A stretch of 64,000 bases of DNA, from the NCBI RefSeq assembly GCF_044704955.1, contig NC_091984.1, positions 144,708,001-144,772,000 of the forward strand. The letters run 5' to 3'. Both the position numbers and the translations under genes were made by a program. Of this stretch, positions 1 to 64,000 are shown piece by piece (position 1 is the first letter of the stretch; each line of letters starts with the position of its first letter). The DNA comes from Pristiophorus japonicus. Its lineage: Eukaryota. Below the pieces are notes generated by a model, which did not search any database, had not been told where the DNA came from, and worked only from the letters and a program-made list of their open reading frames with translations.

Positions 1-538
1 AAGCCATTTGGGACCATGTCCAAAATTGAGCATAAACACAGGATCATTGATCTCAATATCGCGTGACAAGTTTGCGAGGTCATGGTACACACTCTGTTGA
101 TGCCGCTTGTCCTCCACGTGATCATGTAGATCAGGGTGGACCAGAGAGAGCCTTGTTTTAAGCGCCCTTTTCATGAGCAGCTCGGCTGGGGGAATCCCTG
201 TGAGTGAGTGGGGTCTGGTGCAGTAGCTGAGCAGTACTCGGACAACCGGTTCGCAGGGAGCCTTCCGACACGTGTTTCAAGCTTTGCTTGATGGTCTGAA
301 CTGCCCGTTCTGCCTGGCCGTTGGATGCAGGCTTCAACGGCGGAGATGTGACATGTTTGATCCTGTTGCGGGTCATGAATTCTTTGAATACGGCACTAGT
401 GAAGCATGGCCCATTGTCGCTCACTAGGACATTGGGCAGGCCGTGCGTGGCAAACATAGCTCTTAGACTTTCAATGGTGGCTGTGGACGTGCTTCCAGAC
501 ATTACTGAACAATCAATCCATTTTGTGTAAGCATCCAC

Positions 539-3500
539 TGTCATATATGTAACCTTCATGTAACTGTAACCTTCATGTATTAACACTGCATACTATATAT
601 ACCTAAAAAATGTACACCTTGACCACAGGGGGTGAACTTGTGGGAGACACTCCTCATCTGGTCCTCCAGGTATATAAAGGGAGGTCCCATGCAGGGTCAT
701 CACTTCTTGGTCCTGTGAATAAAGGTTCAGGTCACAGAGTGACCTTGTCTGCAGAATGTACCTCATGTGAATTTATATTTGTGTGTAAGGACATTACATT
801 TGGCGAAGAGAAGCAGGAATCAACGACTCACGAGAATGGCCACCAGTAGCACAGAGAAACGGTACTGTGTTGGTAACGACTGGGATGATTTCATTGAGAG
901 GCTCCAGCAGAGCTTTGTCACAAAGGTCTGGCTGGGAGATGCAGCGGCTGACAAGCGAAGTGCGCATCTACTGACCAGCTGTGGACCTAAGACGTACGCG
1001 CTGATGAAAGACATGCTCGCACCCGAGAAGCCGGCGGACAAAACCTTTGAAGAGCTCAGCAAACTGATCAGTGAGCACCTCAAACTGGCGAGCAGTATAC
1101 ACATGGCCCAACACCGATTCTATACACACCGACGTTGGGAAGGACAGAGCATACTGGACTTCGTTGCAGACTTTCGGTGCTCGGCCAGCTTCTGTAAGTT
1201 CACAGACGCCTGCAGGAGGGAGATGTTAAGGGATTTCTTTATTGAGGACATTGGTCATGTCGGGATTTTTAGAAAGCTAATTGAGACCAAGGACTTGACC
1301 TTGGAAGTGGTGGCGTTCATGGCTCAGACCTTGGCAGGGGAAGAGGAAACCAGGACAATATACGCGCGCAACTCTGTTTCCAACGTGGCAATGGATCAGG
1401 GAGTTAACATTGTAAACGCGACTCAGAACCCCGCAGGCAGGCAAGGGCAATTCAACACCACTCAGGCAGCAACAGACTCGAGAGTGGGTCCTCAACAGAG
1501 ACAATGGCAGGTTGAATGGACATTTACGCCATCACGGTGGACAATGTGTCGCAGGATGGAGCCATTGACACACATGAACAGAGTGCTCAAGAGTAATCAA
1601 AGAGATAATCAGAGAGGAATGCCTGGCAACAGCCCTTTTGTTCACAACAATCTCAGCTCATAGAAACATAGAAACATAGAAAATAGGTGCAAGAGTAGGC
1701 CATTCGTCCCTTCTAGCCTGCACCGCCATTCAATGAGTTCATGGCTGAACATGCAACTTCAGTACCACATTCCTGCTTTCTCGCCATACCCCTTGATCCC
1801 CCTAGTAGTAAGGACTTCATCTAACTCCTTTTTGAATATATTTTGTGAATTGGCCTCAACAACTTTCTGGGGTAGAGAATTCCACAGGTTCACCACTCTC
1901 TGGGTGAAGAAGTTTCTCCTCATCTCGGTCCTAAATGGCTTACCCCTTATCCTTAGACTGTGACCCCTGGTTCTGGACTTCCCCAACATTGGGAACATTC
2001 TTCCTGCATCTAACCTGTCTAAACCCATCAGAATTTTAAACGTTCCTATGAGGTCCCCTCTCATTCTTCTGAACTCCAGTGAATACAAGCCCAGTTGATC
2101 TAGTCTTTCTTGATAGGTGAGTCCCGCCATCCCGTGTATCAGTCTGGTGAACCTTCGCTGCACTCCCTCAATAGCAAGAATGTCCTTCCTCAGGTTAAGA
2201 GACCAAAACTGGACACAATACTCCAGGTGTGGCCACACCAAGGCCCTGTACAACTGTAACAACACCTCCCTGCCCCTGTACTCAAATCCCCTCGCTATGA
2301 AGGCCAACATGTCATTTGCTTTCTTAACCGCCTGCTGTACCTGCATGCCAACCTTCAATGACTGATGTACCATAACACCCAGGTCTCCTTGCACCTCCCC
2401 TTTTCCTAATCTGTCACCTTTCAGATAATAGTCTGTCTCTCTGTTTTTACCACCAAAGTGGATAACCTCACATTTATCAACATTATACTTCATCTGCCAT
2501 GCATTTGCCCACTCACCTAACCTATCCAAGTCACTCTGCAGCCTCATAGCATCCTCCTCGCAGCTCACACTGCCACCCAACTTAGTATCATCTGCAAATT
2601 TGGAGATACTACATTTATTCCCCTCGTCTAAATCATTAATGTACAATGTAACCAGCTGGGGCCCCAGCACAGAACCTTGCGGTACCCCACTACTCACTGG
2701 AGGTGCGGGGGCAGACATGCTGCAAAAACCTGTAGGTTTCAACAATTTACCTGTAGAAACTGTAACTTCAGTGGACATTTCGCCAGAATGTGCAGGAAGC
2801 CTGCAGCGAGGCTAATTTACGAGGCAGATGAACCAGAAGAGGGGTCTGCAAGGCAGGTTGATGCTTGGGACAAAGCAATGGACGCTGAAGTTCAGCGAGT
2901 TCATGTGGCAAACATCCACAGCTCATATACCAAAACGCCAGCCATGATGATGAAAGTCCTATTAAACAACATCCCGGTACGCATGGAGCTGGACACAGGG
3001 GCCAGCCAGCCACTTAGGAGTGTCCAACAATTCGAGAAGTTATGGCCACCTCCGAACTAGCAGACCCAAACTAGAACGCATTGACACGCAATTACGGATG
3101 TACACCAAAGAGATCATCCCAGTGCGAGGCAGTGCAATGTTGCTGGTCACACATAATGGATCAGAGAACCAGCTGCCACTCTGGAAAATGGTCCCTGTCC
3201 TAATAAAGGATGGCTCGGTCAGAATCTGTGGCGACTATAAGGCCACTATCAACCGAGTGGTTCTACAAGATCAATACCAGGTTCCGAAAGCGGAGGAACT
3301 TTTTGCCACGCTGGCAGGCAGCAAGCTGTTCACCAAGTTGGACCTCACTTCAGTCTACATACCTTTGAACTGGCCAAACAATCCAAGCTACTGACAACCA
3401 TCACCACGCACAAGGGGCTGTTTGTCTACATTAGGTGTCCATTTGGCATTCGATCAGCAGCCGCTATCTTTCAAAGGAACATGGAAAGCCTGCTCAAATC

Positions 3501-5330
3501 CATCCCTGGAACAGTCGTATTTCATGACGACATCCTTATCACGAGTTGAGATACCGAGGAACACCTCCACAACCTGGAGGAGGTGCTACGCCGACTGGAC
3601 CGAGTAGGCCTGCGACTAAAGAAGTCCAAGTGTGTGTTTTTGGTCCCAGAGGTCGAGTTTTTGGGCAGGATGGTTGTCGCAGACCGGATCCGGCCTACCG
3701 AATCTAAAGCGGAGGCGATTCGTCGTGCGCCCAGGCCCGGCAACACATCGGAGTTACGTGCACTTCTGGGACTCTTGAACTATTTCGGGAACTTTCTGAC
3801 GACCTTAAGCACATTGTTGGAGCCGCGACACATGCTCCTGTGTAAGGGTTGCGATTGGTTTTGGGGGTCTGTCAGGAACGGGCTTTCAATCGGGCGCGGA
3901 ACCTGCTTTGTTCAAATAAGCTGTTGACACTGTACAAACCCTGTAAGAAATTGGATTTGACATGTGATGCACCATCCTATGGGGTTGGGTGCGTGTTGCA
4001 GCAGAGTAATGATGAGGGCCAACTCCAAGCTGTGGCTGATGCCTCCAGGTCACTCTCCCAAGCAGAACGGGGATATGGGATGGTTGAAAAGGAAGCACTC
4101 GCATGTGTCTACAGGGTGAAAAAGATGCACAATACCTTTTTGGCAGAAGTTAGAAATGGACCACAAGCCATTAACATCCCTGTTGTCAGACAACAAAGCT
4201 GTAAATGCCAATGTGTCAGCTCACATACAGCGATGGGCTCTCACGCTGGCTGAATATGACTACACCATACGGCACCGGCCAGACACCGAAAATTGCGCTG
4301 ACGCGCTCAGCAGGCTTCCACTGGCCACCACAGAGGGGGCAGCAGAGCAAAATGCTGAGATGGTCATGGCTGTCGATGCCTTTGACAGCGCAGGCTCCCC
4401 CATCACAGCCCGCCTGATCAAAATCTGGACCAACAGAGATCCCCTCCTATCCTTGATTAAGAAATGTGTCCTGCCTGGGGATTTGTCGCCCGCACACGGA
4501 GCATGCCCCGAGGAGGTCAGACCGTTTCACAGACAGATGGATGAGCTCTCCATCCAAGCCGACTACCTACTATGGGTAGTCATGCCCCAGAGGGGCAGGG
4601 AAGCATTCATCAGAGAACTGCACAACCATTGCCCGGTCACATATATGGTGGCCGGGAATTGACTCGGACCTGGAACACTGTGTTCACAGGTGCACGACGT
4701 ATACCCAGCTGGGCAATGCCCCCAGCGAGGCCCCACTCAGCCGTGGCCCTTGCCCACCAGGCCATGGTCACGTATTAACCTAGACTACGCGGGCTCATTC
4801 ATGGAAAAAATGTTCCTCATTGTTGTTCCTCAATGGATCGAGTGCATCATATTGAATTTGTGTACGACATCCACCACTGTGGAGAGCCTGCATGCGGTCT
4901 TAGCGATCCACGGCTTGCTGGACATTCTGGTTAGCGACAATGGCCCGTGTTTCGCTAGCTATGAATTCCGGGAGTTCATGTCGGCTAATGACATCAAACA
5001 TGTCAGGACAGCACCGTTCAAGCCGGCTTCCAATGGCCAGGCGGAACGTGCGGTCCAAATAATAAAACAAGGCATGCTCCAGATTCAAGGACCCTCCCTT
5101 CAATGCCACCTATCGTGCCTCCTGCTGGCCTATAAGTCCCGACCGCATTCGCTCACGGGAGTCCCGCCCATGGAACTACTCATGAAACGTACACTTAAAA
5201 CTCGGCTGTCCTTCATTCATCCAGTCCTGTCAGACATTGTTGAGGGCAAGCGCCAGGCCCAAAATGAGTGCCATGACCGTAACTCAAAGGGGAGATGTAT
5301 AGAAATCGATGACCCTGTATTTGTTCTTAA
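539..5330 (+). mobile_element. Gypsy/Ty3 LTR retrotransposon (element 2), 3'-truncated, inserted antisense into the integrase of element 1
   Basis: LTR 539-798 (TG...CA, TATATAAA, AATAAA), PBS TGGCGAAGAG at 801, gag ORF 767-1663, protease MELDTGAS, RT (ICGDYKATINR, FTKLDL), RNase H (TCDAPSYGVG), integrase 4690-5367; frameshifted. Confidence 0.9.
1662..2692 (-). mobile_element. CR1 LINE, 5'-truncated, inserted in gag of element 2
   Basis: ORF 1759-2778: [28 protein letters not shown]; TTTCTATG-type 3' tail at ~1662-1680. Confidence 0.93.
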
Positions 5331-5694
5331 ACTTAGTGGTGCCTCTCTGGGTGCATTGCTCAACTGAGAGCAAGTGTTGCATTGGCGTACACAAGACTCT
5401 AAATCTGAGTCGATGACTGGCCACCACACGTGGGATCTGGCTATGGCTTTCATCATTATGATGCCTGAGTGGGTGCTGTGTAGTTCCCCAATAAATGTGT
5501 CTCTGCTTTTCTTGGGCAATACCACAGGATTGCCCCACAAGAGACAGTCCGCCTGCAGGGACAGCTCATTTTTGCATCTATGGAATGGCTTAATCGCTTC
5601 CTGCATCTCCACTGGGACACTGGACCAGTTCCCATGGAGGACACAGTTTTTTTTACCAGGGCCAGTAAAGGATCCTGGCTCGTCCAGGTCCTGA

Positions 5695-6531
5695 CTAAGG
5701 TTTGGCTAAGGTTTGGCAGATGGAATACAATGTCGGAAAGTGTGAGGTCATGCACCTTGGGAAAAAAAACAGTAAAAGGGAATATTATTTGAACGGGGAG
5801 AAATTACAACATGCTGAGGTGCAGTGGGACCTGGGGGTCCTTGTGCATGAATCCCAAAAAGTTAGTTTTCAGGTGCAGCAGGTAATCAGGAAGGCGAATG
5901 GAATGTTGGCCTTCATTGCGAGAGGGATGGAGTACAATAGCAGGGAGGTCCTGCTGCAACTGTAGTGACCAACATGCAGTTTTGGTCACCTTACTTCAGG
6001 AAGGATATTCTCGCTTTGGAGGGTGTACAGAGACGATTCACTAGGCTGATTCCGGAGATGATGGGGTTACCTTATGATGATAGATTGAGTAGACTGGGTC
6101 TTTACTCGTTGGAGTTCAGAAGGATGAGGGGTGATCTTGTAGAAACATTTAAAAGAATGAAAGGGATTGACAAGATAGAGGCAGAGAGGTTGTTTCCACT
6201 GGTCGGGGAGACTAGAACTAGGGGGCACAGCCTCAAAATATGGGCCAATTTAAAACCGAGTTGAGAAGGAATTTCTTCTCCCAGAGGGTTGTGAATCTGT
6301 GGAATTCTCTGCCCAAGGAAGCAGTTGAGGCTAGCTCATTGAATGTACTCAAGTCACAGATAGATAGATTTTTAACCAATAAGGGAATTAAGGGTTATGG
6401 GGAGCGGACGGGTAAGTGGAGCTAAGTCCGCGGCCAGATCAGCCATGATCTTGTTGAATGGCGGAGCAGGCTCGAGGGGCTAGATGACCTACTCCTGTTC
6501 CTAATTCTTATGTTCTTATGTTCTTATGTTC
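5695..6531 (+). mobile_element. CR1 LINE 3' fragment
   Basis: WQMEYNVGKCEVMHLG, LYSLEFRRMRGDL; (TTCTTATG)n tail at 6505-6531. Confidence 0.9.
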
Positions 6532-9373
6532 TGATCTGGCGGGCCGTAATGGGGGATTTCTCATTCTCAAATGCCTCCATGACCATAAGCAAGTCCGCTG
6601 GCTGTGCCATTTCCACCCCAGTGGTGGGCAATGGTAGCCGACTGAGAGCATCTGTGCAGTTCTCTGTGCCCGGTCTGTGGCGAATTACATAGTTGCATGC
6701 CAACAGCATGAGCGCCCACCTTTTGATGCGGGCAGAGGCATTGGTATTTATCGTTTGCTCTCTGAGAATAGCGAAATGAGCGGCTTGTGATCTGTTTCAA
6801 GTTCGAAAGTCAGGCCAAGCAAGTACTGGTGCATTTTTTTTACAATGTAAACACTTGCCAGAGCCTCTTTTTCAATCATGCTGTAGGCCCCTTCGGCCTT
6901 GGACAAACTCCTAGATGCATATGCAACCGGTTGCAAAATCCCCAATTCATTAGCCTGTTGTAAAACACACCTGAACTTGTATGACAACGCATCGCAAGCT
7001 AACACTAGTCGTTTACATGGGTTATACAGGACAAGCAGTTTGTTAGAACACAGTAAATTTCTGGCTTTCTTAAAAGCAGCCTCTTGTGAATTCCCCCATA
7101 CCCAGTCGTCTCCCCTGCGCAGTAGCGCATGCAAGGGTTCTAGTAGGGTGCTTAACCCAGGTCGGAAATTACCGAAGTAGTTCAGGAGTCCCAGAAACGA
7201 CGGCAGTTCTGTGGTCACAGCGTGTTCTTGATGGCCTCCGTCTTGGCGTCGGTCGGTCTGATGCCATCTGCTGCGATCCTTCTTCCTAATAATTCGACCT
7301 CCTGTGCCAGGAATACACACTTTGAGCGTTTCAACCTGAGCCCCACGCGATCCAACCGACTAAGAACCTCATCCATAGTGCTCCATAGTGTCCCAACCTG
7401 TAACCAATATGTTGTCCTGGAAGACCAGTGTACAAGGAACCGACTTCAGCAGGCTTTCCATGTTTTGCTGGAAGATTGCTGCAGCCGACCGAATCCCGAA
7501 CGGGCACCGGTTCTAAATGAATAGACCTTTGTGCGAGTTGATGCAGGTGGGGCATTTTGAAGACTCCTCCAGCTCCTGCATCATGTAGGCCGAGGTCAGG
7601 TCCAGCTTGTGAACGTCTTCCCTCCAGCAAGGTCGCAAATAGGGCGTCTGCCTTGGGTAGCGAAAAACGGTTAATTGTTACTTTATAGTCACCGCAAATT
7701 CTAACTGTACTGTCCTCCTTGAGTATGGGAACAATCAGGCCGGCCCAGTGTTGAATCCCACCGGCACGATGATGCCCTCTCGTTACAGCCTGTCCAGCTC
7801 GATTTCCACTTTTTCACGCTTCATGTACGGTACCGCCTGAGCCTTGTGGTGGATCGGTCGCATACCAGGAACCAAATGGATCTGCACTTGCGTCCCCGAG
7901 AAACTTCCAATGCCTGGCTCGAATAACGATGAGAACTTGCTTAGAACCTGGGTACATGCGGTGTCATCAACTGACGAAAGCGCTCGGATGTCGTCCCAGT
8001 TCCAGCGGATTTTCCCCAGCCAGCTTCTGTTAAATAACGTGGGGCCATCCCCTGGCACAATCCATAGCGGGAGTTCGTGTACTGCTCCATCATAGGAGAC
8101 TTTGATTTCAGCACTGTCAATTACCGAGATTAGTTCCTTTGTATAAGTCCTTAACTTCGTGTGAATGGGGCTGAGCTTGGGCCTGTGTGCAATGGCTGCA
8201 GAACAATGGGACACTTCCAATGAATGTGCAGGTGAGCTACAAACCCTGCAAACCCTGCAAATTACCACGTTGCAGAGGAAGATCGGTCCACAGTGGAGCA
8301 GACGGATCTGCGTGCCTTCTTCCCCCACAGCCTGTCGAAGGCTGTTTTACTCATTATGGACTGACTTGCTCCCGTGTACCGCTCCATTGACACTGGAATA
8401 CCATTCAGTTCAACTTTCAACATTATTGGTGGGCATTGCATCATGAACGTGTGTACCCCATACACCTCTGCCTCCTCAGTATGAGTTTTCAATTCCATCT
8501 GATCCACTATGGATTGATCTTCCTCTGCAACGTGGTGGTTTGCAGGGTTTGCAGCTCGCCTGCACATTCATTGGAGGTGTCCCATTGTTCTGCAACCATT
8601 GCATGCATAGTGCTTAAAGCGGCATTGATGGGGCCGATGATCACCTCCACAGCACCAACGGGGTGTTAACTGCCTCGCATTAACAGATGATGACGGATTC
8701 TGGGTCAATTGAGGTCAGGCCACAGCAGCCAGTGTGTACATTCTGCCATGTACATTTCTGCTCAAAACCGACGTTACTTTATGCACAGTACTGGCCAAAA
8801 CTTCTTTGTTCTGCGAAATCTGCTTGGTGTTGTCGCTGGTGGACATAAATGCTTAGGCTATTGTTATGGCTTTATTCAGATTCGCAGTTTCTACAGTCAA
8901 CAAGCTTGCGAAAGATTGTCTCATGTCCAATGCCCAGTACAAAAAGTCTCTGAGCATTTGTTCTCGGAATGCCTCAAACTCACAATGTTCTGCAAGATGC
9001 CTTAGTTCGGTGAGGTAACTTGCCACTTCCTGGTCCGCCGATCGTTGACACGTGTAGAACCGATATCTCACCATCAAAAGGCTTTCCTTAGGATTTAGGT
9101 GCTCCCGGACCAGCGTACACAGTTCTTCATAGGATTTATCTGTTGGTTTAGCCGGGGCCAGGAGATTCTTCATGAGGCCACAGGTAGTGGCCCTACAGAC
9201 GGTTAGGAGGATCGCCCATCGTTTGGTCGCGTTCTTGTCCCCTTCCAGCTTGTTGGTAAGAAGTATTGGTCGAGTCTCTCCACAAAGTCCTCCCTATCAT
9301 CCCCCTGCGAGAACTTCTCCAGGATGCCAACTGTTCTTTGCATTTACGCGCGGTTCGTTATCTCGTCACCAAT

Positions 9374-9601
9374 TGTTATGCTCATAATAAATGCTCAGAC
9401 CGATTACTGTGTGTAATGAGCAAGTGTGACCTTAGCTCCTTTATTGTAGTTCCAGAGTGCAGATATCTCGTGGGTGGCCTACTTATATACTGTACTGCCA
9501 AGGGATGCTGGGATCCCTTGGGACTCCAACAGGGCAGGCAGGCCCTCTGGTGGGCAGGTGTGAAGCAGGTTACAATGTTAAAAGGGGTTAAATACATAAC
9601 A
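9374..9601 (-). repeat. 5' LTR of Gypsy element 1, followed by a degenerate tRNA-Ser-type PBS
   Basis: TGTTATG...CATAACA terminal inverted repeat; TGGTGACGAG follows on the minus strand at 9371-9362, just before gag. Confidence 0.8.
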
Positions 9602-9814
9602 ACAATGCTCCTGTGAAGCACTCGGGGAGTTTTACTGTGTTAAAGGTGCTGTATAAAAGTTGCTGTTGTTGTTTGTTCTGAGTTAGCTGTTCCAACTGAG
9701 GTCGGGATATGACTCACAGCTCAGACTGTGCGGCATCTAGTGATGCAATGTTGTATCGTGGGTTCAAGCCCCACTCCAGGGACCTGAGTGCAAAATAAAG
9801 ACATACACTACTGT

Positions 9815-9998
9815 GCAGTCCTGAGGGAGTGCTGCACTGTCAGAAGGGCAGTACTGAGGGAGTGCTGCATTGTCAGAGAGGCAGTACTGAGGGAGAGCTG
9901 CACCGTCCGAGGGGCAGTCCTGAGGGAGTGCTGCACTGTCGGAAGAGCAGTACTGAGGAAGTGCTGCACGTTCGGAGGGGCAGTACTGAGGGGTTGCC
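9815..9998 (+). repeat. SINE-derived 33-bp tandem repeat (~5-6 copies)
   Basis: Unit ~CAGTACTGAGGGAGTGCTGCACTGTCAGAGGGG, matching an internal segment of the SINE at 38915-39370; preceded by a B-box-like GGTTCAAGCCCC. Confidence 0.85.
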
Positions 9999-11131
9999 TG
10001 TAGGTGGTTCTCTCAGCCGTACCAAAAACGCACCTCCTTCTCCAAGTTCTGGACGATAGGGATTATATGGACAGATGAGACTCAGACACACGTTTTTCGG
10101 GTTCAACCGTATTGTGTTTAATAAGATTAACAACACCACTCATAAACAGTGCAAAACAGTACATCCCTGGCTTGTCCAATAAGCCCTGCCGTGCTAAGTT
10201 ACCACGGCTTAACAAAAGGACCCTCCCATGAAATAAACTAACACAGGACCACCTCCCCCAGCACTAAAGCCCTTGGGTTTGGTTGGGACTTACAATCACC
10301 CCCTCACACAGCTAAGTGGACTTGTGGATGTGTAGGCGCAGGCAATATGCTCACCCGGATTGCCCGTTGTCTTGCTTGCAGCTTCTTCCTGAACGTCTCA
10401 CTCCTGGGATTTTTCCTGGGCTTTTCTGGAGCTTTTACCGGAGCTTTTACCGGAGCTTTTTCCTGGGCTTTTTCCTGAGCTTCTTCCACCTGAGCTGGAG
10501 TTTGTTGCAAAGTGGCTCCTTATATCCCAAAAACCCATCAATTTTCCTCCCGCCAATACTGACCGATGAATTGACTCCAGTGATCTGTCTGGACCCCTCC
10601 TCCTCCCCCTCTCCCCGTGGCCTGGAGTGGTTCGTAGCCTTTGAAATCTTTGTGAAAAATGATGTTTTATTTTCCCGCTCCCAGGCCTTGCATCTGGAGA
10701 GACAATGGGTGCTGATTACTGGATGTCTGTCGTTTCCTGAGTTGATGGCCCCCATTAGCAGGTAATGGGTTTCGATCACAAACCGATCTTGCTTAACCGG
10801 CTTATCTCCTGGAAGACAATGGGCCGGCCATTTCCTGCCTTGCACCAGTTTGGGTTGGGACTGAGTCGTGACTGTGCTTTAATAATGCGAAGGCACAGTG
10901 TCTCTGAGTTACCTCTCGGGGTATTGTTCCCAGTAATCACTTTAGATGGTGATGACATCAATAGGCCTGGGTTCCCTGTTACCCAGCCTGTCAGTGTGAA
11001 ATGTCCGGTTGTATATGAATGCAGCTTAGTGCCACCCCACAAGCTCGCCAACAGTACAGTTCTTTCTTGGGGATTTGGATTTATGGAATTAAAATATTGT
11101 TGATAGAAATGGCCAGAAAGCTGGTTCTACA
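9999..11131 (-). repeat. 3' LTR (~1.13 kb) of retrovirus-like element A
   Basis: TGTAG...CTACA termini; polypurine tract AGGGGGA immediately upstream on the minus strand (11139-11133); paralog at 27547-28581. Confidence 0.85.
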
Positions 11132-11840
11132 ATCCCCCTGATGATATTTTGTCACCAAAACCAGAAATATCTCGAATTGCGTCGTCTTCTGCTGCGGGAG
11201 GTGCATTGTGGGTCCATAACTGATCAATTACACCCGGGCTCCCGTTTCTTCTGATTTCCTGATTAAGACAAACAGATACAGCACCACCGTTCTCTGAGCG
11301 CTTTTTCCCTCCACAGGTCGGGCTTTCGTTATTTACATATATATACAGTTCGTTCTGCATTATCGAGTGCCCCCAGTTAAAATCTCTCCTGTTGGGGCCT
11401 CTTGCGGCTCGCGGCCGGTGAGTCAGGAGGCATCCACGGTGCCCTAGGCCGTGGTATCCGACTGTTTCTCCTTACTACCCCGCCATCTGGGTCATCATCA
11501 TCGTCCTACACCATGGGAGGAAGACCCGCGTCCACCAGGCTCATTATCGTGCCCTGGTTTCTCTTTGCCTTTATCTTCCCCCCCTCGGGGTTAAACAACT
11601 TGCACTGGTTGATATGGCAGCATTTTGTATGTTTCGGGAGTCTGACTGCATATACCATGGGGCTGGCCTTATCTACGATGTTATAAGGCCCCATGTACAG
11701 TGGCTCGAATGCCCCCACTCGGGCACAGTTCCTGAACATTACCTGGTCTCCCACCTTCCACTCGTGGCTTCTCCGGGGCTCAAGTAGCAACCGATGTTTC
11801 CCGGTGCTGGTTCCCCAGGTTACTGGCTGCCTGCCAGTGA
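11132..11840 (-). mobile_element. Internal remnant of element A: integrase C-terminus and 3' untranslated region
   Basis: ORF 11506-11790 WKVGDQVMFRN..FEPLYMGPYNIVDK (GPY/F motif), clearly homologous to 14271-14564. Confidence 0.85.
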
Positions 11841-11913
11841 ATCTGTTTTAAAACATCAAACAGATTCTGGACCAACCTGTCCCGGTTTACCTCGCGGTCA
11901 TGAGCTCATGTGC

Positions 11914-12651
11914 TGCAAGGTGTTAAATTTCCACTCTCCTCTGATTCATAGACCTCGGGAATTACAGGAAGGACTCCACGTAATGCAAAGTTTAGGCTGA
12001 AACCCAACTGTTATTTTGTTACACAAAAAACAACGAAACATTACAGAACAAGACTTCTTAGAGATTGACCGAAGACATACAATCGCCCATCCAGCCAGTT
12101 GCTACTGTTGTCCATTGTCGGCTCGTGGAGCGAGGGAAGGTGTTGTGGCCCTGCTCCTGCTTCGTGGCTGTAGTTCATTGACCTGCTGGTCTGAGATGTT
12201 TCTTCGACCTGTTCTTCCTCTCTCTGAACCTTTGTTCTCAGCTCTTACAGATATATCCATTCGATTATACACATCTCCTGCTGGGTTGCCTTTCAGTTAA
12301 TGCAGCTGGATGAGTCTCGATGGCTGTGGTGATGGGTCTGGATCTGTTCGGACGGCCACAATTCACACATGGAATCGACGGGGCAAAAGATAACTCCTTA
12401 TCTTTTGTGCCCCGTTATCCAAGAATGCATGCCTTGTGGGATTCTTTGTTGTCCTGAGTTTTCGCAGACTTGGAGTCTCCAGAGGAAACTGGTTTTCCCC
12501 TCCGGCCAATGAATTCATGGGCTCCTCTGCTTGATTGTATCAAACCCTTTGTCTCGACATTAATCGGGTCTCACTCCTGACCCCAGAAATCACATTAATC
12601 AGTGATCAGTCATCACCTGCCCCAGGCTGGTGCTCTTTCTCCTTCCCTACA
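11914..12651 (-). repeat. 3' LTR of element B
   Basis: Starts TGTAGGG at 12651 after the env region; 11914-12110 aligns by eye with 20533-20740 (CACTCT.CTCTGATTC..GACCT, TTTAGGCT, AGACTTCT.AGAGA, CATACAAT.GCCC). Confidence 0.65.
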
Positions 12652-12849
12652 GTCCCAAAGGTTTTCTTTTAAGCCATTTTAGTCCATGGCCTCTTGCTGT
12701 GCCTCGATCATGAAACATATAACCCTTACACTTCCCCCTTTAATATCTCTTGTTATAAACTCAGAGACATTACTACAGGTGGCTTCTTCTTCTTTCCATT
12801 GAGCTCTTTTGGGTGTATTGCAGTCTTCAGTCAAATCTCCATTTACATA

Positions 12850-14081
12850 CTTTTTACAACAAAACAATGTTTGGCCTTAATCCATCTGACTTCAGTTTAT
12901 ACTTTTACAAACACTTTCGCCTTGGTTGATTTTAGTAACCCTTCAAGATTCCCTTCCCTCATCTTTTGCTTTAATTAACAGGACAAGACGAATAGATACA
13001 ACACTATTATCAACTGTACAATTACTAACAAGTGTGATACGATTCGAACCCAGGAGGGGATCTCAATATTGAGTCCCACATCCCACTGTGGAGGGGCAAT
13101 CATTTCCTCAATTTCCTCCCTTACTTTTTCGTTCTTTTGGTGTGACATGTAATAATGTTTGTGGGACAACTCGATGTTCTTTAACAGTTCAGTCAAATGT
13201 TCGAGGAACAGTGGGATATAGTATCCAACACGCGATATGTATCCCTGGAGGTTCGTAACGTATCATTGACTGTAATATGGATATGTTTGTGGTCTGAGAT
13301 AGGAATTATCCTTTCTTGTGCTAACTGTGCCTCTACCTGGGGTTTGAAACAAAAGGAAGAATCTGTCAGCATTTTAGGGAGAGGTTTTAATCTGCTTGCG
13401 ATCAGTTCGGTCACATTTACTGCCTTTGGTCAAGGTCAAACAGGAATCAAAACCCTGCGTCCAATTCATTCCTGACCGAAATCCTGCCATTGTCATTTAA
13501 AAACAATCCCCACACCTCCCCTGCACTTGTGGCTAGATCCAACCACACAGACATAAATCCCTTGTTCCTCCTTCCACCACTTTTCCCAACATAATTTCAC
13601 CCCTTCTCTTGTTCCTGTGCTCCGCCTGTTTGAGTTTTTACCCAGTTTCTCCCATTCTGTGGATGCATTAACTTTTCCCCTGCCTGTTTTCTATAACCAC
13701 CACCACCCTCCCATGGGGGCAATCCCTTTACATTCCAGACAAACTCGTCTCCCCTCTCTCACCCGTACATTCCTGGCCGTGATGTTTACCCTGGGGCAGG
13801 ACACTGACACCTCCCCAAGTTTACCCTCGGTTTGTCTGGAGTACTTGGTCAAATTTGACCCTAACCACCCTGGCCAGCTCTCAGTGTGAGCATAGGTGTT
13901 TGTGCCCTTGTTGCTCCGTATGGCTCCCCCTTGAGTTACAGTGGGGCCGGTTCCTCCCATACACCCGTGTGTAAGGAATGTCTCGGTGTCTCCCCGATCT
14001 CCCAATCCTTTAATAATAATGGCCATCCACAGGCCTATCCACAACGTCCACCTCCTCTCGTACCCTTGGCTCGATTCGCTC
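12850..14081 (-). pseudogene. env: env-like membrane glycoprotein with signal peptide, Ig-like domain and C-terminal TM; disrupted and probably internally deleted
   Basis: Candidate splice acceptor TTTCTTTCATTTTTGTCTTTATAG ending at 14082; hydrophobic WTLWIGLWMAIIIKGLG; one frame 14044-13193 with internal stops; after a frameshift a heptad-like stretch and TM IVSHLLVIVQLIIVLYLFVLSC; N-glycosylation sequons NLT, NIT, NAS, NVT, NDT. Confidence 0.7.
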
Positions 14082-14270
14082 CTATAAAGACAAAAATGAA
14101 AGAAATACCTTTGCTCTGTGGGGCCTCCCCCTCACAGGTCCTCCTTCAGTTATTCACAAATGTACATAACTTCTTTTTACAATCACTGCTTCCCTCTCCT
14201 TTTATCCCGATGCTTGGGCTTACAGAGGCTCGGGGGTGGAGATGGGATGAGGTGTCCAGGGCACCCTAGG

Positions 14271-17200
14271 TCACAGTACCTGACCACTCCACCTTACTGC
14301 TCCGTCCCTTACTTCTCCATCCTCATCATCCCACAGTATTGGTGGGAGGCTTACACTGATCAAACTCATTATTATTACTGGGGCCTTGGCCCGCTTTTTA
14401 CTTTTCTCTCCGGGGTTGTACAGCTTACACTGGTTTATATGGAACCATTTTATATGTTTTGGCAGCTGGATCACGTACACCATAGGGCTTGCCTTGTCTA
14501 CAATGCTATATGGTCCTTTGTACAATGGTTCAAATGCCGCTATTCTGGCATAATTCCTGACCATTACCTGATCCCCTGCCCTCCATTCCTGTGTAACCCA
14601 GAGTTCCAGCAGCAGTTTATTTCTGCTGGTGCTGCCTGCCCATATTGTTAGCTGCTTCCCAATGCAGCCCCTTCAGAGTACCATACAGATCTGTGACAAA
14701 CCTGTCCCGTGTGATCTCTTTAACCTGCGTTTCAGTCAGGACTGGTGCTAGGATATAGGTCGGGGTCATCATTAGTCTCCCTGTCATCATCGCATGTGGG
14801 GAGTGTCCCATACTCTTAGAGAGACTGGCTCAGTGGCTCATCAGTATTCGGGGTAGGGTCTCACCCCATTTCTTCGGGGTATCTCCTATTTCCTTCCTAA
14901 GCCTCTCTTTTAAGGTTCGGTTTGTCCTCTACTGGACCTGACGATTGGGGGTTATACGCCACATGAAATTTCCCCTGTATCCCTAACAGCTTTAGGGTGG
15001 CCTGCATTACTGCTCCAGTGAAATGACTCCCTTGATCTGATTCCACTATCAGGGGCAGTCCCCATTGAGAAAATACTTCTCGCACCAGAATCTTTGCTGT
15101 GACTATCACGGTGGCCGCCCAACATGGAAAAGCTTCAACCCATTTTGTAAAGAGATGTATTAACACCAAGCAATATTTATTGCCTCTGCCTGAGGTGGGC
15201 AGTGGCCCAATGGAATCTATCTGTATAGACTGCCATGGCCCCTCTACCCTCCTCGTGTATCCCAACAGAGCCTTCCTCGGTGGGGGTGTGGATTGTTTGT
15301 GGCACATACCAGACAATTCTGGCAATAATCCCTGACATCACTTCTAAGCCCGGGCCACCATCCCACGGCTTCTACTTTATTCCACATTGTTTCTGGCCCT
15401 GGATGTCCAGCTCCTGGACCCACATGCACCAGCTGCAAGAATTCTTCCTTGCACTGCCCTGGCACGATCCAACTATCTCCCTTGAACAACATTCCTTGCT
15501 TTACTGCTATGTCTGCAGCTCCCAAAGGTCCCACTGCAGACTTCCCGTCTATTTTGTCCCTAATCGCTGCTCTAAGGTCAGCATCCCGTAGCTGAGCCTG
15601 TTTTAAATCAGGCGGCAATGGGACTTCTTTGGGCCTCTCTCTGCCTGTTACAGCCGTGATCTGTCCACAGTGACATGGGTCCCAAGGTGTCCCTTCTCCT
15701 GCCCCTGTTTTAGCCAGTGTGTCTGCTTTCTCATTCCCTTCCCACTTGGGCTCTGTCTTAGAGTGTGCTTTGACCTTTTGGATGTAGTCACCCTTCTGGT
15801 CCGTACCCTTGACGTGCAAAATTACTTTTAACAATGGAACCATCACCAACCATTTTCCATCTGAGGACTTAAACCCTCGCCTCGCCAATATGGCTAAATA
15901 CTCTGTACAGGAATTAGAAATGAACATGGAGTCTGAACATATCGTGTAGGGAGTTGGGAATTCGTTCGGGTGTGTGACTACATACGCTACTGCTGCTAGC
16001 TCGGTCTGCTGCGTACTTAAAGTGTTGGGGATTTTATGGCTTTCTCCATCACTGCCTCTGGATCGTAAATCCCACAGCCTGTCTTTCTCTCTCTGTTTAT
16101 TACTGAACTGGACCCATCTACATAGACGTCCCTGCCTGTCAGGTGTTCTCCTGCTCAGAATCCCACATCTACATCCCACACTCCTTCCACTGAACACACA
16201 TGAGCTGTCCCCGGATAAACCAGGCTCGGGGCGAGCTTTGGTTCTCCTGACCTCTCGACCTTCAGGTCGAACTGAGTAAGTAACAATGTCCAGCGGGCAA
16301 TCCTGTTACTGCTCACTGTCCCATCTTTCATTCTACCATCCAGTAACACTTGTGTCGTGGTGTGACAGGTACTGTAGCTAACCCTGTGAGCGATCGAAAA
16401 TGCTTCACTGCCCAAAATGTTGCTAACAGATGTCGTTCGCAATTCGAAAAGCTCTTTTCTATTTCGGTGAGAACTCGGGAGGCGTAGGCCACTGGTCTCA
16501 GCTTGCCGTGTCGCTCCTGGAGTAACACTGCACTCAAACTGTCCCCAGTCATTGCTACCTCCAGACTAAAGTCCTGGTCCCCATTGACTGCTCCCGATGC
16601 TGGTGCTGTCTGTAACACCGCTTTTAACCAAATGAAAGTTTCCTGACAAGTCTCACTCCATTCCCACTCTACTCCTTTCCGAAGAAGCCTCAACAAAGGA
16701 GCTGCCACGGTTACATATTCCTCTATGAATTCCCTGCAGTAACCCGTTATTCCCAGGAAAGACCTTACTCCAGACACGTCCTTCGGAACAGGTAGTTCCT
16801 GGACTGACTTTCTCTTAGCTCTATCTATGGCCCTTTCTCCTGCCCTAATGGTCAAACCTAGAAACTGCACCTCCTCTTTGCCTATTTGAGCTTTCTTGGG
16901 ACTGACTTAAAAACCTGCTTCTTTCAACAAATGCAGTAACTCACTCAATAATGGCCCGTGGTCCTCCGCACTTTCGGAGAATAACAACAGGTCGTCCACA
17001 TATTGGACCAACCGATCTGGCTGACTAAAACCGTTTAATGCCTCGGCCATACTCTGGTGGAAGATCGAGGGACTGTTGTGAAACCCTTGTGGAAGACATG
17101 TCCACGTATACTGCTGACCTTTAAAGGTAAAGGTAGATTTATACTGGTCCTCCCGTCTCAGGGGAATGGACGAAAACCCGTTTGAAATGTCCAGCACTGT

Positions 17201-18069
17201 GAAAGTTGTTGTGGCCGCAGGGATACTCCCGATCAAATCCGCTACCACTGCTACCGTGGGCGCACAGGCTGGAATATTTTTATTCAGGATTCGGTCATCT
17301 ACCGTGGCCCTCCATGAGTTATCGGGCTTCTTTACTGGTCATAGGGGTGAGTTTACATGTGTGGCTATGGTCCTCAACACACCTTGATCCACCAGGGAAT
17401 TTATAGCAGTTTCCAAATCCCTTTCTGCTTCCCGGGGAAAATTATACTGTTTCTGGGGTCGTGTCATCCAATCCCCATCTATCTTCACCTCTACCCTAGA
17501 TACTATCCCGCAATCGTGCTTGTGCATTGCAAACACATCCATATTCTCCCGTACATACCTTGATACCGGGCCGGAATGTTATCGACTAATCGTTCTAAAT
17601 CATAACTCTCTTTCGGCTTCATCGTGCAGGTGCTGCCTTTGTCTGCACTGTCCCTGGGAATCACTGCGATCTCTCCCATCTTATCTGCATCAACTGCCCC
17701 CCATAGACAATTGTTTTCCATATCCACTATGGTGTGGTGTGCCAACATGTAGTCGGCCCCGAGAACTCCCGAACCGGGCTGTTCCCACTTCATTAAAATG
17801 CCCTCCCATTTCATTATGTTCGGTCCTAACTCTACGGTTCAGGGTTTCCACACTGCCCCAGCCTGCTCATTACCCGTCAAACCCACCAGTGTAAATGGTA
17901 CTCCGCTCAACCACGGGGAAGTGGTCGGATTCGGTGAGTGGACAACCGTGCTAGAGGCTCCTGTATCTACTAGATCCCTTCTCCTAACTGTTTCCACCTT
18001 CACATCCACACATGGGCTGCCCCACCCATCATATATGAGCAGACACAGGTATTCTGGCTGGGCACACCG
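14271..18069 (-). pseudogene. pol: pol: protease, reverse transcriptase, tether RNase H, second RNase H, integrase (frameshifted)
   Basis: LVDTGAS (D at 17967); VLDISNGF..WTCLPQGFHNSP..QYVDDLL (16907-17248); LRPVAYASRVLT..CERHLLA (16328-16870); YVDGSS (~16125), QQTELAA, SDS, KVKAH..GNEKADTLAK (15244-16197); HHCC, QID..ESDQGSHF..SSGPVE, GPY. Confidence 0.93.
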
Positions 18070-19730
18070 TCACAGTGGGGGTGCCGACACATTGGGTCCC
18101 TTTTCTCCCACTGCTGCGTCCAGCTTTCCTCCACCCGTGCCCATAACCTGCTGTAATGCGGCCACTAAAACCTGCACTGGGTCGTCGGCTACCTTCTTCT
18201 GGCCTTTTCCTGCCTCAGCACCTCGTACCCTGGCTTCCCTCCTTTAGAGAGCCTACAATCCTTGCTCCAGTGTCCCAACTTCCCACAGTTAAAACACTCG
18301 CCTTTAGATCGACCCGCATTACCTCCCTCTTGTCTCCATTCTTTCTATGGCCTAACCTCTCCTTTTACTTCGTGTACCTTCCCGTTTAGTTTCTCCTCCT
18401 CCCCTTGCCTGGACTTAAAGCTAGAGTTAATCTTCTCAGCACCCCTGCCTCTGTATTCTGGAGATGGTCTGGGTCAAACCATGCTTCAACCTTTGCTCTG
18501 AGCCGTGGCAAACTGTTACCATTACGGTTCTCAGCCAATGGTCCCTGGGTTCCCCTATTAAATCTGCCCGTACCAGATTTCCTCCAGCAGCCCTTAAATA
18601 AATCACCCACAGTCTGTCTGCAAACGTATCGGGCGATTCGTTTACTTGCTGCCTAGTCTGTTCTACCTGCCAGAACGGACTACCCTGACTGTACCCGAGC
18701 ACTGCCATCATTTGCTCCTTTAAGCCCTGTGGGGTTCCTGCACCTAACTTGGTGGCTGTCGACAAGCTCTGATAAATCTTCCCCTCCAGCGAGAGCAGTG
18801 TTAGCTTCACTTTCTCCTCCTCGCTGCAGTTATTGATACCCCCTATCTGCTCTATATTAGTAAAATGAACAGAGGCATCCCCTCCTTGCTTTAACTGTAC
18901 TACACCCATCAGCATCTGCTGCAGCTGAAGCGGTGTGTATGGGATCACTAGTCGCTCTATAATGGTGCCGGACCACCATTTGGTGGGGGTGGGCCGAATT
19001 TCTGCTGTCTCAAAGGACACATCGGTTTCAGGGGTCCCGGTGCCTCGGGAGCCGGCTGATGCTCGCGATACTCGGGCCCATCATCTGACTCTTTCCCCTC
19101 TGGATCCCAATCTTCCTCACCTGTTCCGGGTGCCCTGAGACAAACCATCCCTTTGGTCCCGTCTAACTCTGCCGTTAATTGGTGGATCTTTTCCTGACAA
19201 GGTCCGTGATCTGCTCTCGCGTAACCCTGTTTCTGGGCTACGTGATAGGCTATCGACTCTCCTGACCTGGTCCTCTGCCTCTTGGCTCTTTCTAAATGCC
19301 TTTCACTTTGTTCAATATGGGTCTGCTGCTGCTTTTTGCACTCGGTCACCTGGCATTGTAAATACTCAAGGTGATTCCGTGCCGTTTCTTCCTTCCGACC
19401 CTGGTCCTGCCTTTCCTTCTCCAAACTGCCTACCTCGCCCTTTAACCCTTTATTCTCCTTCTCCAGCTTTCCGACCCTTTCTCTTAACAGTTGTGTCTGC
19501 TTCTGCAGGTATATGAGCCAAACCTCCTTCTTTTTTGACCCTTTGTGGTTACTACTGACTGTCCACTCTGCTGTTTGTTCCTGCGGATCCCCAGAGTGCA
19601 GCATTTCCCGTGCCCATAGCCCTGAAATGTTCAATTTGTTGCCTATATATCCAGCTACCTTAGCCTCCATGGACTTCCTACGATGGCTGTTAGCTGCGGG
19701 CTCTACCACGTTTTGCTGCGGTGAGCCCAT
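18070..19730 (-). pseudogene. gag: gag (coiled-coil N-terminus, capsid-like region, CCHC zinc knuckle), frameshifted
   Basis: ORFs 18957-19730 and 18436-19020; CFNCGKLGHWSKDC at ~18296-18255. Confidence 0.85.
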
Positions 19731-20509
19731 TTCCAGTGCCTCTGGCTGAGAAATTCTCTCTGACTACCTTGGTGTCCCCTGAGACCACCTCGCAGTGATC
19801 TGCGGTTCCTGTTACTCTGGCTTCTCTCTGTGGCTACCCTAGTCGACCCGAGACTACTCCGGCCTGTCAGAGACTTTCTCTCCTGGTCCCCTAGTCACCC
19901 TTGAGATCACCTTTGGCCTCCCTGAGACGACCCCGTGACAATATTGGCTTTTCTCTGTGACTACCCCAGTCAACCGAGATTACTCCAGACTATCCGAGAC
20001 TGTTTCTCCCTCAGGCTGCCCTGGCCGCCCGTGAGATTATCCCTGGCCTCCCTGACACCCCTGCGCAGACTATCTGCGATTACTTCTCCCGGTTGCTGCC
20101 CTAGTCAGCCGGAGCTCTTCGGCTACTCCTGGTCCCCCTTGAGATTACCTTGGTCTCCCTGAGACCCCTTCGCAGACTACCTGCGGCTTTCTCGGTGGCT
20201 ACACTCGTCAACCCAGGATTACTCCAGCCTACCCAAGACTGTTCCTTCCTCTGCTGGCTGCCCTAGCTGCCCTTGAGAGTACAATGGTCTCCCTCAGACC
20301 ACTGAGCAACTACCTGAGACTTCTTTTCTCAGTGGCTACCCTAATCGACGGAGAAGACTCAAGCCTATCAGACCCTGTTACTCTCCTGGTCGCCCTAGCC
20401 GCCCTGGAGAAGATCCTTTTCGACCACCTTAGCTGACCTTAGACATAACCAAGCCTCCCTCGGGGTTTTTGCTCTGGTATGTGTCCCTGATACTATTCCC
20501 AAAGCCGAG

Positions 20510-20527
20510 GTCCTGCCGCGGTCACCA
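20510..20527 (-). other. Primer-binding site complementary to the tRNA-Arg(TCG) 3' end
   Basis: Plus strand GTCCTGCCGCGGTCACCA versus recalled vertebrate tRNA-Arg(TCG) end GTCCTGCCGCGGTCG-CCA (1 mismatch); 5 nt from the LTR end. Confidence 0.8.
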
Positions 20528-21196
20528 ATTTCTGTAGGTAGTTTGTTTTTCACTCTACTCTGATTCTTCGACCTGGGAACTTGTAGTGGGAAAGGACAAC
20601 ATGTGACACAATATTTAGGCTTCACCCAGTGTCAGTTTTATTATGCACAAAAACCGTCGAAAACTACAGGACTAGACTTCTGAGAGAAATCGACTGAAAT
20701 CATACAATTGCCCTTCCTGGCTGTAGCTATTGTAGGTCCGTGGTCATTGGTTCTGTGACCGGTTGGTACTTCTTCTGGCCGTTCTCTGCAGTGCTGTTAC
20801 TTCTGTGTACGTTCCGTACAACATGTTCCTCCGTCCATTCGTCTGTTCGTGCTTTCGACCTGTGTCCATCTGTACATGTGTCCTTCTACTTCTCCTGTGT
20901 GCTTCTTCTTCCGTCTGTTCCTGTCCTTCTTCCATCTCCTGCTGAGCTGCTTCTAGCTCACATATTTATATCCAGGTTATGACTGATCTCCCGCCACTGC
21001 GGTTTCTGATAAAGTGTTTGCATCAATACATTGTTTTGTGGTCCCCTTGGTTGATTGATTACAATAATGAACTCGTCTGTTTCCCATTTGCACACTGAGT
21101 CTGCAAGGCTCAAGTTGATTTCTCATCTTAACACCTCATCCTAAAAAATGTGCAACTGTTGTGGTTCCTTTGTTGTCAGGTCCTTTTACAGACCTG

Positions 21197-24068
21197 GGGC
21201 TAGAACCTCCTCTTTTATTGCCTGTTTAATGCCCACTTAACACCCATTTTACCACTGAAATGACATATAACGCCCAGATATCACCCATTTTGGCACAAAA
21301 TGGAAACTGACGGGCTTTTTTAGGAGACTTGTCGCCGAGCATTACTTTCCCAATGGGCTTAACGCAGAGAATAAATATTATCGCCCACCTACTTTTTTGG
21401 GGCGGAATCAGCAGAATGGGCAAATTCAACGCCCATATTATCACCCAGCGTTACTTTCCTCATGGAATTAATGCCGAGATTCAAAACCGCCGACTATTTT
21501 TTGTCATGAACAGCATATTTACCCAAAGTAACGGCCATGGAGATCACCCACCGTCAATTTCACCACCTCGTACACATATCGCCCACAATATCGCTCGCTC
21601 AAAAAACCACCCACAAAAAGTGGAACTAACCAGAACGAATCACAGCGTTATGGATGGCATGATGTAGATCACATGTCACGTCCTTTCACCTCGGCGGAGT
21701 TCGGATGTACTCTGCAGGTCGTTGGAGTTGATGTGAACATCTCTGAAAACATCTTGACCACACTGTGACCAATTGGAATTGAAGAGGTGTGCTCGTCGGG
21801 ACATTCTTTGCTTGTGTGCAATCGGTGACAGACACAGAGCTACTGCAATGGGGCCTGTCCTTTCTCACCCTCTCTTGGTGACCAAATATATGCAGCAGAC
21901 TCAACATCGCTGAAGGAACGCGACATTGCATTATGTGCCCAATGTACAAAATAACAGTCAGATGAGGAGGACCAGTCATTACACCCTCTGCAAGTACAAG
22001 GAGAAGCATTCTTACCTCGACTTGCCCGACACCACCTGCCTTCGGAGACTGCGCTTCCACAAAGAGGTTATCACTGAGGTATGCCAGCTGATAAGGGCAG
22101 ACCTACAGCCTGGCAGCACCATCAGAACTGCACTGTCCGTTGAGGTCGAAGTCACCACGCCACTATCGTTCTATGCCTCGGTTTCTTTTCAGGCCACAGC
22201 TGGTGACATTTGCAGACTTTCTCAGCATGCCACACATTGCTGCATTAGACAGGTCACTGAAGCCCTGTACGCACGCAGGAGGGACTTGATCAGCTTCCCT
22301 ATGACCAGGGAGGCACAGAGTGAGAGGGTTCGAGGTTTCTCCAGAATTGCAAACTTCCCCAAGATGCAGGGAGCAATAGACTGTACGCACATCGCGATGT
22401 GGGCACCTTTTCAGGATGCCGCAAGGGATTCCACTCCCTGAATGTCCAGCTGGTTGTCGACCACCAGCAAATTATACTGGCAGTGAATGCTCAATTTCCG
22501 GGCAGCATCCATGCTGCACACATCCTGCGTGAGAGCATTGTATCTGACTTGTTTAACATTGAGCCACAAGGTCAATGCTGGAAACTTGGGGCCAAAGGAT
22601 ATGGCCTTGCCACCTGGCTGATGACCTCCTGCGTGACACCCACACTGAGGCCGAGAGGTGATACAACGAGAGCCACAGAGCAACTCGCAATATTGTGGAG
22701 AAAACCATTGGAGTGCTGAAGCAGCGCTTTCGATGCCTGGACCACTCAGGTGGTGAGCTCCAATACTACCCTGAGCAGGTAGCTCAATTCGTGGTGATGT
22801 GCTCCATGCTACACAACTTGGCTATCAGGAGGGGACAAGAATTGCCTGATGAGCCTGACAGTCCATCTCACCAGAGAGAGGAAGAGGAGGATGAGGAGGC
22901 GGACGCCGACATCGGATCAGACAATCAGGCTGACGCTGAAGCCATGCCCCCGCCCTTCTGTAGATCGCATGAAAGGTCCCATGGTGGCATGATAGCTGCA
23001 AGCGCCTTACGCCAGGAGCTCATCAATGATCGCTTTGCCTAAAAGAACGTTGGTGTTATTTCCACAGCTGACACACTGCTGGGTGTGCAGGTCATAAATT
23101 AATCGTGGGCATTACCTTGGTGACCGTTAAAGTTTACTTTGATTATATCCTTTGATGTTAACAAATCACCAGCGTGTTACGGTACAGCTATCTGAGCCAA
23201 TGTGCTGCAAGGTTTTGTTCAATAAAAAACATTTAAACCAAACATTAGTCTGAAATCATCAGTATTTCTGTACAAACCAACCCTTCCCCCCACCCACCCC
23301 GCTTCTCCTCCCCAACTCTACCCCTTCCCCTTCCCCTTCTGACTCCAAGCCGCCTGACCGCGGAGGTTCTCAGGCGATGCTTCATTGGGAGGTGGGTGGT
23401 GATGGACAAAGCACTGCTTGGACGGATATGGGAGAAGATGGTCCCAAGGTGGGAACGTGCTTCGAGCCAGAAGCGAGATGTTGCTCCTGGCTCTCATGTG
23501 TGGTTGGCAATGGGGTTGCGTCACCTTGGGGTGTAGTGCGGCGCTCCGGGATCACTGGGAGCCCTCTGCCACCAGTGTTCCTGGCTACCAGCTCCAGGGC
23601 CTCCTCCATCCCTTACATTTTATATGTTATTTGTGGGACAAAAACTCGATGCCAACTATGTTCTTGGTGCTTAGTGCGCTTTTTGCTGCTGGTGAATCTC
23701 CCTCGTGACTCCCACAACAGCCAAACAAACGCAAACCACAGACACACACGCTTTCAGTGCGTCTGAGCTCCCTCTCTCTCTGTCTCCTCTTCTGCGTATG
23801 TCATGGTTACCCTTGACCTCCAGAATCGAGGGAATGGACCATTGCCATGCTGTTGCTAAGGACGACCGCACTTTACAACAGAAGGTCAGAAAAATTTAAC
23901 GCTGCCGCCCATTTGAACTCGTTCGCGATAACGGCCATTTTCAAAGATGTAAACTAAGTGTTTTGAGAATGGGCGAGAAGCCGGCGATCTGAAAATCCTT
24001 TTTTACCACCCACGCCGGAAATCACGCCCATTTTTGGGCGCTAAGCTCAAAAGTGGAGGTTCTAGCCC
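21197..24068 (+). mobile_element. PIF/Harbinger DNA transposon
   Basis: 20-bp TIRs GGGCTAGAACCTCCTCTTTT / AAAAGTGGAGGTTCTAGCCC (1 mismatch); 3-bp flanks CTG / TTG. Confidence 0.9.
21926..23042 (+). pseudogene. Harbinger (HARBI1-like) DDE transposase, frameshifted
   Basis: GAIDCTHIA, RKGFHSLNVQLVVD, FPGSIH, EKTIGVLKQRFRCLD, CSMLHNLA across three overlapping frames. Confidence 0.92.
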
Positions 24069-25199
24069 TTGGTGTCTCCAGTGAGCTTGTGTTCCCCACC
24101 CTGGTCAATCAAGTTCAGGGCCTCACGTAACAACTCCATTGTTGTTATGCATGGAGTCAGTTTTGGTCCCTGACCACAGAATGTCATTAATTGTCCAGCT
24201 TCATTCCAAAAGCTGGTATTAAGCAATTTTTAGTTCATGGTCTCCTTCTGTGCTTTTCTGAAGATTGGTAACCTTACACACAACACCTCACCTCTCCCAC
24301 CCCCAAAACCGCCCCTCACCCAACCCCAACACCGCCCCCAACTCCCACCCCCAACACAACTCCTCTCCATCCCCCAACACCGCCCCTTTCCCACCTCCAA
24401 CACCCACCTTAAACTGACACACACAGCAGGCAGGACTTATATGGGCACATGACCCCCCGCGGGACACATCACCACTGAGGGGTCATGTCCCCTGGCCTCA
24501 GAATGGAAACCATGGCAACACAGAAGCCACAGGGGTGGACCAATCACAGCAAAGTGCTGCAGACTGTGCATTTGTGCCTGAGAGAGCAACGAGGAGAGAG
24601 CTTCAATCTATTTAACCCTTCGATCCCTGGCTGCCATCTGAAAACTAAGCCCGAGTTGGCAGTGGTGGTGACTACATTATTCCCACTGTTATTCTGCCCC
24701 CTGCTCATTCATCTCAACCCCTGTGTTAATGTTTCTCTGCTCAATGGTACTGCTCCCCACGGCAAATCCAACCAGAGAGATTTCTCAGCTGGGTATGAAA
24801 CATGGAGAAGCAGAGATGGGCATGGACTGTGTGGGGGCACTAAAGGACCCACTGGCTCCGACCAATAATAAAACAGTCAGTAAGGACACGGGGAAAAGTG
24901 GGGGATGGGATCAGATGATGGACCTGGGCAAGTCCGACAAGGAGGCTGTCCTGCCGGCCAGATCAATGGTGAAATATGCTGGCCTCATTACCGTCCAGAC
25001 TGTCAGCCAATCACCGTGGCTTCCTCCTTCGGAGAGTTGTTCAAATCTCCACAGGTTTCACAGCTGCAGCTCACAGACACGCTGGTGAGCAGATTGTTGG
25101 GGTGTTTGCTCTACACTTGTCCAGTTGCTGTGTGTCACGGGCCTGGGCAACTTTACAATTGGAGCCCATTACTGCTCTCATAAAGTGACGGGCACATTG

Positions 25200-25870
25200 A
25201 TTAGTCTGAGCTTTCGACCACACATCCGCAGCATAACTAAGACCATCTATTTCCATCTCCGTAACATCGCCCGTCACCACCCCTGCCTCAGCTCATCCGC
25301 TGCTGAAACCCTCATCCATGCCTTTGTTACCTCTAGACTCGACTATTCCAACGCTCTCCTGGCTGGTCTCCCAGATTCTACTCTACGTAAACTAGCGGTG
25401 ATCCAAAACTCTGCTGCCCGTGTCCTAACTTGCACCAAGTCCCGCTCACCCATCACCCCTGTGCTCACTGACCTACATTGGCTCCTGGTTAAGTAATGCC
25501 TCGATTTCAAATTTCACATCCTTATTTTTGAATCGCTCCATGACCTCGCCCCTCCCTATCTCTCTAATCTCCTCCAGCCCCACAACCCCCTCGCGATGTC
25601 TGAGCTCCTCTAATTGTGCCCCCCTGATTATAATCGCTCAACCATTGGTGGCCATGCCTTCTTTTGCCTGGGTCCCAAGCTCTGGAACTCCCTCCCTAAA
25701 GCTCTGCGCCTCTCTACCTCTCTTTCCTCCTTCAAGATGCTCCTTAAACTCTATCTCCCTGCGCTAATTTCTACTTGTGCGGCTCAGTTTCAAATTTATA
25801 TCGCATAATACTCCTGTGAAGCACCATGGGATGTTTCACTACGTTAAAGGCGCTATATAAATACAAGTTG
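25200..25870 (+). mobile_element. L2-clade LINE 3' fragment
   Basis: FHLRNIAR..AETLIHAFVTSRLDYSNALL..HWL, GPKLWNSLP; tail AAAGGCGCTATATAAATACAAGTTG. Confidence 0.88.
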
Positions 25871-26108
25871 TTATTGGGAAAAACAGAACCACAACTGTTT
25901 GTAGACAAAACCCACGCAAGGATCCAACCGCTCTGCGATGCCGTGTGATAAAGTGTGGGCTGAAGCGTTCAGTGTGCTGGGGAACTTGGCCATGGGGGGA
26001 ATCGGAGGGTCCAGGTGTTGCTGCACCTGGATGGAAACAGTGAGCAGGTCACCAGGTCCTGTTGTTCAACACTGCGCTCGGTATTCCCACGTATTGGATC
26101 TGCCGAGG

Positions 26109-26304
26109 CTTCCTCAGTAACTGGGAATGATCCAGGGGAACCCAACAGGGTCTACATGGACTTCCTCAGTAACTGAGAATGATCCAGGGGAACCCAACAG
26201 GGACTACATGGACTTCCTCAGTAACTGGGAATGATCCAGGGGAACCCCACAGGGACTACATGGACTGCCTCAGTAACTGAGAATGATCCAGGGGAACCCA
26301 ACAG
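26109..26304 (+). repeat. 52-bp tandem repeat, ~3.8 copies
   Basis: CTTCCTCAGTAACTGGGAATGATCCAGGGGAACCCAACAGGGACTACATGGA at 26109, 26161, 26213 and ~26264. Confidence 0.92.
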
Positions 26305-27546
26305 GAACATACCATTATTGTCCCCGAGGGGGGCAAGAGGAGAGGGAAAGGTGAGGAACATACCACTATTTTCCCCGGGGGGGAGAGGAGAAGGAGAGGT
26401 GAGGAACATACAATTGTTTTCATCGTGGGGGGAGAAGAGGTGAGTACAGACCATTATTTTCCCTGGGGGAGGGAGCAAATGGGGAGAGGTGAGGAACATA
26501 CCATTATTGTCCCCGGGGGAGGGGGCGGGGGGGCGAGAGGAGAGGGAGAGATGCGGAACATACCATTATTGTCCACAGGGGTGGGGGTGGTGAAGAGGAG
26601 ACGGAGACTTGAGGAACATACAATTATTGACCCGGGGAGACGAAGAGAGAGAGCGGTGAGGATCATACCATTATTGTCCCTGGGGTGGGGGAGAGGGAGA
26701 GGTGCGGAACATACCATTATTTTCCCAGGGAGGGAGGGGGTAGAGGAGAGGCAGAGGTGAGAAACATACCATTATTGTCTCCGGGGGGGCGAAGAAGGAG
26801 AGCGGGTTGACTTATGAGGAATGGTTGAGTAGGTTGGGCCACCACTCATTGGAATTCAGAAGAAAGAGAGGTGATCTTATCAAAACATATCAGATTATGA
26901 GGGGGCTTGACAAGGTGGATGCAGAGAGGATGTTTCCACTGATGGGGGAGACTAGAACTAGAGGGCATAATCTGAGAATAGGAGGCCGCCCATTTAAAAC
27001 TGAGATGAGGAGGAATATCTTCTCTCAGAGGCTGGTGGATCGGTGGAATTCGCTGCCTCAGAGAGCTGTGGAAGCTGGGACATTAAATACATTTTAGACA
27101 GAAATAGAGTTTCTTAAATGATAACGGGTTATGGGGAATGAGCAGGGAAGTGGACCTGAGTCCATGATCGGATCAGCCATGATCGTATTAAATGGCGGAG
27201 CAGGCTCGAGGGGCGGTGTGGCCTACTCCTGCTCCTATTTCTTCAGTTCTTATGAGAGGTGAGGAACATACCATTATTGTCCCCGGGAGGGGGTGGGAGA
27301 GGAGAGGGAGAGATGAGGAACATACCATTATTGTCCCCGGGAGGGGGTGGGAGAGGAGAGGGAGAGATGAGGAACATCCCATTATTGTCCCCGGAGGGAC
27401 AGGAGAGGGAGAGGTGTGGAGCATACCATTATTGTCCCAGGGTGGGGGGAGGGAGGGAGAGAGAGAGAAAGAGAGAGGGAGGGGAGCGTTGAAGAACATA
27501 CGTTATTGTCCTGGGGGGCGGGGGGGTGAGTGGAGAGGTGAAGAAT
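26303..27546 (+). repeat. Purine-rich minisatellite (~15 copies) interrupted by a CR1 3' fragment (~26803-27252)
   Basis: Recurring core GAGGTGAGGAACATACCATTATTGTCCCC followed by variable G/A-rich segments, ~40-60 bp period. Confidence 0.9.
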
Positions 27547-28581
27547 TGTAGCTCCAGCTTTCTGGCCATTTCTATCAACAATATTTTAAATCCTTAAATC
27601 CAAATCCCCAAGAAAGAACTGTACTGTTTGGCGAGCTTGTGGGGGTGGCATTGAAGTGCATTCATTTACAACCGGACATTTCACACTGACAGGCTGGGTG
27701 GCAGGGAACCCAGGCCCATTGATGTCATCACCATCTAAAGTGATTCCTGGGAACAATATCCCGAGAGGTAACTCAGAGACACTGTGCCTTCGCATTATTA
27801 AAGCACAGTCACCACTCAGTCCCAACCCAAACTGGTGCCGGACAGGAAATGGCCAGCCCATTGTCTTCCAGAAGATAAGCCGGTTAAGCAAGATCGGTTT
27901 GTGATCGAAACCCATTACCTGCTAATGGGGGCCATCAACTCAGGAAACGACAGACATCCAGTAATCAGTACCCATTGTCTCTCCAGACGCAAGGCCTGGG
28001 AGCGGGAAAACACAACACAATTTTTCACAAAGATTTCAAAGGCTATGAGCCGCTCCAGGACACGGGGAGGTGGGGGGTCCAAACAGATCACCGGAGTCAA
28101 TCCATCGGTCAGTATTGGCGGGAGGAAAGGTGATGGGTTTTGGGGATATAAGGAGCTGCTTTCCAAAAAGCTCCAGCTCAGGAGGAAGAATGCTACGGAA
28201 AAAGCTCAGGAAAAAGCCCAGGAAAAAGCTCAGAAAAAACCCAGGAGTGAGACGTTCAGGAAGAAACTGCAAGCAAGACAACGGGCAATCAGGGTGAGCA
28301 TATTAGCTGTGTGAGGGGGTGATTGTAAGTCCCAACCAAACCCAAGGGGTTTAGTGCTGGGGGGGTCCTGTGTTAGTTTATATCACGGGAGGGTTCTTTT
28401 ATTAAGCCGTGGTAACTTTTATGTTTTGCACTGTTTATGAGTGGTGTTGTTAATCTTATTGAACATAATACAGTTGAGCCTGAAAAAAATGTGTCCGAGT
28501 CTGATCTATCCATATAATCCCTATCGTCCAGAACTTGTAGTAGGAGGTGCATTTACGTTACGCCGGAAAAAAACACCTACA
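27547..28581 (+). repeat. Solo-like copy of the element A LTR
   Basis: TGTAG...CTACA; inverted paralog of 9999-11131; TATA-like GGATATAAGG at ~28145; 12-bp GAAAAAGCYCAG repeats. Confidence 0.88.
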
Positions 28582-28587
28582 GGCACC

Positions 28588-28935
28588 CCCTCAGTACTGC
28601 CTCTTCGATAGTGCGGCACTCCCTCAGTACTGCCAATCTGACAGTGCGGCACTCCCTCAGTACTGTCACTCTGACAGTGTGGCACTCCCTCAGTACTGCC
28701 CCACCAACATTGCGGCACTCCCTCAGTACTGACGCTCCGACAGTGCGGCACTCCCTCAGTACTGCCCCACCAACATTGCGGCACTCCCTCAGTACTGACG
28801 TTCCAACAGTGCGGCACTCCCTCAGTACTGCCTTTCTGACAGTGCGGCACTCCCTCAGTACTGCCCCCCTGACAGTGCAGCACTCCCTCAGTACTGCCCC
28901 TCTGACAGTGCAGCAATCCCTCAGGACTGCACAGC
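28588..28935 (-). repeat. SINE-derived 33-bp tandem repeat (~10 copies)
   Basis: TCAGTACTG recurs at 28591, 28624, 28657 ... 28921 (period 33). Confidence 0.93.
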
Positions 28936-30351
28936 AGTGTATGTCTTTATTTTACACTCAGGTCCCTGGAGTGGGGCTTGAACCCACGATACAACATTGC
29001 ATCACTGGATGCTGCACAGTCCGGGCTGTGAGTCATATCCCGACCTCAGTTGAAACAGCTAACTCAGAACAAACAACAACAGCCACTTTTATACAGCACC
29101 TTTAACACAGTAAAACTCACCAAGTGCTTCACAGGAGCGTTATAGAATAAAGATTGACAGCGAGCCACGTAAGGAGACATTGAAAATTGCAGCTCAGTCA
29201 AATTGTGAGGGAAATTGTCAGTGCTGTCTTCATACCAAAAGGGGACGATGTTGCTTCTGAAAAGACCAGATTTTTTGACAATTTCTGTGAAACTCAATTG
29301 ATTGGTTTGTAAAACCCGTTTGTACCAAACCTCCAGTCAGGTTTGCAGAATCATTTCCAGTTCCCCACGTGTCATTTGATGGTGGATCTCAGCATGTATC
29401 TCCTCGTCCGCTCGTGAGGCGGTGTCTCAGACCGATTGGTGGGTCAGCAGCCACTCCGCACTGCATCGAGCATCGGCAGGCCATTCCACTGTGGAAGACC
29501 TCACCGCGGAGCTCTGTACACAGGGTATAACCACACAGAGACGCTCTGCCGCCAGGTACAGCAGCAACAACCTGCATTGCTATAGCAACTGGAACATTAG
29601 AACAACATCCCAAGGCAGCTGACAGAGGCGTAATCTGGTCAAAGTGGTGCTGAGCCAAAGGGGGAGGGGCTGGGAGGGTGATCAAAACGCTCAGTCGCAG
29701 ATTGGGTTTGAAGGGAGGTCTTAAAAGAGGAGAGAGGTGGAGTGGCAGAGTGGTTTAGGGAGCAGAGAGTTAGGGCCCAGGCAGCTGAAGGCACGGCCCC
29801 CAATGGAGGGGGAAGGGAAGGGGGGGATGGATAAGAAGCCTGAGCCAGATACAGCGGCCCCTGAATACAACAACAACTTGTATTTATATAGCGCATGTTG
29901 TGACAATGACAGACAGCGAGAATATAACCCTGATAATGTAACACAGTATTTGCAGCACTTGACACTGTGGGGAAAGCTTGTAATTTTAAATCCATGAGCT
30001 GTACATAAGCGAGAGCAGGACCTGTTTGTGACTGGTGCGGAGATCACCACTTACAGAAGGTAGTTACTGCAGGGAATTCAGGGCCACAGTGACCTCCTGG
30101 ACTAGTTTCCATCGCCTGGGGAGCGGGGGATGGTCGGAGAGGAGTTTCCCAGATTTATTTCCCCCAATGGGTTTTTTCCCTGGTTTTTTGCCTCTCCCAG
30201 GAGATCAGGTAGTTTTGGGTGGGGTGGAGAGTCTATACTGTGATACACAAGGTATCACAATTGTGTGGGACGGGCTGGATTGACCACAGGGTCTTTACCT
30301 GTCCGTCACTGTCCGCGGGTTTGGGTTTCAAAGACGTAGAGCTGAATTGGA

Positions 30352-31292
30352 AAGAAGGACTTGCATTTATAGAGCGCCTTTCACTACCTCAGGACATCCC
30401 AAAGAGCTTTACAGCCAATGAAGTACTTTTGAAGTGTAGTCGCTGAGGTAATGGAGGAGACACGACAGACAGTGTGTGCACAGCAAGCTCCCACAAGTTA
30501 CTTTGGGCCCAAATTATAACTTTTCCATGCCGAATTCCCGCCCCGGAAGCAAAATTGGGGTCACAGCCCCTGACAGGAAGTGGAGTGCAATGTGGTGTAC
30601 AGCATTTCCCCTGGGGGCGGGCTCGGGGGCCAGTGTCAGGCTGCACCATCGCGGCACTGACCCCGTCACATCGGCATAGAAAGGCCTGACCGGTTAGTTT
30701 TCCAAAACAAATGTCGGGGCGCAGAGGCGCGCACTGCCTGTAACTTTCACCCCGTGAGTGAAATGCGGCCCGGTTCGTGACCCGCAGGCCTGGTGCGGAC
30801 ACGGCTCACGGGGCACTCTTCGTTTCGCGTCTCTGCTAAATCGCACGGGTAGCTCCCCCCCGCAACCGCCACTCCATACCCTCGGGGAAAACACTGTCAC
30901 ACCCCATAAGCGCCCTCCGGAGGCACTAATGGCAGGCACATAGCGGGTGAATTTCATCCCCAGTCTGTTTTTGTTATGTTGATTGAGGGATAAATATTGA
31001 CCAGGACACTGGGGAGAACTCCCCTGCTCTTCTTCAAAACATTGGCATGGGATCGTTAACGCCAACCTGAGAGAGCAGATGGGGCCTTGGTTTAACCTCT
31101 CGCCTGAAAGACGGCACCTCCGACAGTGCATCACTACCTCAGTTCTGCATTGGGACTGTCAGTGTGGATTTCTGAGAGTCTCTGGAGTGGACCATCTCTC
31201 CAGCCACGCATTCATCTGTTCTATCCTCCTATTCTGGAGTGGACCTTCGGACTCAGAGGTGAGTGTGCTGCCCATTGAGCCACAGCTGACTG
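30352..31292 (-). mobile_element. Deu-domain (SacSINE1-like) SINE split by a GC-rich insertion (~30505-30962, possible MITE)
   Basis: CAGCCAATGAAGTACTTTTG, CACAGCAAGCTCCCACAA and GGGGAGAACTCCCCTGCTCTTCTTC are shared with 38915-39370. Confidence 0.7.
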
Positions 31293-31389
31293 AGCTGGAA
31301 ACTTAAGGCTCATTAATGGCCCATCGATGGTGTTCGCCCTCAGTGGGGTGAACAAATCCAGAAATTATGGCCAGAATGATGTAGGCTAG

Positions 31390-34300
31390 GCCATTATTTG
31401 CTTTTTTTTAGTTTTAAATTTATTTCTGCTAAGTTATTTCTCAGTCTATTAAATAGATGCATGGCAGGGCAGTTCTGTCCCGTGGAGAGCACATCCTGTG
31501 CCATGTGGGAAGTCCTGGACACTTCTCGTGGCCTGGACGACCACATGTGCAGGAAGTGTCACCAGCTACAGCAACTCGAGCTCCGCGTTTCGGAGATTGA
31601 GCGGCGGCTGGAGTCACTGCGGTGCATCCGCGAGGCTGAGAACTTCGTGGATAGCACGTTTCTAGAGGTGGCCACCACTCAGCTTAAGAGTGTGCAGGCA
31701 TGAGAGGGAATGGGTGACCACCAGACAGAAGAGGAGGTCCAGGCAGGTAGTGCAGGAGTCCCCTGAGTCCATCTCGCTCTCCAACCAGTATTCTGTTCTG
31801 AGTACTGATGGGGGCGATGGTTCCTCCAGGAAATGCAGCCAGAGCCAAGTCCACGGCATCACGGGTGGCTCAGCTGCACAGCGGGGAGGAAGAAGAGCGG
31901 AAGAGCAATAGTGGTAAGGGGAACAGACAGGCATTTCTGCGGCCGCAGGCGTGACTCCAGGATGGTATGTTGCCTGCCTGGTGCCAGGGTCCAGAATTTC
32001 ACTGAGTGGCTGCAGTACGTTCTGACGGGGGAGGGTGAACAGCCAGAGATTGTGGTCCATATCGATACCAATGACATAGGTAGAAAGAAGTATGTGGTCC
32101 TACAGGCAGAGTTTAGAGAGCTCGATTAAAAAGCAACACAGCAATGGTAGTAATCTCCGGATTACTCCTGGTGCCACGAGCTAGTGAGTACAGAAATAGG
32201 AGGATAGAGCAGATGAATGCGTGGCTGGAGAGATGGTGCAGGATGGAGGGCTTTAGTTTTCTGAGGCATTGGGACCATTTCTCGGGGAGGTGGGACCTGT
32301 CCAAGTCAGACGGGTTACACGTCAACAGAGCCGTGACCAATATCCTCGTGGGGGGGGTTTGCTAGTGCTGTTGGGGAGGGTTTAAACTAGCTTGGCAGGG
32401 GGATGGGAACCGGAGAATAGATTCAGTGGGGAGAGAAGCAAATCTGGAATTGGAAAGCAGAAAAGTAGTAAGTAAATTTGGAAGACAGAGGAAACAAAGC
32501 CCAGAAAATAGACAGCAAAGATGGTTGGCAGTGCTCAATGGTATATACTTCAATGCAAGGAGTATAGGGAATATTGCAGATGAGCTGAGAGCACAGATAG
32601 ACAATTGAGAGAACGATATTGGGATGGAAATTCTGACGTGTCCGGGCCCGTCCGTAGTTTCTACGGACCCGGGAAGGCATCGGAAAAGCCGGTTTTCAGC
32701 GTGCAATGCGCATGCACTGAAAACCTGCTTTTCCGATCTGTCAAGCTGGAGCTGGAGAGATCGTAGCCAGATCATGAGCGAGGACATTTGTATGGGCAAG
32801 ATGGGACTATTTATCCATATCTTGCCCAGCAAATGTCCTCAAAAATCATAGCCTACTTTTACAGGCGTAAGTGCTTTAAAACATACAGAAACAATTGTAA
32901 AATAAAATTATAGACATGTAGTTTATTGTTCATAAACCTCCCCACGACAGTAAGTTTATTACCATAATTAAAAAAACTTTTTTAGCAATCGGGAACATAT
33001 TTTATTTCTATAAGACATAATAACTTTAATTTCAAATAATTTTAAATATCTGTGGTCTGTTTTTTAGTTTTTATTCTTTTGTGTGTTTGGTTTTGTCCCC
33101 ATTAATAGCACTGAGAACTGGTAGATACGCGAGTCTCAGTGCTATTAATGGGAACCTGTGAACTACCTACCTGATTGGCTGAGCAGCCACACATGACTGC
33201 ATCTTCTGCGTGGGAACCCTCTGGACTGGATCGTTCTTAAATGCATTCAGGAGAATTTTATCAGCGAGTATGTAACAAGTCCAACAAGGGAGGGGACGGA
33301 TCTGGACTTGGTTTTGGGGAATGAAGAGGGGCAGGTGGAAGGGGTATCAGTGGGAGAGCATTTTGGCGCCAGTGATCATAATTCAGTTAGATTTAGTGTA
33401 GTTATGGAAAAGGACAAAGATAGACCAGGAATAAAAGTTCTCAATTGGGGAAAAGCCAATTTTGCTGAGCTGAGATGAGATTTGGCCAAAGCGGACTGGA
33501 AACAGCTACTTGATGGTAAATCAGTGTCAAATCAGTGTCAGAGCAGTGAGAGGCATTCAAGCAGGAAATCCTGTGGTTTCAGAGTAAGTCTGTTCCCTTA
33601 AAGAAAAATGGTGGGACTAAAAATCCTCGGGGCCCTGGATGTCAAGGGAAATACAGTGTAGGATAAAGTAAAAAAGGGAGGCTTATGACAGATACCGAGG
33701 GCTCAATACTGCAGGAACTTTAGAGGAGTATAGAAAGTGCAGGGTGCAATTGAAAAGGAAATTAGGAAAGCAAAGAGAGAGCATGAAAACATTTTGGCAA
33801 GTAAAATCAAGGAAAACCCAAAGATGTTTTATAAATACATTCAGAGCAGGAGGATAATTAAAGAAAGTGGAGAGCCTATTCGAGACCATAAAGGTAATCT
33901 GTGTGTGGAGGCGTAAGACGTGGGTATGTTTCTGAATGAATACTTTCTGTCTGTTCTCACAAAAGAGAGAGGCAATGCAGACATTGCAATCAGGGAGGAG
34001 GAGTGTGAAATATTAGATGAAATAAGCATCGTGAGAGAGGAAGTATTAAGGGGCTTAGCAGCTTTGAAAGTGGATAAATCCCCTGGCCCTGATAAAATGT
34101 ATCCCAAGCTGTTAAGTGAAGCAAAAGAGGAAATAGCACAGGCTCTGACCAACATTATTCAATCCTCTCTGACTACACGTTTGGTGCCAGAGGTCTGGAG
34201 GACTGCTAATGTTGTACCTTTGTTTAAAAAGGGAGAAAGGGATAGACCGAGTAATTGCAGGCCAGTCAGCCTAACCTCATGGTGGGAAAGTTATTGGAAA

Positions 34301-35766
34301 AAATTCTGAGAGACAGGATAAATCTTCATTTAGAAAGACATGGATTAATCCAGGACAGTCAGCATGGATTTGTAAAGGGAAGGTCGTGTCTGACTAACTG
34401 AATTGAATTCACAAGGAAGTAATAAGGAGGGTTGATGAGGGCAGTGCGTATGATGTAGTGTAGATAGATTTTTGCAAGACTTTTGGTAAGGTCCTACATG
34501 GCAGACTGGTCATGAAAGTGAAACCCCTTGGGATCCAGGGCAAAGTGGCAAGTTGGATCCAAAATTGGCTCAGAGGCAGGAAGCAAAGGGTAATGGTTGG
34601 TGATTTAATGACTGGAAGGCTGTTTCCAGTGGGGTTCCGCAGGGCTCAGTACAAGGTCATTGCTTTTTTTGGTATATATCAATGATTTAGACTTGAATGT
34701 AGGGGGCATGATAAAGAAGTTTGCAGATGATACTAAAATCGGCCGTGTGGCTGATAATGAAGAAGAAAGCTGCAGACTGCAGGAAGATATCAATGAAATG
34801 GTCAGGTGGGCAGAACAGTGGCAAATAGAATTTAATCCAGAGAAGTGTGAGGTAATGCATTTGGGGAGGGCTACCAAGGCAAGGGAATACACATTAAATT
34901 GTAGGATACAGAGAAGTGTAGAGGAACAAAGGGACATATCCACAGATACCTGAAGGTAGCAGGTCAGGTAGATGTGAGGTTATCCACTTTGACAGAAAGA
35001 ATAGAAAAGCAAATTATTTTTTAAATGGAGAATAATTACAAATTGCTGCAGTACAGAGGGATTTTGGGGTCCTTGTGCATGAAACACAAAAATTTAGAAT
35101 GTAGCAAGTAATCAGGAAAGCAAATGGAATTTTGGCCGTTATTGCAAGGGGGGTGGAGTATAAAAGCAGGGAAGTCCTGCTACAATTGTACAGGGTACTG
35201 GTGAGACCTGGAGTACTGTGTGCAGTTTTGTTCTCCAAATTTAAGAAAGCATATCCTTTCATTGAAGGCAGTTCAGAGAAGGCCCACTAGGTTGATTCCG
35301 GAGCAGAGGGGGTTGACTTATGAAGACTTGTTGAGTAGGTTGGGCCTATACTCATTGGAGTTCAGAAAAATGAGAGTTGATCTTCTCGAAACATATAATA
35401 TAATGAGAGGGCTTGACAAGGTGGATGTAGAGAGGATATTTCCACCTCATAGAGGAAACTAAAACTAGAGGGCATAGTTTCAGAATAAGGGGTCGCCTAT
35501 TTAGAACTGAGATGAGGAGGAATTTCTTCTCTCAGAGGGTTGTAAATCTGTGGAATTCTCATGCCACAGAGAGCTGTGGAGGCTGGGTCATTGAATATAT
35601 TTAAGACAGAGATAGACAGATTTTTGAACAATTAGTGGATAAAAGGTTCTGGTGAGCAGGCAGGGAAGTGGAGCTGAGTCCACGATCAGATCAGCCAAGA
35701 TCTCATTGAATGGTGGAGCAGGCTCGAGGGGCCAAATATACTCCTGCTCCTATTTCTTATGTTCTT
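31390..35766 (+). mobile_element. CR1 LINE composite including ORF1 (zinc finger/leucine zipper plus esterase) and decayed ORF2; AT-rich insertion at ~32620-33230
   Basis: CAMWE..CRKCHQLQQLELRV, VCCLPGARV, VVHIDTNDIG, DGLHVN; ORF2 KSPGPD, WRTANVVPLFKKG, KFADDTK; TTCTTATG tail. Confidence 0.88.
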
Positions 35767-36447
35767 AATCCGTAATACCCTTACCCAACAGGGTGCTGAT
35801 GGTGCCGGAGAACCAGCCTGAACCTCAGATCCTGAACTGTCCACTGCAACACTGGACTGAGACACAGAGGGAGCAGAGTGTGTGCAAAGTGGTGACTGGC
35901 TGGTCCCCTGGTCCCCGAGACCCCTCCCCGACCCCACAGTCCCAACAGGATCCCCCCCCTCGATACCCAGCACCCAGTCCCCTCCAGAGCCCCTGACCTC
36001 CCCGTGACCCCCATGATCCCCCCCACCCCCCGATCACGCTGCTCCCCCCCGTTCCACGCACAGTCAGCCCCCGATAAAGCCCACCCTCCCCCGGCCCGGT
36101 CTCCCCTCTCCTGGGTAACAGTCTTGCACACACATACACACACCTACAGACAGTGCTGGGTAACAGTCACACACACACACACACACACCTACAGGCGGTG
36201 CTGGGTAAGTCACACTAACACGCAGGGACATGTCCACGGTGATACACTGACTGCTCCTCTCCCTAAGCTGAGGCCTCACTTGGTACAGTTTTGTGCTGCT
36301 GCCATGAGCCACACGTTAAGGAGAGAGAATGCAACATTGTGACTGTGGCCTCCTGCCCCCAGATTGCCCCCAGCAGTCAGCACACAGTGCACATTGCGAT
36401 CCCACCATCGGGGGCAGCCCCAACACCCCCAGTGTGCAGAGTGAGAG

Positions 36448-37560
36448 CCAACAAGCTCCCCGCTGGAGTGGAACTAAACTACAGAACCAGTGGGAACCTG
36501 TTCAACCTGCACAATCTCCAGGCCAGATCCAAGGCCACTCCAACCTCGGTCGTCGAGCTACAGTATGTGGACGACGTCCGCATCTGCGCACATACAGAGG
36601 CCGCACTCCAGGACATAGTCGACGTATTTACTGAGGCGTACGAAAGCATGGGCCTTACGCTAAACATCCGTAAGACAAAGGTCCTCCACCAGCCTGCCCT
36701 CATCACACAGCACTGCCCCCAGTCATCAAGATCCATGGCGCTACCCTGGACACCGTGGACCACTTCCCTTATCTCGGGAGCCACCAATCAATAAGAGCAG
36801 GCATCGACGACGCGATCCAACACCGCCTCCATGCGCCAGTGCAGCCTTCGGTCACCTGAGGAAAAGAGTGTTTGAAGACCAGGCCCTCCAAACTGCCACC
36901 AAGCTCATGGTCTACAGGGCTGTAGTAATACCTGCCCTCCAATATGGCTCAGAGACATGGACCATGTACAGCAGACACCTCAAGTTGCTGGACAAATATC
37001 ACCAATGATGTTTCTGCTAGATCCGACAAATCCCCTGGGAGGACAGGCACACCAACATCAGCGTCCTCAGTCAGGCTAACATCCCCAGCATTGAAGCACT
37101 GCCCACACTTGATAGCTCCGCTGGGCAGGCCACGTAGTCCGCATGCTAGACACGAGACTCCCAAAGCAAGTGCTCTACTCGGAGCTTCTTCATGGCAAAC
37201 GAGCCAAAGGTGGGCAGCGGAAACGCTACAAGGACACCCTCAAAGCCTCCCTGATAAAGTGCAACATCCCCACTGACACCTGGGAGTCCCTGGCCCAAGA
37301 CCACCCTAAGTGGAGGAAGTGCATCCGACAGGGCGCTGAGCAACTCGAGTCTCGTCGCCAAGAGCATGCAGAAACCAAGCGCAGGCAGCGGAAAGAGCGT
37401 GCTGCGAATCTGTCCCCAGCCACCCCTTCCCTCAATGACTGTCTGTCTCACCTGTGACAGAGTCTGTGGTTCTCGTATTGGACTGTTCAGCCACAAAAGA
37501 ACTCACTTCAGGATGGAAGCAAGTCTTTCTTGATTCCGAGGGACTGCCGATGATATGATG
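36448..37560 (+). mobile_element. RTE-clade (BovB-like) LINE 3' fragment
   Basis: LQYVDD, GLTLNIRKTKVL, RLPKQVLYSEL..GGQRKRYKDTLK; tail ending GATGATATGATG. Confidence 0.88.
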
Positions 37561-37818
37561 AGACTGGGATGGTTTAATCCCAGCAGCTTTTAGTGTCTCT
37601 GCATTTAATCTTGTGCACTCCAGGGGTTCGAGGTCAAATTGATCATTTTAAAATGATTGATAATTGGCTTTGAATCAAATCTCCTGCTGACGTGCCATTG
37701 ATTGACAGCCCACTCAGCCAATCAGGACAGACACTTACTGAAATGCAGCCAATCCAGCTGAGGGGGAGGTGGGACATTTCCAAAGCACTCGCCAGACACA
37801 GACTGAATATTCTTCACG

Positions 37819-37919
37819 TTTATTGCCTTTTACAGATTCACATTTACAGAAACAAGACTTGAATAAACAGCCCAGCGAGAGCGAGCTGGAGACATTCGCA
37901 GGGAGAATGCAGCTTTATT
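37819..37919 (-). terminator. Candidate polyadenylation signals for the IgL C exon
   Basis: AATAAA on the minus strand at 37919-37914 and 37824-37819, ~420-520 nt after the stop codon. Confidence 0.55.
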
Positions 37920-38337
37920 AAAACAGTTGTGGGATTTTCTCCACACTGTGAGAATCCTGTCCCTTTACACGGGGACTAAACCTTGAATTGTAACAGCAGG
38001 GTGAGCAGGGAGGGGGTCTGCTTACTGAAGCAGCACTTCGTAGTTTAACATTAGTTTTACTCTGCTGACAGTCTTCAGCATTTTCGAGAGGTTTTACTTG
38101 GCAGCACGAGTCAACACTGTCCCATCAAACCCTCCCAGGGCAGGTACAGCACGGGTTAGATACAGAGTAAAGCTCCCTCGACACTGCCCCAATAATGTGC
38201 CTTACCCCCTGACCCTCAGATGCTTTCCCGGACCAAGTCCCGAGAAGGAAGAGAGTAGAAATGCAGTGCTGACAATGACCTTTGCCCTCCCGGTTCTATT
38301 TAAAGTTGCGTCTCCCCCGCGGACTGTCGCTGACACG

Positions 38338-38666
38338 CTACGCACATTCTGCTCTCCTGACTCCCTTGCTGAGGGGAGAGGAGAGGCTCTCATGGGTGAG
38401 GCTGCAGGAGAAGCTGGCGTTGGACTCCCAGTCGTAGCCAGAGAGGGTCAGCAGGCTGCTGACACTGTAGGTGTTGTCCGAAGCTCGCAGGTAGTCGCTG
38501 GTCTGGACCCCGGCCGAAATGGTTGCCCCGCCCTTCTTCCACTCCACCTCCACCGCATCGGGGTAGAAGTGATCGGCGAGGCACACCAGGGTGGCAGTGC
38601 CCTTGGTCGTGACCTCCTCCGGGGAGGGGGGCAGCAGGGTCAGCGTGGGTGGTGTCTTCCCTCGGC
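38338..38666 (-). CDS. IGKC: Immunoglobulin light-chain constant exon, kappa type (shark NS4/type III-like)
   Basis: Acceptor CTCCTCCCTTTCAG then phase-1 (S)RGKTPPTLTLLPPSPEEVTTKGTATLVCLADHFYPDAVEVEWKK...TYSVSSLLTLSGYDWESNASFSCSLTHESLSSPLSKGVRRAECA*; both C1-set Cys, the Trp and the penultimate interchain Cys are intact. Confidence 0.96.
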
Positions 38667-38914
38667 CTGAAAGGGAGGAGAAGGATGTTTAATAGATGTA
38701 TATTAGTGTGTGTGTGTGTGTGTGTGTGTCACTGTGGGTGTTTCCGTGTGGGGATAATTCACATCTGATAACGGAGAGCTGGGTTAATGAACTCCTGGCT
38801 GGCGATTAACCATTCGAGGCGAGCAACACTAATTCTTAATCTTCTTTGCCTCGCTTGATAAGTTTAATATAAATATAAATGTGTTTGAAGTTAAGGTTTT
38901 TTAAAAAAAAATCT

Positions 38915-39370
38915 TTCATTTATATTATGCCTTTCACAACCACCGGACATCTCAAAGCACTTTTCAGCCAATGAAGTACTTTTGGAGTGTCGTCACTGTT
39001 GTAATGTGGGAAACACGGCAGTCAATCTGCGCACAGCAAGCTCCCACAAACAGCGATGTGATAACGACCTGATAATCTGTTCTTTTGTCATGTTGGTTGA
39101 GGGATAAATATTGACCAGGGCACCGGGGAGAACTCCCCTGCTCTTCTTCAAAATAGGGGCATTGGATCTTTTACATCTACCTGAGAGGGCAGACGAGGCC
39201 TCAATTTAAAATTTCATCTGAGAGACGACACCTCCAACAGTGTTGCACTCCCTCAGCACTGCCCTGCAGTGTCAGCCTAGATTTTTGTGCTCAAGTGCCT
39301 GGTGTGGGACTTGAACCCACAACATTCTGAATCAGAGGCGAGAGTGCAACGCATTGAGCCACGGCTGATG
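38915..39370 (-). mobile_element. tRNA-derived Deu-domain SINE (SacSINE1-like), near full length
   Basis: A/B-box head GGCTCAATG..GGTTCAAGTCCCAC, central conserved domain, L2-like tail. Confidence 0.78.
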
Positions 39371-39602
39371 CTCAAAATCATACTGGGGTGAGGTCAAGAG
39401 TGAGGCTACAATTAGCCTCAGTGTACCAGGGTCAGGCAGGGTCACTGCTCCCAATGATCCCGTGACCTCCTGGAAGGTCAGAGTGCGCGGACAATGGCCG
39501 AGGGTCAGGATCAGGGCCCTCCCACTTCAATGAAAGAAAGCCTTGAATTTATATAGCGCCTTTCACAACCTCAGGATGTCCCAAGGTGCTTTACAACCAA
39601 TT

Positions 39603-42600
39603 GTACACAGGGAGATTTACGAGGATGTTGCCTGGACTGGAAAATTTTAGCTCTGAAGAAAGATTGGATAGGCTGGGGTTGTTTTCTTTGGAATAGAGGA
39701 GTCTGAGGGGAGACCTTATTGAGTTGTATAATATTATGAGGGGCCGAGATAGAGTGGATAGGACGGACATATTTCCTTAAGCAGATTGGCCAACAACCAG
39801 GGCATAGATTTTAAAGTAATTGCTAGGAGGTTTAGAGGGGATTTGAGGGGAAATAGCTTCACCCAGAGGGGGTGGGGGTCTGGAAGTCACTGACTGAAAG
39901 GGTGGTAGAGGCAGAAACTCACATCACTTTTAAAAATTACTTGGATGTACACTTGAAGTGCTGTAACCGACAGAGCTACGGACCAAGAGCTGAAAAGTAT
40001 GATTCGGCTGGATAGATCTTTGCCGGCCAGTGAAGACACGATGGGTCGAATGGCCTCCTTTCATGCTGTAAATTTCTCTGATTCTATGAAGCTTCCAGAC
40101 TGCAATGAGATCATAACCAGATCATCGGCTTTAACTATGTTAGTTGTGGGATAAATATTGGCCAGGACACTGAGAAGAACCCCCATGCCCTTCCAATAAT
40201 GATTATGAGATCTTTCATGTTCACTTAAGAGTGCAGATGGGACTTCGGTTTAATGTCTCATCTGAAAGACGGCACCTCTGACAGAGGGAGGATATGTTTG
40301 AAGGATCATCAAATGAGGCCATATGGTTTAAACTGATGAACAGAAAAGGGACGATCACACTGCTGGGAGTGTACTATCGACCCCTAAACAGTCAGAGGGA
40401 GATAGAAGAGAAAATATGTCGGCAAATTGCTGAGAAGTGCAAAAACAATCGGGCAGCAATAGTCAGGGATTTCAACTCCCCTCACATTAACTGGGATGGA
40501 ATCATGTCAAAGGTATAGAGGGTGCAGAATTCTTCAAATGCATTCAGGAGAACTTTTACAGCCAGTACGTAGCAAGCCCAGCAAGGGAGGCGCGGTTCTG
40601 GGCTTAGTTTTTGGGAATGAAGCTGGGCAGGTGGAAGGGAGATCAGTGAGAGAGCATTGTGGTGCTCGTGATCATAATTCAGTTAGATTTAGTGTAGTTA
40701 TGGAAAAGGACAAAGGTAGAGCAGGAATAAAGGTTCTCAATTGGGGAAAGGCCAATTTTACTAAGCTGAGAGGTGATTTAGCAAAAGTGGGTGGAAACAG
40801 CTACTTGAAGGTAAATCAGTGTCAGAGCAGTGGGAGGCATTCAAGAGGGAGATAGTGAGGGTTCAGAGCAAGTATGTTCCCACAAAGGAAATGGGTGGCA
40901 CTCCCAAATCTAGAGCCCCCTGGATGGCAAAGGGCGTACAGGATAGGTTATGGCAAAAAAGGGAAGCTTATGTCAGATACCCAGAGCTAAATACTGCAGA
41001 AAGCCCAGAGAAGTATAGAAAGTGCAGGGGTGAAATTAAAAAGGAAATTCGAAATGCAAAGAGAGGGCATGAAAAAATACTGGCAAGTAAAATCAAGGAA
41101 TACTCAAAGATGTTTTATAAATACATAAAGAGCAAGAGGATAACTAAAGAAAGAGTTGGGCCTATTGGAGACCAAAAAGGTACCCTGTGTGTGGAGGCGG
41201 AAGACGGGGAAATGGTTCTTAATGAATATTTTGCAGCTGTCTTCACAGAAGAGAGGGACGATGCAGACATTGTAATTAAGGAGGACAAGTGTGAAATATT
41301 AGATGAGATAAACATAGTGAGAGAAGAAGTATTAAGGAGCTTAGCATCTTTGATTGTAGAAAAATCACCAGGCCCGGATGAAATGTATCCCAGGTTTTTA
41401 AGAGAAGCAAGCGGGGATATAGCAGAGGCTCTGACCATCATTTTCCAATCTACTCTGGCGACAGGTGTGGTGCCAGAGGACTGGAGGACTGCTAACGTGT
41501 ACCTTTGTTTGAAAAGTGAGAAAGGGATAGACCGAGTAATTACAGGCCAGTCAGCCGAACCTTGGTGGAGGGAAAATTATTGGAAACAATAATTGTCATA
41601 TAGAAAGGGACATATTAATCAAGGACAGTCAGCATGGATTTATTCAGGGAAGGTCGTGCCTGACTAACTTGATTTAATTTATTGCGGAGATAACAAGGAG
41701 AGTCGATGAGTTTTGCATCTTTGATGTCGTACACATGGACTTTTGCAAGGTTTTTGGTGAGGTCTCACATGGCAGAAAAGTAAAAAGCCCAGGGATCCAA
41801 GGGAAAGTGGCAAGTTGGATCCAAAATTGGCTCAGTGGCAGGAAGCAAAGTGTAATGATCAACGGGTGTTTTTGTGACTGGAAGGCTGTTTCATGTCGGG
41901 TTTCAAGCCAGGTTTGCTGATAATACAAAGATGGGAGGAAAAGCAATGTGTGATGAGAATACAAAAAACCTGCAAAAAGACATAGACAGGCAAAGTGAGT
42001 GGGCAAAAATTTGGCAGATCGAGTATAATGTTGGAAAGTGTGAGGTTATGCACATTGGCAGAAAAAAATCAAAGAGCAAGTTATTATTCCAATGGAGAAA
42101 AATTGCAAAGTGCTGTAGTACAGCGGGACCTGGGGGTACTTGTGCATGAAACACAAAAGGATAGTATGCAGGTACAGCAAGTGATCAGGAAGGCCAATGG
42201 AATCTTGGCCATTAATGCAATGGGGATGGAGTATAAAAGCAGGGAAGTCTAGCTACAGTTATACAGGGTATTGGTGAGGCCATAGCTGGAATACTGCGTG
42301 CAGTTTTGGCTTCAATATTTAAGAAAGGATAGACTTGCTTTGGAGGCAGTTCAGAGAAGGTTCATTCGGTTGATTCCAGAGATGAGGGGGGGTTTGTCTT
42401 TTGAAGAAAAGTTGAGTAGGTTGGGCCTCGACTCATTGGAATTCAGAAGAATGAGAGGTGATCTTATCAAAACATGTAAGATTATGAGGGGCCATGCAAG
42501 GTGGATGCAGAGAGGATGTTTCCACTGATAAGGGAGACTAGAACTAGGGGGCTTAATCTTAGAATAAGTGGCCGCCCATTTAAAACTGAGATGAGGAGGA

Positions 42601-44466
42601 ATTTCTTCTCTCAGAATCTTTAATCTCTAAGTATTCTCTAATCTCCAGATTACTCCCGGTGCCACGAGCTGGTGAATACAGAAACAGGAGGATAGAGCAG
42701 ATGAATGCGTGACGGGAGAGATGGTGCAGGCGGGATGCTTTAGGTTCCTGAGGCATTGGGACCGTTTCTGGGGGAGGTGGGACCTGTACAAGCCGACCGG
42801 GTTGCTCCTCAACAGAGCCGGGACCAATAGCCACGAGTGGGGCATTTGCTCGTGCTGTTGGGGAGGGTTTAAACTATCTTGGCAGGGGGATGGGAACTGG
42901 AGAATAGATTCAGTAGGGAGGGGAGAAAAGCTGGAATTAGAAATCAAAAATAAGGAAAGTGAGTTTGAAGGAGAGAGGAAACAAGCAGATAAAAAGGGTA
43001 AAAAAACAAATTTAAAGGCTCTTTGCCTAAATAACAAAATAGCTGAGTTGATGGCACAAATAGATACAAATGAATATGATCTGATAGCCATTACAGAGAC
43101 GTGGTTGCAAGGTGACCAGGACTGAGAACTAAATACTCAGGAGTCCTTGACAATCTGCAAAGGACAGACAGAAAGGTAAAGTAGGTGGGGTAGCTCTGTT
43201 GACAAAGGATGGAATTACTGCAATAGTGAGAAATTATATTGGCTCAAATGATCAGGATGTTGAAACTGTTTGGGAGGAGATGAGGAATAATAAGAGGAAA
43301 AAGTCACTGGTGGGCATAGTCTATAGGTCCCCTAACAGTAGCAACTCTGTTGGTCGGAGTATAAACCAAGAAATAGTGGGGGCTTGTAAAAATGGAACAG
43401 CAATAATTATGGGTGATTTTAACCTCCACATTGATTGGATAAATCAAATTGGTCAGGGTAGTCTTGAGGAAGAGTTCATAGAGTACATAAGGGACGGGTT
43501 CCTTGAGCAGTCTGTAATGGAACCAACCAGGGGGCAGGCTATCTTAGATCTGGTCCTGTGTAATGAGACAGGATTAATAAACAATCTCCCAGTAAAGGAT
43601 CCCCTTGGACTGAGTGATGATAACATGATTCAATTTCAAATTCAGATGGAGGGTGAGAAAGATGGATCTCTAACCAGCATACTAAGCTTAAATAAAGGAG
43701 ACTACAAAGGTATAAGTGCAGAGTTGGCTAAAATGGACTGGGAAAATAGATTAAAGTGTAGGACGGCTGATGAACAGTGGCGTACATATGAAGGAGATAT
43801 TTCACAACTCTCAAGAAAAATATATTCTAGTGAGGAGGAAAGGGTGCAAAAGAAAAGATAGCCATCCGTGGCTAACGAAAGAAATAAAGAACGGTATCCA
43901 ATTAAAAACAAGGGCATACAAAGTGGCCAAAACTAGTGGAAGGACAGAAGATTGGGAAGCTTTAAAAGCCAACAAAGAATGACTAAAAAAATGATTAAGA
44001 AAGGGAAGATCGACGATGAAAGTAAACGAGCACAAAATATAAAAACAGATAGCAAGAGTTTCTATCGGTATATAAAAAGGAAAAGAGTGGCTAAAGTAAA
44101 TGATGGTCCCTGAGAGGACAAAACCAGGGAATTAGTGATGAGGAACATGGAGATGGCAGAAACTCTGAACAAAGATTTTGTATCAGTCTTTACGGTAGAG
44201 GACACTGAGATGAGGAGGAATTTCTTCTCTCAGAGGGTTGTACATCTGTGGAATTTGCTGCCTCAGAGAGCTGTGGAGGCTGGGTCATTGAATATATTTA
44301 AGACAGAGATAGACAGTTTCATAACCAATAAGGGAATAAGGGGTTATGGGGAGCGGGCAGGGAAGTTGACCTGAGTCCATGATCGGATTGGCCATGATCG
44401 TATTAAATGGTGGAGCAGGCTCGAGGGGCTGTGTGGCCTACTCCCGCTCCTATTTCGTATGTTCTT
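39603..44466 (+). mobile_element. Stack of decayed CR1 LINE fragments
   Basis: Endonuclease (GVYYRP, MGDFN, ILDLVL) and RT motifs in ORFs 40294-43861; 3' tails at ~40088 and ~44466. Confidence 0.88.
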
Positions 44467-44544
44467 AAAGTGAGGAGGAGTGGGACTAATTGGGTAAATC
44501 TTTCAAAGAGCCGGCACAGGCACGATGGGCCGAATGGCCTCCTT

Positions 44545-44795
44545 CTGTGCTGTAAGATTCTAAGCTGTCAGCGCGGTTCACAGTTTTCTCCCGTGTCATT
44601 AACAAACGTACAGCTGTGACAACCTCCCTCTTTCACTTCCTCTGTGGGTGAAGTTTCATTCTTCCGATCTGACAATCTCTTCAGTTATTTTTTGCACAGG
44701 GGATTTCTGCTGTGGTCTGAGTCTCTAATAATAACTGTCCAATCAGGCAGAATAACAGCAGCTCGGACCGGCTCGGACAGCGGACCCAGGCTCAG
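44545..44795 (-). promoter_or_regulatory. Putative B-cell enhancer-like element, copy 1
   Basis: CAGCTG 44611-44616, EICE TTTCACTTCC 44631-44640, GTTTCATTCTTCC 44653-44665, kB-like GGGGATTTCT 44699-44708, RUNX TGTGGT 44711-44716, CCAAT 44739-44743. Confidence 0.5.
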
Positions 44796-45049
44796 TGCTG
44801 ACCCTGCAACGTCCTCCTCACCAACATCTGGGGACTTGTGCCAAAAGTGGGAGAGCTGCCCCACAGACTAGTCAAGCACCAGTTTGACATAGTCCTACTC
44901 ACAGAATCATACCTTTCAGCCAATGTCCTACTGCACCCCCACCACTGACCTTCCTGCTCCCGAAATCCGTGAATCCTTAAACAGGAACCCGTTTGAAGAA
45001 CAGTTTGTATTGAAGTTCTGGGTGTGAAAGAGTCTGTGCTGAGAAAACA

Positions 45050-48000
45050 ATCACTATCACGAGAGAAAAAGTTACTCGGTAAAATAATGGAACTAAAGGT
45101 GGACAAGTCCCCTGTACCTCATGGCCTGCATCCTAGGCTCTTAAATGGAGTGCCTGCAGAGATAGTGGATGCATTGGTTGAAATGCATCAGAGGATCTAG
45201 TGAGGAGGAGGAACTGAAGGATATCCTTGTTCGGCGGGAAATTGTGTAAGTGAAATTGATGGGATTGAAGGCCGATAAATCCCCAGGGCCTGATAGTCTG
45301 CATCCCAGAGTACTTAAGGATGTGGCCCTAGAAATAGCGGATGCATTTGTGATAATTTTCCAACAGTCTACTGACTCTGGATCAGTTCCTTTGGACTGGA
45401 GGGTAGCTAATGTAACACCACTTTTTAAAAAGGGAGGGAGAGAGAAAGTGGGTAATTATGGACCGGTTAGCCTGACATCAGTAGTGGGGAAAATGTTGGA
45501 ATCAATTATTAAGGATGAAATAGCAGCTCAATTGGAAAGCAGTGACAGGATTGGTCCAAGTCAGCATGGATTTATAAAGGGGAAATCATGCTTGACAAAT
45601 CTTCTGGAATTTTTTGAGGATGTAACTGGGAGAGTAGACAAGGGAGAACCAGTGGATGTGGTGTATTTGGACTTTCAAAAGGCTTTTGACTAGATCCCAC
45701 ACAGGAGATTGGTGTGCAAAACCAAAGCACTTGGTATTGGGGGTAATATACTGACGCGGATAGAGAACTGGTTGGCAGACAGGAAGCAGAGAGTCGGGAT
45801 AAATTGGACTTTTCAGAATGGCAGGCAGTGACTAGTGGAGTGCCACAGGGCTCAGTGCTGGGACCCCAGCTCTTTACAATATACATCAATGATTTGGATG
45901 AAGGAATTGAGTGTAATATTTCCAAGTTTGCAGATGACACTAAACTGGGTGGCAGTGTGAGCTGTGAGAGGGACGCTAGGAGGCTGCAGGGTGAATTGGA
46001 CAGGTTAGGTGAGTGGGCAAATGCATGGCAGATGCAGTATAATGTGGATAAATGTGAGGTTATCCACTTTGGGGGTAAAAATGCGAAGACAGAATATTAT
46101 CTGAATGGTGGCAGATTCGGAAAAGGGGAGGTGCAATGAGACCTGGGTGTCATGGTTCATCAGTCATTGAAAGTTGGCATACAGGTACAGCAGGCGGTGA
46201 GGAATGTAAATGGTATGTTGGCCTTCATTGCTAGGCGATTGGAGTACAGGAGCAGGGAGGCCTTACTGCAGTTGTACAGGGCCTTAGTGAGGCCTCACCT
46301 GGAATATTGTGTTCAGTTTTGGTCTCCTAATCTGAGGAAGGACGTTCTTGCTATTGAGGGAGTGCAGCGAAGGTTCATCAGACTGATTCCCGGGATGGCT
46401 GGACTGACATACGAGGAGAGACTGGATCAACTGGGCCTGTATTCACTGGAGTTTAGAAGGATGAGATGGGATCTCATAGAAACATATAAAATTCTGATGA
46501 GACTGGACAGATTAGATGTGGGTAGAATGTGCCCGATGTTGGGGAAGTCCAGAACCAGGGGACACAGTCTTAGGATAAGGGGTAGGCCATTTAGGACTGT
46601 GATGAGGAGAAACTTCTTCAATCAGAGAGTTGTTAACCTGTGGAATTCCCTGCCGCAGAGATTTGTTGATGCCAGTTCATTAGGTATATTCAAGAGGGAG
46701 TTAGATATGGCCCTTACTGCTAAGGGGATCAAGGGATATGGAGAGAAAGCAGGAAAGGGGTACTAAGGGAATGATCAGTCATGATCTTATTGAATGGTGG
46801 TGCAGGCTCGAAGGGCCGAATGGCCTACTCCTGCACCTATTTTCTATGTTTCTATGTAAATCTACCAAAGTTCCCTGGATTCTGGAGATGTCCCAGCAGA
46901 TTGGAAAACCGCAAATATAACGACCCTATTTACAAAAGGAAGGAGACAGAAAACAGTAAACTATAGACCAGTTAGCCTAACATCTGCCGTTGGGAAAATG
47001 CTGGTGTCCATTATTAAGAAAGCAGTAATAGGACATTTGGAAAAGCATAATTCAGTCAAGCAGTCAGCATGGACTTATGAAAGGGAAATCATGTTTGACA
47101 CATTTGCTGGAGTTCTTTGAGGAAGTAATGCGCAGGGTGGATATGGGGGAACAAGTGGATGCGGTGTATTTGTATTTCCAGAAGGGATTCAATAAGGTGC
47201 CTCATAAAAGAATACCGCACACGATGAGAGAAAATGGGGTTGGTGCTAATATATTAGCATGGTTCGAGGATTGGCTAACTAACAGAAAACAGAGAGTCAA
47301 GATAAATGGGTCATTTTCTGGTCGGCAACCAGTAACTCGTGGGGTTTCACAGGGATCGGTGTTGGGGCCTCACCTATTTACAATCTATATTAATAACTTG
47401 GATGAATGGACTGAGTGTAAAAAGTCGAAGAGCAAATTATTATTTAAATGGAGAAAGATTACAAAATGCTGTAGTACAGAGGGACCTGGGGGCCCTTGTG
47501 TACGAAACACAAAAAGTTAGTATGCAGATACAGCAAGTAATCAGGAAGCAAATGGAATGTTGGCCTTAATTGCAAGGGGGATGGAATATAAAAGCAGGGA
47601 AGTCCTGCTACATCTGTACAGGGTATTGGTGAGACCGAGAGTACTGTGTACAGTTTTGGTCTCCTTATGTAAGGAGGGATATATTTGCACTGGAGGCAGT
47701 TCAGAGAAGGTTCACAAGGTTGATTCCTGAGATGAAGGGGCTGACTTATGAAGAAAGGTTGAGCAGGTTAATCAGAACATAAGAAATAGGAACAGGAGTA
47801 GGACATACGGCCCCTCCGCCATTCAATAAGGTCATGGCTGATCTGATCATGGACTCAGCTCAACTTCCACGCCTGCTCAACATATTCTTGTAAACTCCAA
47901 AGAGTATGAGAGGTGAACTTATTGAAACATATAAGATTCTGTGGGGACTCGACAAGATGGATGCAGTGAGGATATTTCCACTCATAGGGGAACCTAGAAC

Positions 48001-48307
48001 GAGCGGGCAGAGTTTAAGTATAAGGGGTCGGTCATTTGGAACTGAGATGAGGAGGAATTTCTTCTCTCAGAGGGTTGTAAATCTGTGCAATTCTCTGCCC
48101 CAGAGAGCTGTGGAGGCTGGGTCATTGAATATATTGAAGGTGGCGGTAGATGGATTTTTGAACGATAAGGCAGTAAAGGGTTCTGGATAGCAGGCAGGGA
48201 AGTGGAGCTGAGCCCATTATCAGATCAGCCATGATCTTATTGAATGCGCGGAGCAGGCTCGAGGGGCCAAATGGCCTAGTCCTGCTCCTATTTCTTATGT
48301 TCTTATG
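45050..48307 (+). mobile_element. Nested CR1 LINE ORF2 fragments
   Basis: ORFs 45250-46766 and 47077-48190 with [25 protein letters not shown]; tails at ~46857 and ~48307. Confidence 0.9.
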
Positions 48308-48793
48308 ATTCTTTGGCTGAGAATTTCCCTGGTCTAGCACCAGCCAATAAGAGGGTTTTGTTCAAATAATCGCAGCCGCCTTGCTTGCGGCCCGGGACAT
48401 GTCATCCACCATTTTGGTAAGGGCCGTACCGCTGTCGTTGGCAGCACTCGCCTCACAATGAGGATTGTCAGATGGTGACACCAATGCCTGGCTCGAGCCA
48501 TGACTGTTAATTGGGGCTTTTGCGCTCACCATATGGCACTGCCCTAAGCACACACAGAAAAGCAGGCGTGAAGCAGCCCTGCACAGATGCTGTTGGTGCT
48601 TCTTAACGGGGCACACATCTTTCAGGTATGTTTGCATTTAAGCTCTGGTCTGTTTTAAACAATATATTTTATGGAAGTAGTAGCTTGGTGCAATAAATGT
48701 TAAATATTTTCTCAGTGTGCAGGGAATGCAAGGGGTGCTGCTGGACGTGTTCAAGGCCTTGGGTGGTAAAGGAAGGTCCCTGGAAAGACTGAG

Positions 48794-48895
48794 AATGCTG
48801 GAAATACTCAGCAGGTCAGGCTGCATCCATGGAGAGAGACAGAATTAACGTTTCAGCTCAAGCTGCTGTCTGACCTGCTGAGTATTTCCAGCATT
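48794..48895. repeat. Short palindromic element (26-bp perfect stem, 50-nt loop)
   Basis: AATGCTGGAAATACTCAGCAGGTCAG 48794-48819 and its reverse complement at 48870-48895. Confidence 0.9.
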
Positions 48896-49399
48896 TACTG
48901 TCTTTATTTCAGATTTCCAGCTTCTGCTCGCAAAGGGAGGAGGAGGAAGTGGAAGGAAGGAGGCAACCCAGACAGCCACTTTCTGGCCGGGATATCCGGG
49001 ATCGAATCATCCGCCTGTGGTCCCAGTGACACATCCCCAATCCCTTTTCAACATTAGTCCCATACATTACCGTCCCTCTGTTACTGACCATCACAGCGTC
49101 CTCTTGGCCACAGTGCTGAAATAAAATCGTGAATCTTCGGAAATCTCTATTCCAGAGAGCTGTGGAGGCTGGGTCATTGAATATATTTAAGATGGAGATA
49201 GACAGATTCTTGAACTACGGGGAGTCACAGGTTGTGGGGAACAGGTGGGGAAGTGGAGTTGAGGCCAAGGTCAGATCAGCCATTACCTTATTGAATGGTG
49301 GACCAGCTCGAGAGGCCGTACGGCCCACTCCTGTTCCTTTCCCTTATATTCTTGTGTATGAGTCCTGATTGCTAGAGTTTGTTGGTAGGTGGGTGATGG

Positions 49400-50640
49400 G
49401 GGCGTGGTGCATTGAGCAGCGTGTGAGGCTAGTGGTGCTGTTGGTGGGACACGGACTTTGAAGATGAATTCTTTGACCTTGACCACTCCGTTAGGTCATT
49501 GAACATTTGGTGGCACTGCATCCAGGTCCTCAGGTCCTGGTCTCACTGCCTTTGAAACGTTTGTCTGGTGCAGCCTCCTCGCCCCCTTGGATAGAGAACA
49601 TCTCTACCCCCTCTGCACCTCTCGCTTGGTGGCAACACTGTTTCAGACCCTGATGAGTTCCTGGTAAAAGACATGCAGCCCCGCATGGTGCTCCTGATGC
49701 CCCCAGGCTCACAAACAGGAGCTGCGTGTCATAATTGAGGCAGTACTGCTGGCGGAAGAAATATGTCATCAGCGCACACCATCTAGGAAGGGGCTCGACG
49801 TACAGGTATCTCTGCAGGATCTGAAGACGGAAAGTCGCATGCTGGGTACTGACGCACACCAACGCCTGACCGCCCTCCCTAAGTAGGAGACTCAGAACCA
49901 CAGCAGAGACCCAGTGCTTCCTGTTGTCCAGAAGAAGTCCACCAGCTTCTTCTGTATCTTGGCGACAAAAGCAGGGCAGGGCAGGGGGGGGGGGGGGGGG
50001 GAAAGTGACCAGCCAGTACCACAGCATAGCGGCCACTAGCTGGTTTATGACTAGCGCTCGACCCCTGTAGGACAGCACTTGGAACAGTCCTGTCCAGCGC
50101 CCTCGGCGTGCGGCAACTTTGTCCTCCAGCTCCTGCCAGTTCACCGGCCAGGCTTCCTCATCAGGGCTAAGGTAGACTCCCACATAGAGGAGATGGGTCA
50201 TGCTCCAGGAAAAAGGCCTGAACTCCTCCGGCAGGGAGTTCATCTGCCAGTGACTGACCAGGAGTCCGGAACATTTCTCCCAATTGATCCTGGCGAAGGA
50301 TGCGGCCGAGTAAATCTCCTGGCACTCATGCATCCTCAGTAGGTCAATGGAATCCTTGACCATGAGGAGCACATCATCAGTGTAAGCCGAGAGGACAACC
50401 TCCATGCCCAGCCCTTACAGAGCCAGTCCCGTCAACCTCTTCCGCAAGAGGCGCAGGAAAGGCTCCACGCAGATGGCATATAACTGGCCATACATTGGGC
50501 ATCCCTGGCACACCCCTTTCCCAAAGTGAAGGGACGCCGTCAAAGACCCGTTAACCGTAATCAGACAATCCATGGCGGCGTACAAAAGTCAAAATATGGG
50601 CGACGAAATGTGTCCCAAACCCGAAAGCATGCAGAGCCTC
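49400..50640 (-). mobile_element. Tx1/L1-clade LINE RT fragment
   Basis: ORF 49530-50405 SAYTDDV..SFARINWEKCSGL..LSYRGRALVINQL. Confidence 0.85.
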
Positions 50641-53600
50641 TCTTGCTACAGGTGTGGTGCCGGAGGACTGGAGGACTGCTAATGTTGTACCTTTGTTTAA
50701 AAAGGGAGAAAGGGATAGACCGAGTAATTACAGGCATGTCAGTCTAACCTCAGTGGTGGGTAAATTATTGGAAAAAATCCTGAGGAACAGGATAAATCTT
50801 CATTTAACAAGACACGGATTAATCAAGGACAGTCAGCATGGATTTGTTAAGGGAAGATCGTGTCTGAATAAAGTGAATTTTTTGAGGAGGTAACCAGGAG
50901 GATTGATGAGGGCAGTGCATATGATGTAGTGTGTATGGATTTTAACAAGGCTTTTGATAAGGTCCCACATGGCAGACTGCTCATGAGAGTAAAAGCCCAT
51001 GGGTTTCAGGGCAAAGTGGCAAGTTGGATCCAAAATTGGTTCAAAGGCAGGAAGCAAAGGGTAATAGTTAACGGGTGTTTTTGTGACTGGAAGGCTGTTT
51101 CCAGTGGTGTTCCGCAGGGCTCAGTACTAGGTCCCTTGCTTTTTGTGGTATATATCAATGACTTGGACTTGAATGTAAGGGGCATGATCAAGAATTTTGC
51201 AATTGAAACTAAAATTGGCCGTGTGGTTGATAATGAAGAAGAAAGCTGTAGACTGGAGGAAGATATCAATGAAATGGTCAGGTGGGCAGAACAGTGGCAA
51301 ATGGAATTCAATCCGGAGTAGTGTGAGGTAATGCATTTGGGGAGGGCTAACAAGGCAAGGGAATACACATTAACTGGTATGACACTGAAAATTGCAGAGA
51401 AACAAAGGGACCTTGGAGTACAGGTCCACAGATCCCTGATGGTAGCAGGTCAGGAAGGTAAGATGGTTAAGAAGGCATATGGAATACTTGCCTTTATTAG
51501 ACGAGGCATGAATACAAGAGCAAGGACATTATGCTTGAACTGTATAAAACACTGGTTAGGCCACAGCAGGAGTACTGCGTGCAGTTCTGGTCACCACATT
51601 ACATTACAAGAAAGATGTGATTGCACTGGAAAGGGTGCAGAGGATGCAGAGGTTACAGGGCTACGGACAGAGAGCTGGAAAGTGGGATGAGGCTGGATAG
51701 CTCTTGGTTTGCCGGTGTAGGCCGAAACGGATTCCCTCCGTGCTGTGAATTTCTATGATTCTATCATGGACAGATGCATCTACAATAGGCAGATTGTTGA
51801 GGACGAGGTCAAGTAGGTTTTTCCTCGTGTTGGTTCTCTCCCCACCTGCTCTGGGCCCAGTCTGGCAGATATGTCATAGAATCATAGAATCACAGAGGTT
51901 TACAGCACAGAAGGAGGCCATTTCAGACCATCATATCCGCGCCACCCAACAAAGAGCTACCCAGCCTAATCCCACTTTCCAGCTCTGGGTCCATAGCCCT
52001 GCAGGTTACGGAACTTCAAGTGCACATCCAAGTACTTTTTAAATGTGGTGAGGGTTTCTGCCTCTACTAATGAAGGACCTAATATTCCAGGTCCTGACCT
52101 ACATCCTGAAGGGTGGAAGATGCTTGTGCGTGGATTTTTTTTAACATGTGGTGACCGTTGCACACCAGCCTTCACATGGGCTCGACAGAGCTAGGTCTTG
52201 GTCCAGTGGCAAGGATTAACCAGGACGACTGGAGACCTGCTCTGCTGTACGGACCGAGTGTGCACACATATCGCAGTGTGGGCTGGCCCGTGCTACCCCT
52301 GGGCCCCTGGCCACACCCCCACGACCCTCTGGGTGAAGAAATTTCCCCTCAAGTCCCCTCTAATCACTTTAAATCTATGCCCCCTGATTGTTGAACTGGA
52401 GGAGGAAATTCAGAAACTCCAACCCTGAGTTCAAGCACAGACCATTGCTTCCTTGACTATGAATTGAAGCATAATTAAAGTTACATGCTCTGTTGAAGAT
52501 TTTGTTCATGGGAATAAAACTTATTTTATTGTAGGAGAGAGCAATTTCAGGTAATATTTTTGTGCCTGGCTAACAGAAATAGGTCCATCCTACCAACTCT
52601 TTCCAGGCCCCTCATAATTTTATACACCGCAATCAGGTCTCCCCTCAGCCTCCTCTGTCCAAAGAAAACAAACCCAGCCTATCCCATCGTTCCTCATAGT
52701 TAAAATTCTCCAGTCCAGGCAACATCCTCATATATCCTCTCTACCCTCGGTTTAACGTCTCGTCCGAAGAAATCGTACTGTTAATGAAACACTGAAGGCA
52801 AGAACTTTGAAGTGGTGGGAATACTCAATGTATCAAGACAGGAATATTGTAAACATTGATTGTGACATCATGCACTCACAACCTCCCCATAGTATGCACA
52901 ATGTGAGCACCAGACCCGAGGACAGAACCCAAGGAGATGTGCCCAGCACCAATCCAGGACAATGATCAATGTAAAGCCAAAGCTGAATGTTATCAGGGCT
53001 GCTTTGCCGATGATTGCCCTGTGATCGCGGGCACCAGCAGCACACACACCTCTTGTGGGTACAGTCGTGTTGTGGTTATGTTGCTGCAGAGCACTCCACA
53101 GGCCTGCACTAATAATCCCCACAATCTCACCATGGCCCTTTGACTATTTCAATTCAGCTCTTTTTTAAATGCTGGAAATAAAAAGCTGGTCTCAGTAAAA
53201 GTGACCACAAAGCTGTCAAATTGTCACAAAAGCCCAATTGGTTCAGTGACATCCTTTAGGGAAGGAAACCTGCCGTTCTTGCCACATAAAAGTTTACTGC
53301 CCAAGGTTACTGCTCACGGGGTTGGGGGTAATATATTAGCATGGATAGAGGATTGGCTAACTAACAGCAAACAGAGAGTCGGGATAAATGGGTCATTTTC
53401 AGGTTGGCAAACTGTAATTAGTGGGGTGCCGCAGGGATCAGTGCTGGGGTCTCAACTATTTACAACCTATATTCATGACTTGAATGAAGGGACCGAGTGT
53501 ATATGTAACCAAATTTGCTGATGTACAAAGATAGGTGAGAAAGCAAGTTGTGAGGAAGACACAAAGATTCTGCAAATGGATATAGACAGGCTGAGTGAGT

Positions 53601-54320
53601 GGACAAAGATTTGGCAGATGGAGTATAATGTTGGAAAATGTGAAGTTATCCACTTTGGTAGGAAAAATAAAAATTATTATTTAAATGGGGAGAGATTACA
53701 AAATGCTGTGGTACAGTTCATTGATATCTTCCTGCAGTCTACAGCTTTCTTCTTCATTGTCAACCATAGCCGAGTTTAGTATCATCTGCAAACTTAGTAT
53801 CATCTGTAATCATTCTCCCTACATTCAAGTCTAAATCATTGATATATAGCACAAAAAGCCAGGGACCCAGCACTGATCCCTGCTGAGCCCCACTGGAAAC
53901 AGCCTGCCAATCACAAAAACACCCATCAACCATTACCCTCTGCTTCCTGCCTCTGAACCAATTTTGGATCCAACTTGTCACTTTGTCCTGGATCCCATGG
54001 GCTTTTACTTTTGTGACCAGTCTGCTGTGTGGGACCTTCTCAAAAGCCTTGTTAAAATCCAAATACACTGCATCATATGCACTGCCCTCATCGATCCTCC
54101 TGGTTATCTCCTCAAAAAATTCAATCAAGTTATTCAGACACGACCTTCCCTTAACAAATCCATGCTGACTATCCTTGATTAATCCATGTTTTGTTAAATG
54201 GAGATTCCTCCTATCCCACCCCCGAGGTTAGGCTGACTGACCTGCAGTGACTCGATCTATCCCTTGCTCCCTTTTTAAACAAAGGTACCACGTTTGCAGT
54301 CCTCCAGTCCTCCGGTACCT
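50640..54320. mobile_element. CR1 fragments (+ 50640-51765, + 53300-53715, - 53717-54320) and other small repeats
   Basis: CR1 RT motifs in ORFs 50654-51690, 53201-53779 and 53760-54128. Confidence 0.8.
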
Positions 54321-54794
54321 GGGATTGCAATGTCAGCATCGCCCCTCTCGGCCAGCTCGGTCAGTAGTGGTGCTACCGAGAAACTCTTGGTGATGGACAG
54401 TGAAGTCCCCCACCCAGAGTACATTCTGTGCCCTTGCTACTCTGCGTGCTTCTTCCAAGTGGTGTTCAACATGGAGGAGTATTAATTCATCAGCTGAGGG
54501 AGGGCGGGAGGTGGTCATCAACAGGAGGTTTCATTGCCCGTGTTTGACCTGATGCCATGAGACTTCATGGGGTACGGAGTCAATGTTGAGGACTCCCAGG
54601 GCCACTCCCTCCCGACTGTATACCACTGAGCTGCCACCTCGGGTGATGGAGGAGTCTGGGACATTGGCTGAAAGGTCTGATTCTGTGAGTAGGACTATGT
54701 CAGGCTGGTACTTGACTAGTCTGTGGGGCAGCTCTCCCACTTTTGACACAAGTCCCCAGATGTTGGTGAGGAGGACGTTGCAAGGTCAGCACTG

Positions 54795-55025
54795 AGCCTG
54801 GGTCCGCTGTCCTAGCCGGTCCGAGCTGCTGTTATTCTGCCTGATTGGATGGTTATTATTAGATGCTCAGACCACAGCAGAAATCCCCCGTGCAAAAAAT
54901 AACTGAAGAGACTGACAGATCGGAAGAATGAAACTTCACCCACAGAGGAAGTGAAAGAGGGAGGTTGTCACAGCTGTACGTTTGTTAATGACACGGGAGA
55001 AAACTGTGAACCGCGCTCACAGCCT
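54795..55025 (+). promoter_or_regulatory. Putative B-cell enhancer-like element, copy 2 (inverted paralog of copy 1)
   Basis: ACCACA 54871-54876, AGAAATCCCC 54879-54888, EICE GGAAGTGAAA 54947-54956, CAGCTG 54971-54976. Confidence 0.5.
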
Positions 55026-55644
55026 AGAATCTTACAGCACAGAAGGAGGCCATTCGGCCCATCGTGCCTGTGCCTGCTCTTTGAAAGAATTACCCAATTA
55101 GTCCCACTCCACCTCACTTTCCCCGTAACCCAGCAAATTATTCCTTTTCAAGTATATATCCAATTCCCTCTTGCAGACCTGGGCCCTCAGCATTAGACTG
55201 CCCCTAACCTGGGCACAACATTGGCATCTCATTCATTCACTGGGACAGGAAATGCCTGGTGTGGGAAATGGAGTCCAGGGCTCTGAACATTCCCTCTCCT
55301 CTCCTGAGGAAGGCTTCATGCTGGGGTCCAGTTCCATGGGCCCCGACAGCACATTCCGACCTCACCTACTTCCTCATTCCACGTGTGTAAGCCTGGACCC
55401 TATCACCAGGATATCTGACTGCAGGAGGCCTCACCACTGTGTCCAGCACTGTCCTCACCCAAAATCCACACACAGTCTGCATTGATCTGGGGCCTTTAAC
55501 GTGCCAAAGGTCACAAGACACTTCACATCGCTGCTGTAAGAACGTGGGGAGCGGGGGTTCGGGGGGCTTTAGGAAGGGTGATTGAAGGCCTGGGTGAAAG
55601 GATGGCGTTAGATGGAGGAGAGAGAGCTGGAGAGGGGGAGGGAT

Positions 55645-58100
55645 TAGAACATAAGAAATAGCAGGAGTAGGCCTACGGCCCCTCGAGCCTGCTCCGCCTT
55701 TTAATATGATCATGGCTGATCCGATCATGGACTCAGGTCCACTTCCCTGCTTGCTCTCCATAACTCCTTATTCCCTTATCGGTTAAGAAACTGTCTATTT
55801 CTGTCTTAAATTTATTCAATGACCCATCTTCCACAACTCTCTGAGGCAGCGAATTCCACAGATTTACAACCCTGAGAAGAAATTCCTCCACATTTCAGTT
55901 TTAAATGGGCGGCCCCTTATTCTAAGATTATGCCTCCTAGTTCTTGTCTCCCCTATCAGTGGAAACAGCCTCTGCATCCATCTTGTCAAGCACCCTCATA
56001 ATCTTACATGTTTCGATAAGATCACCTTTCATTCTTCTGATTTCCATTCAGTATAGGCCCAACCTACTCAACCTTTCCTCATAAGTCATTGCCCTCATCT
56101 ACAGAATCAACCTAGTGAACCTTCTCTGAATGCCTCCAAAGCAAGTGTATCCTTTCTTAAATATGGAAACCAAAACTGCACGCAGTATTCCAGCTGTGGC
56201 TTCACCAATATAACTCTAGCAAGCACTTCCTTGCATTTATACTCTATCCCCTTTGCAATAAAGGCCAAGATTGCATTGGCCTTCCTGATCACTTGCTGAA
56301 CCTGCATAATAACCTTTTGTGTTTCATGCACCAGGACCCCCAGTTCCCACTGCACTGAAACACTTTGTTATTTTTCTCCATTTAAATAATAACTTGCTCT
56401 TTGATTTTTTTCTGACAAAGTTTATAACCTCACACTTTCCAACATTATATTCTATCTCCCAAATTTTTGCCCATTCACTTAGCCTGTCGATGTCCTTTTG
56501 CAGGTTTTTTGTTTCCTCCTCATACCTTGTGTTTACTCCTTTCTTTATATTGTCAGCAAACTTGACGACATTACACTCGGTCCCTTCTTCCAAGTCGTTG
56601 ATATAGATTGTAAATAATTGGGGTCCCAGCACTGATTCCTGCAGCATCCCACTAGTGACTGATTGCCAACCCGAGAATGAACCATTTATCACGACTCTGT
56701 TTTCTGTTAGTTAGCCAATCCTCTATCCATGTTTATATATTACCCCCAACTCCGTGAACTTTTATCCTGTGCCTTTAATGTGGCACCTTATTGAATGCCT
56801 TCTGGAAATCCAAATACACCACATCCACTGGTTCCCCTTTATCCACCCTGCTCATTACATCCTCAAAGAATTCCAGCAAATTTGTCAAACATGACTTCCC
56901 CTTCATAAATCCATTCTGACTCTGCCTGACTGAATTATGATTTTCCAAATGTCCTGCTACTATTTCTTTAATATTTTCCCAATTGTTCTATAGTTTCCTG
57001 TTTTTTGTCTGCATCCTTTTTTTAATATGGGCATTACATTTGCAGTTTTCCAATCTGCTGGGATCTCCCCAGAATCCAGGGAATTTCGGTAAATTACAAC
57101 CAATGCGTCCACTATCCCTGTCGTTACTTCTCTTAAGACCCGAGAATGCAAGCCATCAGGTCCAGTGGATTTATCCGCCTTTAGTCCCATTATCTTACTG
57201 AGAACCACCTCCTTAGTGATTGTGATTGTGTGAAGTTCCTCTCCCACCCCTCCCCATAGACCCCTGACAATGCACTGTTGGGCTATTTTTAGTGTCCTCT
57301 ACTGTAAAGATTGCTACAAAATATTTGCTCAGTGTTTCTGCCATCTCCATGTTCCCCATGTTCCCCATGACTAATTCCCCGGTCTCGTCCTCTAAGGGAC
57401 CAACATTTATTTTATCCGCTCTTTTCCTTTTTATATACCTGTAGAAACTCTTGCTATCTGTTTTTATATTTTGTGCTAGTTTACTTTCATCTTCCATTTC
57501 TTAATCATTTTTTTAGTCATTCTTTGCTGGATTTTAAAAGCTTCCCAGTCTTCTGTCCTCCTACTAATTTTGGCCACCTTGTATGCCCTTGTTTTTAAAT
57601 TGGATACCGTCTTTTATTTCTTTAGTTAGCCACGGATGGCTATCTTTTCTTTTACATCCTTTCCTCCTCACTGGAATATATTTTTCTTGAGAGTGATTAA
57701 ATATCTCCTCAAATGTACGTCACTGTTCATTAACCGTCCTACATTTTAATCTATTTTCCCAGTCCACTTTAACCAACTCTGCCCTCATACTTTTGTAGTC
57801 TCCTTTATTTAATCTTAGTATACTAGTTTGAGATTCAACTTTCTCGCCCTCGATCTAAATTTGAAATTCAACCATGATATGGTCACTCATTCCAAGGGGA
57901 TCGTTTACTGGGAGATTGTTATTAATCCTGTCTCATTGCACAAGACCAGATCTAAGATAGCCTGCCCCCGGTTAGTTTCTTTACATACTGTACAAGGAAC
58001 CCGTCCCTTATGCACTCTATCAACTCTTCTTCAAGGCTACCCTGACCAATTTGATTTGTCCAATCAATGTGTAGGTTAAAATCACCCACTACAATCATAC
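55645..58100 (-). mobile_element. CR1 LINE ORF2, decayed
   Basis: ORFs 56107-58209 with VGDFNL, KSTGPDG, KFADN; tail AGAACATAAGAAATAG at ~55646. Confidence 0.9.
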
Positions 58101-58802
58101 CATGAGAACTTCCAGCGCGAGCTGCTCCAAGTGAGCGATGGCTTCGAGGTGGGTGATTGGGTGATGTCATCAGGACCCAGGTCGGCATTTGGAGCGTGGG
58201 CAGGAACATCGGCGGACCCAGGTAAAGCAGAGGAGTGGGAAGGTCGCGGGGAGGAGTGGTGAGTGATCGAGGTGGAGGAGCGATGAGGGATTGTGGCTGA
58301 GATTCGGTTGGTGATCGTGGCGGAAGTCCGGCAAATGTTTGGTGCGGAGCTACGGCGGGAGATCGTGGTGGAGGTCAGGCGACTGTTTAGTTGCAGAGGT
58401 GCGGTGAGAGATCGTGGCGGAGGTGTGGCGAATGTTGGTGGCGGAGGAGCGGTGAGGGATCGTGGTGGAGGTGCGGCAAATGAGGGTTCGGGGCCCAAAA
58501 GAGCCGAGGGCCCAGGGGCAGCACGGGCCAGCCCACACTGCGATATGTAAGCGCACTGGGTCCGTGCAGAGCAGGCCTCCAGTCATCCGGGTTAATCTTT
58601 GCCACTGGATAAAGGCCTAGCTCTGTCAAGCCCGTGTGGTGGCTGATGTGCAACGGTCACACATGTTAAAAAAAATCCACGCACAGGCATCTTCCAGCCC
58701 CTCAATTGGAGTTCAGGATCATCGGGTCCTTCATTGAAACATCTGTGAACTCATTTGGAAGCAAGTCATCCTCGTTCGAGGGACCGCCAATGATGATGAT
58801 GA
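58100..58802 (+). mobile_element. RTE-tailed SINE-like repeat (second partial copy inverted at ~52090-52310)
   Basis: 3' end GGAAGCAAGTCATCCTCGTTCGAGGGACCGCC..(GAT)n resembles the RTE tail at 37513-37560; the body matches 52090-52310. Confidence 0.65.
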
Positions 58803-58989
58803 GTAGGTCAGTGAGGTCAGGGGCAGTAGGTCAGTGACGTGAGAGGTAGTAGGTCAGTGAGGTCAGGGGTAGTAGGTCAGTGAGGTCAGGGTTCATATTG
58901 GAGTGAGGCAGGGTACGGACACTGCATTTTGGAAAGTTGGGGTTTATGGAGAGCGGATGAAGGAAGCCAGGAGGGGACAACGAAATAAT

Positions 58990-59185
58990 TGAGTTTAGAG
59001 ATGAGACTGCACACAGGGAGGTTAAAGTAATAGTGACCTCAGTCTTTATCAAGACACTCCAGAGTGAGGAACAGGCCTTAGGGGCTGGCTTATATACAGT
59101 GCTCCCAAGGGATGCTGAGATCCCTTGGGACTTCAGGGGATGTGCTCCCTGGTGGCAGAACATGGGAGTGCATGCTTTACAGATA
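58990..59185 (-). repeat. Gypsy LTR remnant related to 9374-9601
   Basis: Shared GTGACCT..CTTTAT..CCAGAGTG..CTTATATAC.GT.CT.CCAAGGGATGCTG.GATCCCTTGGGACT. Confidence 0.7.
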
Positions 59186-59349
59186 GCCAAGCAGAGCCAA
59201 GCAGAGCCATGGGTTTCTTCCATCAAGGGGCTGATGTAGGGCGGAGATGGGCAACATTGGAGATGGAAATAAGAGGATGTGGCGTTCGAAGCTCAGTCTT
59301 TGGAGAACCAATAGGAAGGAGCCATGTTTCCTGGTCTCTAGTGGAGGAG

Positions 59350-60756
59350 CGGCACCCTTCAGTGAGAAAACCAAGGCCTGTCTGAGGGCAGGTATTGTGA
59401 CGGTCAGAGGTCCATTTTGTGGAAGGAGGAAAGGTCAGAGAGACCACAGACATTGTGCTCACCATGGACTCCGCCGCTGAGTGGGGTCAGCGGCCGGAAG
59501 GAGGCCCAAGCGTCGCCGGGGGCGAGGGAGGCACGAGTGTCACCCGGGGGGGGGGGCGGGGGGAGGGATGGAGGCCCGAGCATCGCCGGGAGGTGAGGGA
59601 GGGAGGGAGGGAGGGAGGCCCGTACTTTAGGATGAGGAGTGAAGGTTGGGCCCAAACCTGTGGATGGGGCGGGTCGGAGGCTCACAGTCGTTGAGTTCGC
59701 CGGGATAGGTTGGAGCAGCTGAGTCGGCCAATGGGGAGTGAGCAGCGAGGGTCCAGCTGGAGGGACATGGCAGCAGGCAGGTCGACCTGGAAGGTAGGCC
59801 GAGGATGGGCGATGGGTAGTGGGACCTTGCGTACGGGATTTTAGGGATTTAGGGGTAGGTAAAATACTTACACCGCAGTCAATCCACCTACGGCCCAAGC
59901 ACCCAAGGCCCCACCCCACTGCTGGCCAAGAACGAGGAGACACCCATCAAGGACACTGAGGCAGTCAGAACCTGCTGGAAGGAACACTTTGAAGATCTCC
60001 TTAATCGAGAATCTGCCTTAGATCTGAGTTTCCTCGACTCCATCCCGCAGCATGCTACCCATCACCTTCTCAGTAAAACCCCAGCCCTGCACGAGGTTGA
60101 AAAGGCCATCCATCGGCTGAAGAACAACAAGGCATCGGGGACGGATGGAATCCCCGATGAGGCATTAATGTATGGCAGAGCATCACTATTGACATGAATG
60201 CATGACCTCATCTCTCTCATCTGGAGGGAGGAGAGCATGCCGGGAGATCGCAGAGATGCAGTAATCGTGATCCATCTTTAAAAAAGGGGACAAGTTCGAC
60301 TGCGGCAACAGTAGAGGAATCTCCCTGTTATCAGCCACTGGGAAAGTCATCGCTAGAATCCTCCTCAACAGTCTTCTCCCTGTGGCTGAGGAGCTCCTGC
60401 CGGAGTCACAATGCGGATTCCGTCCACTACGGGGTACAACGGACATGATATTTACGGCGCGACAACTGCAAGAGAAAAGCAGCGAACAGCACCAACCCTT
60501 GTCCATGGCCGCCTTTGACCTTACAATGGCCTTTGACACTGTTAACCGCGAGGGTCTGTGGACCGTCCTCCTCCATTTCGGCTGCCCCCAAAAGTTTGTC
60601 CCCATTCTCAGCCTGCACCACGACGACATGCAAGCCATGGTCCTAACCAATGGATCCATCATAGACGCAATCCACATTCGGACCGGAGTCAAGCAGGGCT
60701 GCATCAACGCACAAACCCTATTCTCGATCTTCCTGACGACAATGCTCCACCTCACA
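59350..60756 (+). mobile_element. RTE-clade LINE fragment
   Basis: LLPESQCGFRP.RGTTDMIF..QLQEK..FDTVNREGLW..GVKQGC (60382-60774); the 5' part of the span is less certain. Confidence 0.8.
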
Positions 60757-61139
60757 CTATTGGAGAACCAATAGGAAGGAGCCATGTTTCCTGGTCCCTA
60801 TTGGAGGACCAATAGGAAAGAGCCTTGTTTCTTGGTCCCTATTTGGGGATCAACAGGAAGGAGCCATGTTTCCTGGTTCCTATTGGGGGACCAATAGGAA
60901 GGTATCATGTTTCACGCGACCTATTCGAGGACCAATAGGAAGGAGCCATGTTTCCTGGGCCCTATTCGAGGACCAATAGGAAGGAACCATGGTTCCTGGT
61001 CCCTATTGGGGGACCAATAGGAACGATCGATGTTTCCTGGTCCCTATTGGGGGATCAAAAGGAAGGAGCCATGTTTCCTGGCCCCGATTGGAGGACCTAT
61101 AGGAAGGGGCTATGTTTTGTGTGCCCTATTGGAGAACCA
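60757..61139 (+). repeat. 41-bp tandem repeat, ~9.4 copies (one more unit at ~59299-59348)
   Basis: CTATTGGAGGACCAATAGGAAGGAGCCATGTTTCCTGGTCC at 60757, 60798, 60839 ... 61126. Confidence 0.93.
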
Positions 61140-61745
61140 GTGGGATGTGGAGTGTGCATCCTTCCTGTTGTAAATGTTGGATCGTTGGCACCTGATCCCA
61201 GCAAAAACCCCTGACCTGGAGCGGGGCCATGGAAGGGGAAAGGATTCGTAGGTGTTCTGAGCGGACAGGATGGGGCAGTGGGTCAGACCCTGTCCTGTCG
61301 CTCCAGCTCACACTGATGGGGTGAGGATCTCCTCCGTCTGATGGGCCTTCATGAAATCAGCTTTCTGTCCAAACTGGTCCCCACTGAGAAAAGGCCCTTA
61401 ATTGGGCAATAAACAGCTAGTGTACTGAGAGAGGCCAAGGGATGGCCACTGTGGGGAATGGGGCCTTACTCCAGGAGAATGCATGTTCCGGGGTCAAGTG
61501 TCAGCATCCATTGGTGGGGCAGGGCACAGGGAGGTTTACTCTGCATTTCAGTGTGCTGCACCGGGGAGTCTGTGGGGAAGGGAGAGTGACACAGAGAGTG
61601 AAACGGGGAGAGAGAGGCTATGAATCAGAGACAGAGAGGTGTCGAGGAAAGCTGTGAGACATAGGGCAATGAAGGCTGAAACAGAGAGAGAGAGAGAGGG
61701 TGGGAGAGGGAGTGGAACTGGGAAGGAGATGGAGGGAGAGAAGAA

Positions 61746-61842
61746 GAGGAAGTGAAATGTGCTGACGTGGCTTTCTCTGTGTGAAGACATTTACATACTG
61801 AGTGATGGGCAGTGAGACTCTCACAGGCTGCAGGTTTATAAA
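61746..61842 (+). promoter_or_regulatory. IgL V promoter
   Basis: EICE GGAAGTGAAA 61748-61757, CRE-like TGACGT 61763-61768, octamer variant ATTTACAT 61789-61796, TATAAA 61837-61842, ATG at 61902. Confidence 0.8.
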
Positions 61843-61901
61843 GCAGAGCCCAGTGAAGGGCAGTTTATCAGTAAGCAGGCACAGGGACAGGAGCAGACAC
61901 C

Positions 61902-61950
61902 ATGATTTCACCCATCCAGCTGATCTGGCCTCTGGCATTCTGCATCGCAG
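61902..61950 (+). CDS. IGKV: IgL V leader exon
   Basis: MISPIQLIWPLAFCIA(G), phase-1 donor GTACC at 61951. Confidence 0.93.
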
Positions 61951-62137
61951 GTACCAATCTCTCTCCTTCCACGTTTAATATCTCCCTGCTGTCGATTTCT
62001 GTCCAACTCGACTGACCAGTGATTGAAGGGCAAATGCTGACACTAGAGGAGAGCTCAGTGTCTCGAGCAATCTCTCATTTTACAGCGTCTTTCTGTGACA
62101 GTGCTTACTTCACTTTCTTTCCCCATTTCCCCCTCAG

Positions 62138-62439
62138 GTATCAGTGGGGACATCATCATGACCCAGTCACCCCCGGTGCTGTCAGTGAGTGAGGGACAGA
62201 CTGCAACCATCACCTGTACCGCCAGTGCATCCGTTAGCAGCAATTATGTTGCTTGGTACCAGCAGAAAGCCGGGCAGAAACCCACTCTGCTGATCTATGC
62301 AGCAACAACTCGTTTCACTGGAACCTCCGATCGCTTCACCGGCAGTTACCAGTCCAACACGTACACCCTGAGCATCAGCAAAGTGCAGAGCGAGGATGTC
62401 GCAGACTATTACTGTCAGCAACATAGCAGCTCCCCTCTA
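62138..62439 (+). CDS. IGKV: Immunoglobulin light-chain V exon, kappa type, germline configuration
   Basis: Acceptor CCCCTCAG; (G)[51 protein letters not shown] with no stops. Confidence 0.97.
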
Positions 62440-62467
62440 CACTGTGATACACAGCCGTACAAAAACC
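62440..62467 (+). other. 12-bp-spacer recombination signal sequence of V
   Basis: CACTGTG + ATACACAGCCGT (12) + ACAAAAACC. Confidence 0.95.
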
Positions 62468-62849
62468 TCAATATACACAGCCCCACCTCCTGTACTGACT
62501 CACCCCACAGTTATATATAATATATAATAATGGACACAAAGCCCCACCTCCTGTACGGTTTTACACATGACTGACACACAGCTCGATGGGAGTGACAGCA
62601 GGAATATTCAGCTGGAAGCTGCAGTGAATTGGGAAAGGATGGAGTGGGTCAGAGAGGATTTGGGGCTGTGTCTTCATCACTGAGAATCTCACAGCTCTAC
62701 TCTGTACATTCAGACAGCACGGAGACACTGGGTGTTCCCTGTGTCCTCAATACAAATAATCTCACAAACCCCCCCACTATTGAGAGGGCCACAACTTATA
62801 AAACCCAAAGCATAAACATGAAAGGATAGTGAACAAGTGAAATGGTCGT

Positions 62850-63300
62850 GCTCTTTCCCTGCCCACCCCACACTCCAGGCCCTGCGGTGCCCACCCGTCG
62901 CAGAAGGCCTCAGGCCTACCTGGGCTCCGTCCCCAGGTCCACCCGGGTGTGGACAAAGCCCCCGAAGGGAGACAGGCAGGCAGTGCGACCACCCCATGGG
63001 CCCCGTCCAACTGCGACCTGTGGATGGTCACCTCCGACCTGCCCACTCCACCCGCAGCGGGTGACTAGGCCCAGGAGCAGGCCCACGGGGAGGCCCTCCG
63101 ACCTGCCTACTCCCCCGGCACTGGGTGGCCAGGCCCAGGAGCAGGCCCACGGGGAGGCCCTCCGACCTGCCCACTCCCCCCGCACCGGGTGACCAGGCCC
63201 AGGAGCGTGGGACTGAAGTGGAGCCAGAAATCGAGGAGCAGCCCCTTCAAATAGTGGAAGAGGGGCTGCATCCTCTCACACTCCACGTACACACGGGTCA
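62850..63300 (-). mobile_element. Tx1-clade LINE 3' fragment within the V-J interval
   Basis: YVECERMQPLFHYLKGLLLDFWLHFSPTLL, GRSEGLPVGLLLGL, EAFCDGWAPQGLEC; internal ~65-bp tandem duplications. Confidence 0.72.
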
Positions 63301-63574
63301 CGGACTGAGGAAACAGGTTTCTAAAGCCCCTAAAACTCGTTATTTTATAATGATCCGCGAGGAAGGCCTGTGTCAGCAACACAAACATCTCACTTGCAGA
63401 CGGAGCCCGTTGTTCAAGGGGCACAAAGAGATGAGCCCTGTGTGACGGGGACTTTCATTCTCCAGCAATTCCGTGGCCCCAGGGTTACCGTCTGATGGGG
63501 CGGGAAGGGCAGCTGGGAGATTTGTCCCAAACACGTTGGATCTCCAACTCTCCCGGGCACTGCCACAGACAGCT

Positions 63575-63855
63575 CGGACACAGAGAGAGGGAGGGAGGGA
63601 GGGAGAGTGTAAGTGAAGGAGTGAGAGAAAGAGAGTGAGAGGGAGGGAAAGAGAGACTGAGGGAGAGAGAGAGATCGAGGGAATAAGTGAGAGAGGGAGT
63701 GAATGAGGGGAAGATGCAGAGAGAGAGTGAAGGAGAAAGGGTGAGAGAGAGAGAGAGAGAAAAAATGAAGGAGAGTGAGAGAGAAACCGAGAGAGCAACA
63801 GATAGAGTGAGACACTGAGAAAGAGACAGAGGGAGACCCCCACACACACACACAG
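63575..63855 (+). repeat. Degenerate (GA)n/(CA)n low-complexity tract
   Basis: Direct inspection. Confidence 0.9.
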
Positions 63856-63876
63856 ACTGAGTGAGCCAGGGACGGA

Positions 63877-63915
63877 GGATATTGTACAGCCGCTGCACTG
63901 GAAGCTGTCACTGTG
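63877..63915 (-). other. 23-bp-spacer recombination signal sequence of J
   Basis: GGATATTGT + 23 nt + CACTGTG. Confidence 0.92.
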
Positions 63916-63950
63916 GCTCACGTTCGGTAAAGGAACCAAGCTCAGACTGA
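63916..63950 (+). CDS. IGKJ: IgL J segment
   Basis: LTFGKGTKLRL (FGxG motif), phase-1 donor GTAAGT at 63951. Confidence 0.97.
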
Positions 63951-64000
63951 GTAAGTAAACCCCAATGCTCCGTTATTAACACTTTAAATACTGAATCTTT

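Follow-up and report, generated by a model that had tools for sequence, protein, structure and literature searches.

Within the immunoglobulin light-chain (IgL) region of Pristiophorus japonicus, an earlier note read a cryptic V/I-set immunoglobulin (Ig) domain from the minus strand of a retrovirus-like element, at the position of env. This raises three questions: whether the segment is an Ig fold at all, whether it belongs to the envelope protein (Env) of a retrovirus family or to the neighbouring light-chain genes, and what such a domain might do on a virus. The window is the whole 64,000-nucleotide stretch that was analysed (contig NC_091984.1, positions 144,708,001 to 144,772,000), and all coordinates without a contig or locus name refer to it.

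The provirus and its place among retroviruses

Read along the minus strand, the element has the order LTR-PBS-gag-pro-pol-env-PPT-LTR together with a tether and a second RNase H, which is the layout of Retroviridae. The 3' part of the 5' LTR (20547..20733) is followed by a primer-binding site (20510..20527) in which 17 of 18 bases are complementary to the 3' end of host tRNA-Arg(TCG). The leader between primer-binding site and gag (19818-20410) contains degenerate tandem repeats of ~60-130 bases. A broken gag (17900..19763), recognised from its frames and Pfam, comprises an N-terminal coiled coil (18957-19763) and a capsid-position frame (18436-19080), with a CCHC knuckle near 18290 and then a protease (DTG) near 17970. 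The pol gene (14274..17338, by Pfam), interrupted by stops and frameshifts, contains reverse transcriptase (RT, with YVDD), the tether (RT_RNaseH_2), the second RNase H, and an integrase with H2C2, core and SH3-type C-terminus. Downstream of env, the sequence shows a polypurine tract (12741-12731) and a 3' LTR (11928..12730) that begins with TG at 12730. The window copy is dead: every gene is broken, by stops among other lesions, and env has a 1.15-kb deletion.

The two LTRs are alike over only 190 bases, at 72%, and dating the element by the LTR pair gave no date. Since they (11928-12730 and 20547-21500) also resemble different sets of dispersed copies, the provirus is either a recombinant or exchanged one LTR once it had inserted. 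Just past the 3' LTR, a further integrase C-terminal fragment (11586-11884), which matches 14411-14709 at 71%, belongs to a related adjacent element.

The closest named RTs are frog and coelacanth 'NYNRIN-like' proteins (47-50%). In a tree of 39 RTs that included natural snakehead retrovirus (SnRV; L133), three lokiretrovirus (Loki) loci located through the published RT motif (L150-L152), foamy and gamma/epsilon sequences, and that left aside ERV-L/S and fish foamy-like ERVs, the element falls inside Retroviridae (100/99) and outside Loki, foamy and gamma/epsilon, at an open basal fork with SnRV. An AU test rejected forcing the element together with Loki (p 0.031) and did not reject forcing it together with SnRV (p 0.21, which does not establish a clade), both groups having been named after the tree was seen. 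We therefore use 'basal, SnRV-like' retrovirus as a working label. A lokiretrovirus identity, suggested by the dual RNase H, the coiled coil and an F-like Env, was rejected because the RT motifs are SnRV-type and both the tree and the AU test argue against it. A gamma-type Env, which would be marked by CXXC in SU and by an immunosuppressive domain and CX6CC in TM, is likewise not indicated, with no TLV_coat-type Pfam match and an RT outside the gamma/epsilon clade.

The envelope gene and its N-terminal domain

The env exon likely starts at 14081, behind a pyrimidine tract plus AG (14082..14108) that resembles a splice acceptor in both sequence and conservation: 20 of 25 positions are pyrimidines, against 40% on the minus strand, and the AG is kept in 30 of the 33 dispersed copies with a locatable site (60 examined). 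A hydrophobic, signal-peptide-like stretch follows (14012..14050; Kyte-Doolittle 1.96 over 13 residues), and because the frame holds no Met upstream of it, translation likely starts from a spliced leader exon.

The Ig-type domain (13541..13795) lies behind this stretch, at the N-terminus of Env. Its minus-strand frame, as the earlier note had read it, was reproduced in each particular, namely a B-strand Cys at codon 13732, a C-strand Trp cluster (WWW) 9-11 residues after it, an F-strand E-x-G-x-Y-x-C with its Cys at codon 13549, a Cys-Cys spacing of 61 residues, and an in-frame TAG (13693-13691) that interrupts the domain in the window copy. The domain thus has all that our V/I-set motif test looked for (55-75 residues between the Cys, a C-strand Trp and D/E-x-G-x-Y-x-C). 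Four more Cys lie near the motif and are conserved in the family too, and three N-glycosylation sequons fall inside the domain or just before it.

Evidence for the fold itself comes from several methods, among them the stop-masked Pfam, AlphaFold and Foldseek checks that the earlier note had named in advance. With X at the stop, the sole Pfam family at E<=1 was Ig_3 (E 0.0022, 18.9 bits), and the version of the domain in a sister family scored better (Ig_3, E 3.6e-5, 24.6 bits); both scores lie below the gathering threshold of 30 bits, which no Ig score reached. In the ESM Atlas, the domain matched V/I-set clusters (0.92-0.94), and all ten of the best family-bearing matches belonged to one Ig clan. 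An AlphaFold model built from a 17-row alignment (11 natural copies and 6 homologues) was nearly all-beta (pLDDT 55, pTM 0.51). When this model was scanned with VIA against 48,161 chains, the best match was embigin (rmsd 2.5 A over 91 residues) at Z 8.2, a value that adjoins the 7-8 typical of unrelated models, and, judged by their titles, most of the 50 rows listed were proteins with Ig domains (titin, NCAM2, antibody and TCR V domains). Foldseek matches to the model were predominantly antibody-type chains (best E 3e-3). A PDB sequence search gave weak matches, mainly to TCR V-alpha (best E 0.08), and a PDB profile search from Env alignments gave a weak Ig match to CRTAM (E 0.17) with a profile that zinc fingers from a chimeric gene model had disturbed. 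Each of these lines is modest alone; taken together, they make it very probable that the predicted domain has a V/I-type Ig fold.

The remainder of env in the window copy is short. The earlier note had placed the domain between a signal-peptide-like segment and a nearby heptad/TM region. The signal-peptide-like segment was confirmed, but the heptad/TM region is close to the domain only because ~1.15 kb of env is missing at a junction (13359..13368) where dispersed copies have an extra stretch. The deletion takes out an F2-like segment, the furin site, the fusion peptide and the larger part of the F1-like core. Beyond the junction, the reading frame continues as a C-terminal remnant (12978..13262) with a membrane-proximal heptad and a TM helix (13043-12987; Kyte-Doolittle 2.74 over 19 residues), which by eye resembles the C-termini of the homologues P0002 and P0015.

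What the deletion removed can be read in a dispersed copy, where a single 476-codon frame runs from before the Ig domain through the domain, a linker, the F2-like segment, RWKR and a fusion-peptide-like segment into the heptads. The Ig domain is therefore in frame with a furin site and a fusion core, which places it in the envelope protein of a retrovirus family, as the earlier note had proposed, and rules out the accessory glycoprotein that it had offered as an alternative. Folded as a single sequence, the 476-residue frame gave pLDDT 34.

The fusion core is homologous to that of Loki and SnRV Env. In HHalign, a profile of 15 natural Env sequences matched a Loki Env at 96.8% (E 2e-10) and SnRV Env at 87% (E 4e-6). 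Loki Env in turn matches Pfam Fusion_gly F0 (E 1.2e-5 and 0.002), a relation noted in the available part of the report by Wang and Han (PMC7947760). The shark Env family has no direct Pfam Fusion_gly match, and the PDB profile search found no F structure, so the link to F runs through Loki Env and the core can be called paramyxovirus-F-type only indirectly. Loki Env opens with its F2-like segment right after the signal peptide, which makes the Ig domain an N-terminal addition.

Copies, selection and the light-chain locus

To follow the domain through the genome, searches returned 1117 (DNA) and 7049 (protein) first-look candidates, from which 40 and 150 were scored. Among 64 dispersed copies, the B-strand Cys is present in 61, the Tyr in 58 and the F-strand Cys in 62, with all three together in 54. 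Pairwise dN/dS, computed without CpG codons, was 0.30 (0.22-0.44) in the Ig frame of these copies, against 0.99 and 1.00 when the remaining frames were read. Most of the copies had been picked because their protein resembled the Ig part (the best 150 among 7049 candidates), a choice that pulls dN downward. Eight copies ranked by DNA similarity gave 0.36 (0.21-0.60). The Ig domain was thus under purifying selection while the virus family spread, and the earlier expectation that it would be fixed in the family with dN/dS below 1 is borne out. The remainder of Env, which played no part in picking the copies, gave 0.27-0.42. Since the value for the Ig domain is not below that of the rest of Env, selection here speaks for a folded and needed domain and does not speak for receptor contact.

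Relatives extend beyond this family. A search of 1.84 billion representatives gave 27 matches, 6 of which span the Ig region; a skate protein is 43% identical over 346 residues with the Ig motif intact, and relatives of the Ig region were also found in sawshark and whale-shark proteins. One of the 27, a 2228-residue repeat protein (P0025), appeared spurious and was left out. A profile search for further Env relatives added two proteins. Two sawshark gene models (P0004, P0007) join env pieces to Niban-like and zinc-finger genes, and are either prediction artefacts or exonised env pieces. The same genome as the window contains the sister family mentioned above, 48-49% identical, in which all three copies examined have the Ig motif and env frames open over 735-806 codons. 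With many long open env frames on different contigs (L168, L169 and L170), this younger family shows more recent activity of the lineage than the window's own family does.

The copies closest to the window's own behave differently. The 29 closest (95-100% to the query) lie mostly at C8:143.4-148.8 Mb, on the window's contig, with others on three further contigs. In four of five IgL-locus copies tested, the host DNA that flanks the element is shared on either side (~96%), and the end of the env deletion is at the identical position in 22 of the 29. Shared flanks and a shared deletion end indicate one insertion that was duplicated along with the light-chain clusters, in agreement with the earlier suggestion that the position of the domain in an IgL locus is coincidental. 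Across the leader-to-linker region, dN/dS among the 29 copies was 0.94 (0.47-2.42), consistent with neutral evolution of the IgL-locus copies. The TAG of the window copy is not common to the family; in the 30 closest copies, a stop between the two Cys is absent from 18, and 8, the window copy included, have a stop inside the domain.

Many of the IgL-locus copies have a 212-codon open frame that encodes the leader and the Ig domain and ends shortly after. Such a frame could yield a short, secreted, Ig-only protein that the host keeps as a receptor-blocking restriction factor or immune protein. The near-neutral dN/dS of these copies and the stops within the domain count against such host use, and we regard it as very unlikely.

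The location raises another possibility, that nearby light-chain genes were the source of the domain or that its motif arose by chance in decaying DNA; the site within the light-chain cluster region and the sub-threshold Pfam score could be cited for this. Against the local light-chain V gene, the domain has 23% identity (E 0.02) and no DNA similarity, as the earlier note had anticipated. Purifying selection is specific to its frame, and the domain is present in dispersed copies on many contigs as well as in other sharks and a skate. These data refute the reading, and we give it almost no weight. Separately, the local V segment (62190-62440, plus strand) carries its RSS at 62440, with a J-like F-G-x-G-T motif further downstream (~63923), and the window contains two minisatellites (28516-28977 and 60716-61186) with units of 33 and 41 bases.

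The earlier note had also called for the nearest host Ig-superfamily (IgSF) gene. Relatives of the domain were found, but no close host one: among the 27 matches, ten of them looked up by name, there was no IgSF host protein; the PDB sequence matches and the local V gene are as distant as given above.

The N-terminal slot and its possible role

Several relatives share the Env core and differ in what precedes it. The Env proteins of Chiloscyllium (P0015), Scyliorhinus (P0163) and two frogs have fronts with B- and F-strand-like Cys motifs, for which Pfam Ig support is faint in the Chiloscyllium and frog heads (E 0.1-0.2) and none for Mantella. P0015 already bears the automatic UniRef name 'Ig-like domain-containing', and in the ESM Atlas the full-length Chiloscyllium Env matches only an unnamed chordate cluster (0.82). 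In relatives from Mustelus and Pristiophorus, the front is an unrelated Cys-rich domain. SnRV Env starts with a segment (L133:6131-6460) of weak Ig character, which matches V-set at E 0.064 and the Ig domains of contactin-3 and perlecan at E 0.03-0.04, and a basic cleavage-type site, RQKR, comes after it. In the literature searched, we found no description of this segment or of the receptor-binding part of SnRV. The heads of different lineages align at HHalign 0.2-11%, and the Env core tree has no resolved base; the Ig-like heads may represent one old capture or several.

The full-length env frames of P0015 and P0163 are 86% identical although their host sharks belong to different orders. In the window's genome there are decayed copies with 67-79% identity to P0163 and an unbroken 786-codon relative at 44% (L165:1459-3819). 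From these sequences, env frames of the P0015/P0163 type are candidates for host-kept (domesticated) F-type env genes.

The role that we consider somewhat probable for the modelled Ig domain is that of an attachment head on the paramyxovirus-F-type Env of a basal, SnRV-like endogenous retrovirus (ERV). The reading draws on analogy of position, since gamma/alpha-type Env proteins have N-terminal receptor-binding domains (RBDs) of IgV fold. We hypothesize that a spliced env mRNA would give a precursor bearing a signal peptide, that furin would cut this precursor, and that the Ig domain would stay part of the surface subunit, facing outward from the trimer. There it could bind a host surface protein, probably another IgSF member, after which the F-type core would refold and the membranes fuse. 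The N-terminal slot itself may be a swappable module, because it is empty in Loki, occupied by a different, Cys-rich domain in some shark relatives and by a divergent Ig-like one in others.

An Ig domain on virions and infected cells might instead serve as an immune decoy or modulator, with attachment performed by another part of the protein. Large DNA viruses carry CD200 or Ig-type proteins, and the domain has weak fold matches to Ig-type membrane proteins of herpesviruses, poxviruses and adenoviruses (best E 0.012), although these are no better than generic Ig matches. The Env of Loki, which does without an N-terminal domain, suggests that the core may attach alone, and the Ig-like segment of SnRV could be shed at its basic RQKR site. 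Since no close host immune receptor was found among PDB sequences (best E 0.08, TCR V-alpha) and known receptor-binding domains sit at the front of Env, we consider a decoy unlikely.

A structural part without a ligand, acting as a folding aid, a glycan shield or a clamp on the pre-fusion trimer, would fit the three sequons, the extra conserved Cys and a dN/dS equal to that of the rest of Env. That relatives lack the domain or carry an unrelated one in its place is better explained by a swappable recognition module, and a purely structural role therefore seems improbable, to about the same degree as the decoy.

If the attachment-head reading holds, a broader history can be tentatively proposed. 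It is possible, though we hold it with less than even confidence, that a basal branch of retroviruses represented in sharks, skates, frogs and SnRV fused host-derived Ig domains in front of an F-type fusogen, making it an entry machine in a single piece, and swapped these heads repeatedly. In paramyxoviruses and pneumoviruses, F works alongside a second protein that handles attachment. A retrovirus that has only an F-type Env must accommodate attachment within this one protein, and an Ig head would be one such solution. Its absence from Loki and its replacement in some relatives would represent a modular route for changing attachment, and would carry the concept of captured and transferred RBDs over from gamma-type to F-type Env. 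The arrangement would then be a third retroviral attachment design, next to the RBDs of the gamma type and that of foamy viruses, and would name the receptor-binding part of SnRV Env. With ~100 residues, the Ig domain could be expressed alone, which makes its fold and its partner directly testable, as also for the Ig-like segment of SnRV.

Ig-type heads as such have precedents, contrary to the earlier statement that canonical retroviral Env proteins carry no IgSF domains. In its available part, one preprint describes gamma-type RBDs (MLV, FeLV, Env-Pb1) as modified IgV folds, RBDs that move between Env lineages, and a SIRP-derived IgV head on the Env-Dbi of a mammalian ERV (Hotzel, bioRxiv 10.1101/2024.03.17.585361). 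On F-type, Loki or SnRV Env, we found no report of an Ig head in a search of mostly open literature, taken without Repbase or bioRxiv supplements, nor in word searches of PMC7947760, PMC13709493, PMC10072453 and bioRxiv 10.1101/2023.10.26.564294. Ig heads are thus known on gamma/alpha-type Env and, as far as these searches go, apparently undescribed on F-type Env. The accessible portion of a 2026 preprint on shark Env deals with the gamma type only (10.64898/2026.05.06.723177). SnRV-like ERVs are reported from elephant shark (a chimaera) and coelacanth in the part available of PMC4977317, and the accessible text of PMC7947760 lists six cartilaginous-fish genomes without a Loki mark.

Compared with these known systems, the element combines familiar parts in a different way. 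Like the gamma-type RBD-C and the SIRP-like RBD of Env-Dbi, as described in the available part of the Hotzel preprint, it has an N-terminal IgV-fold domain on a retroviral Env; the carrier there is a gamma/alpha-type Env, whereas here it is an F-type core, and the domain has no recognisable host parent. Foamy Env, in the portion of PMC11468914 available, is similar in joining an F-like core to an additional RBD on a retroviral envelope protein. This foamy RBD folds in a way of its own and lies within the surface subunit, however, and the domain II of foamy Env that does have an Ig fold belongs to the F core and is not an N-terminal head; the RT of the element also lies outside the foamy clade. 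With Loki, the element shares an F-like Env core with an R-x-K-R site, a dual RNase H and a coiled coil before the capsid region. It differs from Loki in its RT signature and its separate place in the RT tree (100/99; AU p 0.031), and Loki Env lacks an N-terminal domain. SnRV differs in the length of its Env (1134 codons), in ~400 additional residues that separate its Ig-like segment from the core, in a long tail, and in an Ig-like segment that is weakly alignable with the shark domain (HHalign 11%). It is alike in RT motif type and in RT identity (40%, where Loki reaches 33-35% and foamy 32-35%, with some gamma/epsilon-side RTs likewise 38-40% identical to the element), in a Gag that has a coiled coil at its N-terminus and a single CCHC knuckle, in its dual RNase H, and in a homologous Env core.
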